A stretch of DNA of 55,241 bases from IMG/VR virus record IMGVR_UViG_3300032282_001003, positions 1 through 55,241 of that record; one strand, written 5' to 3'. The position numbers and the translations under genes were made by a program. Within the stretch, counting starts at the first letter, position 1, and each line of letters opens with the position of its first letter. A model generated the notes under the pieces. The model ran no database searches and was not told the origin of the DNA. It saw only the letters and a program-made list of their open reading frames with translations. Below are positions 1 through 55,241 of the stretch, in pieces. The stretch comes from a virus. Lineage: Duplodnaviria; Caudoviricetes.

Positions 1-137
1 AGCACTGCGTAATCTTTTGCACGTTCATACGCGTTGTCGCCAGCAAACAGATTTTCATACTGCCAATCAAACTCATACCAGCGTTTGGTCTCAACAACCC
101 AGTATTCTTTTGGGTGTAGTCGTCTTCGTACTCTCAT
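1..137 (-). CDS. hypothetical protein, 3' end truncated by window edge (MRVRRRLHPKEYWVVETKRWYEFDWQ...)
   Basis: ATG at 137 just downstream of the stop of 143..286, with GAGGTG upstream; open frame to window edge. Confidence 0.55.
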   Translation of the reverse strand, partial: MRVRRRLHPKEYWVVETKRWYEFDWQYENLFAGDNAYERAKDYAV

Positions 138-142
138 TTGCG

Positions 143-286
143 TCACCTCACCCACGCAATGAATGCCGCGCCTGCGAATACGCAGATAACTAGAAAAGCA
201 ATCAGGCTTTTGACCGCGCCAAACGTCTCGGTGTATGGGTCTTGCTCTGTGCCGCGCTCGATGTAGATTTTGTCGATCTCTCTCAT
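143..286 (-). CDS. small membrane protein, 47 aa (MREIDKIYIERG...LIAFLVICVFAGAAFIAWVR)
   Basis: translated by hand; ATGA overlap with the upstream ORF; C-terminal hydrophobic helix. Confidence 0.6.
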   Translation of the reverse strand: MREIDKIYIERGTEQDPYTETFGAVKSLIAFLVICVFAGAAFIAWVR

Positions 287-375
287 AACGGTGCATCCTC
301 GTAGTTGTCAGGGTTGATCGGTATACGCTTGTATGGTTTGTCAGGTAGTGGTGTTGTAGGGAAAGGCCATGTCAT
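283..375 (-). CDS. small Pro-rich hypothetical protein, 30 aa (MTWPFPTTPLPDKPYKRIPINPDNYEDAPL)
   Basis: ATGA-coupled to neighbours on both sides, GGAG upstream. Confidence 0.55.
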   Translation of the reverse strand: MTWPFPTTPLPDKPYKRIPINPDNYEDAPL

Positions 376-572
376 TTGTTGCGCTCCTTGAGCATTGCGT
401 CTGCGATTACGTAAGCCTGTGTTGGTATCTCTGAAAATAAACTATCGTTGTCAATCAACGCCTGCATAGCCAGCCCCGCAAAGTGGTCACGCATGGTCAT
501 GTCCTTGGCGTAGCCGCCTGTCTTCACCATCCAGTCGGTGTACTCTTTTGCTACTACTGCGTTGTCTTTCAT
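372..572 (-). CDS. conserved phage hypothetical protein (MTxRDxFAxxAMQ...AYxxADAML family)
   Basis: motif MTMRDHFAGLAMQAL...AYVIADAMLKER is recurrent in small phage early proteins; coupled to neighbours. Confidence 0.75.
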   Translation of the reverse strand: MKDNAVVAKEYTDWMVKTGGYAKDMTMRDHFAGLAMQALIDNDSLFSEIPTQAYVIADAMLKERNK

Positions 573-763
573 TTGTACTCCTCCACGCGGGCATTGAGCC
601 GCGCAATGCGGTTGACGTTGTAGTCCACGATGGACTGGGCGTACTCGACTGCTGTCTCTGCTTCGAGTTTCTCAAGATGAGCCCGTGCTAACTCGGACGC
701 AATCACCTCCAGTGGGGTTGGCCTTTTGAATGGTTCTTTGAGTAGGTTAAATAGTTTGTTCAT
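569..763 (-). CDS. hypothetical coiled-coil protein
   Basis: AAGGAG RBS, 64 aa, tight packing with neighbours. Confidence 0.75.
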   Translation of the reverse strand: MNKLFNLLKEPFKRPTPLEVIASELARAHLEKLEAETAVEYAQSIVDYNVNRIARLNARVEEYK

Positions 764-774
764 GCTGCGGCTCC

Positions 775-1344
775 TTATTTAAACAAGTTGTTGAGTGCAT
801 CGCGCAAGGCCTTGGCCTGCATGATGGTTAGGTTCTTGATGATACTGTCCACGTCAAAGTTGGTCGTGATGATGACCGAGCGTGGGGCTGGGGTAGCTTG
901 AGGTTGTAGCGCGGCAATGCCCGCATCTACCACAGGCGCGGCTTTGGGTTTAACCGCCTTGACTGCCTTGACCTTCGTTGGTTTCTTATCTGCCATTACT
1001 CTACGCAACGAGGACTTCAGCGGCGTGTACTCAGGGAAGTTGGCGTGTAGCCCGTCATCGGCCTCCTTGCGTATCAGTCGCTGGGCAAGCATCTGCGTAA
1101 TCAGGCTTGTGGTTGAGCCTTCCTTGTAGCCAAAAGTCTCCAGCTTGTCGATGACTCCCCTGCGTGTGTGGCCGGGATTGTCCCTGATGAAGTTGAACGT
1201 GGCGCGGGTCACGTTGTTGGTGGTTCGGAAAAAGGTTTTTCCTTCAGTTGGTGCTTGGGTTGTTTCCATTTGGTTCTCCTGATGTGCGTGGGACTCTTCC
1301 CACGCGTTGATTGCGGCTTGCAATTTTTCTTTCAAAGCAGACAT
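775..1344 (-). CDS. hypothetical protein with possible winged-helix DNA-binding region
   Basis: TRATFNFIRDNPGHTRRGVIDKL...STTSLITQML resembles wHTH; followed by a Lys/Ala-rich linker. Confidence 0.6.
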   Translation of the reverse strand: MSALKEKLQAAINAWEESHAHQENQMETTQAPTEGKTFFRTTNNVTRATFNFIRDNPGHTRRGVIDKLETFGYKEGSTTSLITQMLAQRLIRKEADDGLHANFPEYTPLKSSLRRVMADKKPTKVKAVKAVKPKAAPVVDAGIAALQPQATPAPRSVIITTNFDVDSIIKNLTIMQAKALRDALNNLFK

Positions 1345-1358
1345 GACCGTTCCCTTTC

Positions 1359-2246
1359 TTAGAAGCTGAACTTGTCGAGGATGGCGTCCACACTCTTCTT
1401 AACGTCTTGACGCACAGCCTCATTCTTACGTAACTCGGTGGGAGTTACACCAACTAGCAGTTGCTCCAACTGCTTACGCGCATCCTCCAAAGACGTGTCG
1501 CCTGTCACGTTCAACGCCTTTGTCAGATCACATAACTCAAGGGCACCATCGACAAGCGTGTCGTGGAATCGCCGTGACTTAGCCTCACCATTGATGTAGT
1601 CAGTAGTGAGTCGGTCAGACATACGCTTGAGGTGTGCGCCTAGGCGCTCACGTACATCTGCCATCGCATAGTCAATGCGTTCTTGCGTCAGCTTCTCCAG
1701 ACGCTCCTTGAGTTCTTGTTGCGCTTGATTGCCAACGTCCACACGGAAGTCACCCGCCGTAGGCACAGGCATGTAGTTCACACGGAATGAGAACTTAGTC
1801 ACGATCTCGTTGGCAGTCGGGTAGTCGTCACGCTTGAACATGTCGCCAAGAGCAAGCGCCTGCGCGGTGATGAGCGTGGGGTAGATAGCCACAAAGGACT
1901 TAACCAATGCGGCGATCTCCTCGTCGAACTCATTCATGCGTGCGGCGAATGTCATGAACAACTTGTTGGGTAGCAGACGGATACCCGAGTCAGACCACGG
2001 CGATGTGTTGTCATACACATACTGACGCGCACGGCCAATGGCCTGTTGCACAACCTCCAACTCAGTACGTCCTGCAAGCAGATGCTTGTTGACGCGGGCG
2101 GCATCCTTAGCCGCCGCGTTCTTGTTGGCTACCACCTCGTCGGTGGTGGACTTGTCCAGCTTGCGTGCTGTCCATACGGATGCATTGAACTCGACGAGCA
2201 GGGCGCATGTGTCGATGTTGTAGCGGGGAGTGATAGAAGTGTTCAT
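1359..2246 (-). CDS. DUF3150-like helical protein of the AAA/vWA module
   Basis: 295 aa; LLVEFNASVWTARKLDK, PWSDSGIRLLP, FKRDDYP and LNVTGD motifs typical of the gene that accompanies phage MoxR/vWA pairs. Confidence 0.6.
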   Translation of the reverse strand: MNTSITPRYNIDTCALLVEFNASVWTARKLDKSTTDEVVANKNAAAKDAARVNKHLLAGRTELEVVQQAIGRARQYVYDNTSPWSDSGIRLLPNKLFMTFAARMNEFDEEIAALVKSFVAIYPTLITAQALALGDMFKRDDYPTANEIVTKFSFRVNYMPVPTAGDFRVDVGNQAQQELKERLEKLTQERIDYAMADVRERLGAHLKRMSDRLTTDYINGEAKSRRFHDTLVDGALELCDLTKALNVTGDTSLEDARKQLEQLLVGVTPTELRKNEAVRQDVKKSVDAILDKFSF

Positions 2247-2271
2247 AGTGTGTAGTCCTTAGGTTGGTTGA

Positions 2272-3396
2272 TTACTTGGTGGAGAAAAAGATTTTGTGCT
2301 CGGACAACATCTTGCCGAACGATGCGATGGTTGCAAACAAAGCAACGCGAGAAGATGTAGCAACTGTGTTGCAGAAGATGGACTGCATCTCTGCGCGCAT
2401 GCGCCACACATACTCAACGATTGCCTCGGCCTCTGTCCTGTCCGCTGCACGAGTGACGAACTGGAAGACTTGAATCAACTGCGCTGTGGGATTGTCAGAC
2501 AACGGCGCAGAGTCAGGGGACTTGATGACACGAGCATAGTCACAGATGTCACGGCCAAAGCGGATGAACGATGCCAATGCCTGTGCAGCAGGAGCGCCGA
2601 TAGTACCGACGAGCGCAGTCTCCAACGTCTCGTCGTCAACAACACCGAGGCACGCGTGCAAGATGTCACTGGCCGCAACCAAGGAGCGCGGCGTTGCATA
2701 CGCAAGCTGTAACGACTTGGGATTGAACACCATGCCATTGTCCTTGGACATGTCCTTGCCCTCGAACATGCCGCCCTTCTCGTAGTCGAGGAAGCTGTGC
2801 ATAACACGCGGCTCGTTGTTGACGAACGCAATGACCATCGGATGCACGCCGTTGTCGGTAGCCCACTTGACCCACTCGTCGGAGGCAGACTTACGCATCT
2901 TGACAAACACAAGACGATTACGCAAGTGCGCTTGGATGGAGTCGCCAAGACCCTCGACTGCTAGGTTGGTAGCACAGAACACAACGCTGCCCTCGGGCAT
3001 GCCTAAGTTACCGACACGGCGCTCGTAGATGATTGGAGCGAGTACGTTCTTGATGAACTGCGGAGCCTTGGCGATCTCGTCGAGCATGACCATGATTGGC
3101 TTGGAGTTGTTGACGCCGAACTGGTTGTGTGCGCTGACACCGAAGCGCTCGTTGGGCAACTCGCGGGAGACGCCGTTCTCGCGGTCGAGGTCAGGCATCC
3201 ACACAGAGCCATCGGACAACTGCGTGCAGTCGATGGGTTGCACAGCGATGTGATTGGCAAACTTGGGTAGCTTGCGTAGGCTGTGGAACAGCGCGGTCTT
3301 GCCGATGCCGTTCTCGCCCTCGACGATTACAGTACGCTTGTGGCCGATAGCGGCGATCAGGGAAACAACTTGAGAGTGTGTGAGATAGTGTTGCAT
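2272..3396 (-). CDS. MoxR/dynein-related AAA+ ATPase
   Basis: Walker A GENGIGKT, Walker B MVMLDEI, sensor ATN, arginine finger LRNR, sensor-2 TPRS; adjacent to a vWA gene. Confidence 0.9.
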   Translation of the reverse strand: MQHYLTHSQVVSLIAAIGHKRTVIVEGENGIGKTALFHSLRKLPKFANHIAVQPIDCTQLSDGSVWMPDLDRENGVSRELPNERFGVSAHNQFGVNNSKPIMVMLDEIAKAPQFIKNVLAPIIYERRVGNLGMPEGSVVFCATNLAVEGLGDSIQAHLRNRLVFVKMRKSASDEWVKWATDNGVHPMVIAFVNNEPRVMHSFLDYEKGGMFEGKDMSKDNGMVFNPKSLQLAYATPRSLVAASDILHACLGVVDDETLETALVGTIGAPAAQALASFIRFGRDICDYARVIKSPDSAPLSDNPTAQLIQVFQFVTRAADRTEAEAIVEYVWRMRAEMQSIFCNTVATSSRVALFATIASFGKMLSEHKIFFSTK

Positions 3397-3420
3397 GATT
3401 AAAGTTCCTTAGGTTAAAAA

Positions 3421-4617
3421 TTACAGAGAGATACGCAAGAGTTTGCCGTGAGTAGGTACGAACGAATCGTTATCTACTATGCCCCACAGAGACGGCATTG
3501 GGGTATCCGGTGTATCGCAACCGAGGTAGCCATCGGACAGCCACACGATTGCTTTAGCATTGATCTTGTTCTTGGTGAGATAGTTCACAACGACTTGCGG
3601 CACAGTACCGCCACCGCCCTTGGGTGCAAGCGATGTAGCGATCTGCTCATAGTCAGCAGGCTTGAACTCCTGCACCGCACACACCGCTGTGTCCCACCAG
3701 ATAACGCGCACAGCCTCAGGCTTGACTTGCTGACAGATGCGTGCGATCTCGCCGAACAACAGACGATAGTACGGATACATGGAGCCCGAAGTATCAGCGG
3801 CAATGACGATCTCACCGACTGACTCGGTGAAGTGCGAAGGCATGACAAAGCCCGATGCAAGCAGTCGCTTGTTGGGTGGACAGAAGCGCGAGTTCTCGTC
3901 ACCCGCAGAGATGGATGTAATCCAATCCTGCATGGCCTCAGTCCAGTTGGTCACACGTTCCTTGGCAGTACCAAAGATGTCACGACCACCGCCTTCCTTG
4001 CCCGCCATCTTGCGTGCGAGTATCTCGCCCTGACGATTGGCATCGTCGATCTGCTTCTCCAGTTTGTCACGCTCGGCTGGGTCATCGGCAAAGTCGCCAT
4101 CCTCGTGCGCGTCGATGGGCTCGTCGAATCCCTCGCCGCCATCGCCATCACCATCCTCGGGTTCCTTGCGGCCTTGCTTGATGAGATCGTTCATGACTTG
4201 AGGGAATGACCACCCGAAGTACTTGCGGTCAATGCACAGCGTTGGTGAGGGACGCTCGACGAAATCGAAGTTGGGGTCAAGCTCCTCGATAAGTGCGTTG
4301 ACCACGTAGTCATGCGCCACGTTGGTCAGCTTGGGATACTTCTTGCGTGCGTCTTTGAACAGGATGCAATGCTTGAGTGCAACGTGGAAGTTCTCATGCA
4401 GTACGAGGTAGCGCAGTTGCTTGCGGTTGAGTGGGGTAATGAATGCCGCGCCGTACTTCTTGTCACGGCCATTGGTTGCGGCGGTTGGCATCTTCTCCAC
4501 CACCTCCGACTTGCCCATGCAGATCACGCTACTGAGTAGCGCAAACTTGGGGTGTCGCATGCAGTCGATGTTGCACGCTTGTACCCTCTGTGTGAGGGTC
4601 ATCTTCTCAAAGGACAT
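3421..4617 (-). CDS. putative metallopeptidase plus vWA domain protein (DUF2201-type)
   Basis: N-terminal TAATNG and HENFH (HEXXH) with NVAHDYVVN; acidic linker; MIDAS DTSGS, GGGGT, and SDG in the C-terminal vWA domain. Confidence 0.88.
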   Translation of the reverse strand: MSFEKMTLTQRVQACNIDCMRHPKFALLSSVICMGKSEVVEKMPTAATNGRDKKYGAAFITPLNRKQLRYLVLHENFHVALKHCILFKDARKKYPKLTNVAHDYVVNALIEELDPNFDFVERPSPTLCIDRKYFGWSFPQVMNDLIKQGRKEPEDGDGDGGEGFDEPIDAHEDGDFADDPAERDKLEKQIDDANRQGEILARKMAGKEGGGRDIFGTAKERVTNWTEAMQDWITSISAGDENSRFCPPNKRLLASGFVMPSHFTESVGEIVIAADTSGSMYPYYRLLFGEIARICQQVKPEAVRVIWWDTAVCAVQEFKPADYEQIATSLAPKGGGGTVPQVVVNYLTKNKINAKAIVWLSDGYLGCDTPDTPMPSLWGIVDNDSFVPTHGKLLRISL

Positions 4618-4644
4618 TTGCTTCTCCGATAGTTATTGAAGGGA

Positions 4645-4676
4645 ATTATACCCCAAGTTGTCAATGCTTTGACAAC
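4645..4676 (-). promoter_or_regulatory. sigma70-like promoter (-10 TATAAT) with an operator-like inverted repeat GTTGTCAA-N4-TTGACAAC
   Basis: minus strand reads TTGTCA-N19-TATAAT upstream of the vWA gene; 8-bp inverted repeat at 4657-4676. Confidence 0.55.
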
Positions 4677-4702
4677 CTAGGGTTTGTACTTAGGGATTGG
4701 GT

Positions 4703-5653
4703 TTACGTAGATATGTTGGTGCGAGGGTAGTCCTTTCTCTGTGGGAACTGGGGAATCTCTACACGCTTGGAGCCCTGCTTGACCCCTGCGTACTTGTAGA
4801 TGCGCTCGACGATGGCACGCCTGAACTCGTCGGTGGTGATGGGTTTGTTTAGCTTGCTGATGGGGTCTATGTTGGTGCCATGCCAGTTACCCATGTGAAA
4901 GTCCGACTGCTCCATACCACGCTTGGATGCGATGGTGTTGTATGCCATCTGACACATGTGGAAGAACGAATTAACATCGGCGGTTGTCGCATTAGGTTGG
5001 TCGTGCATCATTGGGCGCATCGCATGTGCGTACTCATGCACATACCCCTCACCACCGAACGCAGTACCAAGACGCCTGCTCAATGTCGCCTCCGACTCGA
5101 ACTCAGGCATACGCATAAGCGCAAGGTTGATGTAGGCGTCCATCTTATGCAGTATGTCAGCGCGTTGCTGCTTGTCCTCTTTGCTTGATATGGTGCGGTA
5201 GTGCGGCGTGTGCTTTGACCGACTCACGTCCAGCTTGCCATCGACAAACATCAAGTCAGCGCTGAAGCTTGCGTCACCATCACTCACGGAGTTCTTGTAG
5301 TAGATAGGCACAACCATGTCGTCGTCAAGGCGTGCGTAACGATTGTCCCAACTGGCGTGGAGTTGACCGCCATGCCCCAGTATCTCCCACATAAACTTGC
5401 GGCTAGTCAGGGATGGGTGACTGGTATACAGACGGCGCTCGTGTTGCACAGCCATGTCGTCCACTACCGGCTTGTAGAACCGCGCCATCACAGTCTTGTG
5501 GAACACAACGTCGAAGTACTCCTCGCGTTGAATAAGTTTCTTGTGCTTGTACAACCTATCGAGTGGGCGTTCGTTGTTGCCCCACGCTGAACTGCGGACA
5601 GGGCCGCGCACATTGAATGCTTTTACTGCATCTGCATAGTTACGTATCATCAT
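4703..5653 (-). CDS. hypothetical protein, 316 aa
   Basis: long ORF with AAGGAG RBS; no recognised motif. Confidence 0.8.
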   Translation of the reverse strand: MMIRNYADAVKAFNVRGPVRSSAWGNNERPLDRLYKHKKLIQREEYFDVVFHKTVMARFYKPVVDDMAVQHERRLYTSHPSLTSRKFMWEILGHGGQLHASWDNRYARLDDDMVVPIYYKNSVSDGDASFSADLMFVDGKLDVSRSKHTPHYRTISSKEDKQQRADILHKMDAYINLALMRMPEFESEATLSRRLGTAFGGEGYVHEYAHAMRPMMHDQPNATTADVNSFFHMCQMAYNTIASKRGMEQSDFHMGNWHGTNIDPISKLNKPITTDEFRRAIVERIYKYAGVKQGSKRVEIPQFPQRKDYPRTNIST

Positions 5654-5692
5654 GATTAAGCTCCTTGGTTAAATAAAACTGACTGAAAAATT

Positions 5693-5708
5693 GTGGTCAA
5701 TTGACCAC
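5693..5708. repeat. palindrome copy 1, GTGGTCAATTGACCAC
   Basis: perfect 16-bp palindrome at a gene junction. Confidence 0.95.
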
Positions 5709-6079
5709 TAGTCAAAAGGGAAGTTCGTCTGTAGCCTGTGTACTGGGTGCACATACTCAAACAGGAAATCATCGCCTTCCTCTTCTACTTCTTCCGCACC
5801 ATCCTCCCCTACCGCATAGAACCGATAGCTTGCGTCAAACAGTTCCTTCGCATCCTTGTAGATGCTTGTGTGCGCTATGACATACGGAAACGACTCGTAC
5901 CACTTGATATCCTCGGTCTCGAATGTAATCATAGGCTCTGACTTGTACTCATACTCGCAATCAAACATTGCTTCTCTCATCGCCTCCTCGTTCTTTGCAA
6001 GTTGCAGGGACACGTATGCATCCCTGTCTTGGAACGATTTGAACTTGACCACGTAGGCCACATCACTTCTATACCCCAT
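5708..6079 (-). CDS. acidic hypothetical protein, 123 aa
   Basis: MGYRSDV...IKWY...FYAVGEDG pattern seen in phage early proteins; AAGGAG RBS. Confidence 0.8.
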   Translation of the reverse strand: MGYRSDVAYVVKFKSFQDRDAYVSLQLAKNEEAMREAMFDCEYEYKSEPMITFETEDIKWYESFPYVIAHTSIYKDAKELFDASYRFYAVGEDGAEEVEEEGDDFLFEYVHPVHRLQTNFPFD

Positions 6080-6755
6080 GTTGAATTACTCCTTTACTGT
6101 TGAACCGCCATCCGTTGATGTAGATAAGTTCTTTGAGGTACTCTTCTGTGTAGTACGCGTCATACTCCCTTTGCAATGCGTGGTACATATCGTCTGCATA
6201 CTCCCGCGCTTTGTCCTGTATCCAATCAAGAAACTCTGTATGCAAGTTGTCCGTATTGATGGCACGCATGAGTTCCTGTACTGATGCACCCGCAAGAATC
6301 CCGCCATGAAGTTGTAGATGGGCATTGACATCTTCCTCCTCCCAAAAGGACTCTGTGTAATCAGCGTTCATCGTACCGCTGTGGTTGTAGAAGAACGAGC
6401 GCCGAGTAATCTCCACTTTATGCGGTATCGTGTCGCGTGCGTTCTTAAGGATTTCTAACAGGATGGTGTAGCGCGAGTGTCTGTCTGCGTCCTTGACCTC
6501 GTTGATGTGCGCTTCAAGGAACTCGGCAGTTCGCACGATACCAAGCCATGATGCGCCATCGCCTTGGTTGTGCCCCACACTCCAGTTGGTTTCGTACAGG
6601 TGAAAACCTAGCGCATAGCCGTCCTCTTTGAACTGCTCTGTGATGCAGTCCGCCCAATCGTCAGGCGGTTCTGCATATTCCCTTGCCCTTGCTTGCGCTG
6701 TCGGGCTCAGGTCTTCGTACTCAAATACTTCTGTCGTTTCCATTAGTGTTTCCAT
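6069..6755 (-). CDS. acidic hypothetical protein (FxYxELSxxAQxxA...LxxEYD family)
   Basis: start reassigned to ATG 6755 (TAATG coupling, GAGG RBS); EVFEYEDLSPTAQARA, QGDGAS and LQREYDAY motifs. Confidence 0.75.
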   Translation of the reverse strand: METLMETTEVFEYEDLSPTAQARAREYAEPPDDWADCITEQFKEDGYALGFHLYETNWSVGHNQGDGASWLGIVRTAEFLEAHINEVKDADRHSRYTILLEILKNARDTIPHKVEITRRSFFYNHSGTMNADYTESFWEEEDVNAHLQLHGGILAGASVQELMRAINTDNLHTEFLDWIQDKAREYADDMYHALQREYDAYYTEEYLKELIYINGWRFNSKGVIQHGV

Positions 6756-7096
6756 TAGTCCACCTCTACGCTGAAAGTTAAGTTGCGTACGCACTCGCGT
6801 ACCTTGTCGTCAAAGTCGAAGTAGTTTATTGCGTTAGTAACACAGTCATCTATCTCCTGCGTGATTGAGTCTTGCGATGGGTGGTCTTCGCGGTCGTTGT
6901 GCTCGTCGATTGCAACTTCGATTGCGTCGTTGACAAGCGTCTCGATGCGCTTGATTGTTTCTTCATTGATTGCGTGTAACGCCGCCTGTGTCTGCATGAT
7001 TTCACTCACGCGTTTGTCCACGAGCGCCATGATGTACGCATCGAACGCAGAGACTACTGCGCTGACCAAGGGGTTGGTTTGGTTTGTCTGTTCCAT
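6755..7096 (-). CDS. acidic helical hypothetical protein
   Basis: GGAG RBS; 113 aa. Confidence 0.75.
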   Translation of the reverse strand: MEQTNQTNPLVSAVVSAFDAYIMALVDKRVSEIMQTQAALHAINEETIKRIETLVNDAIEVAIDEHNDREDHPSQDSITQEIDDCVTNAINYFDFDDKVRECVRNLTFSVEVD

Positions 7097-7113
7097 GATT
7101 AAGCTCCAAAAAA

Positions 7114-7129
7114 GTTGTCAATTGACCAC
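7114..7129. repeat. palindrome copy 2, GTTGTCAATTGACCAC (1 mismatch)
   Basis: 17 nt upstream of ATG 7096. Confidence 0.9.
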
Positions 7130-7157
7130 AAAGAAGGCATGACCGTTCTCTATGTAA

Positions 7158-7277
7158 TTAGCCATGCCACCACCTACGAACAACGGCTCTTGCGTCTAGT
7201 CGCGTAGCAAACCACACGGCCAAGCCCCTGTCCATATCCTGCATCAAGTGGGCGCTGTCCCACACGTTATTACTCAT
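7158..7277 (-). CDS. small hypothetical protein, 39 aa (MSNNVWDSAHLMQDMDRGLAVWF...)
   Basis: ATGA overlap with the upstream ORF, GAGG RBS. Confidence 0.5.
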   Translation of the reverse strand: MSNNVWDSAHLMQDMDRGLAVWFATRLDARAVVRRWWHG

Positions 7278-7444
7278 TCCTCATCTCCTTCGTTCAAATA
7301 AGTTGTCATGACGTACCCTATGAGCACACCGCCGAACCCAATGCCAGTTTGAAATAACCCGCTGGCCTCGTTGTCCCAAGACACAGCCACTAGCGCCATG
7401 CCTAGCATGGCTATTAATATGTCTGCTATCGTTTCTTGTTTCAT
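7274..7444 (-). CDS. small two-TM membrane protein, 56 aa
   Basis: ATG 7444 coupled to the upstream TAA, GGAGG RBS; two hydrophobic segments. Confidence 0.6.
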   Translation of the reverse strand: MKQETIADILIAMLGMALVAVSWDNEASGLFQTGIGFGGVLIGYVMTTYLNEGDEE

Positions 7445-7647
7445 TACTGCACCTCCACATAATCCGGCGTGTCCTGCCGTTCCAATACGACTACCTCGCG
7501 TACCAACTTGCGGCACAGCTTGGACGCAACGACACCAACCAACTCCCCAAAGTCCTCGTCGGTCATGTGCCCGTCGTTGTTGTTCAGCGTAGCCAACACG
7601 GCAAAGTCGCCGTCCTCTCGGTGGTATCCGATTGATACTGTCTTCAT
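7444..7647 (-). CDS. hypothetical protein, 67 aa (MKTVSIGYHREDG...)
   Basis: start reassigned to ATG 7647 behind an AGGAG RBS. Confidence 0.65.
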   Translation of the reverse strand: MKTVSIGYHREDGDFAVLATLNNNDGHMTDEDFGELVGVVASKLCRKLVREVVVLERQDTPDYVEVQ

Positions 7648-8276
7648 GCTTGCTCTCCTGAATTTGTGGTCAATTGACCACTTACTTTCTCCGCTATGAA
7701 CAGCGGTATCCTCAGTTTCTCCCTTGTTGTCATCGGTATCTTGTCCCACTGGGTGCGTGTCAGCGCTATGGCCGTGGGGCTAAGCAAGTCTGGGTAGCGG
7801 TGGTGTCTGTGGGTCTCGGGCTTGAGTGTGTGCTTCATGTAGATGAGCGCCGTCTCGCGTACCAGCAGGGCAATGTAGCCCTCATAGAACGCCGCCACCG
7901 CTATCGCTCCCCGCCCGCCGTGATAACGCAGCGCGGCCTTGGCTCGCGGCAGTTCCTCTTTGATGGGACGCATCACGGCGTCCAGTTCAGCCAACCATGT
8001 GCGCTCCCATCGTTGGCGGGATGCGTGGCTTTCCTTGGCTTCCTTGCGGGCACGGCGTTGCTCGGTGATAAGGCGCAGTTCGAGGTCGCTCATTGCGCCG
8101 CGCTCGACACGTTTTGTAAGTTGTTTGTAAGTAAGTTTGCTCGGTGGTTTGTCACGTTGGCGACAGGCGCTACATTTGTGTGTCCATTCGATGCGGTTTT
8201 TTGCGCGTTTTCGGTACGCTTGCAGGGTTTTTTCTTGGCCGCAGGTAGGGCAAGCGCGGGTGGTTTTGCGGGGCAT
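7644..8276 (-). CDS. basic protein with N-terminal C4 zinc finger
   Basis: CPTC...CSAC; Arg/Lys-rich; ATG 8276 with GGAG RBS. Confidence 0.7.
   Translation of the reverse strand: MPRKTTRACPTCGQEKTLQAYRKRAKNRIEWTHKCSACRQRDKPPSKLTYKQLTKRVERGAMSDLELRLITEQRRARKEAKESHASRQRWERTWLAELDAVMRPIKEELPRAKAALRYHGGRGAIAVAAFYEGYIALLVRETALIYMKHTLKPETHRHHRYPDLLSPTAIALTRTQWDKIPMTTREKLRIPLFIAEKVSGQLTTNSGEQA
7666..7681. repeat. palindrome copy 3, GTGGTCAATTGACCAC
   Basis: perfect; 18 nt upstream of ATG 7647, inside the 3' end of 7644..8276. Confidence 0.95.
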
Positions 8277-8290
8277 GGCAGTCTCCAAAA

Positions 8291-8306
8291 GTGGTCATTT
8301 GACCAC
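8291..8306. repeat. palindrome copy 4, GTGGTCATTTGACCAC (central mismatch)
   Basis: 14 nt upstream of ATG 8276. Confidence 0.9.
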
Positions 8307-8374
8307 AAATCTGTCAAAGGGTTTACAAAAAGTGTCACGGGATACCCACTGTTTTTGTGTTTCTGGCCTCCAAG

Positions 8375-8580
8375 TGGACACACCTAAGTCGTTGCTGCGT
8401 ATAGGTTTTTCGGTGGGTCGTCCACAGACCAATGCTTTTTGGGAGAGCTATCAGCCGAGAGTAAAAACACACCCACCAAAACACGGATATATATATCTTA
8501 AGAGAAAAGAGTATTTATATATAGGTATGGTGGGTGTGGGTGGGGAAACGCCTTATAAATCAACGCCTTAGGTGTGTCCA
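8375..8580. other. candidate replication origin: nested inverted repeats around an AT-rich core with an IHF-consensus site
   Basis: outer IR 8375-8394/8561-8580 (19/20), inner IR CACACCCACCA 8468-8478/8528-8538, (TA)n-rich centre, AATCAACGCCTTA at 8558-8570 matches WATCAANNNNTTR. Confidence 0.5.
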
Positions 8581-8647
8581 GATGAACGCCAGAAATACGA
8601 AATTGCTGGACAGGCAAAAAAACAACACTTTTTGGCATGGTCTTTGC

Positions 8648-8839
8648 TTACAGAAGGCGTAGTTGGGTGCAGCTATCTTGTACCTGTTTCCATGTTGGAT
8701 GTCGCTCCTGTTGCTTACGGGCTTGAGCCTTGGCGAGTTCGGCGGCGCGTGGGTCTTTGGCGTAGGCATCGGCCATTGCTTTGAACTCGGCGCGTAGGGC
8801 GCGTAGCTTGGCGAGTTGTTCGGTTTTGATTGATGTCAT
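8648..8839 (-). CDS. small helical hypothetical protein, 63 aa
   Basis: GGAG RBS, Ala/Lys-rich helix. Confidence 0.6.
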   Translation of the reverse strand: MTSIKTEQLAKLRALRAEFKAMADAYAKDPRAAELAKAQARKQQERHPTWKQVQDSCTQLRLL

Positions 8840-8843
8840 GTTT

Positions 8844-8951
8844 TTAGCTCCGAGTCCAAGTGAGGATGGATAAAGCCCGGTTGTTGCGGCAGGCCTCGCG
8901 GTAGGCGTGGAACATGATGGTGCGAAGGAAAGATACGTAGCGTTTGGACAT
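8844..8951 (-). CDS. small hypothetical protein, 35 aa (MSKRYVSFLRTIMFHAYREAC...)
   Basis: GGAGC...ATCATG start context shared with neighbouring early genes. Confidence 0.45.
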   Translation of the reverse strand: MSKRYVSFLRTIMFHAYREACRNNRALSILTWTRS

Positions 8952-9026
8952 GATGGAAGCTCCGGTTAAAAAGTGACTGCTTAGTCACGAAATGCACGAT
9001 GTGTGCGAAAACTAACTTACTGGACA

Positions 9027-9066
9027 CAAACAAAAACAGCGGCGGGGCATCGCGCCCGCACCGCCG
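9027..9066 (-). terminator. intrinsic terminator-like hairpin
   Basis: minus strand CGGCGG...CCGCCG GC-rich stem followed by TGTTTTTGTTT. Confidence 0.5.
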
Positions 9067-9079
9067 GAGAAAAACACAA

Positions 9080-9095
9080 GTGGTCAATTGACCAC
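9080..9095. repeat. palindrome copy 5, GTGGTCAATTGACCAC
   Basis: perfect; 2 nt after the stop of 9098..9481. Confidence 0.95.
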
Positions 9096-9097
9096 AA

Positions 9098-9481
9098 TTA
9101 GATGGAAGCCAAGAAGCGACGCTTCTCAGCAGCAGTCAGCTTTGCGTAGCTTGACAGCAACTTGTTGACGGCATCGACTTTGTTGTTGCTACCACGCGAG
9201 TCAGACTTCGCAGGGAAGTAGTAGCGCATCGCATTGCGTGCATCGCCCTTGCGCTCGCCGTCGAAAGCAATTGTCGCCTCGCCGTTGTACGTTGAGCGCC
9301 GCGCCTCGCAGCCATAGCTTGCAGCAATGACTTGTGCAGTCTGCATCCGATACGCAAACTGCGCCTCTGCGCCTGACTTGTTGTAGACAGCCTTGAATGC
9401 AAGCAACGACTCGCCAACCCTGCGGTTGGCTGCGAGTGCAAGACGTAGGTCACGGATGAAGGTATTGAACTGAGTGTTCAT
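9098..9481 (-). CDS. first gene of the leftward arm, basic hypothetical protein, 127 aa (MNTQFNTFIRDL...)
   Basis: start reassigned to ATG 9481 with GGAG RBS. Confidence 0.75.
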   Translation of the reverse strand: MNTQFNTFIRDLRLALAANRRVGESLLAFKAVYNKSGAEAQFAYRMQTAQVIAASYGCEARRSTYNGEATIAFDGERKGDARNAMRYYFPAKSDSRGSNNKVDAVNKLLSSYAKLTAAEKRRFLASI

Positions 9482-9499
9482 GATGAGTGCTCCAAGTAA

Positions 9500-9515
9500 G
9501 TGGTCAATTGACCAC
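9500..9515. repeat. palindrome copy 6, GTGGTCAATTGACCAC
   Basis: perfect; 18 nt upstream of ATG 9481. Confidence 0.95.
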
Positions 9516-9520
9516 AAAGT

Positions 9521-9541
9521 AAAAACCCCGCAACGGCGGGG
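9521..9541 (-). terminator. terminator/attenuator-like hairpin in the leftward leader
   Basis: minus strand CCCCGC-CGTT-GCGGGG-TTTTT. Confidence 0.55.
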
Positions 9542-9577
9542 CAACGAACGGCAGGGAATTCCCCAACCGATGCATCT

Positions 9578-9586
9578 AGTATACCA
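9578..9586 (-). promoter_or_regulatory. extended -10 promoter for the leftward arm
   Basis: minus strand TG-G-TATACT. Confidence 0.5.
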
Positions 9587-9852
9587 CAATGGGTTGCCAA
9601 ATCCCCTTGACAGGGCATATCCTGCCTAGCGTGACCCCACCATACCCCCACCCCCCTTTTCGGGCCGTCACCATGCCCACTCCGCATGAACACTGTTTTG
9701 CAGGCGCAAACCCAAATTCCAAAATCCCCGAAACACCCCCCATAGGTAAAAACCCTAATACCCCAAAAAAATTTTAAAAAAAACCCCCGGATATGAGGCC
9801 GAGGGTTTAAGGAGGGGGGTTACCCACTCAAGGAGAAGCAAATGCGCACTAG

Positions 9853-9882
9853 TTGCACATCTACCGAAAACGAGTATATACT
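9853..9882 (+). promoter_or_regulatory. sigma70-like promoter of the late arm
   Basis: TTGCAC-N18-TATACT, about 30 nt upstream of the putative terS start. Confidence 0.55.
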
Positions 9883-9911
9883 GCGCCCATCGAAGCTGCA
9901 AGGGCTTGCGC

Positions 9912-10514
9912 ATGTTAGAACATTTGGTGCATTTTGAGCCTGAGGTCACCACTCGGGACGGGTTTGTTAAATTGGACGCAGCCGCGCCCGATGAAGTCCT
10001 GTCGGCTCAAGTTTCCACCGCGAACCTTTTGGCAGAGCTTGGCGTCGAGGACGATGACGAGCTAGTAAAGGAGCAGCAGACCGCTGCCGCACGCAAAGCT
10101 TTCGGTTTCCTTACAACCAACGCCGACACCACCGAGCAAAAGACTGCTCTGGCCCAACTAAAAACCCCAGCCGCCGTGCGGCACATAACCGGCATGCTTG
10201 CTGCTTATGACTGGGAGTTTATTCAGCAGGCGCAGGAGATCAGGGGCTACACAGTGGCCAAGCTAGTCGAGGAAACCCAGAACCCCAACGCCAGTATCCG
10301 GCTCAAAGCGCTCGTTGCGCTGGGCAAAGTCACTGAAATTGGGCTGTTCACTGAGAAAATTGAGGTCAAGAAGCCCGATATGACGGACGGAGAGCTTGAC
10401 CAGCGGATCAAAGACAAGTTGGCCAAGTTCATGGGGGTGGTTGACGCCCTTGAAGTGACAGACGTAGACCTGCCAGCCGAGAAACCCGCAGAAACTCCGC
10501 CCGATGCAGCTTGA
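9912..10514 (+). CDS. terS: putative terminase small subunit
   Basis: directly upstream of and overlapping terL; C-terminal RLKALVALGK...GLFTEKIEV pattern typical of TerS. Confidence 0.65.
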   Translation: MLEHLVHFEPEVTTRDGFVKLDAAAPDEVLSAQVSTANLLAELGVEDDDELVKEQQTAAARKAFGFLTTNADTTEQKTALAQLKTPAAVRHITGMLAAYDWEFIQQAQEIRGYTVAKLVEETQNPNASIRLKALVALGKVTEIGLFTEKIEVKKPDMTDGELDQRIKDKLAKFMGVVDALEVTDVDLPAEKPAETPPDAA

Positions 10515-12045
10515 AAACATCACGACGCTGACAAAAGCCGAGATCGCTGCCCTCATGCGGGCGCTTCCGACCATGACGTTGGCCGAGAAGATGGAGTTGT
10601 TCGAGGATTTGGAGGTGCGCGAGCGTCGAGCCAGACTACTTGCAGCCCAGAACAACATGATTGGGTTCGCCACCTCGGTGTATCCGGGGTTCAAGATTGG
10701 GCCGCACCACAAAAAGCTGGCCAAGATATTCACCGACGTGATCGAGGGGCGCAAACTGCGCGTGATTATCAACATCGCGCCGCGTATGGGTAAGTCCGAG
10801 TTCTCGTCCTACCTGTTCCCCGCCTACTTCCTTGGTAAGTTCCCTGAGAAGAAGATCATCATGGGCACCCACACCGCTGGTCTGTCTGAGGACTTCGGTC
10901 GCCGGGTACGAAACTTGCTTGATAACGAGGACTATCGTGAGATTTTTCCAAAGACTTTGGTCGCAGACGATCAGAAAGCGGCAGGTAAATGGAGCACCTC
11001 CGTAGGAGGCCAGTACTACGCCGCAGGCGTAGGGGGTGCTCTTGCCGGTCGTGGCGCGGACTTGTTCGTAATCGACGACCCTCACTCTGAGCAAGACGTA
11101 AAGGCCAACAGCCGTCTGGCTTTTGACACTGCGTGGTCGTGGTTCCAGACAGGCCCGTTGCAGCGCTTGATGCCGGGCGGGGCGATCATTATTGTGATGA
11201 CGCGCTGGGGCAAGCTTGACCTGACCGGGCGGCTGATCGACTACCAAAGCCGCAACCCGGACTCCCTACCGTGGGAGATTGTGGAGCTACCGGCCATCCT
11301 CAACGAGGACACCGAGGACGAGAAATCCCTTTGGCCAGAGCAGTGGCCGCTGGCCACACTGAAGACAACCAAGGCCTCCATCGACCCCCAGTACTGGAAC
11401 GCCCAGTACATGCAGCAGCCCACATCCAACGCGGCGGCAATCATCAGCCGAAAGCTCTGGCGGATATGGGAGCCAGAGGAGCCGCCCAAGTGCGAGTACA
11501 TCATCCAGTCATGGGACACGGCGTTTGAAGCCAAGAGCAGGGCCGACTACTCGGCCTGCACCACATGGGGCGTGTTCTACAACGAGGAGGAGCGCGATCA
11601 GGCGCAGGTCATCCTGCTCGACGCGTTCAAAGACCGGATGGAGTTCCCAGAACTCAAGGCGATCGCCTTCAAACACTACAAGGAGTGGGAGCCCGACGCG
11701 TTCATTGTGGAGAAGAAAGCGGCAGGTGCGCCGTTGATCCAAGAACTGCGAAACATGGGTATCCCGGTGCAGGAGTTCAGCCCCAGCCGGGGCAACGACA
11801 AGATCGTGCGGGTCAACTCCATTGCCGATCTGTTCGCTTCGGGTAGAGTGTGGGCACCTGACACGCGCTGGGCGCGGGAAGTTATTGAGGAGGTTGCGGC
11901 CTTCCCCAACGGTGATAATGACGACTACGTGGACACGACGAGCCAAGCGCTGATGCGGTTTCGCCAAGGCGGGTTTATCACACTGGACACGGATGAGAAA
12001 GACGAACCCAAATTTTTCCGTCGCAGAGCGGCGGCATATTACTAA
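10504..12045 (+). CDS. terL: terminase large subunit
   Basis: APRMGKS Walker A, VIDDPH Walker B, MTRW coupling motif, YMQQP, nuclease motifs SWDTA, VEKKA and DDYVD. Confidence 0.96.
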   Translation: MQLENITTLTKAEIAALMRALPTMTLAEKMELFEDLEVRERRARLLAAQNNMIGFATSVYPGFKIGPHHKKLAKIFTDVIEGRKLRVIINIAPRMGKSEFSSYLFPAYFLGKFPEKKIIMGTHTAGLSEDFGRRVRNLLDNEDYREIFPKTLVADDQKAAGKWSTSVGGQYYAAGVGGALAGRGADLFVIDDPHSEQDVKANSRLAFDTAWSWFQTGPLQRLMPGGAIIIVMTRWGKLDLTGRLIDYQSRNPDSLPWEIVELPAILNEDTEDEKSLWPEQWPLATLKTTKASIDPQYWNAQYMQQPTSNAAAIISRKLWRIWEPEEPPKCEYIIQSWDTAFEAKSRADYSACTTWGVFYNEEERDQAQVILLDAFKDRMEFPELKAIAFKHYKEWEPDAFIVEKKAAGAPLIQELRNMGIPVQEFSPSRGNDKIVRVNSIADLFASGRVWAPDTRWAREVIEEVAAFPNGDNDDYVDTTSQALMRFRQGGFITLDTDEKDEPKFFRRRAAAYY

Positions 12046-12054
12046 GGACAGATC

Positions 12055-14577
12055 ATGGCCACCAATGTAGACAAAGCCCTGTACCAGCAACCCGCTGGGA
12101 TTGATGCGCTTGCAGAAGACGAGTCACCGCTGGAGATCGAGATTGTTGACCCGGAAGAAGTCAACATCGGCATGGACGGCTTGGAGATCAGTCTGATCCC
12201 AAACAAGAAAGAGCCCTCCGGCGAGGACTTCGACGCCAACTTGGCCGAGTACATGGACGATGGCGACATACAGAGCATGGCCGGGGACTTGGACGCGGAC
12301 ATCGACAACGACAAGCAGTCCCGCAAGGAGTGGGAGAAAGCCTACGTTGACGGGCTCAAGTTGCTGGGCCTACAGATTGAGGAGCGCACGGAGCCGTGGC
12401 AAGGTGCCTGCGGTGTGTTCCACCCGATGATTACCGAGGCCGTGGTACGGTTCCAAAGTGAAACGATTACTGAAACGTTCCCAGCCGCCGGGCCGGTCAA
12501 GACCAAGATCATTGGGCTGGATACCCCAGAGGTGAAAGAAGCCGCTACGCGAGTTCAGGATGACATGAACTTCGAGTTGACCGAGCACATGGTGGAGTTC
12601 CGGCCTGAGCATGAGCGCATGCTGTGGAGCCTCCCGGCCACCGGTTCGGCGTTCAAAAAGGTGTACTACGACCCGAGCCTTGGCCGTCAGGTGTCCATGT
12701 TCATCCCGGCAGAAGACATCATCCTGCCCTACGGCACCACCGACTTGGACACTTGCCACCGCATCACGCACGTCATGCGCAAGACCAAGAACGAGATCAT
12801 CAAGCTCCAGCAAGCTGGGTTCTACCGCGACATCGAGTTGCCTGACGCGCCCAAGGATCGCACGGACATCCAGAAAGCCAAGGACAAAGAGACCGGGTTC
12901 AACGACCTGAACGACGATCGGTACACCCTGTACGAGTGCCATGTGGACTTGGACTTGGAGGGCTACGAGGACGAAGACGACGAGGGCGAGAAGACTGGGA
13001 TCATGCTGCCCTATGTGGTGACCCTGATAAAAGGTACCAACGACGTGCTGTCCATCCGCCGTAACTGGCTGGAGGACGACGACCTGCGTCTGAAGCGCCA
13101 GCACTTTGTGCACTACCAGTACATCCCCGGCTTCGGTGCGTATGGCTTTGGTCTGTTCCACCTGATTGGTGGGTATGCCAAGTCGGCCACCTCCCTGATG
13201 CGCCAGCTTGTTGACGCCGGTACGCTGTCTAACCTGCCCGGTGGTCTGAAGTCCCGTGGTCTGCGCATCAAGGGTGACGACACTCCGATCGCTCCGGGCG
13301 AGTGGCGCGATGCCGACGTGGCCAGCGGTAACATCCGCGACAGTATTCTGCCGCTGCCGTACAAGGAGCCAAGCCAAGTTCTGATGGGCTTGCTTGGCCA
13401 GATCGTTGAAGAGGGCCGCAGGTTTGCGTCCACGGCGGACATGCAGGTCTCGGACATGTCGGCCAACGCGCCGGTGGGTACCACCCTTGCGCTGCTGGAG
13501 CGCCAGCTAAAAGTGATGTCGGCTGTTCAGGCCCGCGTCCACTACGCGCTCAAGCAAGAGCTAAAGCTGCTCAAGAAAATCATCCGCGACTACACCGACC
13601 CGGACTACACCTACAACCCCGAGTACGGCAGCAAGAAAGCCAAGCGTGGCGACTACGACTTGGTGGACATCATCCCCGTCTCCGATCCCAACGCAGCGAC
13701 CCTGAGCCAGCGCGTGATCCAGTACCAAGCGGTCATTCAGATGGCCCAGATGGCACCGGACATTTACGATCTGCCGCAGTTGCACCGTGGGATGTTGGAC
13801 GTTCTGGGCATCAAGAATGCCGAGAAGCTGGTGCCGATCGAGGAGGACATGAAGCCGACCGACCCCGTGTCGGAGAACCAAGCAGCGCTCAACGGCAAGC
13901 CCATGAAAGCGTTCATGTACCAGAACCACGACGCGCACATCCAAGTCCACATGATGCTGCTGCAAGACCCGATGATGCAGCAGTTGATTGGCCAGAACCC
14001 GCAGGCTCCCAAGATCATGGGGGCTATCACGGCGCACATTGCCGAGCACGCCGGGTACAAAATGCGCCAGCAAATCGAGCAGCAGTTGGGTATGCCCATG
14101 CCTCCCGAAGACGAGAAGCTCCCGCCGCAGATCGAGGTGGCGCTCTCTGGCATGCTGGCCCAAGCGGCGCAGCAAGTCATGCAGCAGAACCAAGCTCAGG
14201 CCGCGCAGGCACAAGCCCAGCAGCAGGCACAAGACCCGGTGATCCAGATGCAGCAGCAAGAGTTGCAGATCAAGGCTGGCGCGAACCAGATCAAGCAGGA
14301 AGACCTCAAGCTCAAGGCTATGAAGATGTCCATTGATGCGGCCAATCAGGCAGACAAGCTTAAGTTGGAGGAGAAGAAAATCTCTGGCAACTTGCAGTTG
14401 GAAGCCATGAAGGTCGGAGCCCAGACCAAAAACAACGAGGCCCAGTTGGCCGCGCAGCAACAACGAGAAGGTGTTCGCATGGGCATCGACGTTGCAAAAA
14501 GCAGAGACCAGATCAACAACCAACGGCAGCAGTACATGGCACAGCTTGCCCAGCAAAAGGAGAAACCGACTAAATGA
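12055..14577 (+). CDS. portal protein (podovirus-type, long Gln-rich C-terminal helical barrel)
   Basis: follows terL; 840 aa; GSAFKKVYYD, YIPGFGAYGFG and APVGTTLAL motifs; Q-rich coiled-coil tail. Confidence 0.9.
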   Translation: MATNVDKALYQQPAGIDALAEDESPLEIEIVDPEEVNIGMDGLEISLIPNKKEPSGEDFDANLAEYMDDGDIQSMAGDLDADIDNDKQSRKEWEKAYVDGLKLLGLQIEERTEPWQGACGVFHPMITEAVVRFQSETITETFPAAGPVKTKIIGLDTPEVKEAATRVQDDMNFELTEHMVEFRPEHERMLWSLPATGSAFKKVYYDPSLGRQVSMFIPAEDIILPYGTTDLDTCHRITHVMRKTKNEIIKLQQAGFYRDIELPDAPKDRTDIQKAKDKETGFNDLNDDRYTLYECHVDLDLEGYEDEDDEGEKTGIMLPYVVTLIKGTNDVLSIRRNWLEDDDLRLKRQHFVHYQYIPGFGAYGFGLFHLIGGYAKSATSLMRQLVDAGTLSNLPGGLKSRGLRIKGDDTPIAPGEWRDADVASGNIRDSILPLPYKEPSQVLMGLLGQIVEEGRRFASTADMQVSDMSANAPVGTTLALLERQLKVMSAVQARVHYALKQELKLLKKIIRDYTDPDYTYNPEYGSKKAKRGDYDLVDIIPVSDPNAATLSQRVIQYQAVIQMAQMAPDIYDLPQLHRGMLDVLGIKNAEKLVPIEEDMKPTDPVSENQAALNGKPMKAFMYQNHDAHIQVHMMLLQDPMMQQLIGQNPQAPKIMGAITAHIAEHAGYKMRQQIEQQLGMPMPPEDEKLPPQIEVALSGMLAQAAQQVMQQNQAQAAQAQAQQQAQDPVIQMQQQELQIKAGANQIKQEDLKLKAMKMSIDAANQADKLKLEEKKISGNLQLEAMKVGAQTKNNEAQLAAQQQREGVRMGIDVAKSRDQINNQRQQYMAQLAQQKEKPTK

Positions 14578-14768
14578 TCCAAGACTTCGCACGCGTATTG
14601 CGCGAAAAAATACGCACCGACATGAACAACTACGCCGACGACTTGGCTGGTGGCATGTGTCGCAACTTTGAAGATTACCAAAAACTCTGCGGGACTATCT
14701 CAGGTCTAGCGCTTGCGGAGCGTCACCTACTTGACCTGCTTGAGAAAGTCGAAAAATCAGATGAGTGA
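14574..14768 (+). CDS. small conserved head-module protein
   Basis: ATGA-coupled to portal; FEDYQKLCGTISGL motif. Confidence 0.8.
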   Translation: MIQDFARVLREKIRTDMNNYADDLAGGMCRNFEDYQKLCGTISGLALAERHLLDLLEKVEKSDE

Positions 14769-15195
14769 AATCCTTCTGCCACCGGGCATTGTTTTGCCTC
14801 AGCACATCCAACCAGCGGAGACGCCGGACGAGGATGCCAGTGAAGAAACCAAAGCCGCCGCGCTACCTACCCCCACGGGCTGGAAGCTATTGTGCGTAGT
14901 ACCTGAAGTCGAGCAAAAGATTGCCGGTACGACCCTTGATCTCGTGAGAGATACAGCAAGTATGCGCCAAGAAGAACACGCCACCACGGTGTTGTTTGTA
15001 TTGCGTGTAGGCCCCGATGCGTACAAAGACACTGCCAAGTTCCCCACAGGAGCATGGTGCAAGGAAGGTGACTTTGTGCTGGTGCGTACGTACTCTGGTA
15101 CGCGCTTTAAGATTTTTGGGAAAGAGTTCCGTCTCATCAACGACGACCAAGTTGATGCTGTTGTGCAAGACCCTCGTGGGCTGACCCGCGTTTGA
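14761..15195 (+). CDS. groES: phage co-chaperonin, GroES/Cpn10-like
   Basis: PTGWKLL...VLRVGP...KEGDFVL...YSGTRFKI.GKEFRLINDDQVDAVV aligns with the GroES pattern. Confidence 0.85.
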   Translation: MSEILLPPGIVLPQHIQPAETPDEDASEETKAAALPTPTGWKLLCVVPEVEQKIAGTTLDLVRDTASMRQEEHATTVLFVLRVGPDAYKDTAKFPTGAWCKEGDFVLVRTYSGTRFKIFGKEFRLINDDQVDAVVQDPRGLTRV

Positions 15196-15205
15196 AGGAG
15201 TAAAT

Positions 15206-16159
15206 ATGGCTGACGAATTTAAGTTCCCAGACGAACTGGAAGACGAAAAGAAAATCGACATTGAAATTGAAGGCGAAGGCGATGTCGAAATTGAAATCGA
15301 AGACGACACACCTGAACGTGACCGGGGCCGCAAACCCTTGGATCGGGAAGTTGCTGATCCGACCGACGAAGAAATTGAGTCTTACTCCGACAAGGTAAAG
15401 AACCGCATCAAGGAGCTTACCCATGCGCGCCACGACGAGCGCCGCAACAAGGAAGCCGTCCTGCGTGAAAAGCAGGAACTTGAGCGTTTTGCACAGCAGT
15501 TGATCGCAGAGAACAAGAGTCTCAAGAGCAACGTACACAAGGGGCAGGAGGCTGTCATTGCCGGTGCGCAGCAACGCGCTGACACCGAGCTTGAAATAGC
15601 CCGCCGCGAACTCAAGGCAGCACAGGAAGCGTTCGACACGGACGCCATCCTCAAGGCCCAAGAAGCGGTAATGGACGCCAAAATCCGGGTGGAACAGATT
15701 AAAAATTTCCGCCCAGCCCCTTTACAACAGGAAGAATTTGAGGTACAAACGCCACAAATCCAATCAAAAGCGCCCCCACCGGACGAAAAATCCCTGCGCT
15801 GGCAGGCAAAAAACCAGTGGTTTGGGGTGGACGGTTTTGAGGAATACACCAGCTACGCACTAGGGCTGCACAAAAAGCTAGTTCAAAACGGGGTTGATCC
15901 CCGCACTGATGAGTACTACGAGAAATTAGATTCTCGCCTTAAGTCAACGTTCCCTGAATTGTTCGGTGGGACTAAAGACAAGCCTACGTCCGGTGAGGTT
16001 TCCAAACGACCTACTACCGTGGTTGCTTCTGCCGCTCGTTCAACGAGTGCAGGAAAGATCAAGCTAACGAACACGCAAGTGGCGTTGGCGAAGAAATTCG
16101 GTTTAACCCCACAGCAATATGCTGTTCAAGTAGCTCGATTGGAGAATCAAAATGGCTGA
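15206..16159 (+). CDS. putative capsid scaffolding protein
   Basis: acidic N-terminus, long coiled coil, C-terminal LTxxQVALAKKFGLTPQQYA helix-turn-helix; located upstream of the capsid genes. Confidence 0.7.
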   Translation: MADEFKFPDELEDEKKIDIEIEGEGDVEIEIEDDTPERDRGRKPLDREVADPTDEEIESYSDKVKNRIKELTHARHDERRNKEAVLREKQELERFAQQLIAENKSLKSNVHKGQEAVIAGAQQRADTELEIARRELKAAQEAFDTDAILKAQEAVMDAKIRVEQIKNFRPAPLQQEEFEVQTPQIQSKAPPPDEKSLRWQAKNQWFGVDGFEEYTSYALGLHKKLVQNGVDPRTDEYYEKLDSRLKSTFPELFGGTKDKPTSGEVSKRPTTVVASAARSTSAGKIKLTNTQVALAKKFGLTPQQYAVQVARLENQNG

Positions 16160-16616
16160 AGTGCAAACCCGTACAAATCGTGACCTAGCGACACGCGAAA
16201 AAACTGCTCGATATGTTTACACGCCCTCAAGCGCCCTGCCTGACCCGACACCTGAACCCGGATACACGTATCGCTGGGTAGCGTCCGCCCTACTGGGTGA
16301 CGAAAAGGTGATGATGACCAACGTGTCGCGGAAGTTCCGTGACGGCTGGACTCCGGTTAAAGCAGAGGATCATCCTGAGTTGATGCTGGCTGGAAATGCT
16401 AAGACCGGTAACGTGGAAATTGGTGGACTCATGCTCTGCAAGATGCCAACCGAAAAAGCCCGTGCCCGTGACGAGTACTTTGAAGACCAAGCACGCAACC
16501 AGATGGAGTCGGTGGATAACCATTTCATGCGAAATAATGACCCGAGAATGCCGTTGTTTGCAGACCGCAAGTCTTCTTCAACACGCGGATCGGGATTCGG
16601 TTCTGGTTCAAAGTAA
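16152..16616 (+). CDS. conserved head-module protein
   Basis: YRWV...GWTPV...GGLMLCKMP motif commonly found between scaffold and capsid genes. Confidence 0.75.
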   Translation: MAEVQTRTNRDLATREKTARYVYTPSSALPDPTPEPGYTYRWVASALLGDEKVMMTNVSRKFRDGWTPVKAEDHPELMLAGNAKTGNVEIGGLMLCKMPTEKARARDEYFEDQARNQMESVDNHFMRNNDPRMPLFADRKSSSTRGSGFGSGSK

Positions 16617-16628
16617 TTAGGAGTTTTT

Positions 16629-17213
16629 ATGTCAACTGTGCAAGCCCCTTACGGCCTACGTGCCGTAAATGAGTTGGGTGGTCTGCCGTACGCCGGTAGC
16701 ACCCGTACTTTTCTAATCAACCCCGCTGGTTCAGCGGCCAACATGTACAACGGTACTGTGGTGGCTGTCGATACCTCGGGCTATCTGGTTCCCGTAACCA
16801 ACGTCGGCAGTAACGCTGACCCCTTCCCCGCTGGCGTTGTCGGCGTGTTTGTGGGTTGCTCGTACGTCAACGCTCAAGGCCAACAAATCTACGCTCAGTA
16901 CTACCCCACCGGTACCACTGGCGTTGTGACGGCTTATGTTGTGGATGACGACCGCGCCGTGTTCCAAGTGCAGGCCAACGGCTCTCTGGGCCAGACCGCT
17001 CTGGGCGCGAACGTGGTGTTTGCTGCTGCGCAAACCGGCTCGACCTCGACTGGCAATTCGACCACTGCTGTGAGCACCACGCTTGCTGCAACGGCCACGA
17101 TCGCCTTCAAGGTTGTTGGTTTTGCTTCTGGCCCCGGCGACGCGTATACCGATCTGCTGGTTAAGTTCAACGTGGGTTCACATGCCTACAATACCGGCCT
17201 TGGCGTCGCGTAA
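16629..17213 (+). CDS. capsid decoration/cement protein
   Basis: APYGLRAV, GVFVGCSY and AYVVDD beta-rich protein immediately before the MCP. Confidence 0.65.
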   Translation: MSTVQAPYGLRAVNELGGLPYAGSTRTFLINPAGSAANMYNGTVVAVDTSGYLVPVTNVGSNADPFPAGVVGVFVGCSYVNAQGQQIYAQYYPTGTTGVVTAYVVDDDRAVFQVQANGSLGQTALGANVVFAAAQTGSTSTGNSTTAVSTTLAATATIAFKVVGFASGPGDAYTDLLVKFNVGSHAYNTGLGVA

Positions 17214-17229
17214 TAAGGAGTAATTCAAA

Positions 17230-18159
17230 ATGGCTATTTCACGCGCACAACTACTTAAAGAACTGCTCCCCGGTCTGAACGCTTTGTTCGGTATGGAGTA
17301 TGCTCGTTACGGCGAAGAGCACAAGGAAATCTATGAGACCGAGAAATCGGAGCGTAGCTTTGAAGAAGAAACCAAGCTTGCTGGTTTCGGTGCTGCTCCC
17401 GTTAAAAACGAGGGTCAAGCAATTGCGTATGACAATGCGCAAGAAGCTTTCACCGCACGCTACAACCACGAAACCATCGCCTTGGGCTTCTCGATCACCG
17501 AAGAAGCTGTGGAAGACAACCTGTATGACAGTCTGTCTGCTCGCTACACCAAGTCGCTGGCCCGTGCTATGGCGTACACCAAACAAGTTAAAGCCGCCTC
17601 CGTTATCAACAACGGTTTCAGCGGTTCGTACTTGGGCGGTGACGGTGTGTCCCTGTTCGGTGTGAACTCTTCCAGCAGCCAAGTGGGCCACCCACTGGTT
17701 GGCGGCGGTGTTAACCAGAACGCTCCTGCCACCGCTGTGGACTTGAACGAAACCTCGTTGGAAAATGCTGTGATCCAGATCGCTGCATGGACTGATGAGC
17801 GCGGTCTGTTGATCGCCGCCAAGCCCCGCAAGATGTTGGTTCCTCCGTCGCTGATGTTCGTTGCCAAGCGTTTGCTGGACACCGAACTGCGCGTTGGTAC
17901 GAACGACAACGACATCAACGCACTGAAGCAGATGGGCGCAATCCCTGAAGGCTACACCGTTAACCACTTCTTGACCGACACCAACGGCTGGTACCTGATT
18001 ACCGACGTTCCCAACGGCATGAAGCACTTCGAGCGTATCGCCCTGCAAAACAGCATGGACGGCGACTTCGATACCGGTAACGTGCGTTACAAGGCTCGTG
18101 AGCGTTACAGCTTCGGCTGGTCTGACCCTCTGGGCATGTGGGGTTCCGCTGGAGCCTAA
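17230..18159 (+). CDS. major capsid protein (HK97 fold, Mu GpT-like)
   Basis: MAISRAQLLKELLPGLNALFG, FSITEEAVEDNLY, GGDGVSLF, YKARERYSFGWSDP; strong TAAGGAG RBS; followed by a terminator. Confidence 0.92.
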   Translation: MAISRAQLLKELLPGLNALFGMEYARYGEEHKEIYETEKSERSFEEETKLAGFGAAPVKNEGQAIAYDNAQEAFTARYNHETIALGFSITEEAVEDNLYDSLSARYTKSLARAMAYTKQVKAASVINNGFSGSYLGGDGVSLFGVNSSSSQVGHPLVGGGVNQNAPATAVDLNETSLENAVIQIAAWTDERGLLIAAKPRKMLVPPSLMFVAKRLLDTELRVGTNDNDINALKQMGAIPEGYTVNHFLTDTNGWYLITDVPNGMKHFERIALQNSMDGDFDTGNVRYKARERYSFGWSDPLGMWGSAGA

Positions 18160-18196
18160 TCGGACTCAGTAAGGTAGAGGTGACTGGCCTGCCACT

Positions 18197-18224
18197 AGGG
18201 CCCCTTCGGGGGCCCTTTTTATTT
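18197..18224 (+). terminator. intrinsic terminator after the MCP
   Basis: AGGGCCCC-TTCG-GGGGCCCT followed by TTTTATTT. Confidence 0.9.
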
Positions 18225-18225
18225 A

Positions 18226-18254
18226 TTGCACAACCCGCAAAACCGTGATATATT
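18226..18254 (+). promoter_or_regulatory. sigma70-like promoter
   Basis: TTGCAC-N17-TATATT with extended TG at 18246-18247; same -35 hexamer as the promoter at 9853. Confidence 0.7.
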
Positions 18255-18261
18255 GCAACCA

Positions 18262-18345
18262 CTCCGGGGTTCCCGGTGCATCAAACTGACCCGGCAGACG
18301 ACATACCGATTGATGCACTGATCTTGTATGTAAGGATAATTTATC
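18262..18345 (+). ncRNA. putative structured (pseudoknotted) 5' leader RNA
   Basis: 11-bp helix 18274-18284/18310-18320; its loop can pair with 18264-18268 and with 18326-18331 next to the SD. Confidence 0.55.
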
Positions 18346-18813
18346 ATGGCAGTTTCTACCACCCAGAGTATTTGGCGTTCTGGCGGCGGCGATCAAACTC
18401 GCGCTGCGTACTGCGGTTCCGGCGTCATGGCCGCGACTTTCTACATCCCCGCTGCTGGCACCGCTGGCAACGTGCAGGCTTCTGCAACCAACACCGCCCG
18501 TGTTGTTTTGCCTGCTGGCGCAGTTCCCCTGAACATCATCATCAACGACACCGGCACCGGTCAAATTGATCTGGGCTTCACAGACGGAACCACCCCCTCG
18601 GCAAACGGCCTGCTCAACGACGCTGCCGTGACTGCCATTGCTTCGATTGCTGCTGGAGCCACTGGCTCGGGCGCATCGCTGGGCACCGTGCTGAGCGCAA
18701 CCAAGAACGTGACAATCACCAACGCTGTTGGCGGAACACCGGGCACCGGTACCGTTGGCGGTGTGATCGTGTACTACGTCACCGACCCCTACGCTGGCCA
18801 GCAAAACGTCTAA
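18346..18813 (+). CDS. virion structural protein (probable capsid decoration/spike)
   Basis: Gly/Ala/Thr-rich beta protein with LPAGA motif, after the MCP. Confidence 0.65.
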   Translation: MAVSTTQSIWRSGGGDQTRAAYCGSGVMAATFYIPAAGTAGNVQASATNTARVVLPAGAVPLNIIINDTGTGQIDLGFTDGTTPSANGLLNDAAVTAIASIAAGATGSGASLGTVLSATKNVTITNAVGGTPGTGTVGGVIVYYVTDPYAGQQNV

Positions 18814-18822
18814 TTAATCTTG

Positions 18823-18843
18823 AGGGGGCCTTGAGCCCCCTTT
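18823..18843 (+). terminator. hairpin/weak terminator
   Basis: AGGGGGC-CTTGA-GCCCCCT-TT. Confidence 0.55.
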
Positions 18844-18859
18844 GTCAAAGGAGATTGAT

Positions 18860-19351
18860 ATGACGATGCAATATGATGTCAAGTCGTTCCACGTAATGAC
18901 GGGGACGCCTTCGGGTACTACCCAGCGCACGCGCTTAAAAGGTGCTGTTGTTTCCAATAGCGTTTCGGGTACTTCGGCAAACGTGTTTTTTGCAAATAAC
19001 ACATACATCAGTGGGACGTACAACGTTCCCGGCACAACGGTGTGTACAGTCACAACGGCCACGGCACACGGTTTAACCACCGGTGATCGTGTTTGGCTGG
19101 ACTTTACTTCTGGTACATCGACGGACAACGTTTACACTGTCACAGTAACCTCCACGGTGGCATTTACGGTGGCGGTAGCTTCTGCAACAACTAGCGGCAA
19201 TGTGAAAGTCTACACACAAGGTTTGATGGAAGTGGACATTACAAACAGCGTGCCTGTTGCAGTGACTATTCCGGGCGAAGGTATTTTGGCGGCAAACGGT
19301 ATTTTTGTTGGAACGCCAGCAAATATTGCAGCTACGGTGTTCTATGGCTAA
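18860..19351 (+). CDS. virion structural protein with inserted beta-barrel (TAHGLxxGD) module
   Basis: TVTTATAHGLTTGDRVWLDF insert; IPGEGIL...ATVFYG C-terminus. Confidence 0.65.
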   Translation: MTMQYDVKSFHVMTGTPSGTTQRTRLKGAVVSNSVSGTSANVFFANNTYISGTYNVPGTTVCTVTTATAHGLTTGDRVWLDFTSGTSTDNVYTVTVTSTVAFTVAVASATTSGNVKVYTQGLMEVDITNSVPVAVTIPGEGILAANGIFVGTPANIAATVFYG

Positions 19352-19589
19352 GTCGCCCGCATGGACACGCAAAGAAGGCAAGAACCCCAATGGTGGCTTG
19401 AACGCCAAGGGGCGCGCCTCGGCCAAAAAGCAAGGGATGAATTTAAAACCTCCCCAGCCGGAAGGCGGCAGCAGGCGCGACTCCTTTTGCGCAAGGATGT
19501 CTGGGATGAAGAAAAAACTCACCAGCGAGAAGACGGCCAAAGACCCGAATTCCCGTATCAATAAGAGCCTGCGGGCTTGGAACTGCTGA
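19344..19589 (+). CDS. small basic protein (DUF6321-like)
   Basis: KEGKNPNGGLNAKGRAS...RRDSFCARM...PNSRINKSLRAWNC. Confidence 0.75.
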   Translation: MAKSPAWTRKEGKNPNGGLNAKGRASAKKQGMNLKPPQPEGGSRRDSFCARMSGMKKKLTSEKTAKDPNSRINKSLRAWNC

Positions 19590-19596
19590 GGGTAGT

Positions 19597-19785
19597 ATGT
19601 CTGATATTGAGTTGACAGACCGCGAACGCCTGATTGCCAAGGAAGCTGCAAAGCTTGCCCTTGAAGAGTTGTCTTCTGAGTTTTACAAAAAAGTTGGTAA
19701 GACTGTGGTGGACAAAGTTTTGATTGGTCTTGGTGTGCTTGTAGTCGGTTTTGTCCTAGGCAAAGGCTGGATCATCAAGGTCTAA
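19597..19785 (+). CDS. small protein with a C-terminal transmembrane helix
   Basis: VLIGLGVLVVGFVLG hydrophobic stretch. Confidence 0.7.
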   Translation: MSDIELTDRERLIAKEAAKLALEELSSEFYKKVGKTVVDKVLIGLGVLVVGFVLGKGWIIKV

Positions 19786-19786
19786 C

Positions 19787-20320
19787 ATGCCAAGCACCAG
19801 TAAAAAACAACACAACTTCATGGCAGCAGTGGCCAAGAATCCTGCTTTTGCCAAGAAGGTTGGTATCAAACCAAGCGTTGGCGAGGACTTCCTCCAAGCT
19901 GACAAAGGTAGGAAGTTTGGCTCAGGCGGGTATACCCGCCCGGACAGGCAGAAAATCAACAAGCCAAAGACCGCGCACGGGGCTATGGCACTTTTTTCAA
20001 AAGGTGGCGATATGGCTACAAAGAAACTGTTCGGCGGCAAGGAATCCGTGAAGGAAGAACTTGCAGAAGCCAAAGCAATCAAATCTGGGAAGATCACCCC
20101 CATGCAGTACGCTAAAGGTGAAAAATCTGAAGGAGTACACGAGATGAAAAGCATGAAGAAAATGGCTTCCGGTGGCATCACCAACGCCAAAATGTCCCCT
20201 GTCCGCACTGCTGCCCCCAGCCGTGATGGCATCGCATCCAAAGGTAAAACCAAGGGCACGATGGTGACCATGAAGGGTAGCGCTCCTCTGGGTATGAAGC
20301 GCGGCGGCAAAGCCTGCTAA
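19787..20320 (+). CDS. very basic low-complexity putative internal virion protein
   Basis: MPSTSKKQHNFMAAVAKNPAFAKKVGI; Lys-rich; several xxxGG motifs. Confidence 0.75.
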   Translation: MPSTSKKQHNFMAAVAKNPAFAKKVGIKPSVGEDFLQADKGRKFGSGGYTRPDRQKINKPKTAHGAMALFSKGGDMATKKLFGGKESVKEELAEAKAIKSGKITPMQYAKGEKSEGVHEMKSMKKMASGGITNAKMSPVRTAAPSRDGIASKGKTKGTMVTMKGSAPLGMKRGGKAC

Positions 20321-20323
20321 ACC

Positions 20324-20485
20324 ATGATGGCCAGCCGAGGGATGGGGGACATCAACCCATCCAAAATGCCCAAAGCCAAGACGATCACCCGCAAGGATGA
20401 TCCGAACAAAGTCACCATGTACAAGCGTGGTGGCGTTGCAACTAAGCGTGCCTGCTACGGCGGCATGATGAAAAGCAAAAAGTAA
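20324..20485 (+). CDS. small basic protein, 53 aa (MMASRGMGDINPSKMPK...YKRGG...)
   Basis: translated by hand; TAATG-coupled to the next ORF. Confidence 0.7.
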   Translation: MMASRGMGDINPSKMPKAKTITRKDDPNKVTMYKRGGVATKRACYGGMMKSKK

Positions 20486-20637
20486 TGGCCACCAAACCCG
20501 GCTTGTACGCAAACATTCACGCCAAACAAAAGCGAATAGCTGAAGGTTCGGGCGAGAAGATGCGCAAGGTCGGCAGCAAAGGTGCCCCTATTAAGGCAGA
20601 CTTCGTAAAGTCGGCAAAAACCGCAAGGAAGAAGTGA
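20485..20637 (+). CDS. small basic protein, 50 aa (MATKPGLYANIHAKQKRIAEGSGEKMRK...)
   Basis: translated by hand; coupled on both sides. Confidence 0.75.
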   Translation: MATKPGLYANIHAKQKRIAEGSGEKMRKVGSKGAPIKADFVKSAKTARKK

Positions 20638-20810
20638 TGGCTGAAAAATGGATTCAGAGCGCGATCAAGAAGCCCGGTGCCCTGCGCTCAGCGCTTGGTG
20701 CCAAAAAAGGCGAGCCGATTCCTGCCAAGAAGTTGGCAGCGGCAGCTAAAAAGCCGGGCAAGATGGGCCAACGTGCACGACTGGCACAAACGCTTAAAGG
20801 TATGAAATGA
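20637..20810 (+). CDS. small basic protein, 57 aa (MAEKWIQSAIKKPGALRSALG...RARLAQTLKGMK)
   Basis: translated by hand; TGATG/ATGA coupling. Confidence 0.75.
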   Translation: MAEKWIQSAIKKPGALRSALGAKKGEPIPAKKLAAAAKKPGKMGQRARLAQTLKGMK

Positions 20811-21754
20811 CCACATCGGGGCTTACCACTTTTAACCTTGACCTCAACGAAGTAGTTGAGGAAGCGTTTGAGCGGGCGGGCTCCGAACTTCGCACGGGCT
20901 ATGACTTGCGCACGGCCCGTCGGTCGCTTAACTTGTTGTTTGCTGACTGGGCCAACCGTGGCATCAATATGTGGACGTTTGAGCAGCAGACGATCACCCT
21001 TGTAGCAGGACAGCCGACCTATGCGCTACCTGACGACACGGTGGATTTGTTGGAGCATGTCATCCGCACCAACGCCAATGTGACCAACAATCAGGCCGAC
21101 CTGACCATTACGCGTATCAGTGTTTCTACCTACGCCACCATCCCCAACAAGCTGATTCAGGGCCGTCCCATCCAAGTCTGGGTGCAGCGGCTGACTGGAA
21201 GTAGCTCCGTGTTGCCGGGAACCGTGCAGGCAACCATTGGCGCGACGGATACCACGATACCTATCACATCGCTGTCTGGGGTGCCGACAGCCGGATTCAT
21301 CACGATCGGCTCCGAACTGATTGCCTACAACGAGACGACCCCAGCAAGCGGCTCAACGCCCGCATACTTGCTCAACTGCTGCCGTGGGCAGGACGGGACG
21401 ACTGCGGCCAGCCATAGCACTGGGGCGGCAATCTCGCTGAACCAGAAGAACAGCATCACCGTCTGGCCAACACCAGACCCCGGCACGACCTATCAGTTTG
21501 TGTACTGGCGCATGCGCCGCATGTATGACGCTGGCAGTGGCTCCAAGACAATGGACGTGCCGTTTCGCTTCCTGCCCTGCCTTGTTGCAGGACTGGCGTA
21601 TTACGTGGCGCTGAAGGTGCCCGATGGGTTGAATCGCCTTGACGTGCTCAAGTCGCAGTATGACGAGGCATGGCAACTGGCTGCTGGAGAGGATCAAGAG
21701 AAGGCTTCTGTGCGCTTTGTGCCACGGCAGCAGTTCATTGGAAGCGGTACTTAA
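20807..21754 (+). CDS. head-tail adaptor/tail tubular-type protein with an inserted domain
   Basis: EEAFERAG, ARRSLNLLFADWANRG, WPTPD, DVPFRFLPCLVAGLAYY; insert ending RGQDGTTAASH. Confidence 0.7.
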   Translation: MTTSGLTTFNLDLNEVVEEAFERAGSELRTGYDLRTARRSLNLLFADWANRGINMWTFEQQTITLVAGQPTYALPDDTVDLLEHVIRTNANVTNNQADLTITRISVSTYATIPNKLIQGRPIQVWVQRLTGSSSVLPGTVQATIGATDTTIPITSLSGVPTAGFITIGSELIAYNETTPASGSTPAYLLNCCRGQDGTTAASHSTGAAISLNQKNSITVWPTPDPGTTYQFVYWRMRRMYDAGSGSKTMDVPFRFLPCLVAGLAYYVALKVPDGLNRLDVLKSQYDEAWQLAAGEDQEKASVRFVPRQQFIGSGT

Positions 21755-22183
21755 ATGGGAAACCGGTTTTCGTCCGGCAAGAACGCCATTGCGGAATGCG
21801 ACCGCTGTGGGTTTCGGTTCAAGCTGCACGAATTACGCAAGGAAATCATCAAGACCAAGAACTACAATCTCTTGGTCTGCCGGATATGCTGGGACCCAGA
21901 CCAGCCCCAGTTGCAACTGGGCATGTACCCGGTGGATGACCCACAAGGGGTGCGCGATCCGCGCCCCGATTTGAGCTACTATCAATCTGGCAACACAGGG
22001 TTGCAGATTGTTTTGACAAACGGCTCCGGCAAAGATGCTGCGGGCTTACCGTCAGAGGGTAGCAGGGTATTCCAGTGGGGCTGGAACCCGGTTGGTGGGT
22101 CGAGAAGTTTTGATGACCCGTTGACGCCAAACTACTTGGTGTTGAACGTGGAAATTGGTACAGTAACGGTGGCAACGACATAA
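21755..22183 (+). CDS. conserved protein with CxxC...CxxC zinc ribbon
   Basis: CDRCGFR...VCRICWDPDQPQL...DPRPD. Confidence 0.75.
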   Translation: MGNRFSSGKNAIAECDRCGFRFKLHELRKEIIKTKNYNLLVCRICWDPDQPQLQLGMYPVDDPQGVRDPRPDLSYYQSGNTGLQIVLTNGSGKDAAGLPSEGSRVFQWGWNPVGGSRSFDDPLTPNYLVLNVEIGTVTVATT

Positions 22184-22193
22184 GGAGTCGATC

Positions 22194-22370
22194 ATGGACA
22201 CGAAGACAGTAAAGAAAATCGCCGACACGGAAGTGAAGGCTCACGAGCGCCGTATGCACCCCGGTGCCAAGAAGATGGCTGCTGGCGGCGTAACTAGCAA
22301 GGCAATGATGCAAATGGGCCGCAATATGGCTCGTGTTGCCAACCAACGCTCTACCGGTCGCGGAGGCTAA
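22194..22370 (+). CDS. small basic protein, 58 aa (MDTKTVKKIADTEVKAHERRMH...KKMAAGG...)
   Basis: TAAGGAG RBS; translated by hand. Confidence 0.75.
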   Translation: MDTKTVKKIADTEVKAHERRMHPGAKKMAAGGVTSKAMMQMGRNMARVANQRSTGRGG

Positions 22371-22372
22371 TC

Positions 22373-22615
22373 ATGGCAAAAATCAACAACCTGCCCGCTT
22401 CGGCGTATGCCAAGCCGCACACAATGAGCGGCAAAGCGGTCAAGATTTCCGACAACCCCGGTGGCGTGCCCAACAAAGAGTACCTGCGTAATGCGAACGT
22501 CTCTGTGGCCAACTCGCGCAGCAATGACTACCCCGGCACCAAAACTAGCGGTATCAAGATTCGCGGCACTGGTGCAGCTACCAAAGGTGTGATGGCACGA
22601 GGCCCGATGGCATGA
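22373..22615 (+). CDS. small basic protein, 80 aa
   Basis: GGAGG RBS; C-terminal IRGTGAATKG...RGPMA. Confidence 0.75.
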   Translation: MAKINNLPASAYAKPHTMSGKAVKISDNPGGVPNKEYLRNANVSVANSRSNDYPGTKTSGIKIRGTGAATKGVMARGPMA

Positions 22616-23310
22616 ACTACTCTGAGCTTTCGTCGGCGATACAGACATACACGGAAAACAATTTTCCGACGATTACCCTTGCGGACTCGTCTACTGTATC
22701 TTCGACGGCTCAGATTAACCGGTTCATTGAGCAGGCCGAGCAACGCATCTACAACTCGGTGCAGTTTCCCTCGTTGCGCAAAAACGTGACGGGGACGATT
22801 ACGGCCAACAACAAGTACCTGTCTTGCCCGGATGATTTCTTGGCACCGTACTCCTTGGCCGTGTACCCATACGGTGGTGGGGATTACAGCTACCTGCTCA
22901 ACAAGGATGTCAACTTCGTGCGCGAGGCATACCCCAGCCCCACCGATACTGGCACACCCAAGTACTACGCGCTGTTTGGCCCCACAGTTAGCGGCTCCAC
23001 AATTTCCAACGAACTGAGCTTTATCCTTGGCCCAACGCCGGATGCCGCCTACTCCGCAGAGCTTCACTATTACTACTATCCCGAGTCGATCACTACGGCC
23101 ACGACAACTTGGCTGGGCGACAACTTCGACACCGTGCTGCTGTACGGTGCGCTGGTGGAGGCGTACACCTTCATGAAAGGTGAGCAGGACTTGATCTCGC
23201 TGTATGACGGCAAGTACAAGGAAGCCCTTGGACTGGCCAAACGTCTGGGCGATGGTATGGAGCGTCAAGACGCCTACCGCTCTGGGCAGTACCGACAAAG
23301 GGTGACCTAA
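22612..23310 (+). CDS. head-tail adaptor protein
   Basis: FIEQAEQRI, GTPKYYA, GPTPD, TTWL...LLYGALVEAY.FMK motifs of podovirus adaptors. Confidence 0.75.
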   Translation: MNYSELSSAIQTYTENNFPTITLADSSTVSSTAQINRFIEQAEQRIYNSVQFPSLRKNVTGTITANNKYLSCPDDFLAPYSLAVYPYGGGDYSYLLNKDVNFVREAYPSPTDTGTPKYYALFGPTVSGSTISNELSFILGPTPDAAYSAELHYYYYPESITTATTTWLGDNFDTVLLYGALVEAYTFMKGEQDLISLYDGKYKEALGLAKRLGDGMERQDAYRSGQYRQRVT

Positions 23311-23311
23311 C

Positions 23312-23734
23312 ATGGCACTTACCCAAGGCGCTACCAACACGTTCAAGACTGGCTTGGCGTCGGGCACGTTCAACTTCAACACGGACACATTCAAGATTGC
23401 CCTGTACACCGGGGCGGCTAGTTTGGATGCGACGACGGGCTCGTACACCAGCAGCGGGGAAGTCTCTGCTTCAGGCTACACCGCAGGCGGCGAGGTACTG
23501 ACTGTCACCACAACGCCGACCACCGGGAACACGGGGACAGTCGCCTACGTGTCCTTTGCCAACGTGAGTTGGACTTCCACGCTTACGGCGCGGGGAGCTT
23601 TGATCTATAAAGACGGCGGCAGCAATCCGACCGTTTGTGTCTTGGACTTTGGTTCGGACAAGACATCGACCGCAACTTTTACTGTTCAGTTCCCCACCGC
23701 AAACAACACGGATGCGATAATCCGCATAGCATAG
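23312..23734 (+). CDS. tail/virion structural protein
   Basis: FKIALYT...EVSASGYTAGG...ARGALIY...VLDFG...FTVQFP. Confidence 0.7.
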   Translation: MALTQGATNTFKTGLASGTFNFNTDTFKIALYTGAASLDATTGSYTSSGEVSASGYTAGGEVLTVTTTPTTGNTGTVAYVSFANVSWTSTLTARGALIYKDGGSNPTVCVLDFGSDKTSTATFTVQFPTANNTDAIIRIA

Positions 23735-23742
23735 GATTTAAT

Positions 23743-23937
23743 ATGGCACTTGTCACTACCACCAAAGGCGATATGGACGATTCCCAGCTTGAAAAGCGGG
23801 AAGGTACAGTCGATAATGACAACGAGTTAACAACATGGGTTGAGTACTGGTTGGATGGGGAGCTTGTTCACAGGTCTGCCCATGTTATTTTGAAAAAAAT
23901 GCCGACCTTTGCGGGTGGCGAAGCTGCTTCTTTTTAA
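23743..23937 (+). CDS. small hypothetical protein, 64 aa
   Basis: ATG 23743 with AGGA RBS; WVEYWLDGELVHRS. Confidence 0.7.
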   Translation: MALVTTTKGDMDDSQLEKREGTVDNDNELTTWVEYWLDGELVHRSAHVILKKMPTFAGGEAASF

Positions 23938-23946
23938 GGAAATATC

Positions 23947-24438
23947 ATGGCAAATACTCAATCAATGTGCACATCGTTCCTTGGTGAACTGATGTTGGGT
24001 CAGCACCAACTGGGCGCTTCTACCATTACTTCGCGTGGCAGCTTGACTTCGCCTACTACTGACACCGTGAAAGCGGCGCTGTACTTGGCTTCGGCTACCC
24101 TGAACGCCAGCACCACAGCATATTCTGCTACCGGCGAAGTTACCGGTACTGGTTATACGGCTGGCGGTGTTACGGTAACCAACGCTACGGCACCCACATC
24201 TACCAACTCGTCTACCACGGCTGGTGTAGGTTACTGGACTCCTTCTGCATCAATCAGCTACACGACCGTTACGCTGACCACTGCATTTGACACGGTTCTG
24301 ATCTACAACTCTACCCAGAGCAACAAGGCTATCAGCGTTCACACGTTTGGTTCGCAGACTATTACGTCTGGAACTTTTACGCTGACAATGCCTTCTAACA
24401 CCACGACTACTGCGCTGATTCGTCTAGCGACAACCTAA
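23947..24438 (+). CDS. tail/virion structural protein, paralog of 23312..23734
   Basis: shares KxALY, EVxxxGYTAGG, LIY, FG...FT and AxIR motifs. Confidence 0.75.
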   Translation: MANTQSMCTSFLGELMLGQHQLGASTITSRGSLTSPTTDTVKAALYLASATLNASTTAYSATGEVTGTGYTAGGVTVTNATAPTSTNSSTTAGVGYWTPSASISYTTVTLTTAFDTVLIYNSTQSNKAISVHTFGSQTITSGTFTLTMPSNTTTTALIRLATT

Positions 24439-24463
24439 GCGGAGGCGGCGTATGCCGTAAACC

Positions 24464-25993
24464 ATGTTTGGTATATCCGCGTTTTCAGCCGCCCCCTTTT
24501 CTAGTCTTAGCGAGGGGGCATCGGTAACTGTTGCCCTTACGGGCGTATCAGCTACAGGCTCTGTTGGAAATGTTACCGATAGCAGAACTATTGCTCTGGT
24601 AGGCGTAGTTGCGGCTGGAGCAGTTGGCACTACTACTGCCAACAACACAACCTCCCTATCTGGAGTCACAGCTTCAGGCGCAGTAGGCACAGTCTCTGTA
24701 GCCGGAAGAAGCTTTGCGCTTACTGGCGTTTCCGCAGCGGGAAATGTTGGCACTGTTTCAGATGCAACCACTATCTCTATATCTGGAGTAGTTGCGTCCG
24801 GCTTGGTGGGCACAGTAGCCCCGAGCATATCTACTGCGATCACAGGCGTTTCTGCATCAGGGCTTGTAGGAAATGTAACGCCAAGCAAATCTGTTTCTAT
24901 AACGGGCGTTGCAGCTTCTGGCTTGGTTGGGTCAGTAACTAAATCAACAAATATTGCGCTAACAGGAACTGAGGCGCAAGCTACCGTTGGTGGTGTTTCT
25001 GAAGAAAACACGCCTGAAATACAAGAAGTCCACGCTGACTGCTATGTTGGCACAGTCGACGCCGGGTTAGTTATTGCCCTTAGCGGCGTAACGGCAAGCG
25101 GGACTGTTGGGGATATTGTATTTGGCAATCCAATCTATCTTACCAGCGTAACCGCAAATGGGGATGTTGGCACAGTCTCTGTAGATGAGCGGTTTATTGC
25201 AATAACTGGTGTGTCCGCTAGTGGTGGTGTTGGGACAATTACTTCCAATATTACAACTAATATATCTGGGGTTCAGGCTTCTGGTAATACTGGGTTTGTA
25301 TCTGTTGCAGCGCGTTCTTTAGTTTTAACCGGCAATAGCGCAACTGGTGGCGTTGGAACCATAATTCCTACAGAGCGCATTTTTACTCTGTCTGGCGTTT
25401 CTGCTTCTGGTAGTGTTGGCACAGTCAGTTCAAACATAACCGTTGCCATCACCGGGGTTTCTGCTCAAGGCAGTGTTGGCAATGTTGTGCAAGGGAAGGC
25501 GTATAGCATTACAGGTGTTACTGCATCCGGTAACGTAGGCACGGTTTCTGCCAGTGAATCTGAATCAAGTATAGGTGTTGCTGCGCAAGGAGCCGTGGGG
25601 ACTGCTGCGCCTAGTTTGAATATTGCCTTGACCGGCGTTTCCGCGTCTGGCGCTGTTGGAAATGTTGGGCAGGGACAGGCATATGGAATTACAGGCGTTT
25701 CTGCTGCTGGAAACCTTGGCAGTGTTAGTGTTGGGGCTAGGACATTTGCGCTTACTGGTGTGCAGGCAAACGGGTTTGTTGGCACAATTATTCCGGTCAA
25801 CTGGCTAATAATAGATGACAGCCAGACCGCAAACTGGCAAAATATATCTGACGCGCAGACGGCAGCATGGACTGCTATTTCAAATGCTCAATCCTCAAGC
25901 TGGTCAGAAATCAGCAACGCGCAGACACCTAGCTGGTCTACAATCCAAGACGATCAGGCCCCAAACTGGGTGTTGATTGACAATTCACCGTAG
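24464..25993 (+). CDS. tandem-repeat fibre-like structural protein
   Basis: about 16-17 repeats of about 25 aa (LTGVSASGxVGTV); five C-terminal QxxxWxxI repeats. Confidence 0.75.
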   Translation: MFGISAFSAAPFSSLSEGASVTVALTGVSATGSVGNVTDSRTIALVGVVAAGAVGTTTANNTTSLSGVTASGAVGTVSVAGRSFALTGVSAAGNVGTVSDATTISISGVVASGLVGTVAPSISTAITGVSASGLVGNVTPSKSVSITGVAASGLVGSVTKSTNIALTGTEAQATVGGVSEENTPEIQEVHADCYVGTVDAGLVIALSGVTASGTVGDIVFGNPIYLTSVTANGDVGTVSVDERFIAITGVSASGGVGTITSNITTNISGVQASGNTGFVSVAARSLVLTGNSATGGVGTIIPTERIFTLSGVSASGSVGTVSSNITVAITGVSAQGSVGNVVQGKAYSITGVTASGNVGTVSASESESSIGVAAQGAVGTAAPSLNIALTGVSASGAVGNVGQGQAYGITGVSAAGNLGSVSVGARTFALTGVQANGFVGTIIPVNWLIIDDSQTANWQNISDAQTAAWTAISNAQSSSWSEISNAQTPSWSTIQDDQAPNWVLIDNSP

Positions 25994-26001
25994 AGGCATA
26001 A

Positions 26002-26712
26002 ATGGCTCTTGTACTAGCAGATCGGGTTAAAGAAACTACCACTACGACTGGTACGGGTACTGTTACGCTCCTTGGAGCTTCCACAGGCTATCAGTCTTTT
26101 GCGGCGATAGGCAACGCCAATACAACGTACTACACAATTGCAGGACAAACTACCTCTGAGTGGGAAGTTGGCATTGGTACATATACATCTTCGGGGACAA
26201 CCCTATCCCGTGATACTGTGCTGGCTTCCAGCAACAGCGGCTCGCTTGTTACATTTTCAGCCGGAACCAAGGATGTATTTGTCACCTACCCGGCAGGGCG
26301 CTCAGTCTATGCCAATGGCACGGTACTTACAGCATCCAATAGCTCCATCTTACCTGCCACCAGTGGCGGTACAGGGCTTAGTTCCCCCGGTACAGCCGGT
26401 AATGTTTTAACGTCCAACGGATCAGCTTGGACTTCTTCTGCTCCAAGTGGCAGCGCATATACCCGGACATCATTTACAGCTACGGCGGGACAGACAGCAT
26501 TTACGGTAACCTATGCGGTGGGCTATCTCCAAGTCTATGTAAACGGTGTTTTGCTGGCTACTTCGGATTACACTGCTACCAGCGGCACGGGTTTTACCCT
26601 TGGAGTTGCCTGTTCGGTAGGCGACATCGTAGAGGCATTGGTCATCACAACCTCGGTAGTTGGCGTAACCACTGGCAAAAGCATCGCAATGGCACTTATT
26701 TTCGGGTATTGA
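26002..26712 (+). CDS. tail fibre-related protein
   Basis: LADRVKETTTTTGTG, WEVGIG, FSAGTKDVFVT; GGTG fibre repeat; FTATAGQT.F...VYVNGV module. Confidence 0.75.
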   Translation: MALVLADRVKETTTTTGTGTVTLLGASTGYQSFAAIGNANTTYYTIAGQTTSEWEVGIGTYTSSGTTLSRDTVLASSNSGSLVTFSAGTKDVFVTYPAGRSVYANGTVLTASNSSILPATSGGTGLSSPGTAGNVLTSNGSAWTSSAPSGSAYTRTSFTATAGQTAFTVTYAVGYLQVYVNGVLLATSDYTATSGTGFTLGVACSVGDIVEALVITTSVVGVTTGKSIAMALIFGY

Positions 26713-26721
26713 GGAACAAGC

Positions 26722-27114
26722 ATGGCAAATCCAAATATAGTCAACGTAAGCGCGATTTACGGCACCACAACCTACTACACGCCGACCGGAACGACTGCGG
26801 TGGTCTTGGTAGCCAATGCTGCCGCTTCAAATACTGTCTACAAAATTGACAATGTGGTTGCTGCAAACGTAACCGGCACCACTGCTAACGCCACGGTATC
26901 CATCTATACCAATGGTGCTGTTGCACAGGGTTCTGCGCCATCCGGCGGTACGGCATACCCAATCATCTACCAAGTCCCTGTTCCAGCCAACGCGGCTGTT
27001 GTGGTGGTGGATAAAAGCACGGCGTTTTACTTGCAAGAAGGTACGTCTATTTCCATTACATCTGGTACTGCCAACGCTATTACCTTTACAACGTCTTACG
27101 AGGCGATCAGCTAA
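26722..27114 (+). CDS. tail fibre-associated small beta protein
   Basis: MANPNIVNV...VPANA...YLQEG...SYEAIS. Confidence 0.7.
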   Translation: MANPNIVNVSAIYGTTTYYTPTGTTAVVLVANAAASNTVYKIDNVVAANVTGTTANATVSIYTNGAVAQGSAPSGGTAYPIIYQVPVPANAAVVVVDKSTAFYLQEGTSISITSGTANAITFTTSYEAIS

Positions 27115-28628
27115 TGTCTACTCGCTACAAGGGTTCGCTCCTATCCTCCACTGCTGCTACATCGTCTAGCACGGCAGCGGTTGGGCTTTGGAAACAAACC
27201 GAAGTAGCGCAGCTTATTGGCTCTGCTTGGTATGTCAATGATCCTAGCTGGTCTAGCGTTGCTATGCTGCTTCATGGTGATGGTACGGGCGGCACACAAA
27301 ACAACACTGTTGTTGATAGCAGCGCCAATGCAATTGCAATAACCAGAAACAGTACCGCTACTCAAGGCACAGTAAGCCCCTTTGGCTCGACGGCTCCTTA
27401 CACAACTACTAATGGCGCTAGCGGCTTCTTTAACGGCACTTCAGACTATCTTACCGTCACAGCCAACACGGTATTTAGCTTTACCACTGGTGACTTCACA
27501 TGGGAGTGCTGGCTTTACCCCACCGCTTTTGGTGCGGCTGCTGGGTCAACGATTGACTTTTGGAGCAATGCCAGCGGCTCTTATATTGTTGGTCAATGTC
27601 AACTGCAAGTAAACACGACTGGTACGGTTCAGTTTTATTACGCTACTACTACCTCTGCTTTTACAAGCATAGTAACAACGACAACCCTGTCTTTGAACAC
27701 TTGGGCTCACATAGCTGTTGTTCGTTCAGGCTCTGGTACTGGCAACCTTAAGATTTACATCAACGGAGTTTCCAGCGCAACAAGCGCGGGTGCGGTAACG
27801 CAAAACATGGGCAGCACCGGAACGGGGTCAATTGGTAGGCAAACCAATATCACTGCTACGTCTTATTTCTTCACGGGCTATATTTCAAACGTTCGGGTTG
27901 TCAAAGGTGTAGCTGTCTATACCGGAGCTTTCACTGTACCAACATCACCCCTTGCGTCAACCCAAAGCGCAGGGACAAATATTTCTGCCATCACCGGAAC
28001 CCAAACATCATTATTGCTTAGCTTTACCAATGCCAACGTAATTGATAACGCAATGCAAAGCGACTTGGTTACCGCCGGTAGCGCACAGATTTCTGGTGCG
28101 TATAAGTATGGCACTGGCTCGGTGTACTTTAACGGAACAAATAGTTATTTGCTTAACAGCAATACTGCAACCGGCGCTTTTGGTTCTAGCGATTTTACGG
28201 TTGAGTTTTGGTTGCTTGCAAATGCATTGCCTTCAGTATCAGCGCAACTATATGACACGCGACCAGCCTCAACAAATGGCTTGTATACGTTAATTTATTT
28301 AAGCAGCGACGGCACTATTCGTTTGTATGTTAGCTCTGCCGATAGGATAACAAGCACTGCTATATCTGTTGGCACTTGGTACCATGTTGCAGTTTGCAAA
28401 AGTAGTGGCTCAACCCGCATGTTTATTAACGGCGTACAAGCAGGCTCTACCTATACAGACGCTAACACATATATTTCTTCGTATAGTTTTATTGGGGCGT
28501 CTTATTCTGGTGCGGCGTCAGTATCAAACTTCTTCAATGGCTTTATTGATGATTTCCGCATTACCAAAGGTGTTGCTAGGTACACAGCAACCTTTACGCC
28601 GCCCCAGCAAGCGTTCCCTAACCAGTAA
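27114..28628 (+). CDS. receptor-binding protein with two LamG/concanavalin A-like domains
   Basis: twice DFT(W/V)ExW...WxH(I/V)AV...(Y/F)ING...GxIxxxRxxKGVAxY. Confidence 0.85.
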   Translation: MSTRYKGSLLSSTAATSSSTAAVGLWKQTEVAQLIGSAWYVNDPSWSSVAMLLHGDGTGGTQNNTVVDSSANAIAITRNSTATQGTVSPFGSTAPYTTTNGASGFFNGTSDYLTVTANTVFSFTTGDFTWECWLYPTAFGAAAGSTIDFWSNASGSYIVGQCQLQVNTTGTVQFYYATTTSAFTSIVTTTTLSLNTWAHIAVVRSGSGTGNLKIYINGVSSATSAGAVTQNMGSTGTGSIGRQTNITATSYFFTGYISNVRVVKGVAVYTGAFTVPTSPLASTQSAGTNISAITGTQTSLLLSFTNANVIDNAMQSDLVTAGSAQISGAYKYGTGSVYFNGTNSYLLNSNTATGAFGSSDFTVEFWLLANALPSVSAQLYDTRPASTNGLYTLIYLSSDGTIRLYVSSADRITSTAISVGTWYHVAVCKSSGSTRMFINGVQAGSTYTDANTYISSYSFIGASYSGAASVSNFFNGFIDDFRITKGVARYTATFTPPQQAFPNQ

Positions 28629-28636
28629 AAACTGCC

Positions 28637-29011
28637 ATGAGCATCCCACGCAACCTATCATTTTTTGCTCAAGATACCAGCACCACTGGTGCCGTTATCC
28701 CACGGGTATTGGCAAGCACTGCAAATAGTGCAACACCTACGCTGAACACCGATAACTACGACATGATGGTAATCACGGGCCAAACCGTAGCCATTACATC
28801 GTTCACCACCAACCTTACCGGCACACCCACAAACGGGCAGAAGCTGTGGATTTCGATCACGGGTACCGGCGCCATCGCCATCACTTGGGGCGCGTCGTTT
28901 GAATCATCCACAGTAACTTTGCCAACAACAACGGTCACCACGGCGCGCTTGGACGTGGGTTTTGTTTGGAACGTGGCGACCAGCAAATGGCGTTGCGTAG
29001 CATCTGCGTAA
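28637..29011 (+). CDS. tail fibre tip-like protein
   Basis: LTGTPTNGQKL...AITW...LPTTT...KWRCVA. Confidence 0.65.
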   Translation: MSIPRNLSFFAQDTSTTGAVIPRVLASTANSATPTLNTDNYDMMVITGQTVAITSFTTNLTGTPTNGQKLWISITGTGAIAITWGASFESSTVTLPTTTVTTARLDVGFVWNVATSKWRCVASA

Positions 29012-29021
29012 GGGGCGTAGC

Positions 29022-29183
29022 ATGGTAAGCATTGAGTTTGAATTTGAAACCCAATACGGCACGTTTCGTGATGCCTTAGTACTGCCTGATGACCACGGCT
29101 TTAGTGACGCCGAGCTTGATGCTATGAAACAGCAGCGTCTGGATAACTGGATTGCTCGTGTTACACCCCCCGCCGAGGAATAA
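29022..29183 (+). CDS. small acidic protein, 53 aa (possible fibre chaperone)
   Basis: translated by hand: MVSIEFEFETQYGTFRDALVLPDDH...RLDNW; fills the gap exactly. Confidence 0.7.
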   Translation: MVSIEFEFETQYGTFRDALVLPDDHGFSDAELDAMKQQRLDNWIARVTPPAEE

Positions 29184-29186
29184 AGC

Positions 29187-30902
29187 ATGGCAAATCGTTA
29201 TTGGGTCGGCGGGGCTGGTATATGGAACACTACTGCTACAACTCATTGGAGCGCTACTTCAGGTGGTGCTAGTGGCGCATCTGTCCCTACCGCAGCAGAT
29301 TCCGTTTTCTTCGATCAAGCAGCAACCTATACAGTAACTTGTACTGGGGCGTTGACTTGCCTCGATTTCACAGTATCCGCAGGAACAGTTACTTTTACGG
29401 ATGGTACAACACCTACTTTCGCCATAAGCGGAAGCATGAGTTTAGTCGCTGCAACTGTTTGGAACAGCGTAGTGGTAGTTACATTTAATGCCACATCTAC
29501 AGGAAAAACTATTACAACCAACGGTGTTGTTTTTAATGGAACTGTTATTTTTAATGGGGTCGGAGGGGGGTGGACGCTCGGTAGTGCATTCAACCCTGCA
29601 TCCGTTACGTTTACCAATGGTACTTTTAGCACTGGTAACTTTGCTTTAAGCTCACAACTTCATATTACAAATTCGGGCACTGGAACAAACTCGGTTTCTT
29701 TGGGTAGCTCGGCAGTAACCGTTGTTACTAATTGGGAATTTTCAAATACAACTGGGCTAACTTTTAACGCTGGAACGTCAACAATATCTTTAGCAGTAAA
29801 TAGAACTTTTAATGGTGGTGGGTTAACTTACAGTACGTTGAGTGCCCCGTCTTTAGGTAGTGGGTCGCTTACGATTAACGGCGCCAATACTTTCACTAAC
29901 TTTTCTGCTTCTGGAGCTACTGGTGGAACTTTATTAAACATTTCGTTTAGCGCAGACCAAACTGTTACGGGAACTCTTACTGCAACTGGCACATCCACTA
30001 ATAACAGATTGTTTTTGCGATCTAGCGCTATTGGTACTCCAAGAACATTTACTGTTGCCGCAATATCTTTATCCAATGTGGATTTCCGTGATATTACCGC
30101 AGCAGGTGCAGCGGGAACTTGGTCTGGCACTTCATTTGGTGACTGTGGGGGTAATACAAATATCACTTTCCCAGCCGCAAAAACAGTTTATTGGAATCTT
30201 GCTGGCGCACAAAACTGGTCGGCAACTGGCTGGGCTACATCATCGGGTGGTGCACCCGCCGCTGCTAACTTTCCATTGCCGCAAGATACTGCTGTTTTTG
30301 ACAATACAGGCAGCGTAACTGGAACCATAACAATTAATAGGGCGTGGAACTTAGGAACAGTTAATATGTCTGCGAGAACGACCGCAATGACATTTTCAAC
30401 TGGTTCGGTGCCAATTGTTTATGGATCATGGTTTAACGGCAGTGGTGTTACTCCTAGTGGAACTGGTGATATTACTTTCTCTGGCAGAACTACGCAGCAA
30501 TTAACAAGTGCGGGTAAAACATTTACGCAGTCAATTGCAGTTGATAACTTATCTGGAATAGTCCAATGCAATGATGCTTTAACGCTAGATGTAACTAGGT
30601 CGTTAACGATCTACTCCGGTACATTAAAACTGTTTGCAGGGGTTACAAGTACGGTAGGTTCTTTTGCCACATCAGGCACAACCCTAAAGTATTTACAAAG
30701 TACCACTGCGGGAACACAAGCGACCATATCTGATGCAAGCGGCACTAATTCTGTAACCTATCTTTATATCAAAGACTCCAATGCAACTGGTGGGGCAACT
30801 TGGAGTGCTTCTGGTACAGGTAACGTAAATGCTGGTAATAATACTGGGTGGACTGGGCTACCTGCTTCAACTACCGGCAATTTCTTTTTTATGTTCAACT
30901 AG
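29187..30902 (+). CDS. beta-solenoid adhesin-like structural protein with internal duplication
   Basis: two copies of YW...W..TSGG...P...D...FD; Thr/Gly/Ser-rich. Confidence 0.7.
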   Translation: MANRYWVGGAGIWNTTATTHWSATSGGASGASVPTAADSVFFDQAATYTVTCTGALTCLDFTVSAGTVTFTDGTTPTFAISGSMSLVAATVWNSVVVVTFNATSTGKTITTNGVVFNGTVIFNGVGGGWTLGSAFNPASVTFTNGTFSTGNFALSSQLHITNSGTGTNSVSLGSSAVTVVTNWEFSNTTGLTFNAGTSTISLAVNRTFNGGGLTYSTLSAPSLGSGSLTINGANTFTNFSASGATGGTLLNISFSADQTVTGTLTATGTSTNNRLFLRSSAIGTPRTFTVAAISLSNVDFRDITAAGAAGTWSGTSFGDCGGNTNITFPAAKTVYWNLAGAQNWSATGWATSSGGAPAAANFPLPQDTAVFDNTGSVTGTITINRAWNLGTVNMSARTTAMTFSTGSVPIVYGSWFNGSGVTPSGTGDITFSGRTTQQLTSAGKTFTQSIAVDNLSGIVQCNDALTLDVTRSLTIYSGTLKLFAGVTSTVGSFATSGTTLKYLQSTTAGTQATISDASGTNSVTYLYIKDSNATGGATWSASGTGNVNAGNNTGWTGLPASTTGNFFFMFN

Positions 30903-30939
30903 CTAAAATCGTGGAACAACCCCACAGTAAGGAAACCTT

Positions 30940-32676
30940 ATGGCAGTCAACTACACAACCAACCTGTCCCTCGGTCAGCCGGTAACCGGCACGGAGTCCG
31001 GCACTTGGGGCGATGACGTGAACAACGCTGTCACGTCCTACTTGGACATCGCCATCTCGGGCTCACTAGCGCTCACCTCGGCGTCTTTCACGGCCAACGC
31101 ACTGACACTTACCAATACGCAGGGCACAAGTTCGGCTACCAACATTGGTGCTACCACGGCGCAGTACTACGCGCTCAGGGTAAGTTCTTTGGCTGCAAAC
31201 GTGACCATCACAGCGCCCAGCGTGAGCAAAGTCTATTTGGTAGTCAACTCGGACTCGACCTACTCGGCCACCGTTAAGGCGTCTGGGCAGTCTGGGGTTG
31301 CTGTTGCTGCTGGCGAAAAAGCTCTTGTGTATTTCAACGGCACGGACTACATCAAAGTCGCGTCTACTGTAATCACAAACCTGACAGGCACACTTGCGGC
31401 CACCAACGGCGGAACAGGACAGTCCAGCTATGCAGTTGGTGATCTAGTGTACGCCTCCACTACTACGGCTCTGTCCAAGCTGGCTGATGTAGCCACGGGT
31501 AACGCCCTCATTTCTGGTGGAGTGGGCGTTGCGCCCAGCTACGGCAAAATCGGCTTAACCACCCATGTTTCAGGCACATTGCCTATCGCCAACGGCGGAA
31601 CCAACTCCACTGCAACGCCAACCAACGGTGGTATCACCTACGGAACGGGAACAGCCCAAGCATATTCCGCCGCCGGTACTTCAGGTCAAATCCTAACCAG
31701 CGCTGGCGCAGCAGCACCTACATGGAGCGCCGTCACTGGCACTGGCTCGGTGGTTAAGGCTACAAGCCCAACGATTGCTACGGCAACGCTGACTGGCGCT
31801 AGCACTATTCAAGGGTTGACCGTTGGTCTTGGCGCAGGCGCAGTGTCCACCAACACCGCGTTTGGTACATCTGCATTAGCAGCAAACTCCAGCGGAGATT
31901 TGAATGTTGCTGTTGGATACGAAGCGCTGCTTTCTAATGGCACTGGGCAAAACCAAGTTGCTGTAGGGTATGGCGCGTTAAGGCTCGCCACCTCTGGTAG
32001 ATATAGTGTTGCCGTTGGATTTGCCACGCTTGTAACTGCCACAACTGCTGAAAACAATGTTGCTGTTGGGGCTTTTGCGTTAAATAATGCTACGGGCGGT
32101 ACTAACACCGCTATTGGGGATACGGCACTTTCTGGCGTCACCTCTGGACAGGGGAATACGGCCCTTGGGTATATTTCGGGCAGTCAAATTACCACCGGCT
32201 CTTATAACGTAGTGCTTGGTGGCTACAACGGCGCTACCGCCCCTATTTCTGGAACAGGTAGCAACTGGATTGTTCTTAGTGATGGCGCGGGTAATGTCCG
32301 GCAAGCTATTGATTCCGCAGGTAACGCTACGTTTGGCACAGGTGCTGTGGTGGTCTACGCTCCAGCCCCTGCGTCAATTAGCACCACTGCTACCCTGACC
32401 AACGCCAACCTGCAAGCGCAGCTTATCAATACAACCGGTACTTCCTACACGGTGACCATGCCTACGGGCAGCACACTGGACACCTTGGTTACTTGGTACA
32501 AAGTTGATACTGGTTTTGACTTCTCAATCATTAACACGGCTTCCGGCACGGTTACGTTGGCTGTAAATACAGGCGTGACAAATTTGGGTGCGCTAGGAGT
32601 TGGCTCTGGTAATTCGGCTAGGTTCCGTATTCGCCGTACCGCTGCCAGCACCTACGTGATCTACCGTATTACTTAA
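30940..32676 (+). CDS. tail fibre protein
   Basis: N-terminal ESGTWG anchor; GTLxxxNGGT repeats; NxAxGxxAL head repeats. Confidence 0.8.
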   Translation: MAVNYTTNLSLGQPVTGTESGTWGDDVNNAVTSYLDIAISGSLALTSASFTANALTLTNTQGTSSATNIGATTAQYYALRVSSLAANVTITAPSVSKVYLVVNSDSTYSATVKASGQSGVAVAAGEKALVYFNGTDYIKVASTVITNLTGTLAATNGGTGQSSYAVGDLVYASTTTALSKLADVATGNALISGGVGVAPSYGKIGLTTHVSGTLPIANGGTNSTATPTNGGITYGTGTAQAYSAAGTSGQILTSAGAAAPTWSAVTGTGSVVKATSPTIATATLTGASTIQGLTVGLGAGAVSTNTAFGTSALAANSSGDLNVAVGYEALLSNGTGQNQVAVGYGALRLATSGRYSVAVGFATLVTATTAENNVAVGAFALNNATGGTNTAIGDTALSGVTSGQGNTALGYISGSQITTGSYNVVLGGYNGATAPISGTGSNWIVLSDGAGNVRQAIDSAGNATFGTGAVVVYAPAPASISTTATLTNANLQAQLINTTGTSYTVTMPTGSTLDTLVTWYKVDTGFDFSIINTASGTVTLAVNTGVTNLGALGVGSGNSARFRIRRTAASTYVIYRIT

Positions 32677-32689
32677 TGGGCAAGTAGTC

Positions 32690-33160
32690 ATGATCGACCC
32701 GATCACCGCTTTCGCTACGGCCCAAGCGGCGGTCAAGGGGGTAAAAGCCGCCATTGCACTGGGCAAAGACATACAGGCAGTCTCTGGCGACTTGATGAAG
32801 TTTTTCGAGGCCAAGGACGTAGTACAGAAAGCTGCGTCCAAGCCAAAGAGCAGTTTTGCCAAGTCGGACACGGCGCAGGCGTTTGAGATTGTGATGCAGG
32901 CCAAGCATCTTGCAGATGCAGAGCGGGAGTTGAACAACTACTTTGTTATGTCGGGTAACGCCGACCTCTGGCAGCAGTTGCTGATTGAGCGCAACAGGAT
33001 CATCCAAGACCGCAAGGCGCAGGAGATACTGGACGAGAAGAACGCCAAAAAGAAAAAGGAAGAGATGGAAGACTTCCTGACTTGGTTGATAGCCGGGGCG
33101 TTGGTGATTTTGCTGTTGAGTATGTGTTACTGGTGGCTGACACTTTTGATGGAGAAATAG
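32690..33160 (+). CDS. hypothetical protein with C-terminal TM helix (lysis-adjacent)
   Basis: MIDPITAFATA...; LTWLIAGALVILLLSMCYWW. Confidence 0.7.
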   Translation: MIDPITAFATAQAAVKGVKAAIALGKDIQAVSGDLMKFFEAKDVVQKAASKPKSSFAKSDTAQAFEIVMQAKHLADAERELNNYFVMSGNADLWQQLLIERNRIIQDRKAQEILDEKNAKKKKEEMEDFLTWLIAGALVILLLSMCYWWLTLLMEK

Positions 33161-33673
33161 ATGATTCCTTTAGTTGCATCCCTGCTGGGTACGCTGGCCG
33201 AAAACGGCCTTGGGCTGCTGTCTTCCGCCATCCAAGCCAAGGGCAAGGAAGTAGTCGAAAGCACCTTTGGCGTAAAAATCCCTGACGCTCCCACCCCTGA
33301 AGACGTGGCCAAGCTGCGCCAACTTCAGTACGACCACGAAGAGCGCTTGATCGAACTGGGCATCCAGAAAGCCAAGCAGGACTTGGAAACCCTAAAGGTT
33401 TTTGCCCAAGCCGCCCAGAACGAGGACAACAACGTCTCTGACCGTTGGAAAGCAGACATGTCGTCCGACTCTTGGCTGTCCAAAAACATCCGCCCCTTGA
33501 GCCTTGTGGCCATTTTTGTGGGCTACTTTCTGTTCGCCATGATGTCGGCCTTTGGTCTAAACGCCAACCAGTCTTACGTCACCCTGCTTGGAAACTGGGG
33601 TATGCTGATAATGAGTGCGTACTTTGGCGGCAGGACGATTGAGAAACTGGCCGAAATGAGGAGCCCAAAATGA
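33161..33673 (+). CDS. holin (3TM holin-type)
   Basis: RWKADMSSDSWLSKNIRP...YFGGRTIEK with TM helices; upstream of the endolysin. Confidence 0.8.
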   Translation: MIPLVASLLGTLAENGLGLLSSAIQAKGKEVVESTFGVKIPDAPTPEDVAKLRQLQYDHEERLIELGIQKAKQDLETLKVFAQAAQNEDNNVSDRWKADMSSDSWLSKNIRPLSLVAIFVGYFLFAMMSAFGLNANQSYVTLLGNWGMLIMSAYFGGRTIEKLAEMRSPK

Positions 33674-34008
33674 GCCTTAGCCAAGAGCAAGCAGCGTTCC
33701 TGCTGGATATGTGCAAGCTGATTCAGCACGCCACCGAGCAAGGTTTTGTGGTCACTGGCGGGGAGTTGGCCCGTACCCCGGAGCAGCAGGCTATATACTT
33801 CAAAACAGGGCGCTCCAAGACGATGGACTCCATCCACCTGAAAAGGTGCGCCATTGACTTGAACTTCTTCAAGGACGGGAAGATAATCTGGGACAAGGCC
33901 GTCCTTGCTCCGTTGGGGGCATACTGGGAGTCGCTGAACCCCAAAAACCGTTGGGGCGGCAATTTCAAGTCCTTGGTGGATTGCCCGCATTTTGAGAGAA
34001 ATGTCTAA
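33670..34008 (+). CDS. endolysin, M15 family (L-Ala-D-Glu-type) peptidase
   Basis: RTPEQQ, SIH...AID, WGG, DCPHFE zinc-peptidase motifs. Confidence 0.88.
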   Translation: MSLSQEQAAFLLDMCKLIQHATEQGFVVTGGELARTPEQQAIYFKTGRSKTMDSIHLKRCAIDLNFFKDGKIIWDKAVLAPLGAYWESLNPKNRWGGNFKSLVDCPHFERNV

Positions 34009-34017
34009 GGACAAACG

Positions 34018-36117
34018 ATGCCGCTACAGAAACTGACGCTCAAGCCGGGGGTTAACCGGGAAAACACTCGGTACACCAACGAAGGCGGTTGGTACGAGTC
34101 CGACAAGGTGCGGTTTCGCCAAGGCACGCCCGAGAAAATCGGCGGCTGGTTGCGTATTTCTGCAAACACATTTGCAGGCTATTGCCGCTCTTTGTGGAAC
34201 TGGGTGACTTTGGCAGGGCAGAATCTGCTTGGTGTCGGCACTTCAGTTAAGTTCTATATTGAAAACGGCGGCGCATACTACGACATTACCCCCATCCGCG
34301 CAGAAAACACACTGACCAATCCGTTTACCACTGACACAGCTACTAACGCTGGCGGTTATACAACGGTAACGGTAACAGCAACTGCGGGCTTTGCCAATGG
34401 CGATTACGTCACTTTTTACGGCGGCTCGGCGGTTGGTGGTGTTACGGTATCCGGTGAGTACCAGCTTACCTATTTAACTGCGGTTACATACACAATCCAA
34501 GTTTCCGGTACTGCGTCCTCAAACGCGACTGGCGGCGGCACTGTTTACGCTGTCTACCAAGTCACCACAGGTTCTGCTACGTATGTTCCCGTAGTTGGGT
34601 GGGGCGCAAGCACTTGGGGTAATGGTGTTTGGGGTGTTGGCGGGACTGTTACACCTTCTAATGCGGGTATCCGTATTTGGAACCAAACTAACTGGGGCCA
34701 AAACCTTATATATGGCCCGCGTGGATTTCCTTTGTACTACTGGGATGCAGCCATAGGGTACCAAAACACAACGGTAACGATGACAATCGCATCTCCATGC
34801 GTTGTCACATGCAGCCTTGGCTTGCTTGACGGGACTCCAATTACGCTTTCTACAACCGGCGCACTACCAACGGGGTTGTTGCCGGGGACTACGTACTACG
34901 TCAAGTATTTAACTGCCAGCACGTTCAACCTTGCAGCGACTTCTGGCGGAGCAGCGATTAACACATCGGGTACGCAGTCAGGCACGCAGTCTGTTTCTCC
35001 GCGTGGCGTATTGCTGTCCAGCCTTGCTGGGTCTGATGGTTATTGCCCGCTGTACCAAAATACCTTTACCGTATCTGATGCCAGCCGGTTCTTGATCGTG
35101 TTTGGCACGAATGACTACGGTAGCACTACGTTAGACCCCATGCTGATTCGCTGGTCGGATCAGGAGTCTTTGACCACATGGTACCCAGCAATTACCAATC
35201 AGGCGGGTAGTGTTCGCCTGTCGCATGGTTCCGAAATCGTTACCACTTTACAAAGCCGCCAAGAAATCGTGGTGTGGACGGATTCATCCCTGTATTCCCT
35301 GCAATACCTCGGCCCGCCCTACGTGTGGGGTACACAGCTTCTTGCAGACAATGTATCCATCATTGGCCCCAATGCCGCTGTCATGGCTTCTGGCGTCAGC
35401 TACTGGATGGGTGTGGACAAGTTCTACAAATACGACGGACGGGTTCAAACCCTGCGCTGTGACCTGCGCCAGTACATCTACAGCGACATAAATTTAGCGC
35501 AGGCGGAGCAGGTATTTGGCAGCACCAACGAAGGCTTCAACGAGGTTTGGTGGTTCTACTGCTCATCAACCAGTAGTACGATAGATAAGTACGTTATCTA
35601 CAACTATGTCGAAGATATTTGGCAGTATGGTTCGATGGCACGCACAGCTTGGTTGGACTCCGGCCTGCGCGATTACCCGCTTGCCGCCACTTACAGCAAC
35701 AATATCGTTGAGCACGAAAACGGCGTGGACGACGGAACGCTGTCTCCAGCGACGGCCATTGAGGCATCCATCACATCTTCCCAATACGACATTGGGGACG
35801 GGCACAACTTTGCGTTTGTGTACCGCATGCTGCCTGACCTGACTTTCCGTGGATCGACTGGCGGCACAACGCCCGCTGTCACCATGTACCTGCAAGGGCT
35901 GAATAACTCCGGCTCGGGCATCACTCAGTCTGGCAATGCTGGTGTTACATACAACGGCCCGGCCCCCTCGGTCATCAACGTCGATGAGTTCACGGGGCAG
36001 GTGTACATCCGTATCCGTGGTCGCCAAATGCAAATGAAAATTACCTCCAACACACTCGGCACGCAGTGGCAGCTTGGCGCTCCCCGTATCGACATCAGGC
36101 CGGACGGCAGACGCTAA
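34018..36117 (+). CDS. tail nozzle/stabilisation protein (P22 gp10/T7 gp12-like) with inserted domains
   Basis: KPGVNRE...VRFR.G.PEKIGGW, IRWSDQE, NQAG, EVWWFY, RTAW, DGRR terminus. Confidence 0.75.
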   Translation: MPLQKLTLKPGVNRENTRYTNEGGWYESDKVRFRQGTPEKIGGWLRISANTFAGYCRSLWNWVTLAGQNLLGVGTSVKFYIENGGAYYDITPIRAENTLTNPFTTDTATNAGGYTTVTVTATAGFANGDYVTFYGGSAVGGVTVSGEYQLTYLTAVTYTIQVSGTASSNATGGGTVYAVYQVTTGSATYVPVVGWGASTWGNGVWGVGGTVTPSNAGIRIWNQTNWGQNLIYGPRGFPLYYWDAAIGYQNTTVTMTIASPCVVTCSLGLLDGTPITLSTTGALPTGLLPGTTYYVKYLTASTFNLAATSGGAAINTSGTQSGTQSVSPRGVLLSSLAGSDGYCPLYQNTFTVSDASRFLIVFGTNDYGSTTLDPMLIRWSDQESLTTWYPAITNQAGSVRLSHGSEIVTTLQSRQEIVVWTDSSLYSLQYLGPPYVWGTQLLADNVSIIGPNAAVMASGVSYWMGVDKFYKYDGRVQTLRCDLRQYIYSDINLAQAEQVFGSTNEGFNEVWWFYCSSTSSTIDKYVIYNYVEDIWQYGSMARTAWLDSGLRDYPLAATYSNNIVEHENGVDDGTLSPATAIEASITSSQYDIGDGHNFAFVYRMLPDLTFRGSTGGTTPAVTMYLQGLNNSGSGITQSGNAGVTYNGPAPSVINVDEFTGQVYIRIRGRQMQMKITSNTLGTQWQLGAPRIDIRPDGRR

Positions 36118-36118
36118 C

Positions 36119-36421
36119 ATGGCACAGAAGAACGTAGTAGCCCCCAAATTTCCTGCGGCGATAGGGGATAAGTATGACCCCGCTCTTATAAATCAGATAA
36201 CAAACATATTGCGGCTGTACTTTAACCAGCTAGACAATCCGGGGCCAATGGTAGGAAGCACCCAAGTAAACGGCACAGATATTGTTTCCGGACTTAGTTT
36301 TTTCCCCACGGGGAACTCAACAACCCCCAGCCTGCCAACGGAAGCAAATTTAGCCAATTTGCGGGTGGGGGATATATACTATGACACATCGGCTAACAAC
36401 GTTTTGAAAGTAAAAACATGA
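36119..36421 (+). CDS. small tail-associated protein
   Basis: LRLYFNQLD motif; between the nozzle and ejection genes. Confidence 0.7.
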   Translation: MAQKNVVAPKFPAAIGDKYDPALINQITNILRLYFNQLDNPGPMVGSTQVNGTDIVSGLSFFPTGNSTTPSLPTEANLANLRVGDIYYDTSANNVLKVKT

Positions 36422-38751
36422 GCCTTCACGCACTTGCACACAACATGGCAGCGCAAGGTCGCGGCCCGGACTCTACCCTCGTCCATATGTCGCCTCGTGA
36501 AGTTCACGGGCTGCAAGCTTTGGCGATGGCCAACGGCGGAACGCTGACAATCAACCCCCAGACTGGCCTGCCCGAAGCAGGCTTCTTGGACAGCATCCTA
36601 CCGGCAATTGCCGGTTTTGCGCTTAATACTTTTGCGCCGGGGTTGGGCGAGACAGTGGGTGGCATCTTTGGTCTGGGCGGTGCAGCAGGCACGGGTATTG
36701 CAATTGGCGGAGCCACCGCGCTGGCTTCTGGCGATTTGAGCAAAGGCCTCATGGCCGGGCTGGGTGCGTATGGTGGGGCGGGGTTGGGTAGCTCTTTGTT
36801 GGGTGCAGGCGACAACGCACTGCAAGCAGCGGCATCGCCGGGTGCCGGGCACGGCGCGTATTTGCCCGCAGCAGAAGCTGCGCCCGCTTCGACGCTTGAG
36901 CGTGTAAAGGCTGGCATGAGCGCTGTCGGTGACGCTCCCAAAGATTTCATGAAGAGCAATCTGATGAACCTTGGCTTTGCCGCAGCCCCGGCAATCTCCG
37001 GTGCGCTTGAGGAAGACTCCCCCAACTATCCAAAACCCCATCCGGGCTACATTCGGGTGTTTAAGACTGACCCAGTGACAGGCCGTTCGTATCAGACCGA
37101 GGCGGTCAAAGCCGACGAGTGGGGCGGCAGACCCGCAATTGAATGGGGCGGCGTTCCTCCGACTGCCTACGGCGCTGCTGGCGGTTTGATGCAGCACTAC
37201 GATACTGGCGGCACAACTTCGGTAGGCGTACCTGTCTGGGGTGGCGTAGGCGAGGCGGAACTTCCAGAAACAACACCGGAATACCGGGCGCTATCGGACT
37301 CTGAAAAAGTGCAGCGCTACTTGATGGGCGAGGGGCCAAACCCATTCCTGTTCTACCACAAAGCACCTGACCCAATTAAAAAAGCCGAAGAAGCCACCAA
37401 AGATATTGCCAAGGTGGTGGAAGAGCAAAAGCGCGGCGGCAGCGGCATGAGCCTAGAAGAGCGGGAAGCCAAAAACGACCCCAAGGCTTGGGCAAACTTG
37501 TCGGATTCGGAGAAGGCAGATTATTTTGCCAACCCAAACTCCACCATTTTTGGCATCCCTGCGCTAGACATTCAAGAGAAATTCCAGAACTATTGGGCCT
37601 CATCGCCTTTTGGAATGGCTCAAAACTACTTTGCCCCCGGAGAACAAGCCAGAGCCGCAAACATTACCAACGCGGCCCGGATGCAGATGGCTTTGCAAAA
37701 CTCAGCCAACACGGGTGCAAACTTAGACAACGGACTTGCCACAGTTCGTCAGAATCCTTTTGACACACAAAAAGCTTTTATTCCCGCAGACTCCAGTGCC
37801 GATGCGTTGGACGCAGGAATGCGGGCGGAACAACAAAATGCCACTAGGTATGGCGAAGGTCGTGAAGGAACAGTGTCAAGCGGCACCTTGTCTGAGCATG
37901 TAAATCAGCAAGATAGAGCAAACGAGCGAGACAGTGGTGGCGAAGCCCGTGGCGGTTTGCTTGATTCTCGTTACGCGGGCGGCGGAACTACCGGTGGTGG
38001 AAGCCTTGACCTGCATGTCCCAATCAACATTGGTGGGGGTGGCGGTGGCGGTGGCGGTGGTGGTGGTGGCTTTGGCGGTGGGCAGTATCAGCCTTTTGGC
38101 CAAGGTGGTGACGACTTTGGTGGCGGCTTTGGCGGTAATTTTGCGGCTTTGGCTTCTCCGTTGGCTTCTCCGCAACAAGGTGGAATGCAGCCACCAGAAC
38201 CCGACTTCTTGGGCCAACAACTGAACAGCCTGCCTAGCTACCAAGCTTTTCAAAAAGCCCAGAAAGACTTTGAAGGTAGTGACGAGTTCAAGAACTTCCA
38301 AAAGTACGCGCAGGAGTACCAACAGCAGCAAATGCAGCAGCAACAGCAGCAGGGACTTGACTACCGGTCGAATGCTTTTGGTGGCCCTAGGGGTGGTGTA
38401 CGTCGTGGGTACGGGGCTAACATGGCAGCGGGCGGCATCACCGCGCTGGCTGACGGCGGCATGTACAACCTCGGCTCCTACTCTGATGGCGGTAGGCTGC
38501 TGCGCGGCCCCGGCGATGGTGTGTCCGACGACATTCCTGCAACTATAGGAGATAAACAGCCAGCACGTCTAGCTGATGGTGAGTTTGTGGTTCCGGCCCG
38601 CATTGTCTCCGAGTTGGGCAACGGCTCCACGGAAGCTGGCGCACGCAAGCTATACCAAATGATGGACAGGGTTCAGAAAGCCCGCCACAAGACCGTAGGC
38701 AAAGACAAAGTTGCGGCCAATACCCGCGCTGAAAAATACCTTCCCGCATAA
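36418..38751 (+). CDS. internal virion/ejection protein
   Basis: GRGPDSTLVH...TINPQTGLPE N-domain, Gly/Ala hydrophobic segment, C-terminal GPGDGVSDDIPA...LADGEFVVPA domain. Confidence 0.65.
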   Translation: MSLHALAHNMAAQGRGPDSTLVHMSPREVHGLQALAMANGGTLTINPQTGLPEAGFLDSILPAIAGFALNTFAPGLGETVGGIFGLGGAAGTGIAIGGATALASGDLSKGLMAGLGAYGGAGLGSSLLGAGDNALQAAASPGAGHGAYLPAAEAAPASTLERVKAGMSAVGDAPKDFMKSNLMNLGFAAAPAISGALEEDSPNYPKPHPGYIRVFKTDPVTGRSYQTEAVKADEWGGRPAIEWGGVPPTAYGAAGGLMQHYDTGGTTSVGVPVWGGVGEAELPETTPEYRALSDSEKVQRYLMGEGPNPFLFYHKAPDPIKKAEEATKDIAKVVEEQKRGGSGMSLEEREAKNDPKAWANLSDSEKADYFANPNSTIFGIPALDIQEKFQNYWASSPFGMAQNYFAPGEQARAANITNAARMQMALQNSANTGANLDNGLATVRQNPFDTQKAFIPADSSADALDAGMRAEQQNATRYGEGREGTVSSGTLSEHVNQQDRANERDSGGEARGGLLDSRYAGGGTTGGGSLDLHVPINIGGGGGGGGGGGGGFGGGQYQPFGQGGDDFGGGFGGNFAALASPLASPQQGGMQPPEPDFLGQQLNSLPSYQAFQKAQKDFEGSDEFKNFQKYAQEYQQQQMQQQQQQGLDYRSNAFGGPRGGVRRGYGANMAAGGITALADGGMYNLGSYSDGGRLLRGPGDGVSDDIPATIGDKQPARLADGEFVVPARIVSELGNGSTEAGARKLYQMMDRVQKARHKTVGKDKVAANTRAEKYLPA

Positions 38752-38761
38752 GGAATAGATC

Positions 38762-40138
38762 ATGGCTGACCAAACCGTAACAAACATACAAGGCTTTGCC
38801 CCGGTAATCGAACCTTACGCATCCAGCGTACTGGGCCAAGCCGCCAATCTTGCTGGCAAAAACTACCAAAGCTATGCTGACTGGGCTAAAGCAAAAGGGT
38901 TGTCTGGCGATCAAGTAGCTGCGTTCACCGATCTTCAAAAGCAGGCTTTTACTGGAGCCAAAAACCTCGACCAAAACCAATACTCTCAAGCTTCCGCCGC
39001 AGGTCTTCAAGGGCTGGCCCAAAAAGCTGGAGACCTGAACTACGCCCCGACGCAGTTTGCAAACCAATATCAAGCCCCCGCCGGATACCAAACAGGTCAG
39101 TTCAGCTACCAGCAAGCCCAAGCGCCGTCGTTGCAAAATTACCAGATGGGGCCAGCAGAGCGTGTAAAAACACAAAGCTTTACCCAGCCCGGTTCTGCCG
39201 ATGCCTACATGTCCCCCTACATGCAGAATGTGGTGGACGTTCAAAAGCGCGAAGCACAACGCCAGTCCGGTATTCAAGGCGCTCAACAGCAAGCTCAAGC
39301 TGCGCAGGCTGGGGCTTTTGGCGGTGGTCGTGACGCCATCATGCGTGCTGAACGTGAGCGCAATCTTGGCCAGCAGATGAACGACATCCAAGCCACTGGC
39401 TCCCAAGCGGCATACCAGCAGGCCCAGCAGCAGTTCAACGCCGAACAAAACGCACGTCTGGCAGCGCAGCAAGCCAATCAACAGGCCGGTCTCACTGTGG
39501 GTGGTCAGAACTTGGCTGCAAACCTTGGCGTTCAACAGCTTGGCGCGGGACAAAACATGCAGGCACAGTTGGCCAACCAGCAAGCCGGGCTCACTACTCA
39601 GCAGCAACAAGAGCAGTCTCGTCAGTACGGCTACGGGCAGGGTATGAACTCCGCCGCGCTAAACGCCCAGTATGGGCTGGCTGCGCAGCAAGAAGCCGAA
39701 CGTTCTCGTCAGTTTGGTGCTAACTACGGACTACAAGGTTTGCAAGCAGGCATGCAGGGCTACGGTGCTTTGGGCTCCCAAGGTCAGAACTTGTATGGCC
39801 AGACTACGGGTAACTTGCAACTGCAAAATGCGTTTGGTACGCAGCAACAGCAGCAAGGCCAGAACATGATTGACGTAAACCAGCAGAACTACGCCAACGA
39901 AATGAACTACCAGCCCCGGATGGTTAGCTGGATGTCGGACATTGTTAACCGCGCCCCGGTATCGAACCTAGGCTCGTACGGTTACACGTCGCCCCCGTCG
40001 CTTGTTAGTCAGGCAGCGGGGCTAGGCACGGCAGCAATTGGCGCTTCCAAGCTTTTTGGCAAAGCCAAGGGCGGTCAGATTAAACAGCGCGGTGCAGGTT
40101 TGGCCGACTTGGCCATGTACAAAATGAGCCGGGGGTAA
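38762..40138 (+). CDS. DNA-transfer/ejection protein (Gln/Ala-rich)
   Basis: YMSPYMQNVV...AGAFGGGR motif; Q-rich helices. Confidence 0.7.
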   Translation: MADQTVTNIQGFAPVIEPYASSVLGQAANLAGKNYQSYADWAKAKGLSGDQVAAFTDLQKQAFTGAKNLDQNQYSQASAAGLQGLAQKAGDLNYAPTQFANQYQAPAGYQTGQFSYQQAQAPSLQNYQMGPAERVKTQSFTQPGSADAYMSPYMQNVVDVQKREAQRQSGIQGAQQQAQAAQAGAFGGGRDAIMRAERERNLGQQMNDIQATGSQAAYQQAQQQFNAEQNARLAAQQANQQAGLTVGGQNLAANLGVQQLGAGQNMQAQLANQQAGLTTQQQQEQSRQYGYGQGMNSAALNAQYGLAAQQEAERSRQFGANYGLQGLQAGMQGYGALGSQGQNLYGQTTGNLQLQNAFGTQQQQQGQNMIDVNQQNYANEMNYQPRMVSWMSDIVNRAPVSNLGSYGYTSPPSLVSQAAGLGTAAIGASKLFGKAKGGQIKQRGAGLADLAMYKMSRG

Positions 40139-40141
40139 GAA

Positions 40142-41833
40142 ATGGACATCGGACAAGCCAATGATGTGATGGACAGCCTTGCGCTGATGCCTGATGCTTC
40201 GCTGCAACAATATGCGCAGATGCACAAAGACGACCCGTATGTGATGTCGCTGGCATTGAGCGAGAGCAACCGCCGCAAGAAAATCCGTGCCGCGCAGCAG
40301 GCGCAGGGTGGGCAGATGCCCCAGCCCAAGGTAGTCGATCAGGCAATCCAAGGCATCAACCCACCTCCGCCGCAACCGCAGCCCCCACAGGGCATGCCCC
40401 AAGGCGCACCGCAGCAACCCCCTCCTCAGCAACAATTGCCGGAGCAACAAGGCGTTGCGCAGTTGCCTGCGCCCAATATGCAGCAAATGGCTGACGGCGG
40501 TATTGTTGGGTACGCAGACGGCGGTGACGTTGAGTACAAGTATGTGCGCGATCCTTCCGGGCGCGTGGTGCGCGTTCCTGTTGATAAGTCCGAGAAGAAA
40601 GCTGGCCTTTTAGACTCGTTGAAAAGTTTGTGGGAATACTCAAATCGCAACGCAGCCAGTCCTGCGGTTGCGGCTCCTCCCCCGCCGCCTTCTGCACCCC
40701 CACCGCCTCCGGCAGCACCTTCGCCACAAGCAGCTAGTGCACCTCCGCCCCCACCACCGGCGGCACTAAATCGTCCGGGCCAAATGACTACGGCTAATGA
40801 TCCGCGTGTAGCTGCGCTTAAAGCTCCCCCAACGGGCCCTGCGGCTGGCCCTGCTTCTACGGGCGGCGCAGGTATTGCTTCGTTGGTCACTGACCCGGCA
40901 CAAGCGGCCAAACAACTGGCTGACATCCAAGCTGCGCAGAAAGTCGAAGTGCCGCCAGAGCTTCAAAGTAGGATTGATTCCTTTGGCGAAAAACGACGTA
41001 GCGCACTTGATGCAGAAGAAGCACAACGCCTGAAAGACATCGAGGCTGCTGGCACCGCTTTCTCCGATCGTGAAGCGCGTCTCAAAGAAAAGCAAGGCCG
41101 TATCGACGCGCAGGAAAAAGACCTTGGCGCAATGGCTTTGATGCAGGCTGGTTTTGCCATGATGAGCGGGACTTCCCCACACGCACTGGCCAACATTGGC
41201 GCTGGCGCTACTATCGGTATGAAGGCTTACCAAGAAGGTCTGGACAAGATCGAGAACGCCAAGGACAAACTGGACGATGCGTTTGGTCGTATCGAGGAGT
41301 TCCGTCGCAACGAGCAGATGATGAACGCCAAGGAAAAACGGAAGTACCTGCGTGATGTTGGCGACACTTTTGCCGAAGCCGAGAAAATGAGCGTCAGCGC
41401 AATCGAGAAAAGCTGGGGAGCCAGCCGGGATGATGCGCGTACTATTTACAGCGGCGTGTTGGCAAACAGTCGTGAGCTTGCAACACAGAAATTCCAAGCG
41501 GGCGAAAACGCAGCTAACCGGGCAAATACACTGGCTCAGACACGCCTTGCTGCGGAGCTACGTCCCAGCCCAACGGCTATGTACGAGTCGTTTGCTGATC
41601 CAAACAGTAAAGCCGCAAAAGGACTGGCCACTTACGCAGGAATAATGGGGCCAGAAGCCAAAGGGGAGCAGTCAATGATTAAGTACTGGAACTCTATGGA
41701 GGGCGGCTTAAAGCTCAACATGATGGCAAACTCCAAAGACCCAGACGAACGTGCCCGTGCTCAGGCTATTAAAGCCCAGCTTAAAGCCGCCAACCTACCC
41801 GGAGCAGTCCGCGTTCCAGACGCATTGCCTTAA
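40142..41833 (+). CDS. ejection/internal virion protein
   Basis: MADGGIVGYADGG; Pro-rich linkers; LMQAGFAMM...SPHAL.NIG.G motif; coiled coil. Confidence 0.65.
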   Translation: MDIGQANDVMDSLALMPDASLQQYAQMHKDDPYVMSLALSESNRRKKIRAAQQAQGGQMPQPKVVDQAIQGINPPPPQPQPPQGMPQGAPQQPPPQQQLPEQQGVAQLPAPNMQQMADGGIVGYADGGDVEYKYVRDPSGRVVRVPVDKSEKKAGLLDSLKSLWEYSNRNAASPAVAAPPPPPSAPPPPPAAPSPQAASAPPPPPPAALNRPGQMTTANDPRVAALKAPPTGPAAGPASTGGAGIASLVTDPAQAAKQLADIQAAQKVEVPPELQSRIDSFGEKRRSALDAEEAQRLKDIEAAGTAFSDREARLKEKQGRIDAQEKDLGAMALMQAGFAMMSGTSPHALANIGAGATIGMKAYQEGLDKIENAKDKLDDAFGRIEEFRRNEQMMNAKEKRKYLRDVGDTFAEAEKMSVSAIEKSWGASRDDARTIYSGVLANSRELATQKFQAGENAANRANTLAQTRLAAELRPSPTAMYESFADPNSKAAKGLATYAGIMGPEAKGEQSMIKYWNSMEGGLKLNMMANSKDPDERARAQAIKAQLKAANLPGAVRVPDALP

Positions 41834-41849
41834 TGGCATAATTAAAGTA

Positions 41850-41877
41850 CCCCCAGCAAGTTCGGCCTTGTTGGGGG
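41850..41877 (+). other. stable hairpin in the leader of the giant gene
   Basis: CCCCCAGCAAG-TTCGGC-CTTGTTGGGGG, 11 bp including one G-U. Confidence 0.55.
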
Positions 41878-41911
41878 GACGTGATTTCTAGCCGCACAAT
41901 TTGGATGCATC

Positions 41912-44900
41912 ATGCCTTTAGCGCTACCTTTACCAGACGGTCGTTTTGTGACTATTCGGGAGGGCGAAACGCCCGAACAAACATGGGCGCGAGCGCAAAA
42001 GATGTATCCAGATGCGTTTGCTGCAAAGCAGGCACCAGCAGCACCGTCCGGTTCGGGAAGCTGGCTTGGCGATGTCGCCACAGCATTCAAACAAGGCGCG
42101 GTAGGGTCAACAAAAGCGTTGACTGATGTCCTTGGCGCACAGAATGCGGCGTCTGCTTCGTTGGGCGCAACGTCCGAAGCGTTGCAAAAAGACTACTCCG
42201 CAGCACGGCAGGCCGAACTACAGGCCCAAGCCGATCGCATGAAACAGGCCGAAGCCTCTGGTAGTACGTGGGAAGAAATCAAAGCTGGCTTGAAAAATGT
42301 GGCCGAAGCGCCCGCACAAGCTGCTGCGCAAGGACTTGGCTCCCTTGTGCCCTACGTCCCCACAATGTTCCTTGGCCCCCTAGCGGGAGCGTTGCGGCTT
42401 GCTAGGCCCACGGTGGCTGCGCTGGAGTCAATCAGCAGCGCCGCGCCTAAAGTTCTTGGCACCGCGCAGGGCATGGGCACGGTTAAAGGTGCGGTGTACG
42501 ACGCCGTTTTGCAGAAAGAAACCGAAGCTGGCGTGTCGCCCGAGGTGGCCAAACAAAAGGCAGAAGCCGCACAAGACTACTTTGGAAAGAACGCAGACCA
42601 GATATTGCTTGGCGGCGGGCTGGGGTATTTGGCCGGTAGCAGCGGCGTTGAGCGTCTACTGACTAAGCCGGGTGTTGCAGCCGCGCCACAGGGGCTTGCC
42701 CGTCGTATCGGTACGGCTGCTGGTGAGGAGTTTATTACTGAGGGCCCGCAAGGCGGGCAAGAGCGGCTTGCCGCAAACTTGGCACAACAGCGTGCCGGGT
42801 ACGATGTCCCAACAATGCAGGGCGTCATTGGCGCAGGACTGCAAGAAGGACTGACAGGTGCGCTCACGGCAGGGCCGGTGGCAGCTTTGCGTGGGCCGCA
42901 GGCCGCAACTACCAAGACCCCCCAGCAGACAGAAGTCGAGCAAGCCCGTGCTGAGGAAGAGGCGCGGCTCCAGAAAGACCGGGAGTACAAGGCAAGCCCT
43001 GCCTACTTGCAAGACGTTGTTGCGCAGTACGAAGATTTGGCCCAGCAAAAGAAAGACTTGGTTGGCCAGAAGAAAAAAATTGAGAAGGGCTCCCTCACCG
43101 AGGACGCTGACAAGGCGTTCAACAAAGACATCGAGACCCAACTCAGTGCGCTGCAAAAGAAGATTAACCCGTTGGCCAAGGACTACTACCAAGCCAAGTC
43201 CTATGTCACCCAGCAGGCAAAGCAAGCTGAACTTGCTGGCATGACTCCGCAGGAGTACATGCTGCAACAGATGGGCGTAAAGCCCTCAGCCGCCAAAGTA
43301 GAACCTGAGAACGAGTGGGTTACGCTGGCTACTCAAAACAAACCTGCCAAGGTTGAGCCTTCGGACGTAGAAAAATACATGCAGGGGCAGTTCCAAGCGG
43401 CCCAAGGACTGGTCAACGATCCGGGCGGCTACGCAGACTACATGATGCAAGACCCCCAGATGGCTGCACAAATTGTGCAGAACCGTTTGAAAGTTCCGGG
43501 GCTATCCGCTTCAGAAAACAACCTGCTCCTGTCGGGCATTTCTTTGCGTCTCAAGGAACAAGAGAAGGTTGCGCAACGTGCAGCCAAACAGGAACTTGGC
43601 CAGCGTCAAGCAGACCTGCAATCACAAAAGCTGACCACGCCGGAAGACCAGATGGCGTTGTTTGCCCAGTCCACAGAGGATGTGGAGAAGCTGCGTGCCG
43701 AGGGCGAGACAAACTTTGACTACCTTGACCCAATGTTTGAGAAGGCGTTGTCGGGCAAGCAGCCGGTAGTCCAAGTAAGCGAGGCAGTTAAGCCCACGGA
43801 CAAGGCCCCCCTGATCCGTCAGCAAGTAGAAAGCCTGATGGAGACGGCTGACCAAGCCGACAAAGATTACCAGACAGCACGAAGCGCCAACCAGCCCGAC
43901 GCTGCCCGCAAAGCATACGAGCGCGGCAACCAAGCCATTGCGCAGATCAACACGCTAAGCAAAGAAGGCGGCGACTACGCCCGTGAGTTCTTGTCCGCAC
44001 GCCGAGCACAGAACAACGCAATGGCGCAGCTTGGTGATATTACCGAGCAGCTACGTACTGGCCAGACGCTGGGCGGTACCAACAAAGAGATGGCCGCTTC
44101 TACCGAGCAGTCACTGACAAACAAAGCCAACCAAGTCCGCGCACAACTTGTTGCTGCCACGCTACAAGAAGCAGCTATCCACCGCCGTGCCGCAGGTAAC
44201 CCTGCGCTCACCTATGACGAAGCCATCAAGGCCGCGTCTGTAGTTCATGATGCCGTCAACGACTGGGTGGAGCGCTCGAAAGTAAAGAATACGCAGCCCA
44301 CGTATGAAGACGTTGTTGTGCAGCCTGCGCAGATGCGCGCAGACAAGATTGTCCGCCCTGCCGTAACAGAGCGTCGTCAGGTGTCTCCGGGCACACAGGC
44401 AATCAGCCCAGCAGAAGCCAAGCACTTCCAAGCCCGCGTGCTTGCAGCACGTAACCAACTGATTGCGCCCCCGCAAGGATTAGGCCGTCGCATTGAGACT
44501 GGCATACTGAAACGCCAGTTTGCTGCACAAGAAGCAGCCAAGACAGCCGAGGCCCGTGGAGAAACTGCCACCACGCTGGCAGGTGAGTTACGCCGTCTTC
44601 GTGAGTATGTTCTGAATAAAGTAGACAAGGTTTTGCAGACGGTTGACTTACCAGAAGGCGGTGCCCGTGTTGTTGGTGGCCCCGATAAATACGGACGTGA
44701 TGAGCGCGGCGTTCTTAGGGAAGAAGGTTTGCGGGAGTTGATGGAACGAGCGCGGGATGTTTTGGATACCGGTACTCCGTCCCGTATGTTGATTGACGCT
44801 ATTGAAGCGCAAGCGGACAGGTTGTTGCGTGGCGAAGATTTAGGAACCACGACTGTTACCCGCACGGTTGTAACAGACCAAGGCCGTAAGGTTGCAAGAA

Positions 44901-47900
44901 CACGGGAAGGCGAGGAAGCATCACCCGTAATGGTTATCCGTGGGCGTAAGTTTGGGCAGGTTGCAGAGGAAGAGGCGCGTGCCCCAGAAAGCCGTTACAC
45001 GGAAGAACTACGTGCAGGTTTGCGTGCATACCAACAAGGGCAAGGACTTGATTTTGAGGCTGGCAGAACACAAGGTTCTGCGCGTTTAACAGAAGAACAA
45101 CGAGCGGCATTGGCACAACAGGGTTTTGATTTTGTTGCGCCCAGCAAAGGTGTAGCCGCAAAACAGATGTCTGCGGAAGAACAGCAGCAACTTGAAGCAA
45201 GTAAACAGCGGCAAGCTGTAAAACAAGCGCAAGCACAGCAATCTTTATTCCCAGAAACCAACGAAGAGTTCGGTTACATCCGTGCCACTGCGGCCAACTT
45301 CGCCAAGTCGCCGCGCATGAAACCTGTGTGGGAAGCGCTGGACAAAGCCCGCGCCCTGTTCAAGAAGACCGAAGCCGCTCGTGCGCAGCGTAGTGCCACG
45401 GTAAAAGCACGCACGCGTGAGTTGGAGAACTTGCAGTCGCGCATTGAGAACATTACCAAGAGCGCTGAGTTCATTGCTGCCCGTCAAGAAAAGTGGACTG
45501 CTGAGCAGTTGGCAAATACTTTTGCGGCTGAAAAAGGCAAGGGCTTGAGCCCGACAGAACGTACCGAGCTTATTAAAGACGCTTTGAGGACAGTGAGCGA
45601 AGGTCGCCGCCTTGATGATTTGGACAATCGCTTGCTTGGTTTCATGCAGGACACCAACAAAGAAATCAGCGATGCTGCCAAAGAAATGCATGAGAAGACC
45701 GCGCCGCTACGTGACGCGGTAGCGGCTATTAAGAAAGCGATGAAGACATCGCCCGTGGTGACGGCTGAAGAAAAAGCAATGCTTGCCCATGAGGATGAGA
45801 TTAAAAAGCAACGCGGCGAATACCAGCGTGCTACAGAGCAGGCGATTGCAACAGCACGCAAGGACATGGAAACCGCACGCGCTGAGTTGCTTGACCCCTT
45901 GATTAAACAAACGTCCGATGCACTGGCCAAAGCTGAGTCCACGCTGACCAAAGAAAAGAAAGCGTTGGAAAAGTTCAAGGCAGATTTTGAGGGCCCGGTT
46001 GAAGGTAGCCCGCAAGTCAAAAACGAAATCAGAACCTACTTCCTGTTTAAGATCGAAGAAAAGCAAGACGTTATTGCGGACTTGACCGGGCAGATTGAAA
46101 AGCAGAAAGACGATCTGGAAGCTTTGGTTGCGCAACGTTACGAGGAGATGGATGGGGCCGCTGCCGTAGCGCAGGCCATGCTGGACAAAAACGTCAAGAC
46201 CGAGCGCACATGGTTGGAGATGTTGGAAGCCCAGTTGGCGTTTGTCCGTGGCGATGACGTGCTCAAGAAAGCAAGCTCGTATCCGTTTGCTGCGGAGCGT
46301 GCCCGCATAAACGCCAAGAATCAAACGCAGGTGGTTAAGGCCGCAGAGAAGCGTGCTGAGGAGTTCAAGGCAGCAGCCAAGACCCAGCAGCAGGAGATGG
46401 AAGCGTTTTGGCAAGACAATCTTGGCGGCGAAGGTATCAAGGTTGCCCGCAAGAAAATTGGCGGCGAACAACGCAAAGCGTACGAAAAAATTGAAACCGA
46501 TATTGCCAAGCAAAAAGAAAAAATTGCAGATATTGAAGCGGCGCTTGAAGGAACTTTGACAAAGCGCGATCGCAACGCCAAAGAAACCGCGCTCAACAAA
46601 GCAAACGAAGCTCTGACAGCTTTGCAAAAAGAAGAGCGCGAGTTCTCCACACGTTTCTACGAAGTATCCAAAACACTGACCAAGGAAGAAAAAGAAGCCA
46701 AGCGTTTGCAGGAAGCAGGCATCCAGTCCGCAATGCGTCTGGATAAGATTGAGCGTAGCGACTTGGTTAAAAACGCCCAGACAAAACTGCTGGCTGACCA
46801 GATTGCAGATCGCCTTGTGCAGTTGGAAGAAGTTCCCGGCTCCAACGACATTGATGAACTTAGAAAAGTACTTGATAGCGACAAGGCCACTGAAAAAGAA
46901 ATTATCAACGCCCAAGTACGTATTGGGTTGTTGCAAGAAATAAAAGCGTTGGAAGCACAGGAAGAAGTACTGAGCGAAGGTAAGCCACGCAGGAAACAAG
47001 GCCCCGCTACCACGCTTAGCAGCAGTGCTTTGGCCAAAGGCAAACCGTTGCGTACTGGGTTTGTTAAGGTTTTGGAAAAAACATCCGAAGCCATGCGTGC
47101 TGAAAAAGAAAGCGGTACGTACGGCGAAGAGCGCTTTACTGGTAGTGATCTTGAGGGTGCCAACTTATTCTTTGGTGGCGAAGATCGTTTCTTCTCACGC
47201 GGCAAACCTGCTGAAGGCCAGACAGTTGCGTCGCTCAAAGAAGAACTGCGTCAAGTCATGGGTGAAAGTGTTACAAGCCGTGGCAACGTAAAAATCTACC
47301 AAAACGTAGAGGACTACATACAACAGCAAAAACCCGAACTGCAAGCCGCGCTTCGTCAACAAATTCCATCAGATGCTAAAGGTTTTGCAAAAGGGAATAA
47401 AGCTGTTTTGTTTGCTGAGAATATTGGTAAGGGGCATGGGCTGGGCGTGCTGCTCCACGAAATCGGCGTACACGTAGGTTTTCGCAGCTTCTTTAACGAA
47501 GGCCAATACAAGGCGCTGGTCAACCAAGTCAAACAATGGGCAAAGCGTACTGACGGCTCCATCGAAGAAAAAGTTGGTAAAGCCGCGCAACGTCGCGTTG
47601 AAATGGCAAACACAGAAGCGTCGCAAGTTGATGATGAGTTGCTGGCCTACGCCGTAGAAGAAGCCGTACAAATGGGTGTTAACCCACAAGGTGTTAAAGG
47701 CGGTTCAGCGTTGCGCAACTGGTTGAACATGGTTGTTGCGGCGTTCAAGAAAGCGCTAAACGCTTTTGGTATCAATCCAACAAACTTACAAGCAGGCGAC
47801 TTGGTTAACTTTGCCTATGGCTGCGCCCAGTTGGAACTCAAAGGAACATGGCACGGCACAGGCGCTAAATTCGATCAGTTTGATTTTGCGTACATGGGCT

Positions 47901-50900
47901 CCGGCGAAGGTGCGCAGGCGTATAGCTGGGGCACGTATCGTGCTCAACGCAAAGGTATAGCAGAAAATTATCGAGATACAGAAGCAAGAAAACAAAAAAG
48001 GGTGTGGGGACAACTTCCAGAAATAGTTGCGTGGAAAAAAACCCAAGAGCCAACTTTTGATGGGCACACCGCAGAAGAATTTTTAAATTTTGCACGAGAC
48101 AAAACAAACAAAAATAAAAAACTTGGTGAAATACCGCACAAATATGCACACACAGTTGCAGAAATATTGGAAACTATTGATCGTGTTCGTGATGGAGATT
48201 TTACTTTTTATAGTACTGTGTCTCCCGCAGCACAATGGGGGGACGTGCTAGAAATGTATGAAAACGGGCTTGATGAGGGCTACCACCCACTTGACCCTGA
48301 TGAAAAAGTTTTTCTTAGTAGCTTGAATTTGGCAAAACTGGGAATACCAAGCAATGAAATTTTGTACCGAGGGCGTCAGTGGGTGGACGCGTGGTTGGAA
48401 AGAGACGACCCCACAAAATATGCCGCAGCAGATGTTTTACATTGGCTACGACACAAAAACCAAGACGCCGTAACTCCAAAAACAATAGCCAAAGCTATCG
48501 AAGAAACTACTAAAAATGCAGAAGAAATTGTTCAACTTTTTGCTGACGAGCCTAACGGCGGTATGTACAAAGACGCACAACAGTTTTTAAAAGGCGTTGA
48601 ACAATTAAGCGCAGAAGACTTTACTTTTAATCCACCCACTGCGCCGCCAATACCAGAACCTACTGGGTATATGGTGCGCACGTTGCACACACGCCCAGAA
48701 AACACATACTTATTGTGGGATGAAAAAGTTGAAAAACAACCTGCGCATGTTTATGACGCGTTGAAAAAACTTTATGAAGATATGCCGCTTACTTTACGGC
48801 AAAAGTTTTTGATGTTGCTTCAGTTAAAAGGTGCTACTGGCGCAGAGTTTTATGAAACGCTTGCGGCTACTGTTGAAAGCAAACAACTAGCATCGCGGGT
48901 AATGGCGGAGTACGGCATATCGGGTAATAAGTATTTTGATTACAGCCGCACCAATAAAGATTTGAGTAAACGCCGTTATAACTACGTTGACTTTTTCGAC
49001 AAAGACGAAGGTGCTCAGATTATTGCGCACAACATTGAACCTGTTGGAACAGACAAGGATGTGATATTCCTGTCCCGCAAAGCCAAGTACAACAACCCTG
49101 AGTTTGAGGACGCCAGCAAGGTCACCAGCCGCATCGTTGCGCAGAACCGTTCGTGGTACGACAACATAAAAGCTAATGCTACCGGGCTGGCTTTTGAGAC
49201 ACAGCTTGTTGATCGCTTCGCTGGCTTTGAGCGCTTGGCCAAGTACATGGAGCCGCTCAAGGGCACCCAGATGATGTTCTATCTGCGCCAGTATGACCAG
49301 CGCATGAACCTTGTGTCCCAGTCCGTAGGCAACGGTGCGCCAGCTCTTGTGGAGAAACAGCGCAAGGACGGCCAGATTGAGCGCATTGTTGAGAGCAAGG
49401 AGGGCGCAAGCCTTTCGGGCGTGGTCAACACGTTGAAAGACGCCAAGCAGTACATTGGTAATGGGGAGGCTGTGAACCAGATGTTCACCACATATCTGGC
49501 TGCGCTTCGTGCCGACAACAAAGGCATTGACTCGTTGAACTTTGGCAAAGACAAGAACGGCAACCCGATTGTTACGCAGGCTGATCTGGACAAAGTTAAA
49601 AAGCTGGTCGATGGCAACAAAGACTTGAAAGCCGTCTTCAACAAAGCCCGCAGCGAGTACAACGAGTACAACCGCAACCTGATTAAGTTCCTTGTGGATA
49701 CCGGGGCGCTTGACCAAGACACCGCAAACAGGCTTGTCCGCGAAGACGATTACATCCCGTTCTATCGTGAGCGCAATGGTGTTGCCCAGTTGCTCATTGG
49801 TAGCGAGTCGCCCATCTACATTGGCAGCATCAAGGAGCAGCCGTACTTGCAAGAGTTGGTTGGCGGTGAGCAGCCTATCCTTGACTTCATGACTAGCTCG
49901 GTGCAGAACACCAACCTGTTGGTGGACATGGGTATGCGCAACCTTGCTACCAAGAACGCCGTCATGGAGTTGGTTGACTTGAAAGCTGCAACGCTGGTCA
50001 AGAAAGCTTCCGGCCCCGATGTGGTCAAGTTCAAGATCGACGGCGGTGAGCGCTACGCAATCATGCACACCGAGAAGGTAAAGATCGGCAACAAGGAGTT
50101 TGAGACAGGTGTGCCCGCCGACATTCTGGTCAAAGGCATGGAAGGTATCCCCACCCAGATGCCGTTCCTGCTCCGCGCTATGGCTGTCCCGTCGCAACTT
50201 TTGCGCAAAGGTATTGTGCTTAGCCCGCTGTACCAAGGCAAGCAGTTGTTCCGTGACTCGTTGGCCGCTCCCATCATCTCGGGCGCTGACTTTTTGCCTG
50301 TCATAGGCGCACTGAAGGAGCTACGCGGCCCAGCCAAACGTGATTTGGAGAAGCGCGGCATTGTGGGCGGGCAGCAGTTCAAGGGCACCAGCGAGGACTT
50401 GAGCAAAATCCTGCGCGACATTGCTGATGACAAGCCGGGCTGGATGCAGGCTTTGGGCAAGCTGGAGTCTGCTGGTATGGAGGCCGATGCGCTTACCCGC
50501 CGTGCCCAGTACAACAGCTACATTGAGCAGGGGCTGTCCGAGATGGAAGCTACGCTGATGGCGCTGGAGTCCATGAACTTCAACAAACGCGGCGCTTCCC
50601 CCAGCATCCACGTAGCCAACGCCTTGATTCCGTTCTTCAATGCGCAGATTCAAGGTCTGAACGTGATGTACAAGGCCATGACTGGCAAGATGCCGTTCAA
50701 TGACAAACTACGCATTCGGGAGAAGATGTTGCAGCGTGCCGCCCTCATGGCGGGTATTACTCTGGCCTACGCCGTACACATGGAGGACGACGAAGCCTAC
50801 AAGAACGCCACGCCTGACCAGAAGTATGGCAACTGGTTTGTGCGAGTGCCGGGTGTGGACGAGCCTGTGCGCTTGCCTGTGCCGTTTGAGGTTGGCTATC

Positions 50901-51682
50901 TGTTCAAGGCGCTGCCCGAGGCTCTGTACAACTCCATGACCACGGAGCATGGCGGCGAGGAAGCAGTCAAGGCGTTCAAGCAAATCCTGCTCCAGACTGT
51001 GCCGGGCGGTTCGTCGTACGGCATCCCGCAGTTCTTCAAGCCTGCCATTGAGGTCGGTCTTGGCAAGTCGTTCTACACAGGCCGCGACATACTGTCAGCG
51101 CAGGAGCAGCGCAAGCTGCCCGAGGAGCAGTACCGCAACAACACCACCGAGGCCGCGAAGTATGTCGGTAGCACCTTGGGCATTTCCCCGATCAAGATCG
51201 AGGCGCTCATCAATGGCTACACAGGCACCTTGGGTCTGGCGTTCATGCAGGCGATCAGCCTTGGCGTACCCGTGGGCGAGTCCCCTGAGAAAGCCGTCAA
51301 GCGTCTGTCTGAGTACCCCGTTGTTGGCGGCGTGTTCCAGCCCAACGATGCAGGCGGCATCATCAACTCGGTCTACGAGCGCATGAACGAGGCCGAGCAA
51401 GTCCGCACCTCTGTGCGCAGCTTGATGCAGGAGGGCAAAATCTCCGAGGCCAACGCCTTGCTGGAGCGGCGCGGCAATGAGTACATGCAGGCTGAAATAT
51501 CGGATGTGTTCAAGTCAAACATGAACAAGCTGACCCAAGCCGAGCGTGCAATCAATGCGTCCGACATGTCCCCGCAAGAAAAGCGTGAGCAATTGGACGA
51601 GATCAGGAAGATGAAGATCGGCTTGGCAAACGCGGTACGTGAAATTTCCGATAAAACCATACACCTATCTGGTTTTGTTTGA
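41912..51682 (+). CDS. giant (3256 aa) polyvalent internal virion protein: coiled coils, zincin-like metallopeptidase, ART-like domain, LPD38-like C-terminus
   Basis: LLHEIGVH...DDELLAY; WHGT...FDQF...GSGEGAQAYSWGTY...YGISGNKY...NYV; C-terminal NFNKRG...IPFFNAQIQG...RLPVPFEVG.LFK. Confidence 0.8.
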   Translation: MPLALPLPDGRFVTIREGETPEQTWARAQKMYPDAFAAKQAPAAPSGSGSWLGDVATAFKQGAVGSTKALTDVLGAQNAASASLGATSEALQKDYSAARQAELQAQADRMKQAEASGSTWEEIKAGLKNVAEAPAQAAAQGLGSLVPYVPTMFLGPLAGALRLARPTVAALESISSAAPKVLGTAQGMGTVKGAVYDAVLQKETEAGVSPEVAKQKAEAAQDYFGKNADQILLGGGLGYLAGSSGVERLLTKPGVAAAPQGLARRIGTAAGEEFITEGPQGGQERLAANLAQQRAGYDVPTMQGVIGAGLQEGLTGALTAGPVAALRGPQAATTKTPQQTEVEQARAEEEARLQKDREYKASPAYLQDVVAQYEDLAQQKKDLVGQKKKIEKGSLTEDADKAFNKDIETQLSALQKKINPLAKDYYQAKSYVTQQAKQAELAGMTPQEYMLQQMGVKPSAAKVEPENEWVTLATQNKPAKVEPSDVEKYMQGQFQAAQGLVNDPGGYADYMMQDPQMAAQIVQNRLKVPGLSASENNLLLSGISLRLKEQEKVAQRAAKQELGQRQADLQSQKLTTPEDQMALFAQSTEDVEKLRAEGETNFDYLDPMFEKALSGKQPVVQVSEAVKPTDKAPLIRQQVESLMETADQADKDYQTARSANQPDAARKAYERGNQAIAQINTLSKEGGDYAREFLSARRAQNNAMAQLGDITEQLRTGQTLGGTNKEMAASTEQSLTNKANQVRAQLVAATLQEAAIHRRAAGNPALTYDEAIKAASVVHDAVNDWVERSKVKNTQPTYEDVVVQPAQMRADKIVRPAVTERRQVSPGTQAISPAEAKHFQARVLAARNQLIAPPQGLGRRIETGILKRQFAAQEAAKTAEARGETATTLAGELRRLREYVLNKVDKVLQTVDLPEGGARVVGGPDKYGRDERGVLREEGLRELMERARDVLDTGTPSRMLIDAIEAQADRLLRGEDLGTTTVTRTVVTDQGRKVARTREGEEASPVMVIRGRKFGQVAEEEARAPESRYTEELRAGLRAYQQGQGLDFEAGRTQGSARLTEEQRAALAQQGFDFVAPSKGVAAKQMSAEEQQQLEASKQRQAVKQAQAQQSLFPETNEEFGYIRATAANFAKSPRMKPVWEALDKARALFKKTEAARAQRSATVKARTRELENLQSRIENITKSAEFIAARQEKWTAEQLANTFAAEKGKGLSPTERTELIKDALRTVSEGRRLDDLDNRLLGFMQDTNKEISDAAKEMHEKTAPLRDAVAAIKKAMKTSPVVTAEEKAMLAHEDEIKKQRGEYQRATEQAIATARKDMETARAELLDPLIKQTSDALAKAESTLTKEKKALEKFKADFEGPVEGSPQVKNEIRTYFLFKIEEKQDVIADLTGQIEKQKDDLEALVAQRYEEMDGAAAVAQAMLDKNVKTERTWLEMLEAQLAFVRGDDVLKKASSYPFAAERARINAKNQTQVVKAAEKRAEEFKAAAKTQQQEMEAFWQDNLGGEGIKVARKKIGGEQRKAYEKIETDIAKQKEKIADIEAALEGTLTKRDRNAKETALNKANEALTALQKEEREFSTRFYEVSKTLTKEEKEAKRLQEAGIQSAMRLDKIERSDLVKNAQTKLLADQIADRLVQLEEVPGSNDIDELRKVLDSDKATEKEIINAQVRIGLLQEIKALEAQEEVLSEGKPRRKQGPATTLSSSALAKGKPLRTGFVKVLEKTSEAMRAEKESGTYGEERFTGSDLEGANLFFGGEDRFFSRGKPAEGQTVASLKEELRQVMGESVTSRGNVKIYQNVEDYIQQQKPELQAALRQQIPSDAKGFAKGNKAVLFAENIGKGHGLGVLLHEIGVHVGFRSFFNEGQYKALVNQVKQWAKRTDGSIEEKVGKAAQRRVEMANTEASQVDDELLAYAVEEAVQMGVNPQGVKGGSALRNWLNMVVAAFKKALNAFGINPTNLQAGDLVNFAYGCAQLELKGTWHGTGAKFDQFDFAYMGSGEGAQAYSWGTYRAQRKGIAENYRDTEARKQKRVWGQLPEIVAWKKTQEPTFDGHTAEEFLNFARDKTNKNKKLGEIPHKYAHTVAEILETIDRVRDGDFTFYSTVSPAAQWGDVLEMYENGLDEGYHPLDPDEKVFLSSLNLAKLGIPSNEILYRGRQWVDAWLERDDPTKYAAADVLHWLRHKNQDAVTPKTIAKAIEETTKNAEEIVQLFADEPNGGMYKDAQQFLKGVEQLSAEDFTFNPPTAPPIPEPTGYMVRTLHTRPENTYLLWDEKVEKQPAHVYDALKKLYEDMPLTLRQKFLMLLQLKGATGAEFYETLAATVESKQLASRVMAEYGISGNKYFDYSRTNKDLSKRRYNYVDFFDKDEGAQIIAHNIEPVGTDKDVIFLSRKAKYNNPEFEDASKVTSRIVAQNRSWYDNIKANATGLAFETQLVDRFAGFERLAKYMEPLKGTQMMFYLRQYDQRMNLVSQSVGNGAPALVEKQRKDGQIERIVESKEGASLSGVVNTLKDAKQYIGNGEAVNQMFTTYLAALRADNKGIDSLNFGKDKNGNPIVTQADLDKVKKLVDGNKDLKAVFNKARSEYNEYNRNLIKFLVDTGALDQDTANRLVREDDYIPFYRERNGVAQLLIGSESPIYIGSIKEQPYLQELVGGEQPILDFMTSSVQNTNLLVDMGMRNLATKNAVMELVDLKAATLVKKASGPDVVKFKIDGGERYAIMHTEKVKIGNKEFETGVPADILVKGMEGIPTQMPFLLRAMAVPSQLLRKGIVLSPLYQGKQLFRDSLAAPIISGADFLPVIGALKELRGPAKRDLEKRGIVGGQQFKGTSEDLSKILRDIADDKPGWMQALGKLESAGMEADALTRRAQYNSYIEQGLSEMEATLMALESMNFNKRGASPSIHVANALIPFFNAQIQGLNVMYKAMTGKMPFNDKLRIREKMLQRAALMAGITLAYAVHMEDDEAYKNATPDQKYGNWFVRVPGVDEPVRLPVPFEVGYLFKALPEALYNSMTTEHGGEEAVKAFKQILLQTVPGGSSYGIPQFFKPAIEVGLGKSFYTGRDILSAQEQRKLPEEQYRNNTTEAAKYVGSTLGISPIKIEALINGYTGTLGLAFMQAISLGVPVGESPEKAVKRLSEYPVVGGVFQPNDAGGIINSVYERMNEAEQVRTSVRSLMQEGKISEANALLERRGNEYMQAEISDVFKSNMNKLTQAERAINASDMSPQEKREQLDEIRKMKIGLANAVREISDKTIHLSGFV

Positions 51683-51821
51683 TACCGACAATTGCCTGTG
51701 CATTGATTCGGTGAGGGAGCGCGGCTCTGAGACCTAGCTCCCTCACCTTTTCAACGTCCAGCCCCGGTACAAAGAAGCCTTCACCCGGCCTTAGCTTCGC
51801 CCACGGATAGATTATTTCCAT
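51603..51821 (-). CDS. small conserved phage protein (YPWxxLxxGxxFFVP)
   Basis: motif typical of small proteins downstream of phage primase-helicases; GGAAG upstream. Confidence 0.6.
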   Translation of the reverse strand: MEIIYPWAKLRPGEGFFVPGLDVEKVRELGLRAALPHRINAQAIVGIKQNQIGVWFYRKFHVPRLPSRSSSS

Positions 51822-54714
51822 CAAACACTTCTTCCATAAAGGTTATATGCATCACGTTGACCCGCATCAGCGGGCCGTTGGTACCGCCCAGCATATTTTT
51901 CTTGATGTAAGACACCTTGAACGAACCTTCCATTTGCGTCTTGAACTCGTCGTACCCGAAGCTCATGCTGACGCAGTGCTTCTTCAGTAGCTGCTCCTCA
52001 AGGTAGAACTCGCGGTAGCCGGGGGTCAGCATGCCGTGTTCCACACGGCCAAGCACTTTGGCGCGGGTGATTGACCTGTCCACAATGTCGCCGTTGTCGC
52101 CCCACGAGGCCAGTATCTTGCCCTCCAGCCGCTTGATGACGATGAAGCTGCCGTAGTTGTCGCCGATGTACGCGTTGAGCACATCCTCTGCCGTGCGTAC
52201 GCTGCTCTTGACCACGCTGCGGGCTTTGTCCACAAGCAGTTTGAGCGCCGCTATGACCTTGTTGATCTCCACGTCCAGTATGCCAGCGAACTCCTTGCGC
52301 AACAATATTGCCGAAGCCACCGTGGTTGTGCAGCCTGCGTGCCAGTACCGCTCGTCGTCTGTGAACCGCATGACTTTCTTCAAGTGGGCATGCACCTTGG
52401 CCACCACCTCTGCCGCTGTCTTTTGGTTGACCACCAGCCAGCGTATCCACGCTTCTCCAGCCACGCCGTAGCTGCGTTTCATGTTGAGTAGGGCGGTGCG
52501 CTCCTCGCTTGTCCACACCAGCTTGACGTGGGGGTTCCACTCCAGCATGCGCAGCAGTTCGCCGTTGGAGCTAAATTTGCGTGCCCCAGCCATGTAGTCA
52601 GTCAGCTTTTCGTTCGACGTAGTTGTGCAGGTTGTTTTCCATGATGTGTTGTTCAGACGTTCCTTGTTGGCTCCAGACTCCATGCGCTCCTTGCCCTGCG
52701 CTTCAGCAAAGTCAAAGACAAACGTTGGCATCCACTCCAAGTCCGTGCGCTGCGTGGCGGTAATCTCGTCGATCAGGAGCGGCATGCTGTTGAGCAGGCC
52801 AGCCCTTTGCTGCATTGCAACAGGGGATGTTCCCTTGCCTGTGCGGTAGCGTAGTGGGTGACCCCACACGCCAGCCTTGGCGCTCAGTACCAGCGACTTG
52901 CCTGTACCAGACCACTGCGAAGCGATGTGCCAGACAAAGCCTTCGTACTCCGTGAACCGCATGAGCGGCGCACCAAAGGAGTCCAGCGCGATTGCCAAGT
53001 GTGTGTCCATCCCCGCTTTCTGCACGAAGACTTTGTTCCACATGTCCTGCCAGTCAGCCAGTGAGCCGCTGCCAGTGGTGTTGCGGTTGATGTTTTCGAG
53101 GCCGGGCATGGGCACCCTAGTCTCTTTGCCGTCCGCTGTGAACACGCGGTTGTTGTACACAAACGAGTTGTTGGCTTGCCAGCCGCACTGGTACGGCACT
53201 TCGATAGGTCTGCGGTTCTGTGACGCATCGCCCACACAGGCGCGGACGTACTCGTACAGGGTCTTGTCGTGCCCCGCAAAGGTAGACACCACGTTCTGGC
53301 TTGCCAGCGCCTTGAGCGTCTCGTCCTTGCTGACCACGGACTTCTGCGGGATGTTGAACGTCTGCACGCCTTCGGGGCGCACAGCGGCCATGTGGACAAG
53401 GTGGTCGTTCTCCATCTTGAGCAGGTCAACCACAAACAAGTCGTACGGAACCAACTGAATATTCTTCTTGGTCTTCTTGCCTTCCTCGTCCTCCTCCAGC
53501 TTCGTGCAGTACACGCCGCCTTTCTCGCCGTAGCTGTAGCCCCTTGGGGGCAGCGGGCGCATGACGCTTGGGGCTAAGGGTAAACCCGAATCCTCTGGCT
53601 CGTACGAATCCTCTGAATCAAGCTCCGTCTCGTCAAACTCCTCTGACGGCGGCGCGTCCAGCATGATCTCCTTGACGGTGTTGTCCGTCTTGATCTCCCG
53701 CCCCAGTATCAGGGGGTTGGTGATCTTGCCCCAGTGCGGGCACTTGGTACAGATGCCGGGGTTCTCGCTGTCCATCTTGACGCAGGGGTAGGGCCCCTTG
53801 ATCTCGAACATCTTCTGGTGCATGCGCTCATGGGAGTACGGGTGCATGTCGGACAACCAGATCGCTTTGTCCTGCCCGTCCTCGCACACCTTTGCCCATG
53901 ACAACAACCCCCGCCAGACAGGTTCTTTGCCGTCATCCTGCGCCGTGGCGATGTAGTCCGCTATCTGCCCGCAGTGCGGCTCAAACCCACTGAACAACGT
54001 GTAGCTGTCCTGAATCAGTTTGACCTGCCCTGTGGTGGTCGCGGTCTTGGGGCGCTCGCCCTCCAGCGTAGTCTTTGCCGCCCTGCTAGGCGTGGGCGGC
54101 ACGGAGTCGATCAGCTTCTCATAGACCAGCGGGGAGAACTCCGAGAAGTCGAACAGGTCGCCTTTCTGCACTATGCGCACAGGACGCGGCGAAGCGTACT
54201 TCTTCTTGTTGTTTGTCGTGCCGGGGACACGCAGAATCCGCGCAGCATCTGCCGACACCGCCATGTCGATGACAAAGCCTTCCTGCTTGCACAGCCGCTT
54301 CAAGTTCTCGGCAACGGGTTGCCAAATGGCAACAGGCAGTTCGTCTTTGAGCGGCCAGTAGCAATGCAGCCCGCCACCGGAGTCCACAATCCACGGCGTA
54401 CCAAGCTCGTCCAGCCCTGTGCTTTGCAGGAATTTAATCAGCGCATCAGCCGCCGACTTCTTGGTCGTGTACCCGTCCAAGTCAACAAAGAACGCCTTGA
54501 CGTACTTGGCTGTGTCGGAGCCGCGCTTGTTGTCGAAGGTGGATACGGCAAAGAAAATGTCGCAGTTGTCAGCCTTCCACGCGTCTATCTTCGGTATGAG
54601 TTCATCAATTGTCTCCGCATAAAAATGTTCTTTCTTCTTTGTGAGTTCTACCGCGCAATAAAGTCCAAGACCTTCAGACGGCAAAACCACCGCTAAAAAC
54701 TCAGCGGGTGTCAT
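51781..54714 (-). CDS. primase-helicase: AEP/RepB-like primase, Cys-rich domain, DUF927 and P-loop helicase
   Basis: FVDLD, SGGGLHCYW, DAARILRVPGT; PYPC...C..CPH; GTGKS Walker A, LLIDE Walker B, GKER, TTSN. Confidence 0.88.
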   Translation of the reverse strand: MTPAEFLAVVLPSEGLGLYCAVELTKKKEHFYAETIDELIPKIDAWKADNCDIFFAVSTFDNKRGSDTAKYVKAFFVDLDGYTTKKSAADALIKFLQSTGLDELGTPWIVDSGGGLHCYWPLKDELPVAIWQPVAENLKRLCKQEGFVIDMAVSADAARILRVPGTTNNKKKYASPRPVRIVQKGDLFDFSEFSPLVYEKLIDSVPPTPSRAAKTTLEGERPKTATTTGQVKLIQDSYTLFSGFEPHCGQIADYIATAQDDGKEPVWRGLLSWAKVCEDGQDKAIWLSDMHPYSHERMHQKMFEIKGPYPCVKMDSENPGICTKCPHWGKITNPLILGREIKTDNTVKEIMLDAPPSEEFDETELDSEDSYEPEDSGLPLAPSVMRPLPPRGYSYGEKGGVYCTKLEEDEEGKKTKKNIQLVPYDLFVVDLLKMENDHLVHMAAVRPEGVQTFNIPQKSVVSKDETLKALASQNVVSTFAGHDKTLYEYVRACVGDASQNRRPIEVPYQCGWQANNSFVYNNRVFTADGKETRVPMPGLENINRNTTGSGSLADWQDMWNKVFVQKAGMDTHLAIALDSFGAPLMRFTEYEGFVWHIASQWSGTGKSLVLSAKAGVWGHPLRYRTGKGTSPVAMQQRAGLLNSMPLLIDEITATQRTDLEWMPTFVFDFAEAQGKERMESGANKERLNNTSWKTTCTTTSNEKLTDYMAGARKFSSNGELLRMLEWNPHVKLVWTSEERTALLNMKRSYGVAGEAWIRWLVVNQKTAAEVVAKVHAHLKKVMRFTDDERYWHAGCTTTVASAILLRKEFAGILDVEINKVIAALKLLVDKARSVVKSSVRTAEDVLNAYIGDNYGSFIVIKRLEGKILASWGDNGDIVDRSITRAKVLGRVEHGMLTPGYREFYLEEQLLKKHCVSMSFGYDEFKTQMEGSFKVSYIKKNMLGGTNGPLMRVNVMHITFMEEVFDGNNLSVGEAKAG

Positions 54715-54728
54715 AACTGTCCTTTGGA

Positions 54729-54938
54729 TTATTTGAAGTCGTCTGTCGCGTGTTCTACGCCCTGCTCAAAGCCTTCTTCAAAGCCTTCGTGGAATATGTT
54801 CGTGCGGTTGTCTATTTCCTGCGCAAGACGTTCAGCCAAAGTTTTAACCCAAGCTCCGTCCAACTTGTCATACCCAACTGTGTGCGCGTACCGAAGCAGT
54901 TCCTCATTACTCAAGTTGTCAGGTTGAATGCCTTGCAT
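54729..54938 (-). CDS. hypothetical protein, 69 aa
   Basis: GGAG RBS; fits the operon packing. Confidence 0.7.
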   Translation of the reverse strand: MQGIQPDNLSNEELLRYAHTVGYDKLDGAWVKTLAERLAQEIDNRTNIFHEGFEEGFEQGVEHATDDFK

Positions 54939-55189
54939 GTTTTACTCCAAGCCTCGTCGCCAGATTTTGACGACTGCAAAATTTTGAGAAGCGCCTGTAC
55001 CGCCGGGCGGTAGGCAACGAAGACTTCCCCGCCGTGGAACCAGTTGTAGACAGACTGACGCGACGCGCCAGTTGCCTTGGCTACCTTGATGGCCGAGAAG
55101 TTGTGGTGTGTAGCCCAACGCCCGAGTTGGTTGCCCAACGTCTTTGGCGCTTGACCAATCCGTTTAATGGTTTGTACTGAGTAGGCCAT
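54911..55189 (-). CDS. Cro/XRE-like helix-turn-helix protein
   Basis: SAIKVAKATGASRQSVYNWFHG HTH signature. Confidence 0.8.
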   Translation of the reverse strand: MAYSVQTIKRIGQAPKTLGNQLGRWATHHNFSAIKVAKATGASRQSVYNWFHGGEVFVAYRPAVQALLKILQSSKSGDEAWSKTCKAFNLTT

Positions 55190-55195
55190 GATTGA

Positions 55196-55209
55196 GGGGC
55201 CGAAGCCCC
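55196..55209 (-). promoter_or_regulatory. UUCG hairpin between the SD and start codon of the HTH gene
   Basis: minus strand AAGGAGG-T-GGGGC-TTCG-GCCCC-TCAATC-ATG. Confidence 0.7.
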
Positions 55210-55215
55210 ACCTCC

Positions 55216-55241
55216 TTATTCCTCGTCCCAGTCATCAACCA
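55216..55241 (-). CDS. C-terminal tip of a truncated gene (…VDDWDEE*), possibly ssDNA-binding protein
   Basis: acidic/aromatic C-terminal tail in the replication block; only 8 codons are visible. Confidence 0.4.

Follow-up and report, generated by a model that had tools for sequence, protein, structure and literature searches.

The rpsO (S15) pseudoknot and the alpha-operon (S4) double pseudoknot of E. coli are protein-binding translational operators, and the preQ1-II, SAM-II, SAM-V and guanidine-III riboswitches share the general plan of a compact H-type pseudoknot, whose marginally stable 3' strand reaches the Shine-Dalgarno sequence (SD). In phage T4, according to the main-text passages of PMC10690425, gp32 controls its own translation by means of a pseudoknot located just upstream; the same passages report 8,495 unnamed candidate RNAs (the DNAVirus_N series) from IMG/VR intergenic regions, with covariation evidence. 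Flavivirus xrRNAs of class 1a are outlined, in the part of PMC8571300 that deals with their fold, as a three-way junction P1/P2/P3 accompanied by P4, with a PK1 of 1–2 bp and a PK2 that originates from a hairpin loop.

The leader RNA analysed here precedes a predicted capsid cement-like gene in the uncultured-virus record IMGVR_UViG_3300032282_001003 (55,241 bases, completeness estimate 87%; the whole stretch is hereafter called the window). It resembles the T4 gene 32, S15 and S4 operators in being a pseudoknotted leader beside the ribosome-binding site of a dosage-sensitive gene, with a structured element that extends from about +3 to the SD, but it shows no relation to them in sequence or at the level of models, possesses its own architecture, and any protein partner is only putative. 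Like the H-type riboswitches it is small and has a marginally stable 3' pseudoknot strand reaching the SD, whereas it differs from them in comprising two interwoven pseudoknots (PK1 and PK2) rather than one, in mostly abutting the SD instead of pairing with it, in having no Rfam match, and in standing before a virion gene and not a metabolic one. With the class 1a xrRNAs, as described in that part of PMC8571300, it has in common two interwoven pseudoknots, one linking the 5' end to the core and one linking an inner segment to a strand downstream of the closing helix. Unlike them it lacks the three-way junction P1/P2/P3 with the conserved J2/3 cytosine, and has instead one closing helix and one 3-bp hairpin; moreover, PK1 is 5–6 bp long and involves the hairpin loop, PK2 involves a junction strand, and here too Rfam gives no match.

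The sequence-only reading of the window had been unable to assign the RNA to any named family, and Rfam 15 bears this out: between positions 17800 and 18800 only five weak matches were obtained at E-values up to 10, none of them past 18243 and none on 18261–18345, and in 8 diverse related loci no match at E-values up to 1 fell on the motif, all matches being far under the gathering scores. The DNAVirus_N candidates come from the same data source (IMG/VR) and rest on the same kind of evidence (covariation), but the pipeline text of PMC10690425 describes no double pseudoknot, and its main-text passages do not mention an element preceding a cement gene. Because the motif has so many copies, its nested part may well be among the 8,495 members of that series. 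The full-text literature search revealed neither a paper on this leader element nor a description of RNA-level control in a phage capsid operon.

Anatomy of the leader and its locus

The features of the locus, all on the + strand, are as follows (the changes on both sides of helices refer to the comparison of related copies described below).

17230..18159, +, major capsid protein gene, 309 aa (Pfam Phage_capsid_4, E 7.9e-12; PHROG major head protein; at least 600 relatives in viral_contigs)
18197..18216, +, terminator-like hairpin (stem of 8 pairs, of which 7 are G-C; 4-nt loop), then a T run (T-rich tail)
18226..18254, +, predicted sigma-70-like promoter (TTGCAC 18226–31, 17 nt, TATATT 18249–54, TG 18246–47)
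18264..18268, +, PK1 5' strand CCGGG, pairs with CCCGG 18290–94 (4 of 5 pairs change on both sides)
18269..18274, +, linker from PK1 to the main helix, 6 nt, unpaired in the fold
18272..18276, +, CCCGG, competing partner of the PK1 5' strand, overlapping the base of the main helix; chosen by the minimum free energy (MFE) fold, with weak comparative support
18275..18284, +, main helix 5' strand, pairs with 18310–19 (10 of 10 pairs change on both sides)
18286..18297, +, inner hairpin, CTG 18286–88 with CAG 18295–97; its loop is A18289 plus the PK1 3' strand 18290–94
18301..18306, +, PK2 5' strand ACATAC, in the loop of the main helix, pairs with 18326–31 (6 of 6 pairs change on both sides)
18310..18319, +, main helix 3' strand, partner of 18275–84
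18326..18331, +, PK2 3' strand GTATGT, ending where the SD begins
18332..18336, +, Shine-Dalgarno sequence AAGGA (AAGGA or GAGGA aligned in relatives)
18346..18813, +, gene of a 155-aa capsid cement-like protein (ORF; the model fold matches, as does a relative's annotation)

All helix strings quoted by the sequence-only reading were found at these coordinates, as were the terminator of the capsid gene and the TTGCAC-N17-TATATT promoter-like site that it had placed before the leader. A similar G+C hairpin with a T run is visible after the capsid gene in the alignment of relatives. The promoter scan also lists an overlapping site, TGCACA-16-TATATT with TG (9 of 12 matches). The predicted promoter would place the transcription start near 18261, which leaves an 85-nt gap to the ATG at 18346.

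Within this gap the strands follow the order PK1-5', main-5', PK1-3', PK2-5', main-3', PK2-3', an arrangement supported by covariation. To the three helices named earlier we add the 3-bp inner hairpin, the loop of which holds the PK1 3' strand, so that PK1 can stack directly on the hairpin. The bases A18285, A18298, C18299, G18300, C18307, G18308 and A18309 are unpaired in the fold, a 6-nt linker separates the main helix 3' strand from the PK2 3' strand, and in the window an 11th main-helix pair, C18274:G18320, is possible. In 57 representative sequences three unpaired bases (A18285, A18298 and A18309) and five paired ones (C18286, G18288, G18294, C18295 and G18297) are invariant, and C18290, C18299 and G18308 are nearly so. 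On reading the alignments, synonymous sites in the first codons vary, and the structure therefore seems not to reach into the ORF. A start-stop mini-ORF (ATG TAA, within the PK2 3' strand) was considered and rejected, since on reading it is not conserved in other lineages.

Several further observations concern the neighborhood. Upstream, the ORF at 14713–15195 (+) shows a weak match to Cpn10/GroES (E 0.0023, under the Pfam cut-off), and a co-chaperonin GroES is annotated upstream of the capsid module in relatives. Downstream, the cement-like gene itself contains another terminator-like hairpin, accompanied by a T run, at 18489–18505 (+). In 14 of 46 loci with a complete capsid gene, leader and product, the leader begins 702–1,142 nt past the capsid stop, because an extra gene has been inserted between the terminator and the leader's promoter. 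The inserted gene is a GIY-YIG plus NUMOD3 homing endonuclease in one locus (L016:3518-4264) and an endonuclease VII-like protein in another (L080:3464-4324), and other insertions resemble Cys-rich nucleases or small acidic proteins (examples are L003:3515-4117, L009, L026, L028 and L037). Selfish insertions seem to concentrate in this gap between the capsid terminator and the leader.

Relatives of the leader and covariation of its helices

Relatives were collected along two routes. Protein searches of viral_contigs supplied 99 loci, i.e. the best 80 of at least 600 capsid-protein stretches and 19 loci retrieved with the downstream protein. In BLAST with 18160–18345, 43 of these 99 loci (39 unique sequences) have the segment reaching from the -10 box to the SD in common with the window, at 72–97% identity, and compensatory changes in all three helices named by the sequence-only reading could be seen by eye in the matched relatives. 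A pattern scan, based on the inner hairpin and a part of a PK2 strand with a 6-nt spacing that is absent from the window itself, added at least 120 further loci. A regular expression gave 237 candidate places, of which 181 passed the filters for main-helix register and for SD plus ATG; these comprised 126 unique sequences, 124 after removal of two chance matches. The filtered set thus consists of 179 loci with 124 unique leaders, and as a copy had to show the hairpin motif, 8 or more of the 10 main-helix pairs and SD plus ATG to be admitted, counts over the 124 copies are not independent for the hairpin, the main helix and SD/ATG.

MAFFT alignments of the 57 representatives (A1 and A2) were not used for counts, because they staggered the strands of the pseudoknots. 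Instead, a seed alignment (A3) was made from those 20 of the 57 representatives in which PK1 and the main helix are separated by a linker of the same length, 6 nt, and two covariance models were derived from it, R1 with the nested helices only and R2 with the two pseudoknots only. In the window plus the 99 protein-retrieved loci R1 found 92 matches, one per source and all on the gene strand (the window having a single copy), and R2 found 94, again one copy per locus. Accordingly, the element was detected in 91–93 of the 99 loci, which had been retrieved by their proteins only. Six loci were missed by both models. L013 is by eye a divergent copy (E 0.015 in the covariance-model search, where all E-values are rough owing to shortened calibration); L051 and L079 end 41 and 52 nt past the capsid gene; and L034, L035 and L073 have an inserted gene, with ends 405–1,461 nt after it. 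Among the first 100 pattern loci R1 matched 94, the remaining six being chance matches of the pattern.

Searches of named phages gave mixed results. The cultured phage DSL-LC04 carries the element (roughly calibrated E-values 5.8e-8 and 1.1e-7 with the covariance models), and Pelagibacter phage HTVC027P exhibits a weak match to R1 (15.3 bits, E 0.09) and none to R2. No covariance-model match was obtained in Planktothrix phage Pag-Yong1 or Roseobacter phage CRP-901. In the latter two the same intergenic position is occupied by a different sequence matching neither model (L221:3890-4040 in Pag-Yong1, L224:2795-2975 in CRP-901), followed by cement-like N-termini (MSTTLFPAPV and MATSTFSGP, respectively), and these spacers may represent other leader types. 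Compared by BLAST with 50,697 deposited phages, the 88-nt leader and a second variant gave only three chance 20-nt matches, or nothing.

Ten pattern matches were also found in genome_contigs (L225–L234, species-representative genomes), all of them in freshwater (lake) metagenome-assembled genomes (MAGs) from at least 7 unrelated taxa: Nitrosomonadales, Armatimonadetes, Acidibacter, a betaproteobacterium, Caulobacter and Caulobacteraceae, Chloroflexota, Nanopelagicales and one unclassified bacterium. Two of the ten contigs are 58–60 kb long, and the ten copies are probably phage contigs mis-binned into MAGs; with so many unrelated taxa among the matches, no host can be named.

Two covariance-aligned sets were used for the main counts, each fitted without one half of the structure. 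In A4 (80 distinct rows, fitted to the nested helices only) 92.4% of the cells are paired, compared to 30.6–36.6% when the partners are slid by 1–3 columns; substitutions on both sides are seen in 22 of the 24 pairs, and none of 500 shuffles reaches the observed value of any measure. PK1 is paired in 94.9% of the cells, the main helix in 96.0%, the hairpin in 99.6%, and PK2 in 78–83% over three counted segments. In A5 (82 distinct rows, fitted to PK1 and PK2 only) the overall value is 95.4%, with 99.5% for PK1, 91.7% for the main helix, 99.6% for the hairpin and 95.3% for PK2. The seed A3 gives 94.2%, and the pattern-derived A7 (56 distinct rows), for which the pattern had fixed the hairpin and a part of PK2, gives 90.0% against 32–41% with slid partners. 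Across the four alignments 90–95% of cells are paired, compared to 20–46% in slid controls, 17–22 of 24 pairs are changed on both sides, and 0 of 500 shuffles do as well. As an example of the exchanges, the middle pair of the inner hairpin is U-A in 38 of the 80 rows of A4, A-U in 35, G-C in 6 and C-G in 1. G-U and U-G pairs are frequent (in A4, 28 G-U at the first pair of the main helix and 17 U-G at the third), which indicates that it is the RNA of the + strand that is selected, and not the DNA.

Swapping strands among the 124 copies provided a further control. The own 3' strand of PK1 finds a full 5-bp upstream partner in 117 of 124 copies, as opposed to 4,032 of 10,506 trials with foreign strands, and for PK2 the own strand succeeds in 121 of 124 copies and foreign strands in 1,323 of 11,394. 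Thus, the comparison of homologous loci, suggested along with the sequence-only reading as a check, bears out the compact double-pseudoknotted leader that it had proposed: all three of its helices covary, together with the added hairpin, and comparative analysis confirms the leader as a real, evolutionarily conserved double-pseudoknot RNA, with four helices kept by compensatory change.

The proposed switch fared differently. The sequence-only reading had let the PK1 5' strand alternate between its pseudoknot partner and the competing one, as a hairpin 18264–68/18272–76 (about -7.6 kcal/mol in the window), and the ViennaRNA MFE fold indeed takes this hairpin in place of the pseudoknots. The MFE of the window's leader, -20.1 kcal/mol, corresponds to z = +0.60 (143 of 200 shuffles fold as well), which is uninformative, because ViennaRNA cannot model pseudoknots. 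Across the relatives the competing hairpin is paired in 81.2% of the cells compared to 79.4% in shuffles; the observed percentage is reached by 15 of 500 shuffles and the covariation score by 77 of 500, and only the count of double changes stands out (16 vs 6.2). On reading, the hairpin is absent from some lineages of the CTGGG and CCCAG types, e.g. L040 and L062. A conserved two-state switch of this kind is therefore not supported, and a search among the relatives revealed no conserved alternative fold.

At the 5' edge of the element, 77 of the 124 unique copies have a hexamer that agrees with TATAAT at 5 or more of its 6 positions and ends 7–10 nt before PK1, which lends support to the promoter proposed by the sequence-only reading and places the start 2–3 nt before the fold; other copies have, by reading, weaker -10 boxes behind TTGACA. 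The element thus spans the whole 5' untranslated leader of the cement gene, from about 3 nt after the predicted start to the SD. In a minority of the copies (L104, L141 and L162) a terminator-like hairpin with a T run directly adjoins PK1 and no usable -10 box is present, and hence the element would be internal to a read-through transcript; copies of this type keep a lineage-specific, compensated PK1 (CTGGG/CCCAG; CCGAGG/CCTCGG). At the other edge, the 3' strand of PK2 abuts the SD four-mer in 97 of 124 copies, overlaps it by 1–2 nt in 18 and lies 1–6 nt away in 8, one copy having no SD four-mer. In L013, L030, L045, L046 and L058 the PK2 3' strand, TTGAGG (TTTGAG in L030 and L058), by eye covers the SD largely or entirely, so that the SD is paired within PK2. 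Elsewhere the SD mostly stays unpaired, and no conserved anti-SD stretch was seen on reading the alignments. The predicted duplex energies over the 124 copies are -13.2 ± 1.8 kcal/mol for the main helix, -7.3 ± 1.6 for PK1 and -5.8 ± 0.9 for PK2, which comprises exactly 6 bp without extension in 90 of them.

Two contigs from sequencing runs touch the element. One RNA-library contig matches 18298–18419 at about 90% likeness and informs on neither the ends nor transcription. In one contig of run X10, 18146 is joined to 18264, with 117 nt skipped or replaced, and the likeness of this relative resumes at the first base of PK1; being a single contig with a short side, the junction is only a hint of the 5' border of the element.

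The cement-like gene downstream

The product of the gene at 18346, which the sequence-only reading had regarded as structural, is indeed likely to be a virion protein. Sequence searches of the cement-like products against Pfam, PHROGs and PDB sequences gave no matches, and the structure of the 155-aa protein was modeled from an 18-row alignment with moderate confidence (pLDDT 63.8). The best fold matches of this model are capsid chains of cyanophage Pam1 (7eel_H, E 8.0e-4) and Ralstonia phage GP4 (8h89_J, E 8.9e-4), followed by the KHP30 capsid chain 7dn2_1 and the KHP40 cement protein 7dou_4, with TM-scores of 0.41–0.49. The gene behind the same RNA in phage DSL-LC04 is annotated as 'cement protein', and the product of 18346..18813 models as a capsid cement-like protein. 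According to the part of PMC9698820 that gives its composition, a GP4 head contains 540 copies of the cement protein and 540 of the capsid protein, which suggests that cement dosage matters.

The products found behind the leaders form four clusters of 60–240 aa, three of which share an N-terminus of the type M-A-x-T-T-F-S-G-P-V, and the window's cluster starts with M-A-V-S-T-T-Q-S-I-W. As far as the products could be classed, every filtered copy (179 loci, 124 unique) precedes a cement-like virion gene, and no metabolic or transport genes were seen downstream in this set. The cement-like genes of the window and of L002–L220 are mosaics, in which a conserved N-terminal arm of about 10–15 residues is joined to unrelated bodies. 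When the 46 loci in which all three parts (capsid gene, leader and product) are complete are compared with one another, 32 pairs share 90% identity or more in the leader, and in 23 of these pairs the downstream proteins are less than 30% identical. With leaders alike and proteins unlike, the conserved module appears to comprise the promoter, the leader and the first 10–15 codons, while the body of the protein is exchanged.

A candidate control element and its alternatives

The architecture of the element and its position suggest that it probably sets the amount of cement protein made. A specific version of this idea, to which we give roughly an even chance of being right, is that the double pseudoknot is a leader setting translation initiation of the cement gene, with PK2 gating the SD. 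A stable core would consist of the main helix (10 bp) and of PK1, which is rich in G+C and stacked on the 3-bp hairpin, and the short, A+U-rich PK2 (6 bp, about -6 kcal/mol) would serve as the gate. With PK2 closed, the SD would be drawn against or into the fold and become less accessible to the 30S subunit; with PK2 open, it would be free. The invariant A18285, A18298 and A18309, together with the nearly invariant C18299 and G18308, may form the site that decides whether PK2 stays closed, and the effector would most likely be a bound factor, which holds or releases PK2. Our best guess, and the weakest step of the mechanism, is that this factor is either the major capsid protein in its free form or the cement protein's conserved N-terminal arm; a component of capsid assembly is suggested because only the cement gene is found behind the element and the leader remains unchanged when the body of the protein is swapped. 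Such an effector would match cement synthesis to capsid production. Three features suggest PK2 as the gate for the 30S subunit: its contact with the SD is fixed, it is uniformly weak next to a strong core, and its 5' strand is flanked by invariant bases. On the other hand, an abutting PK2 could equally stack on the SD/anti-SD helix and raise translation, so that the sign of the effect could be either; a protein needed in capsid-like amounts, behind a strong promoter-like site, is no obvious target of repression; and the SD is left unpaired in most copies, neither a conserved anti-SD nor an alternative fold having been found.

The lack of a conserved alternative fold is also what would be expected of a constitutive structural leader without effector, the tucked or capped 5' end of which protects the mRNA from 5'-end-dependent decay, while the SD is presented for steady high translation. 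Consistent with this, about 3 nt separate the predicted start from the element (as judged from the -10-like hexamer that 77 of 124 copies have), the very 5' end is drawn into the interior by pairing in PK1, and the strand order is the same as in the two interwoven pseudoknots of flavivirus xrRNAs, as far as these are described in the part of PMC8571300 on their fold. Nevertheless, we consider a constitutive leader unlikely, since protection does not explain why PK2 touches the SD in 115 of 124 copies or swallows it in some lineages, nor why L104, L141 and L162 keep a compensated PK1 although their element lies inside a read-through transcript and not at a primary 5' end. Carried further, the analogy would make the knot a phage counterpart of the animal-virus xrRNAs, in which PK1 threads the first bases of the message into a ring that PK2 closes; nucleases that depend on the 5' end (RNase J, or RNase E when it senses that end) could then not enter, and a ribosome at the SD, on the edge of the ring, would open it. 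This is a speculative idea that we hold to be quite improbable; if true, the knot would be the first example from a phage of an RNA with this kind of mechanical resistance.

The invariant unpaired bases in the junction of a compact pseudoknot and the marginally stable 3' helix that touches the SD are equally reminiscent of a small-molecule riboswitch of the pseudoknot type, where a metabolite or ion bound at the junction would stabilize PK2 and turn translation off or on. As far as the products of the 179 loci can be classed, only cement-like virion genes lie downstream, and the lack of a metabolic or transport gene suggests no ligand and argues against a metabolite riboswitch; nor does Rfam give a riboswitch match in the window (E up to 10) or in 8 diverse loci (E up to 1), and we therefore find this reading improbable. 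The same unpaired bases in a double-pseudoknot fold could belong to a self-cleaving ribozyme or to a nuclease processing site, which would free the cement message from the capsid transcript or trim its 5' end, as might befit an element that sits directly after a terminator or promoter and directly before an ORF, and that is retained in lineages where it is a part of a read-through transcript. We judge this to be very improbable: the Rfam models of the hammerhead, HDV-like, twister, twister-sister, pistol, hatchet and glmS ribozymes have no match in the window or in the 8 diverse loci, the alignment reveals no conserved base before PK1, and a fixed contact with the SD is unneeded for cleavage. 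The strand order is also unlike that of HDV, where the 5' strand pairs with a strand after the hairpin, whereas here it pairs with the hairpin loop.

Whatever the mechanism, four covarying helices, two of them crossing, together with a few invariant unpaired bases are the signature of a specific three-dimensional function. The element is abundant in lake phages and sits in the capsid operon, the best-known part of the phage genome, and its presence in the cultured phage DSL-LC04 makes it open to testing. Should it prove to be a riboswitch, a ribozyme or a fold that resists nucleases, it would represent a new class; if it is a translational operator, it would show how a phage matches its cement protein to its capsid protein.
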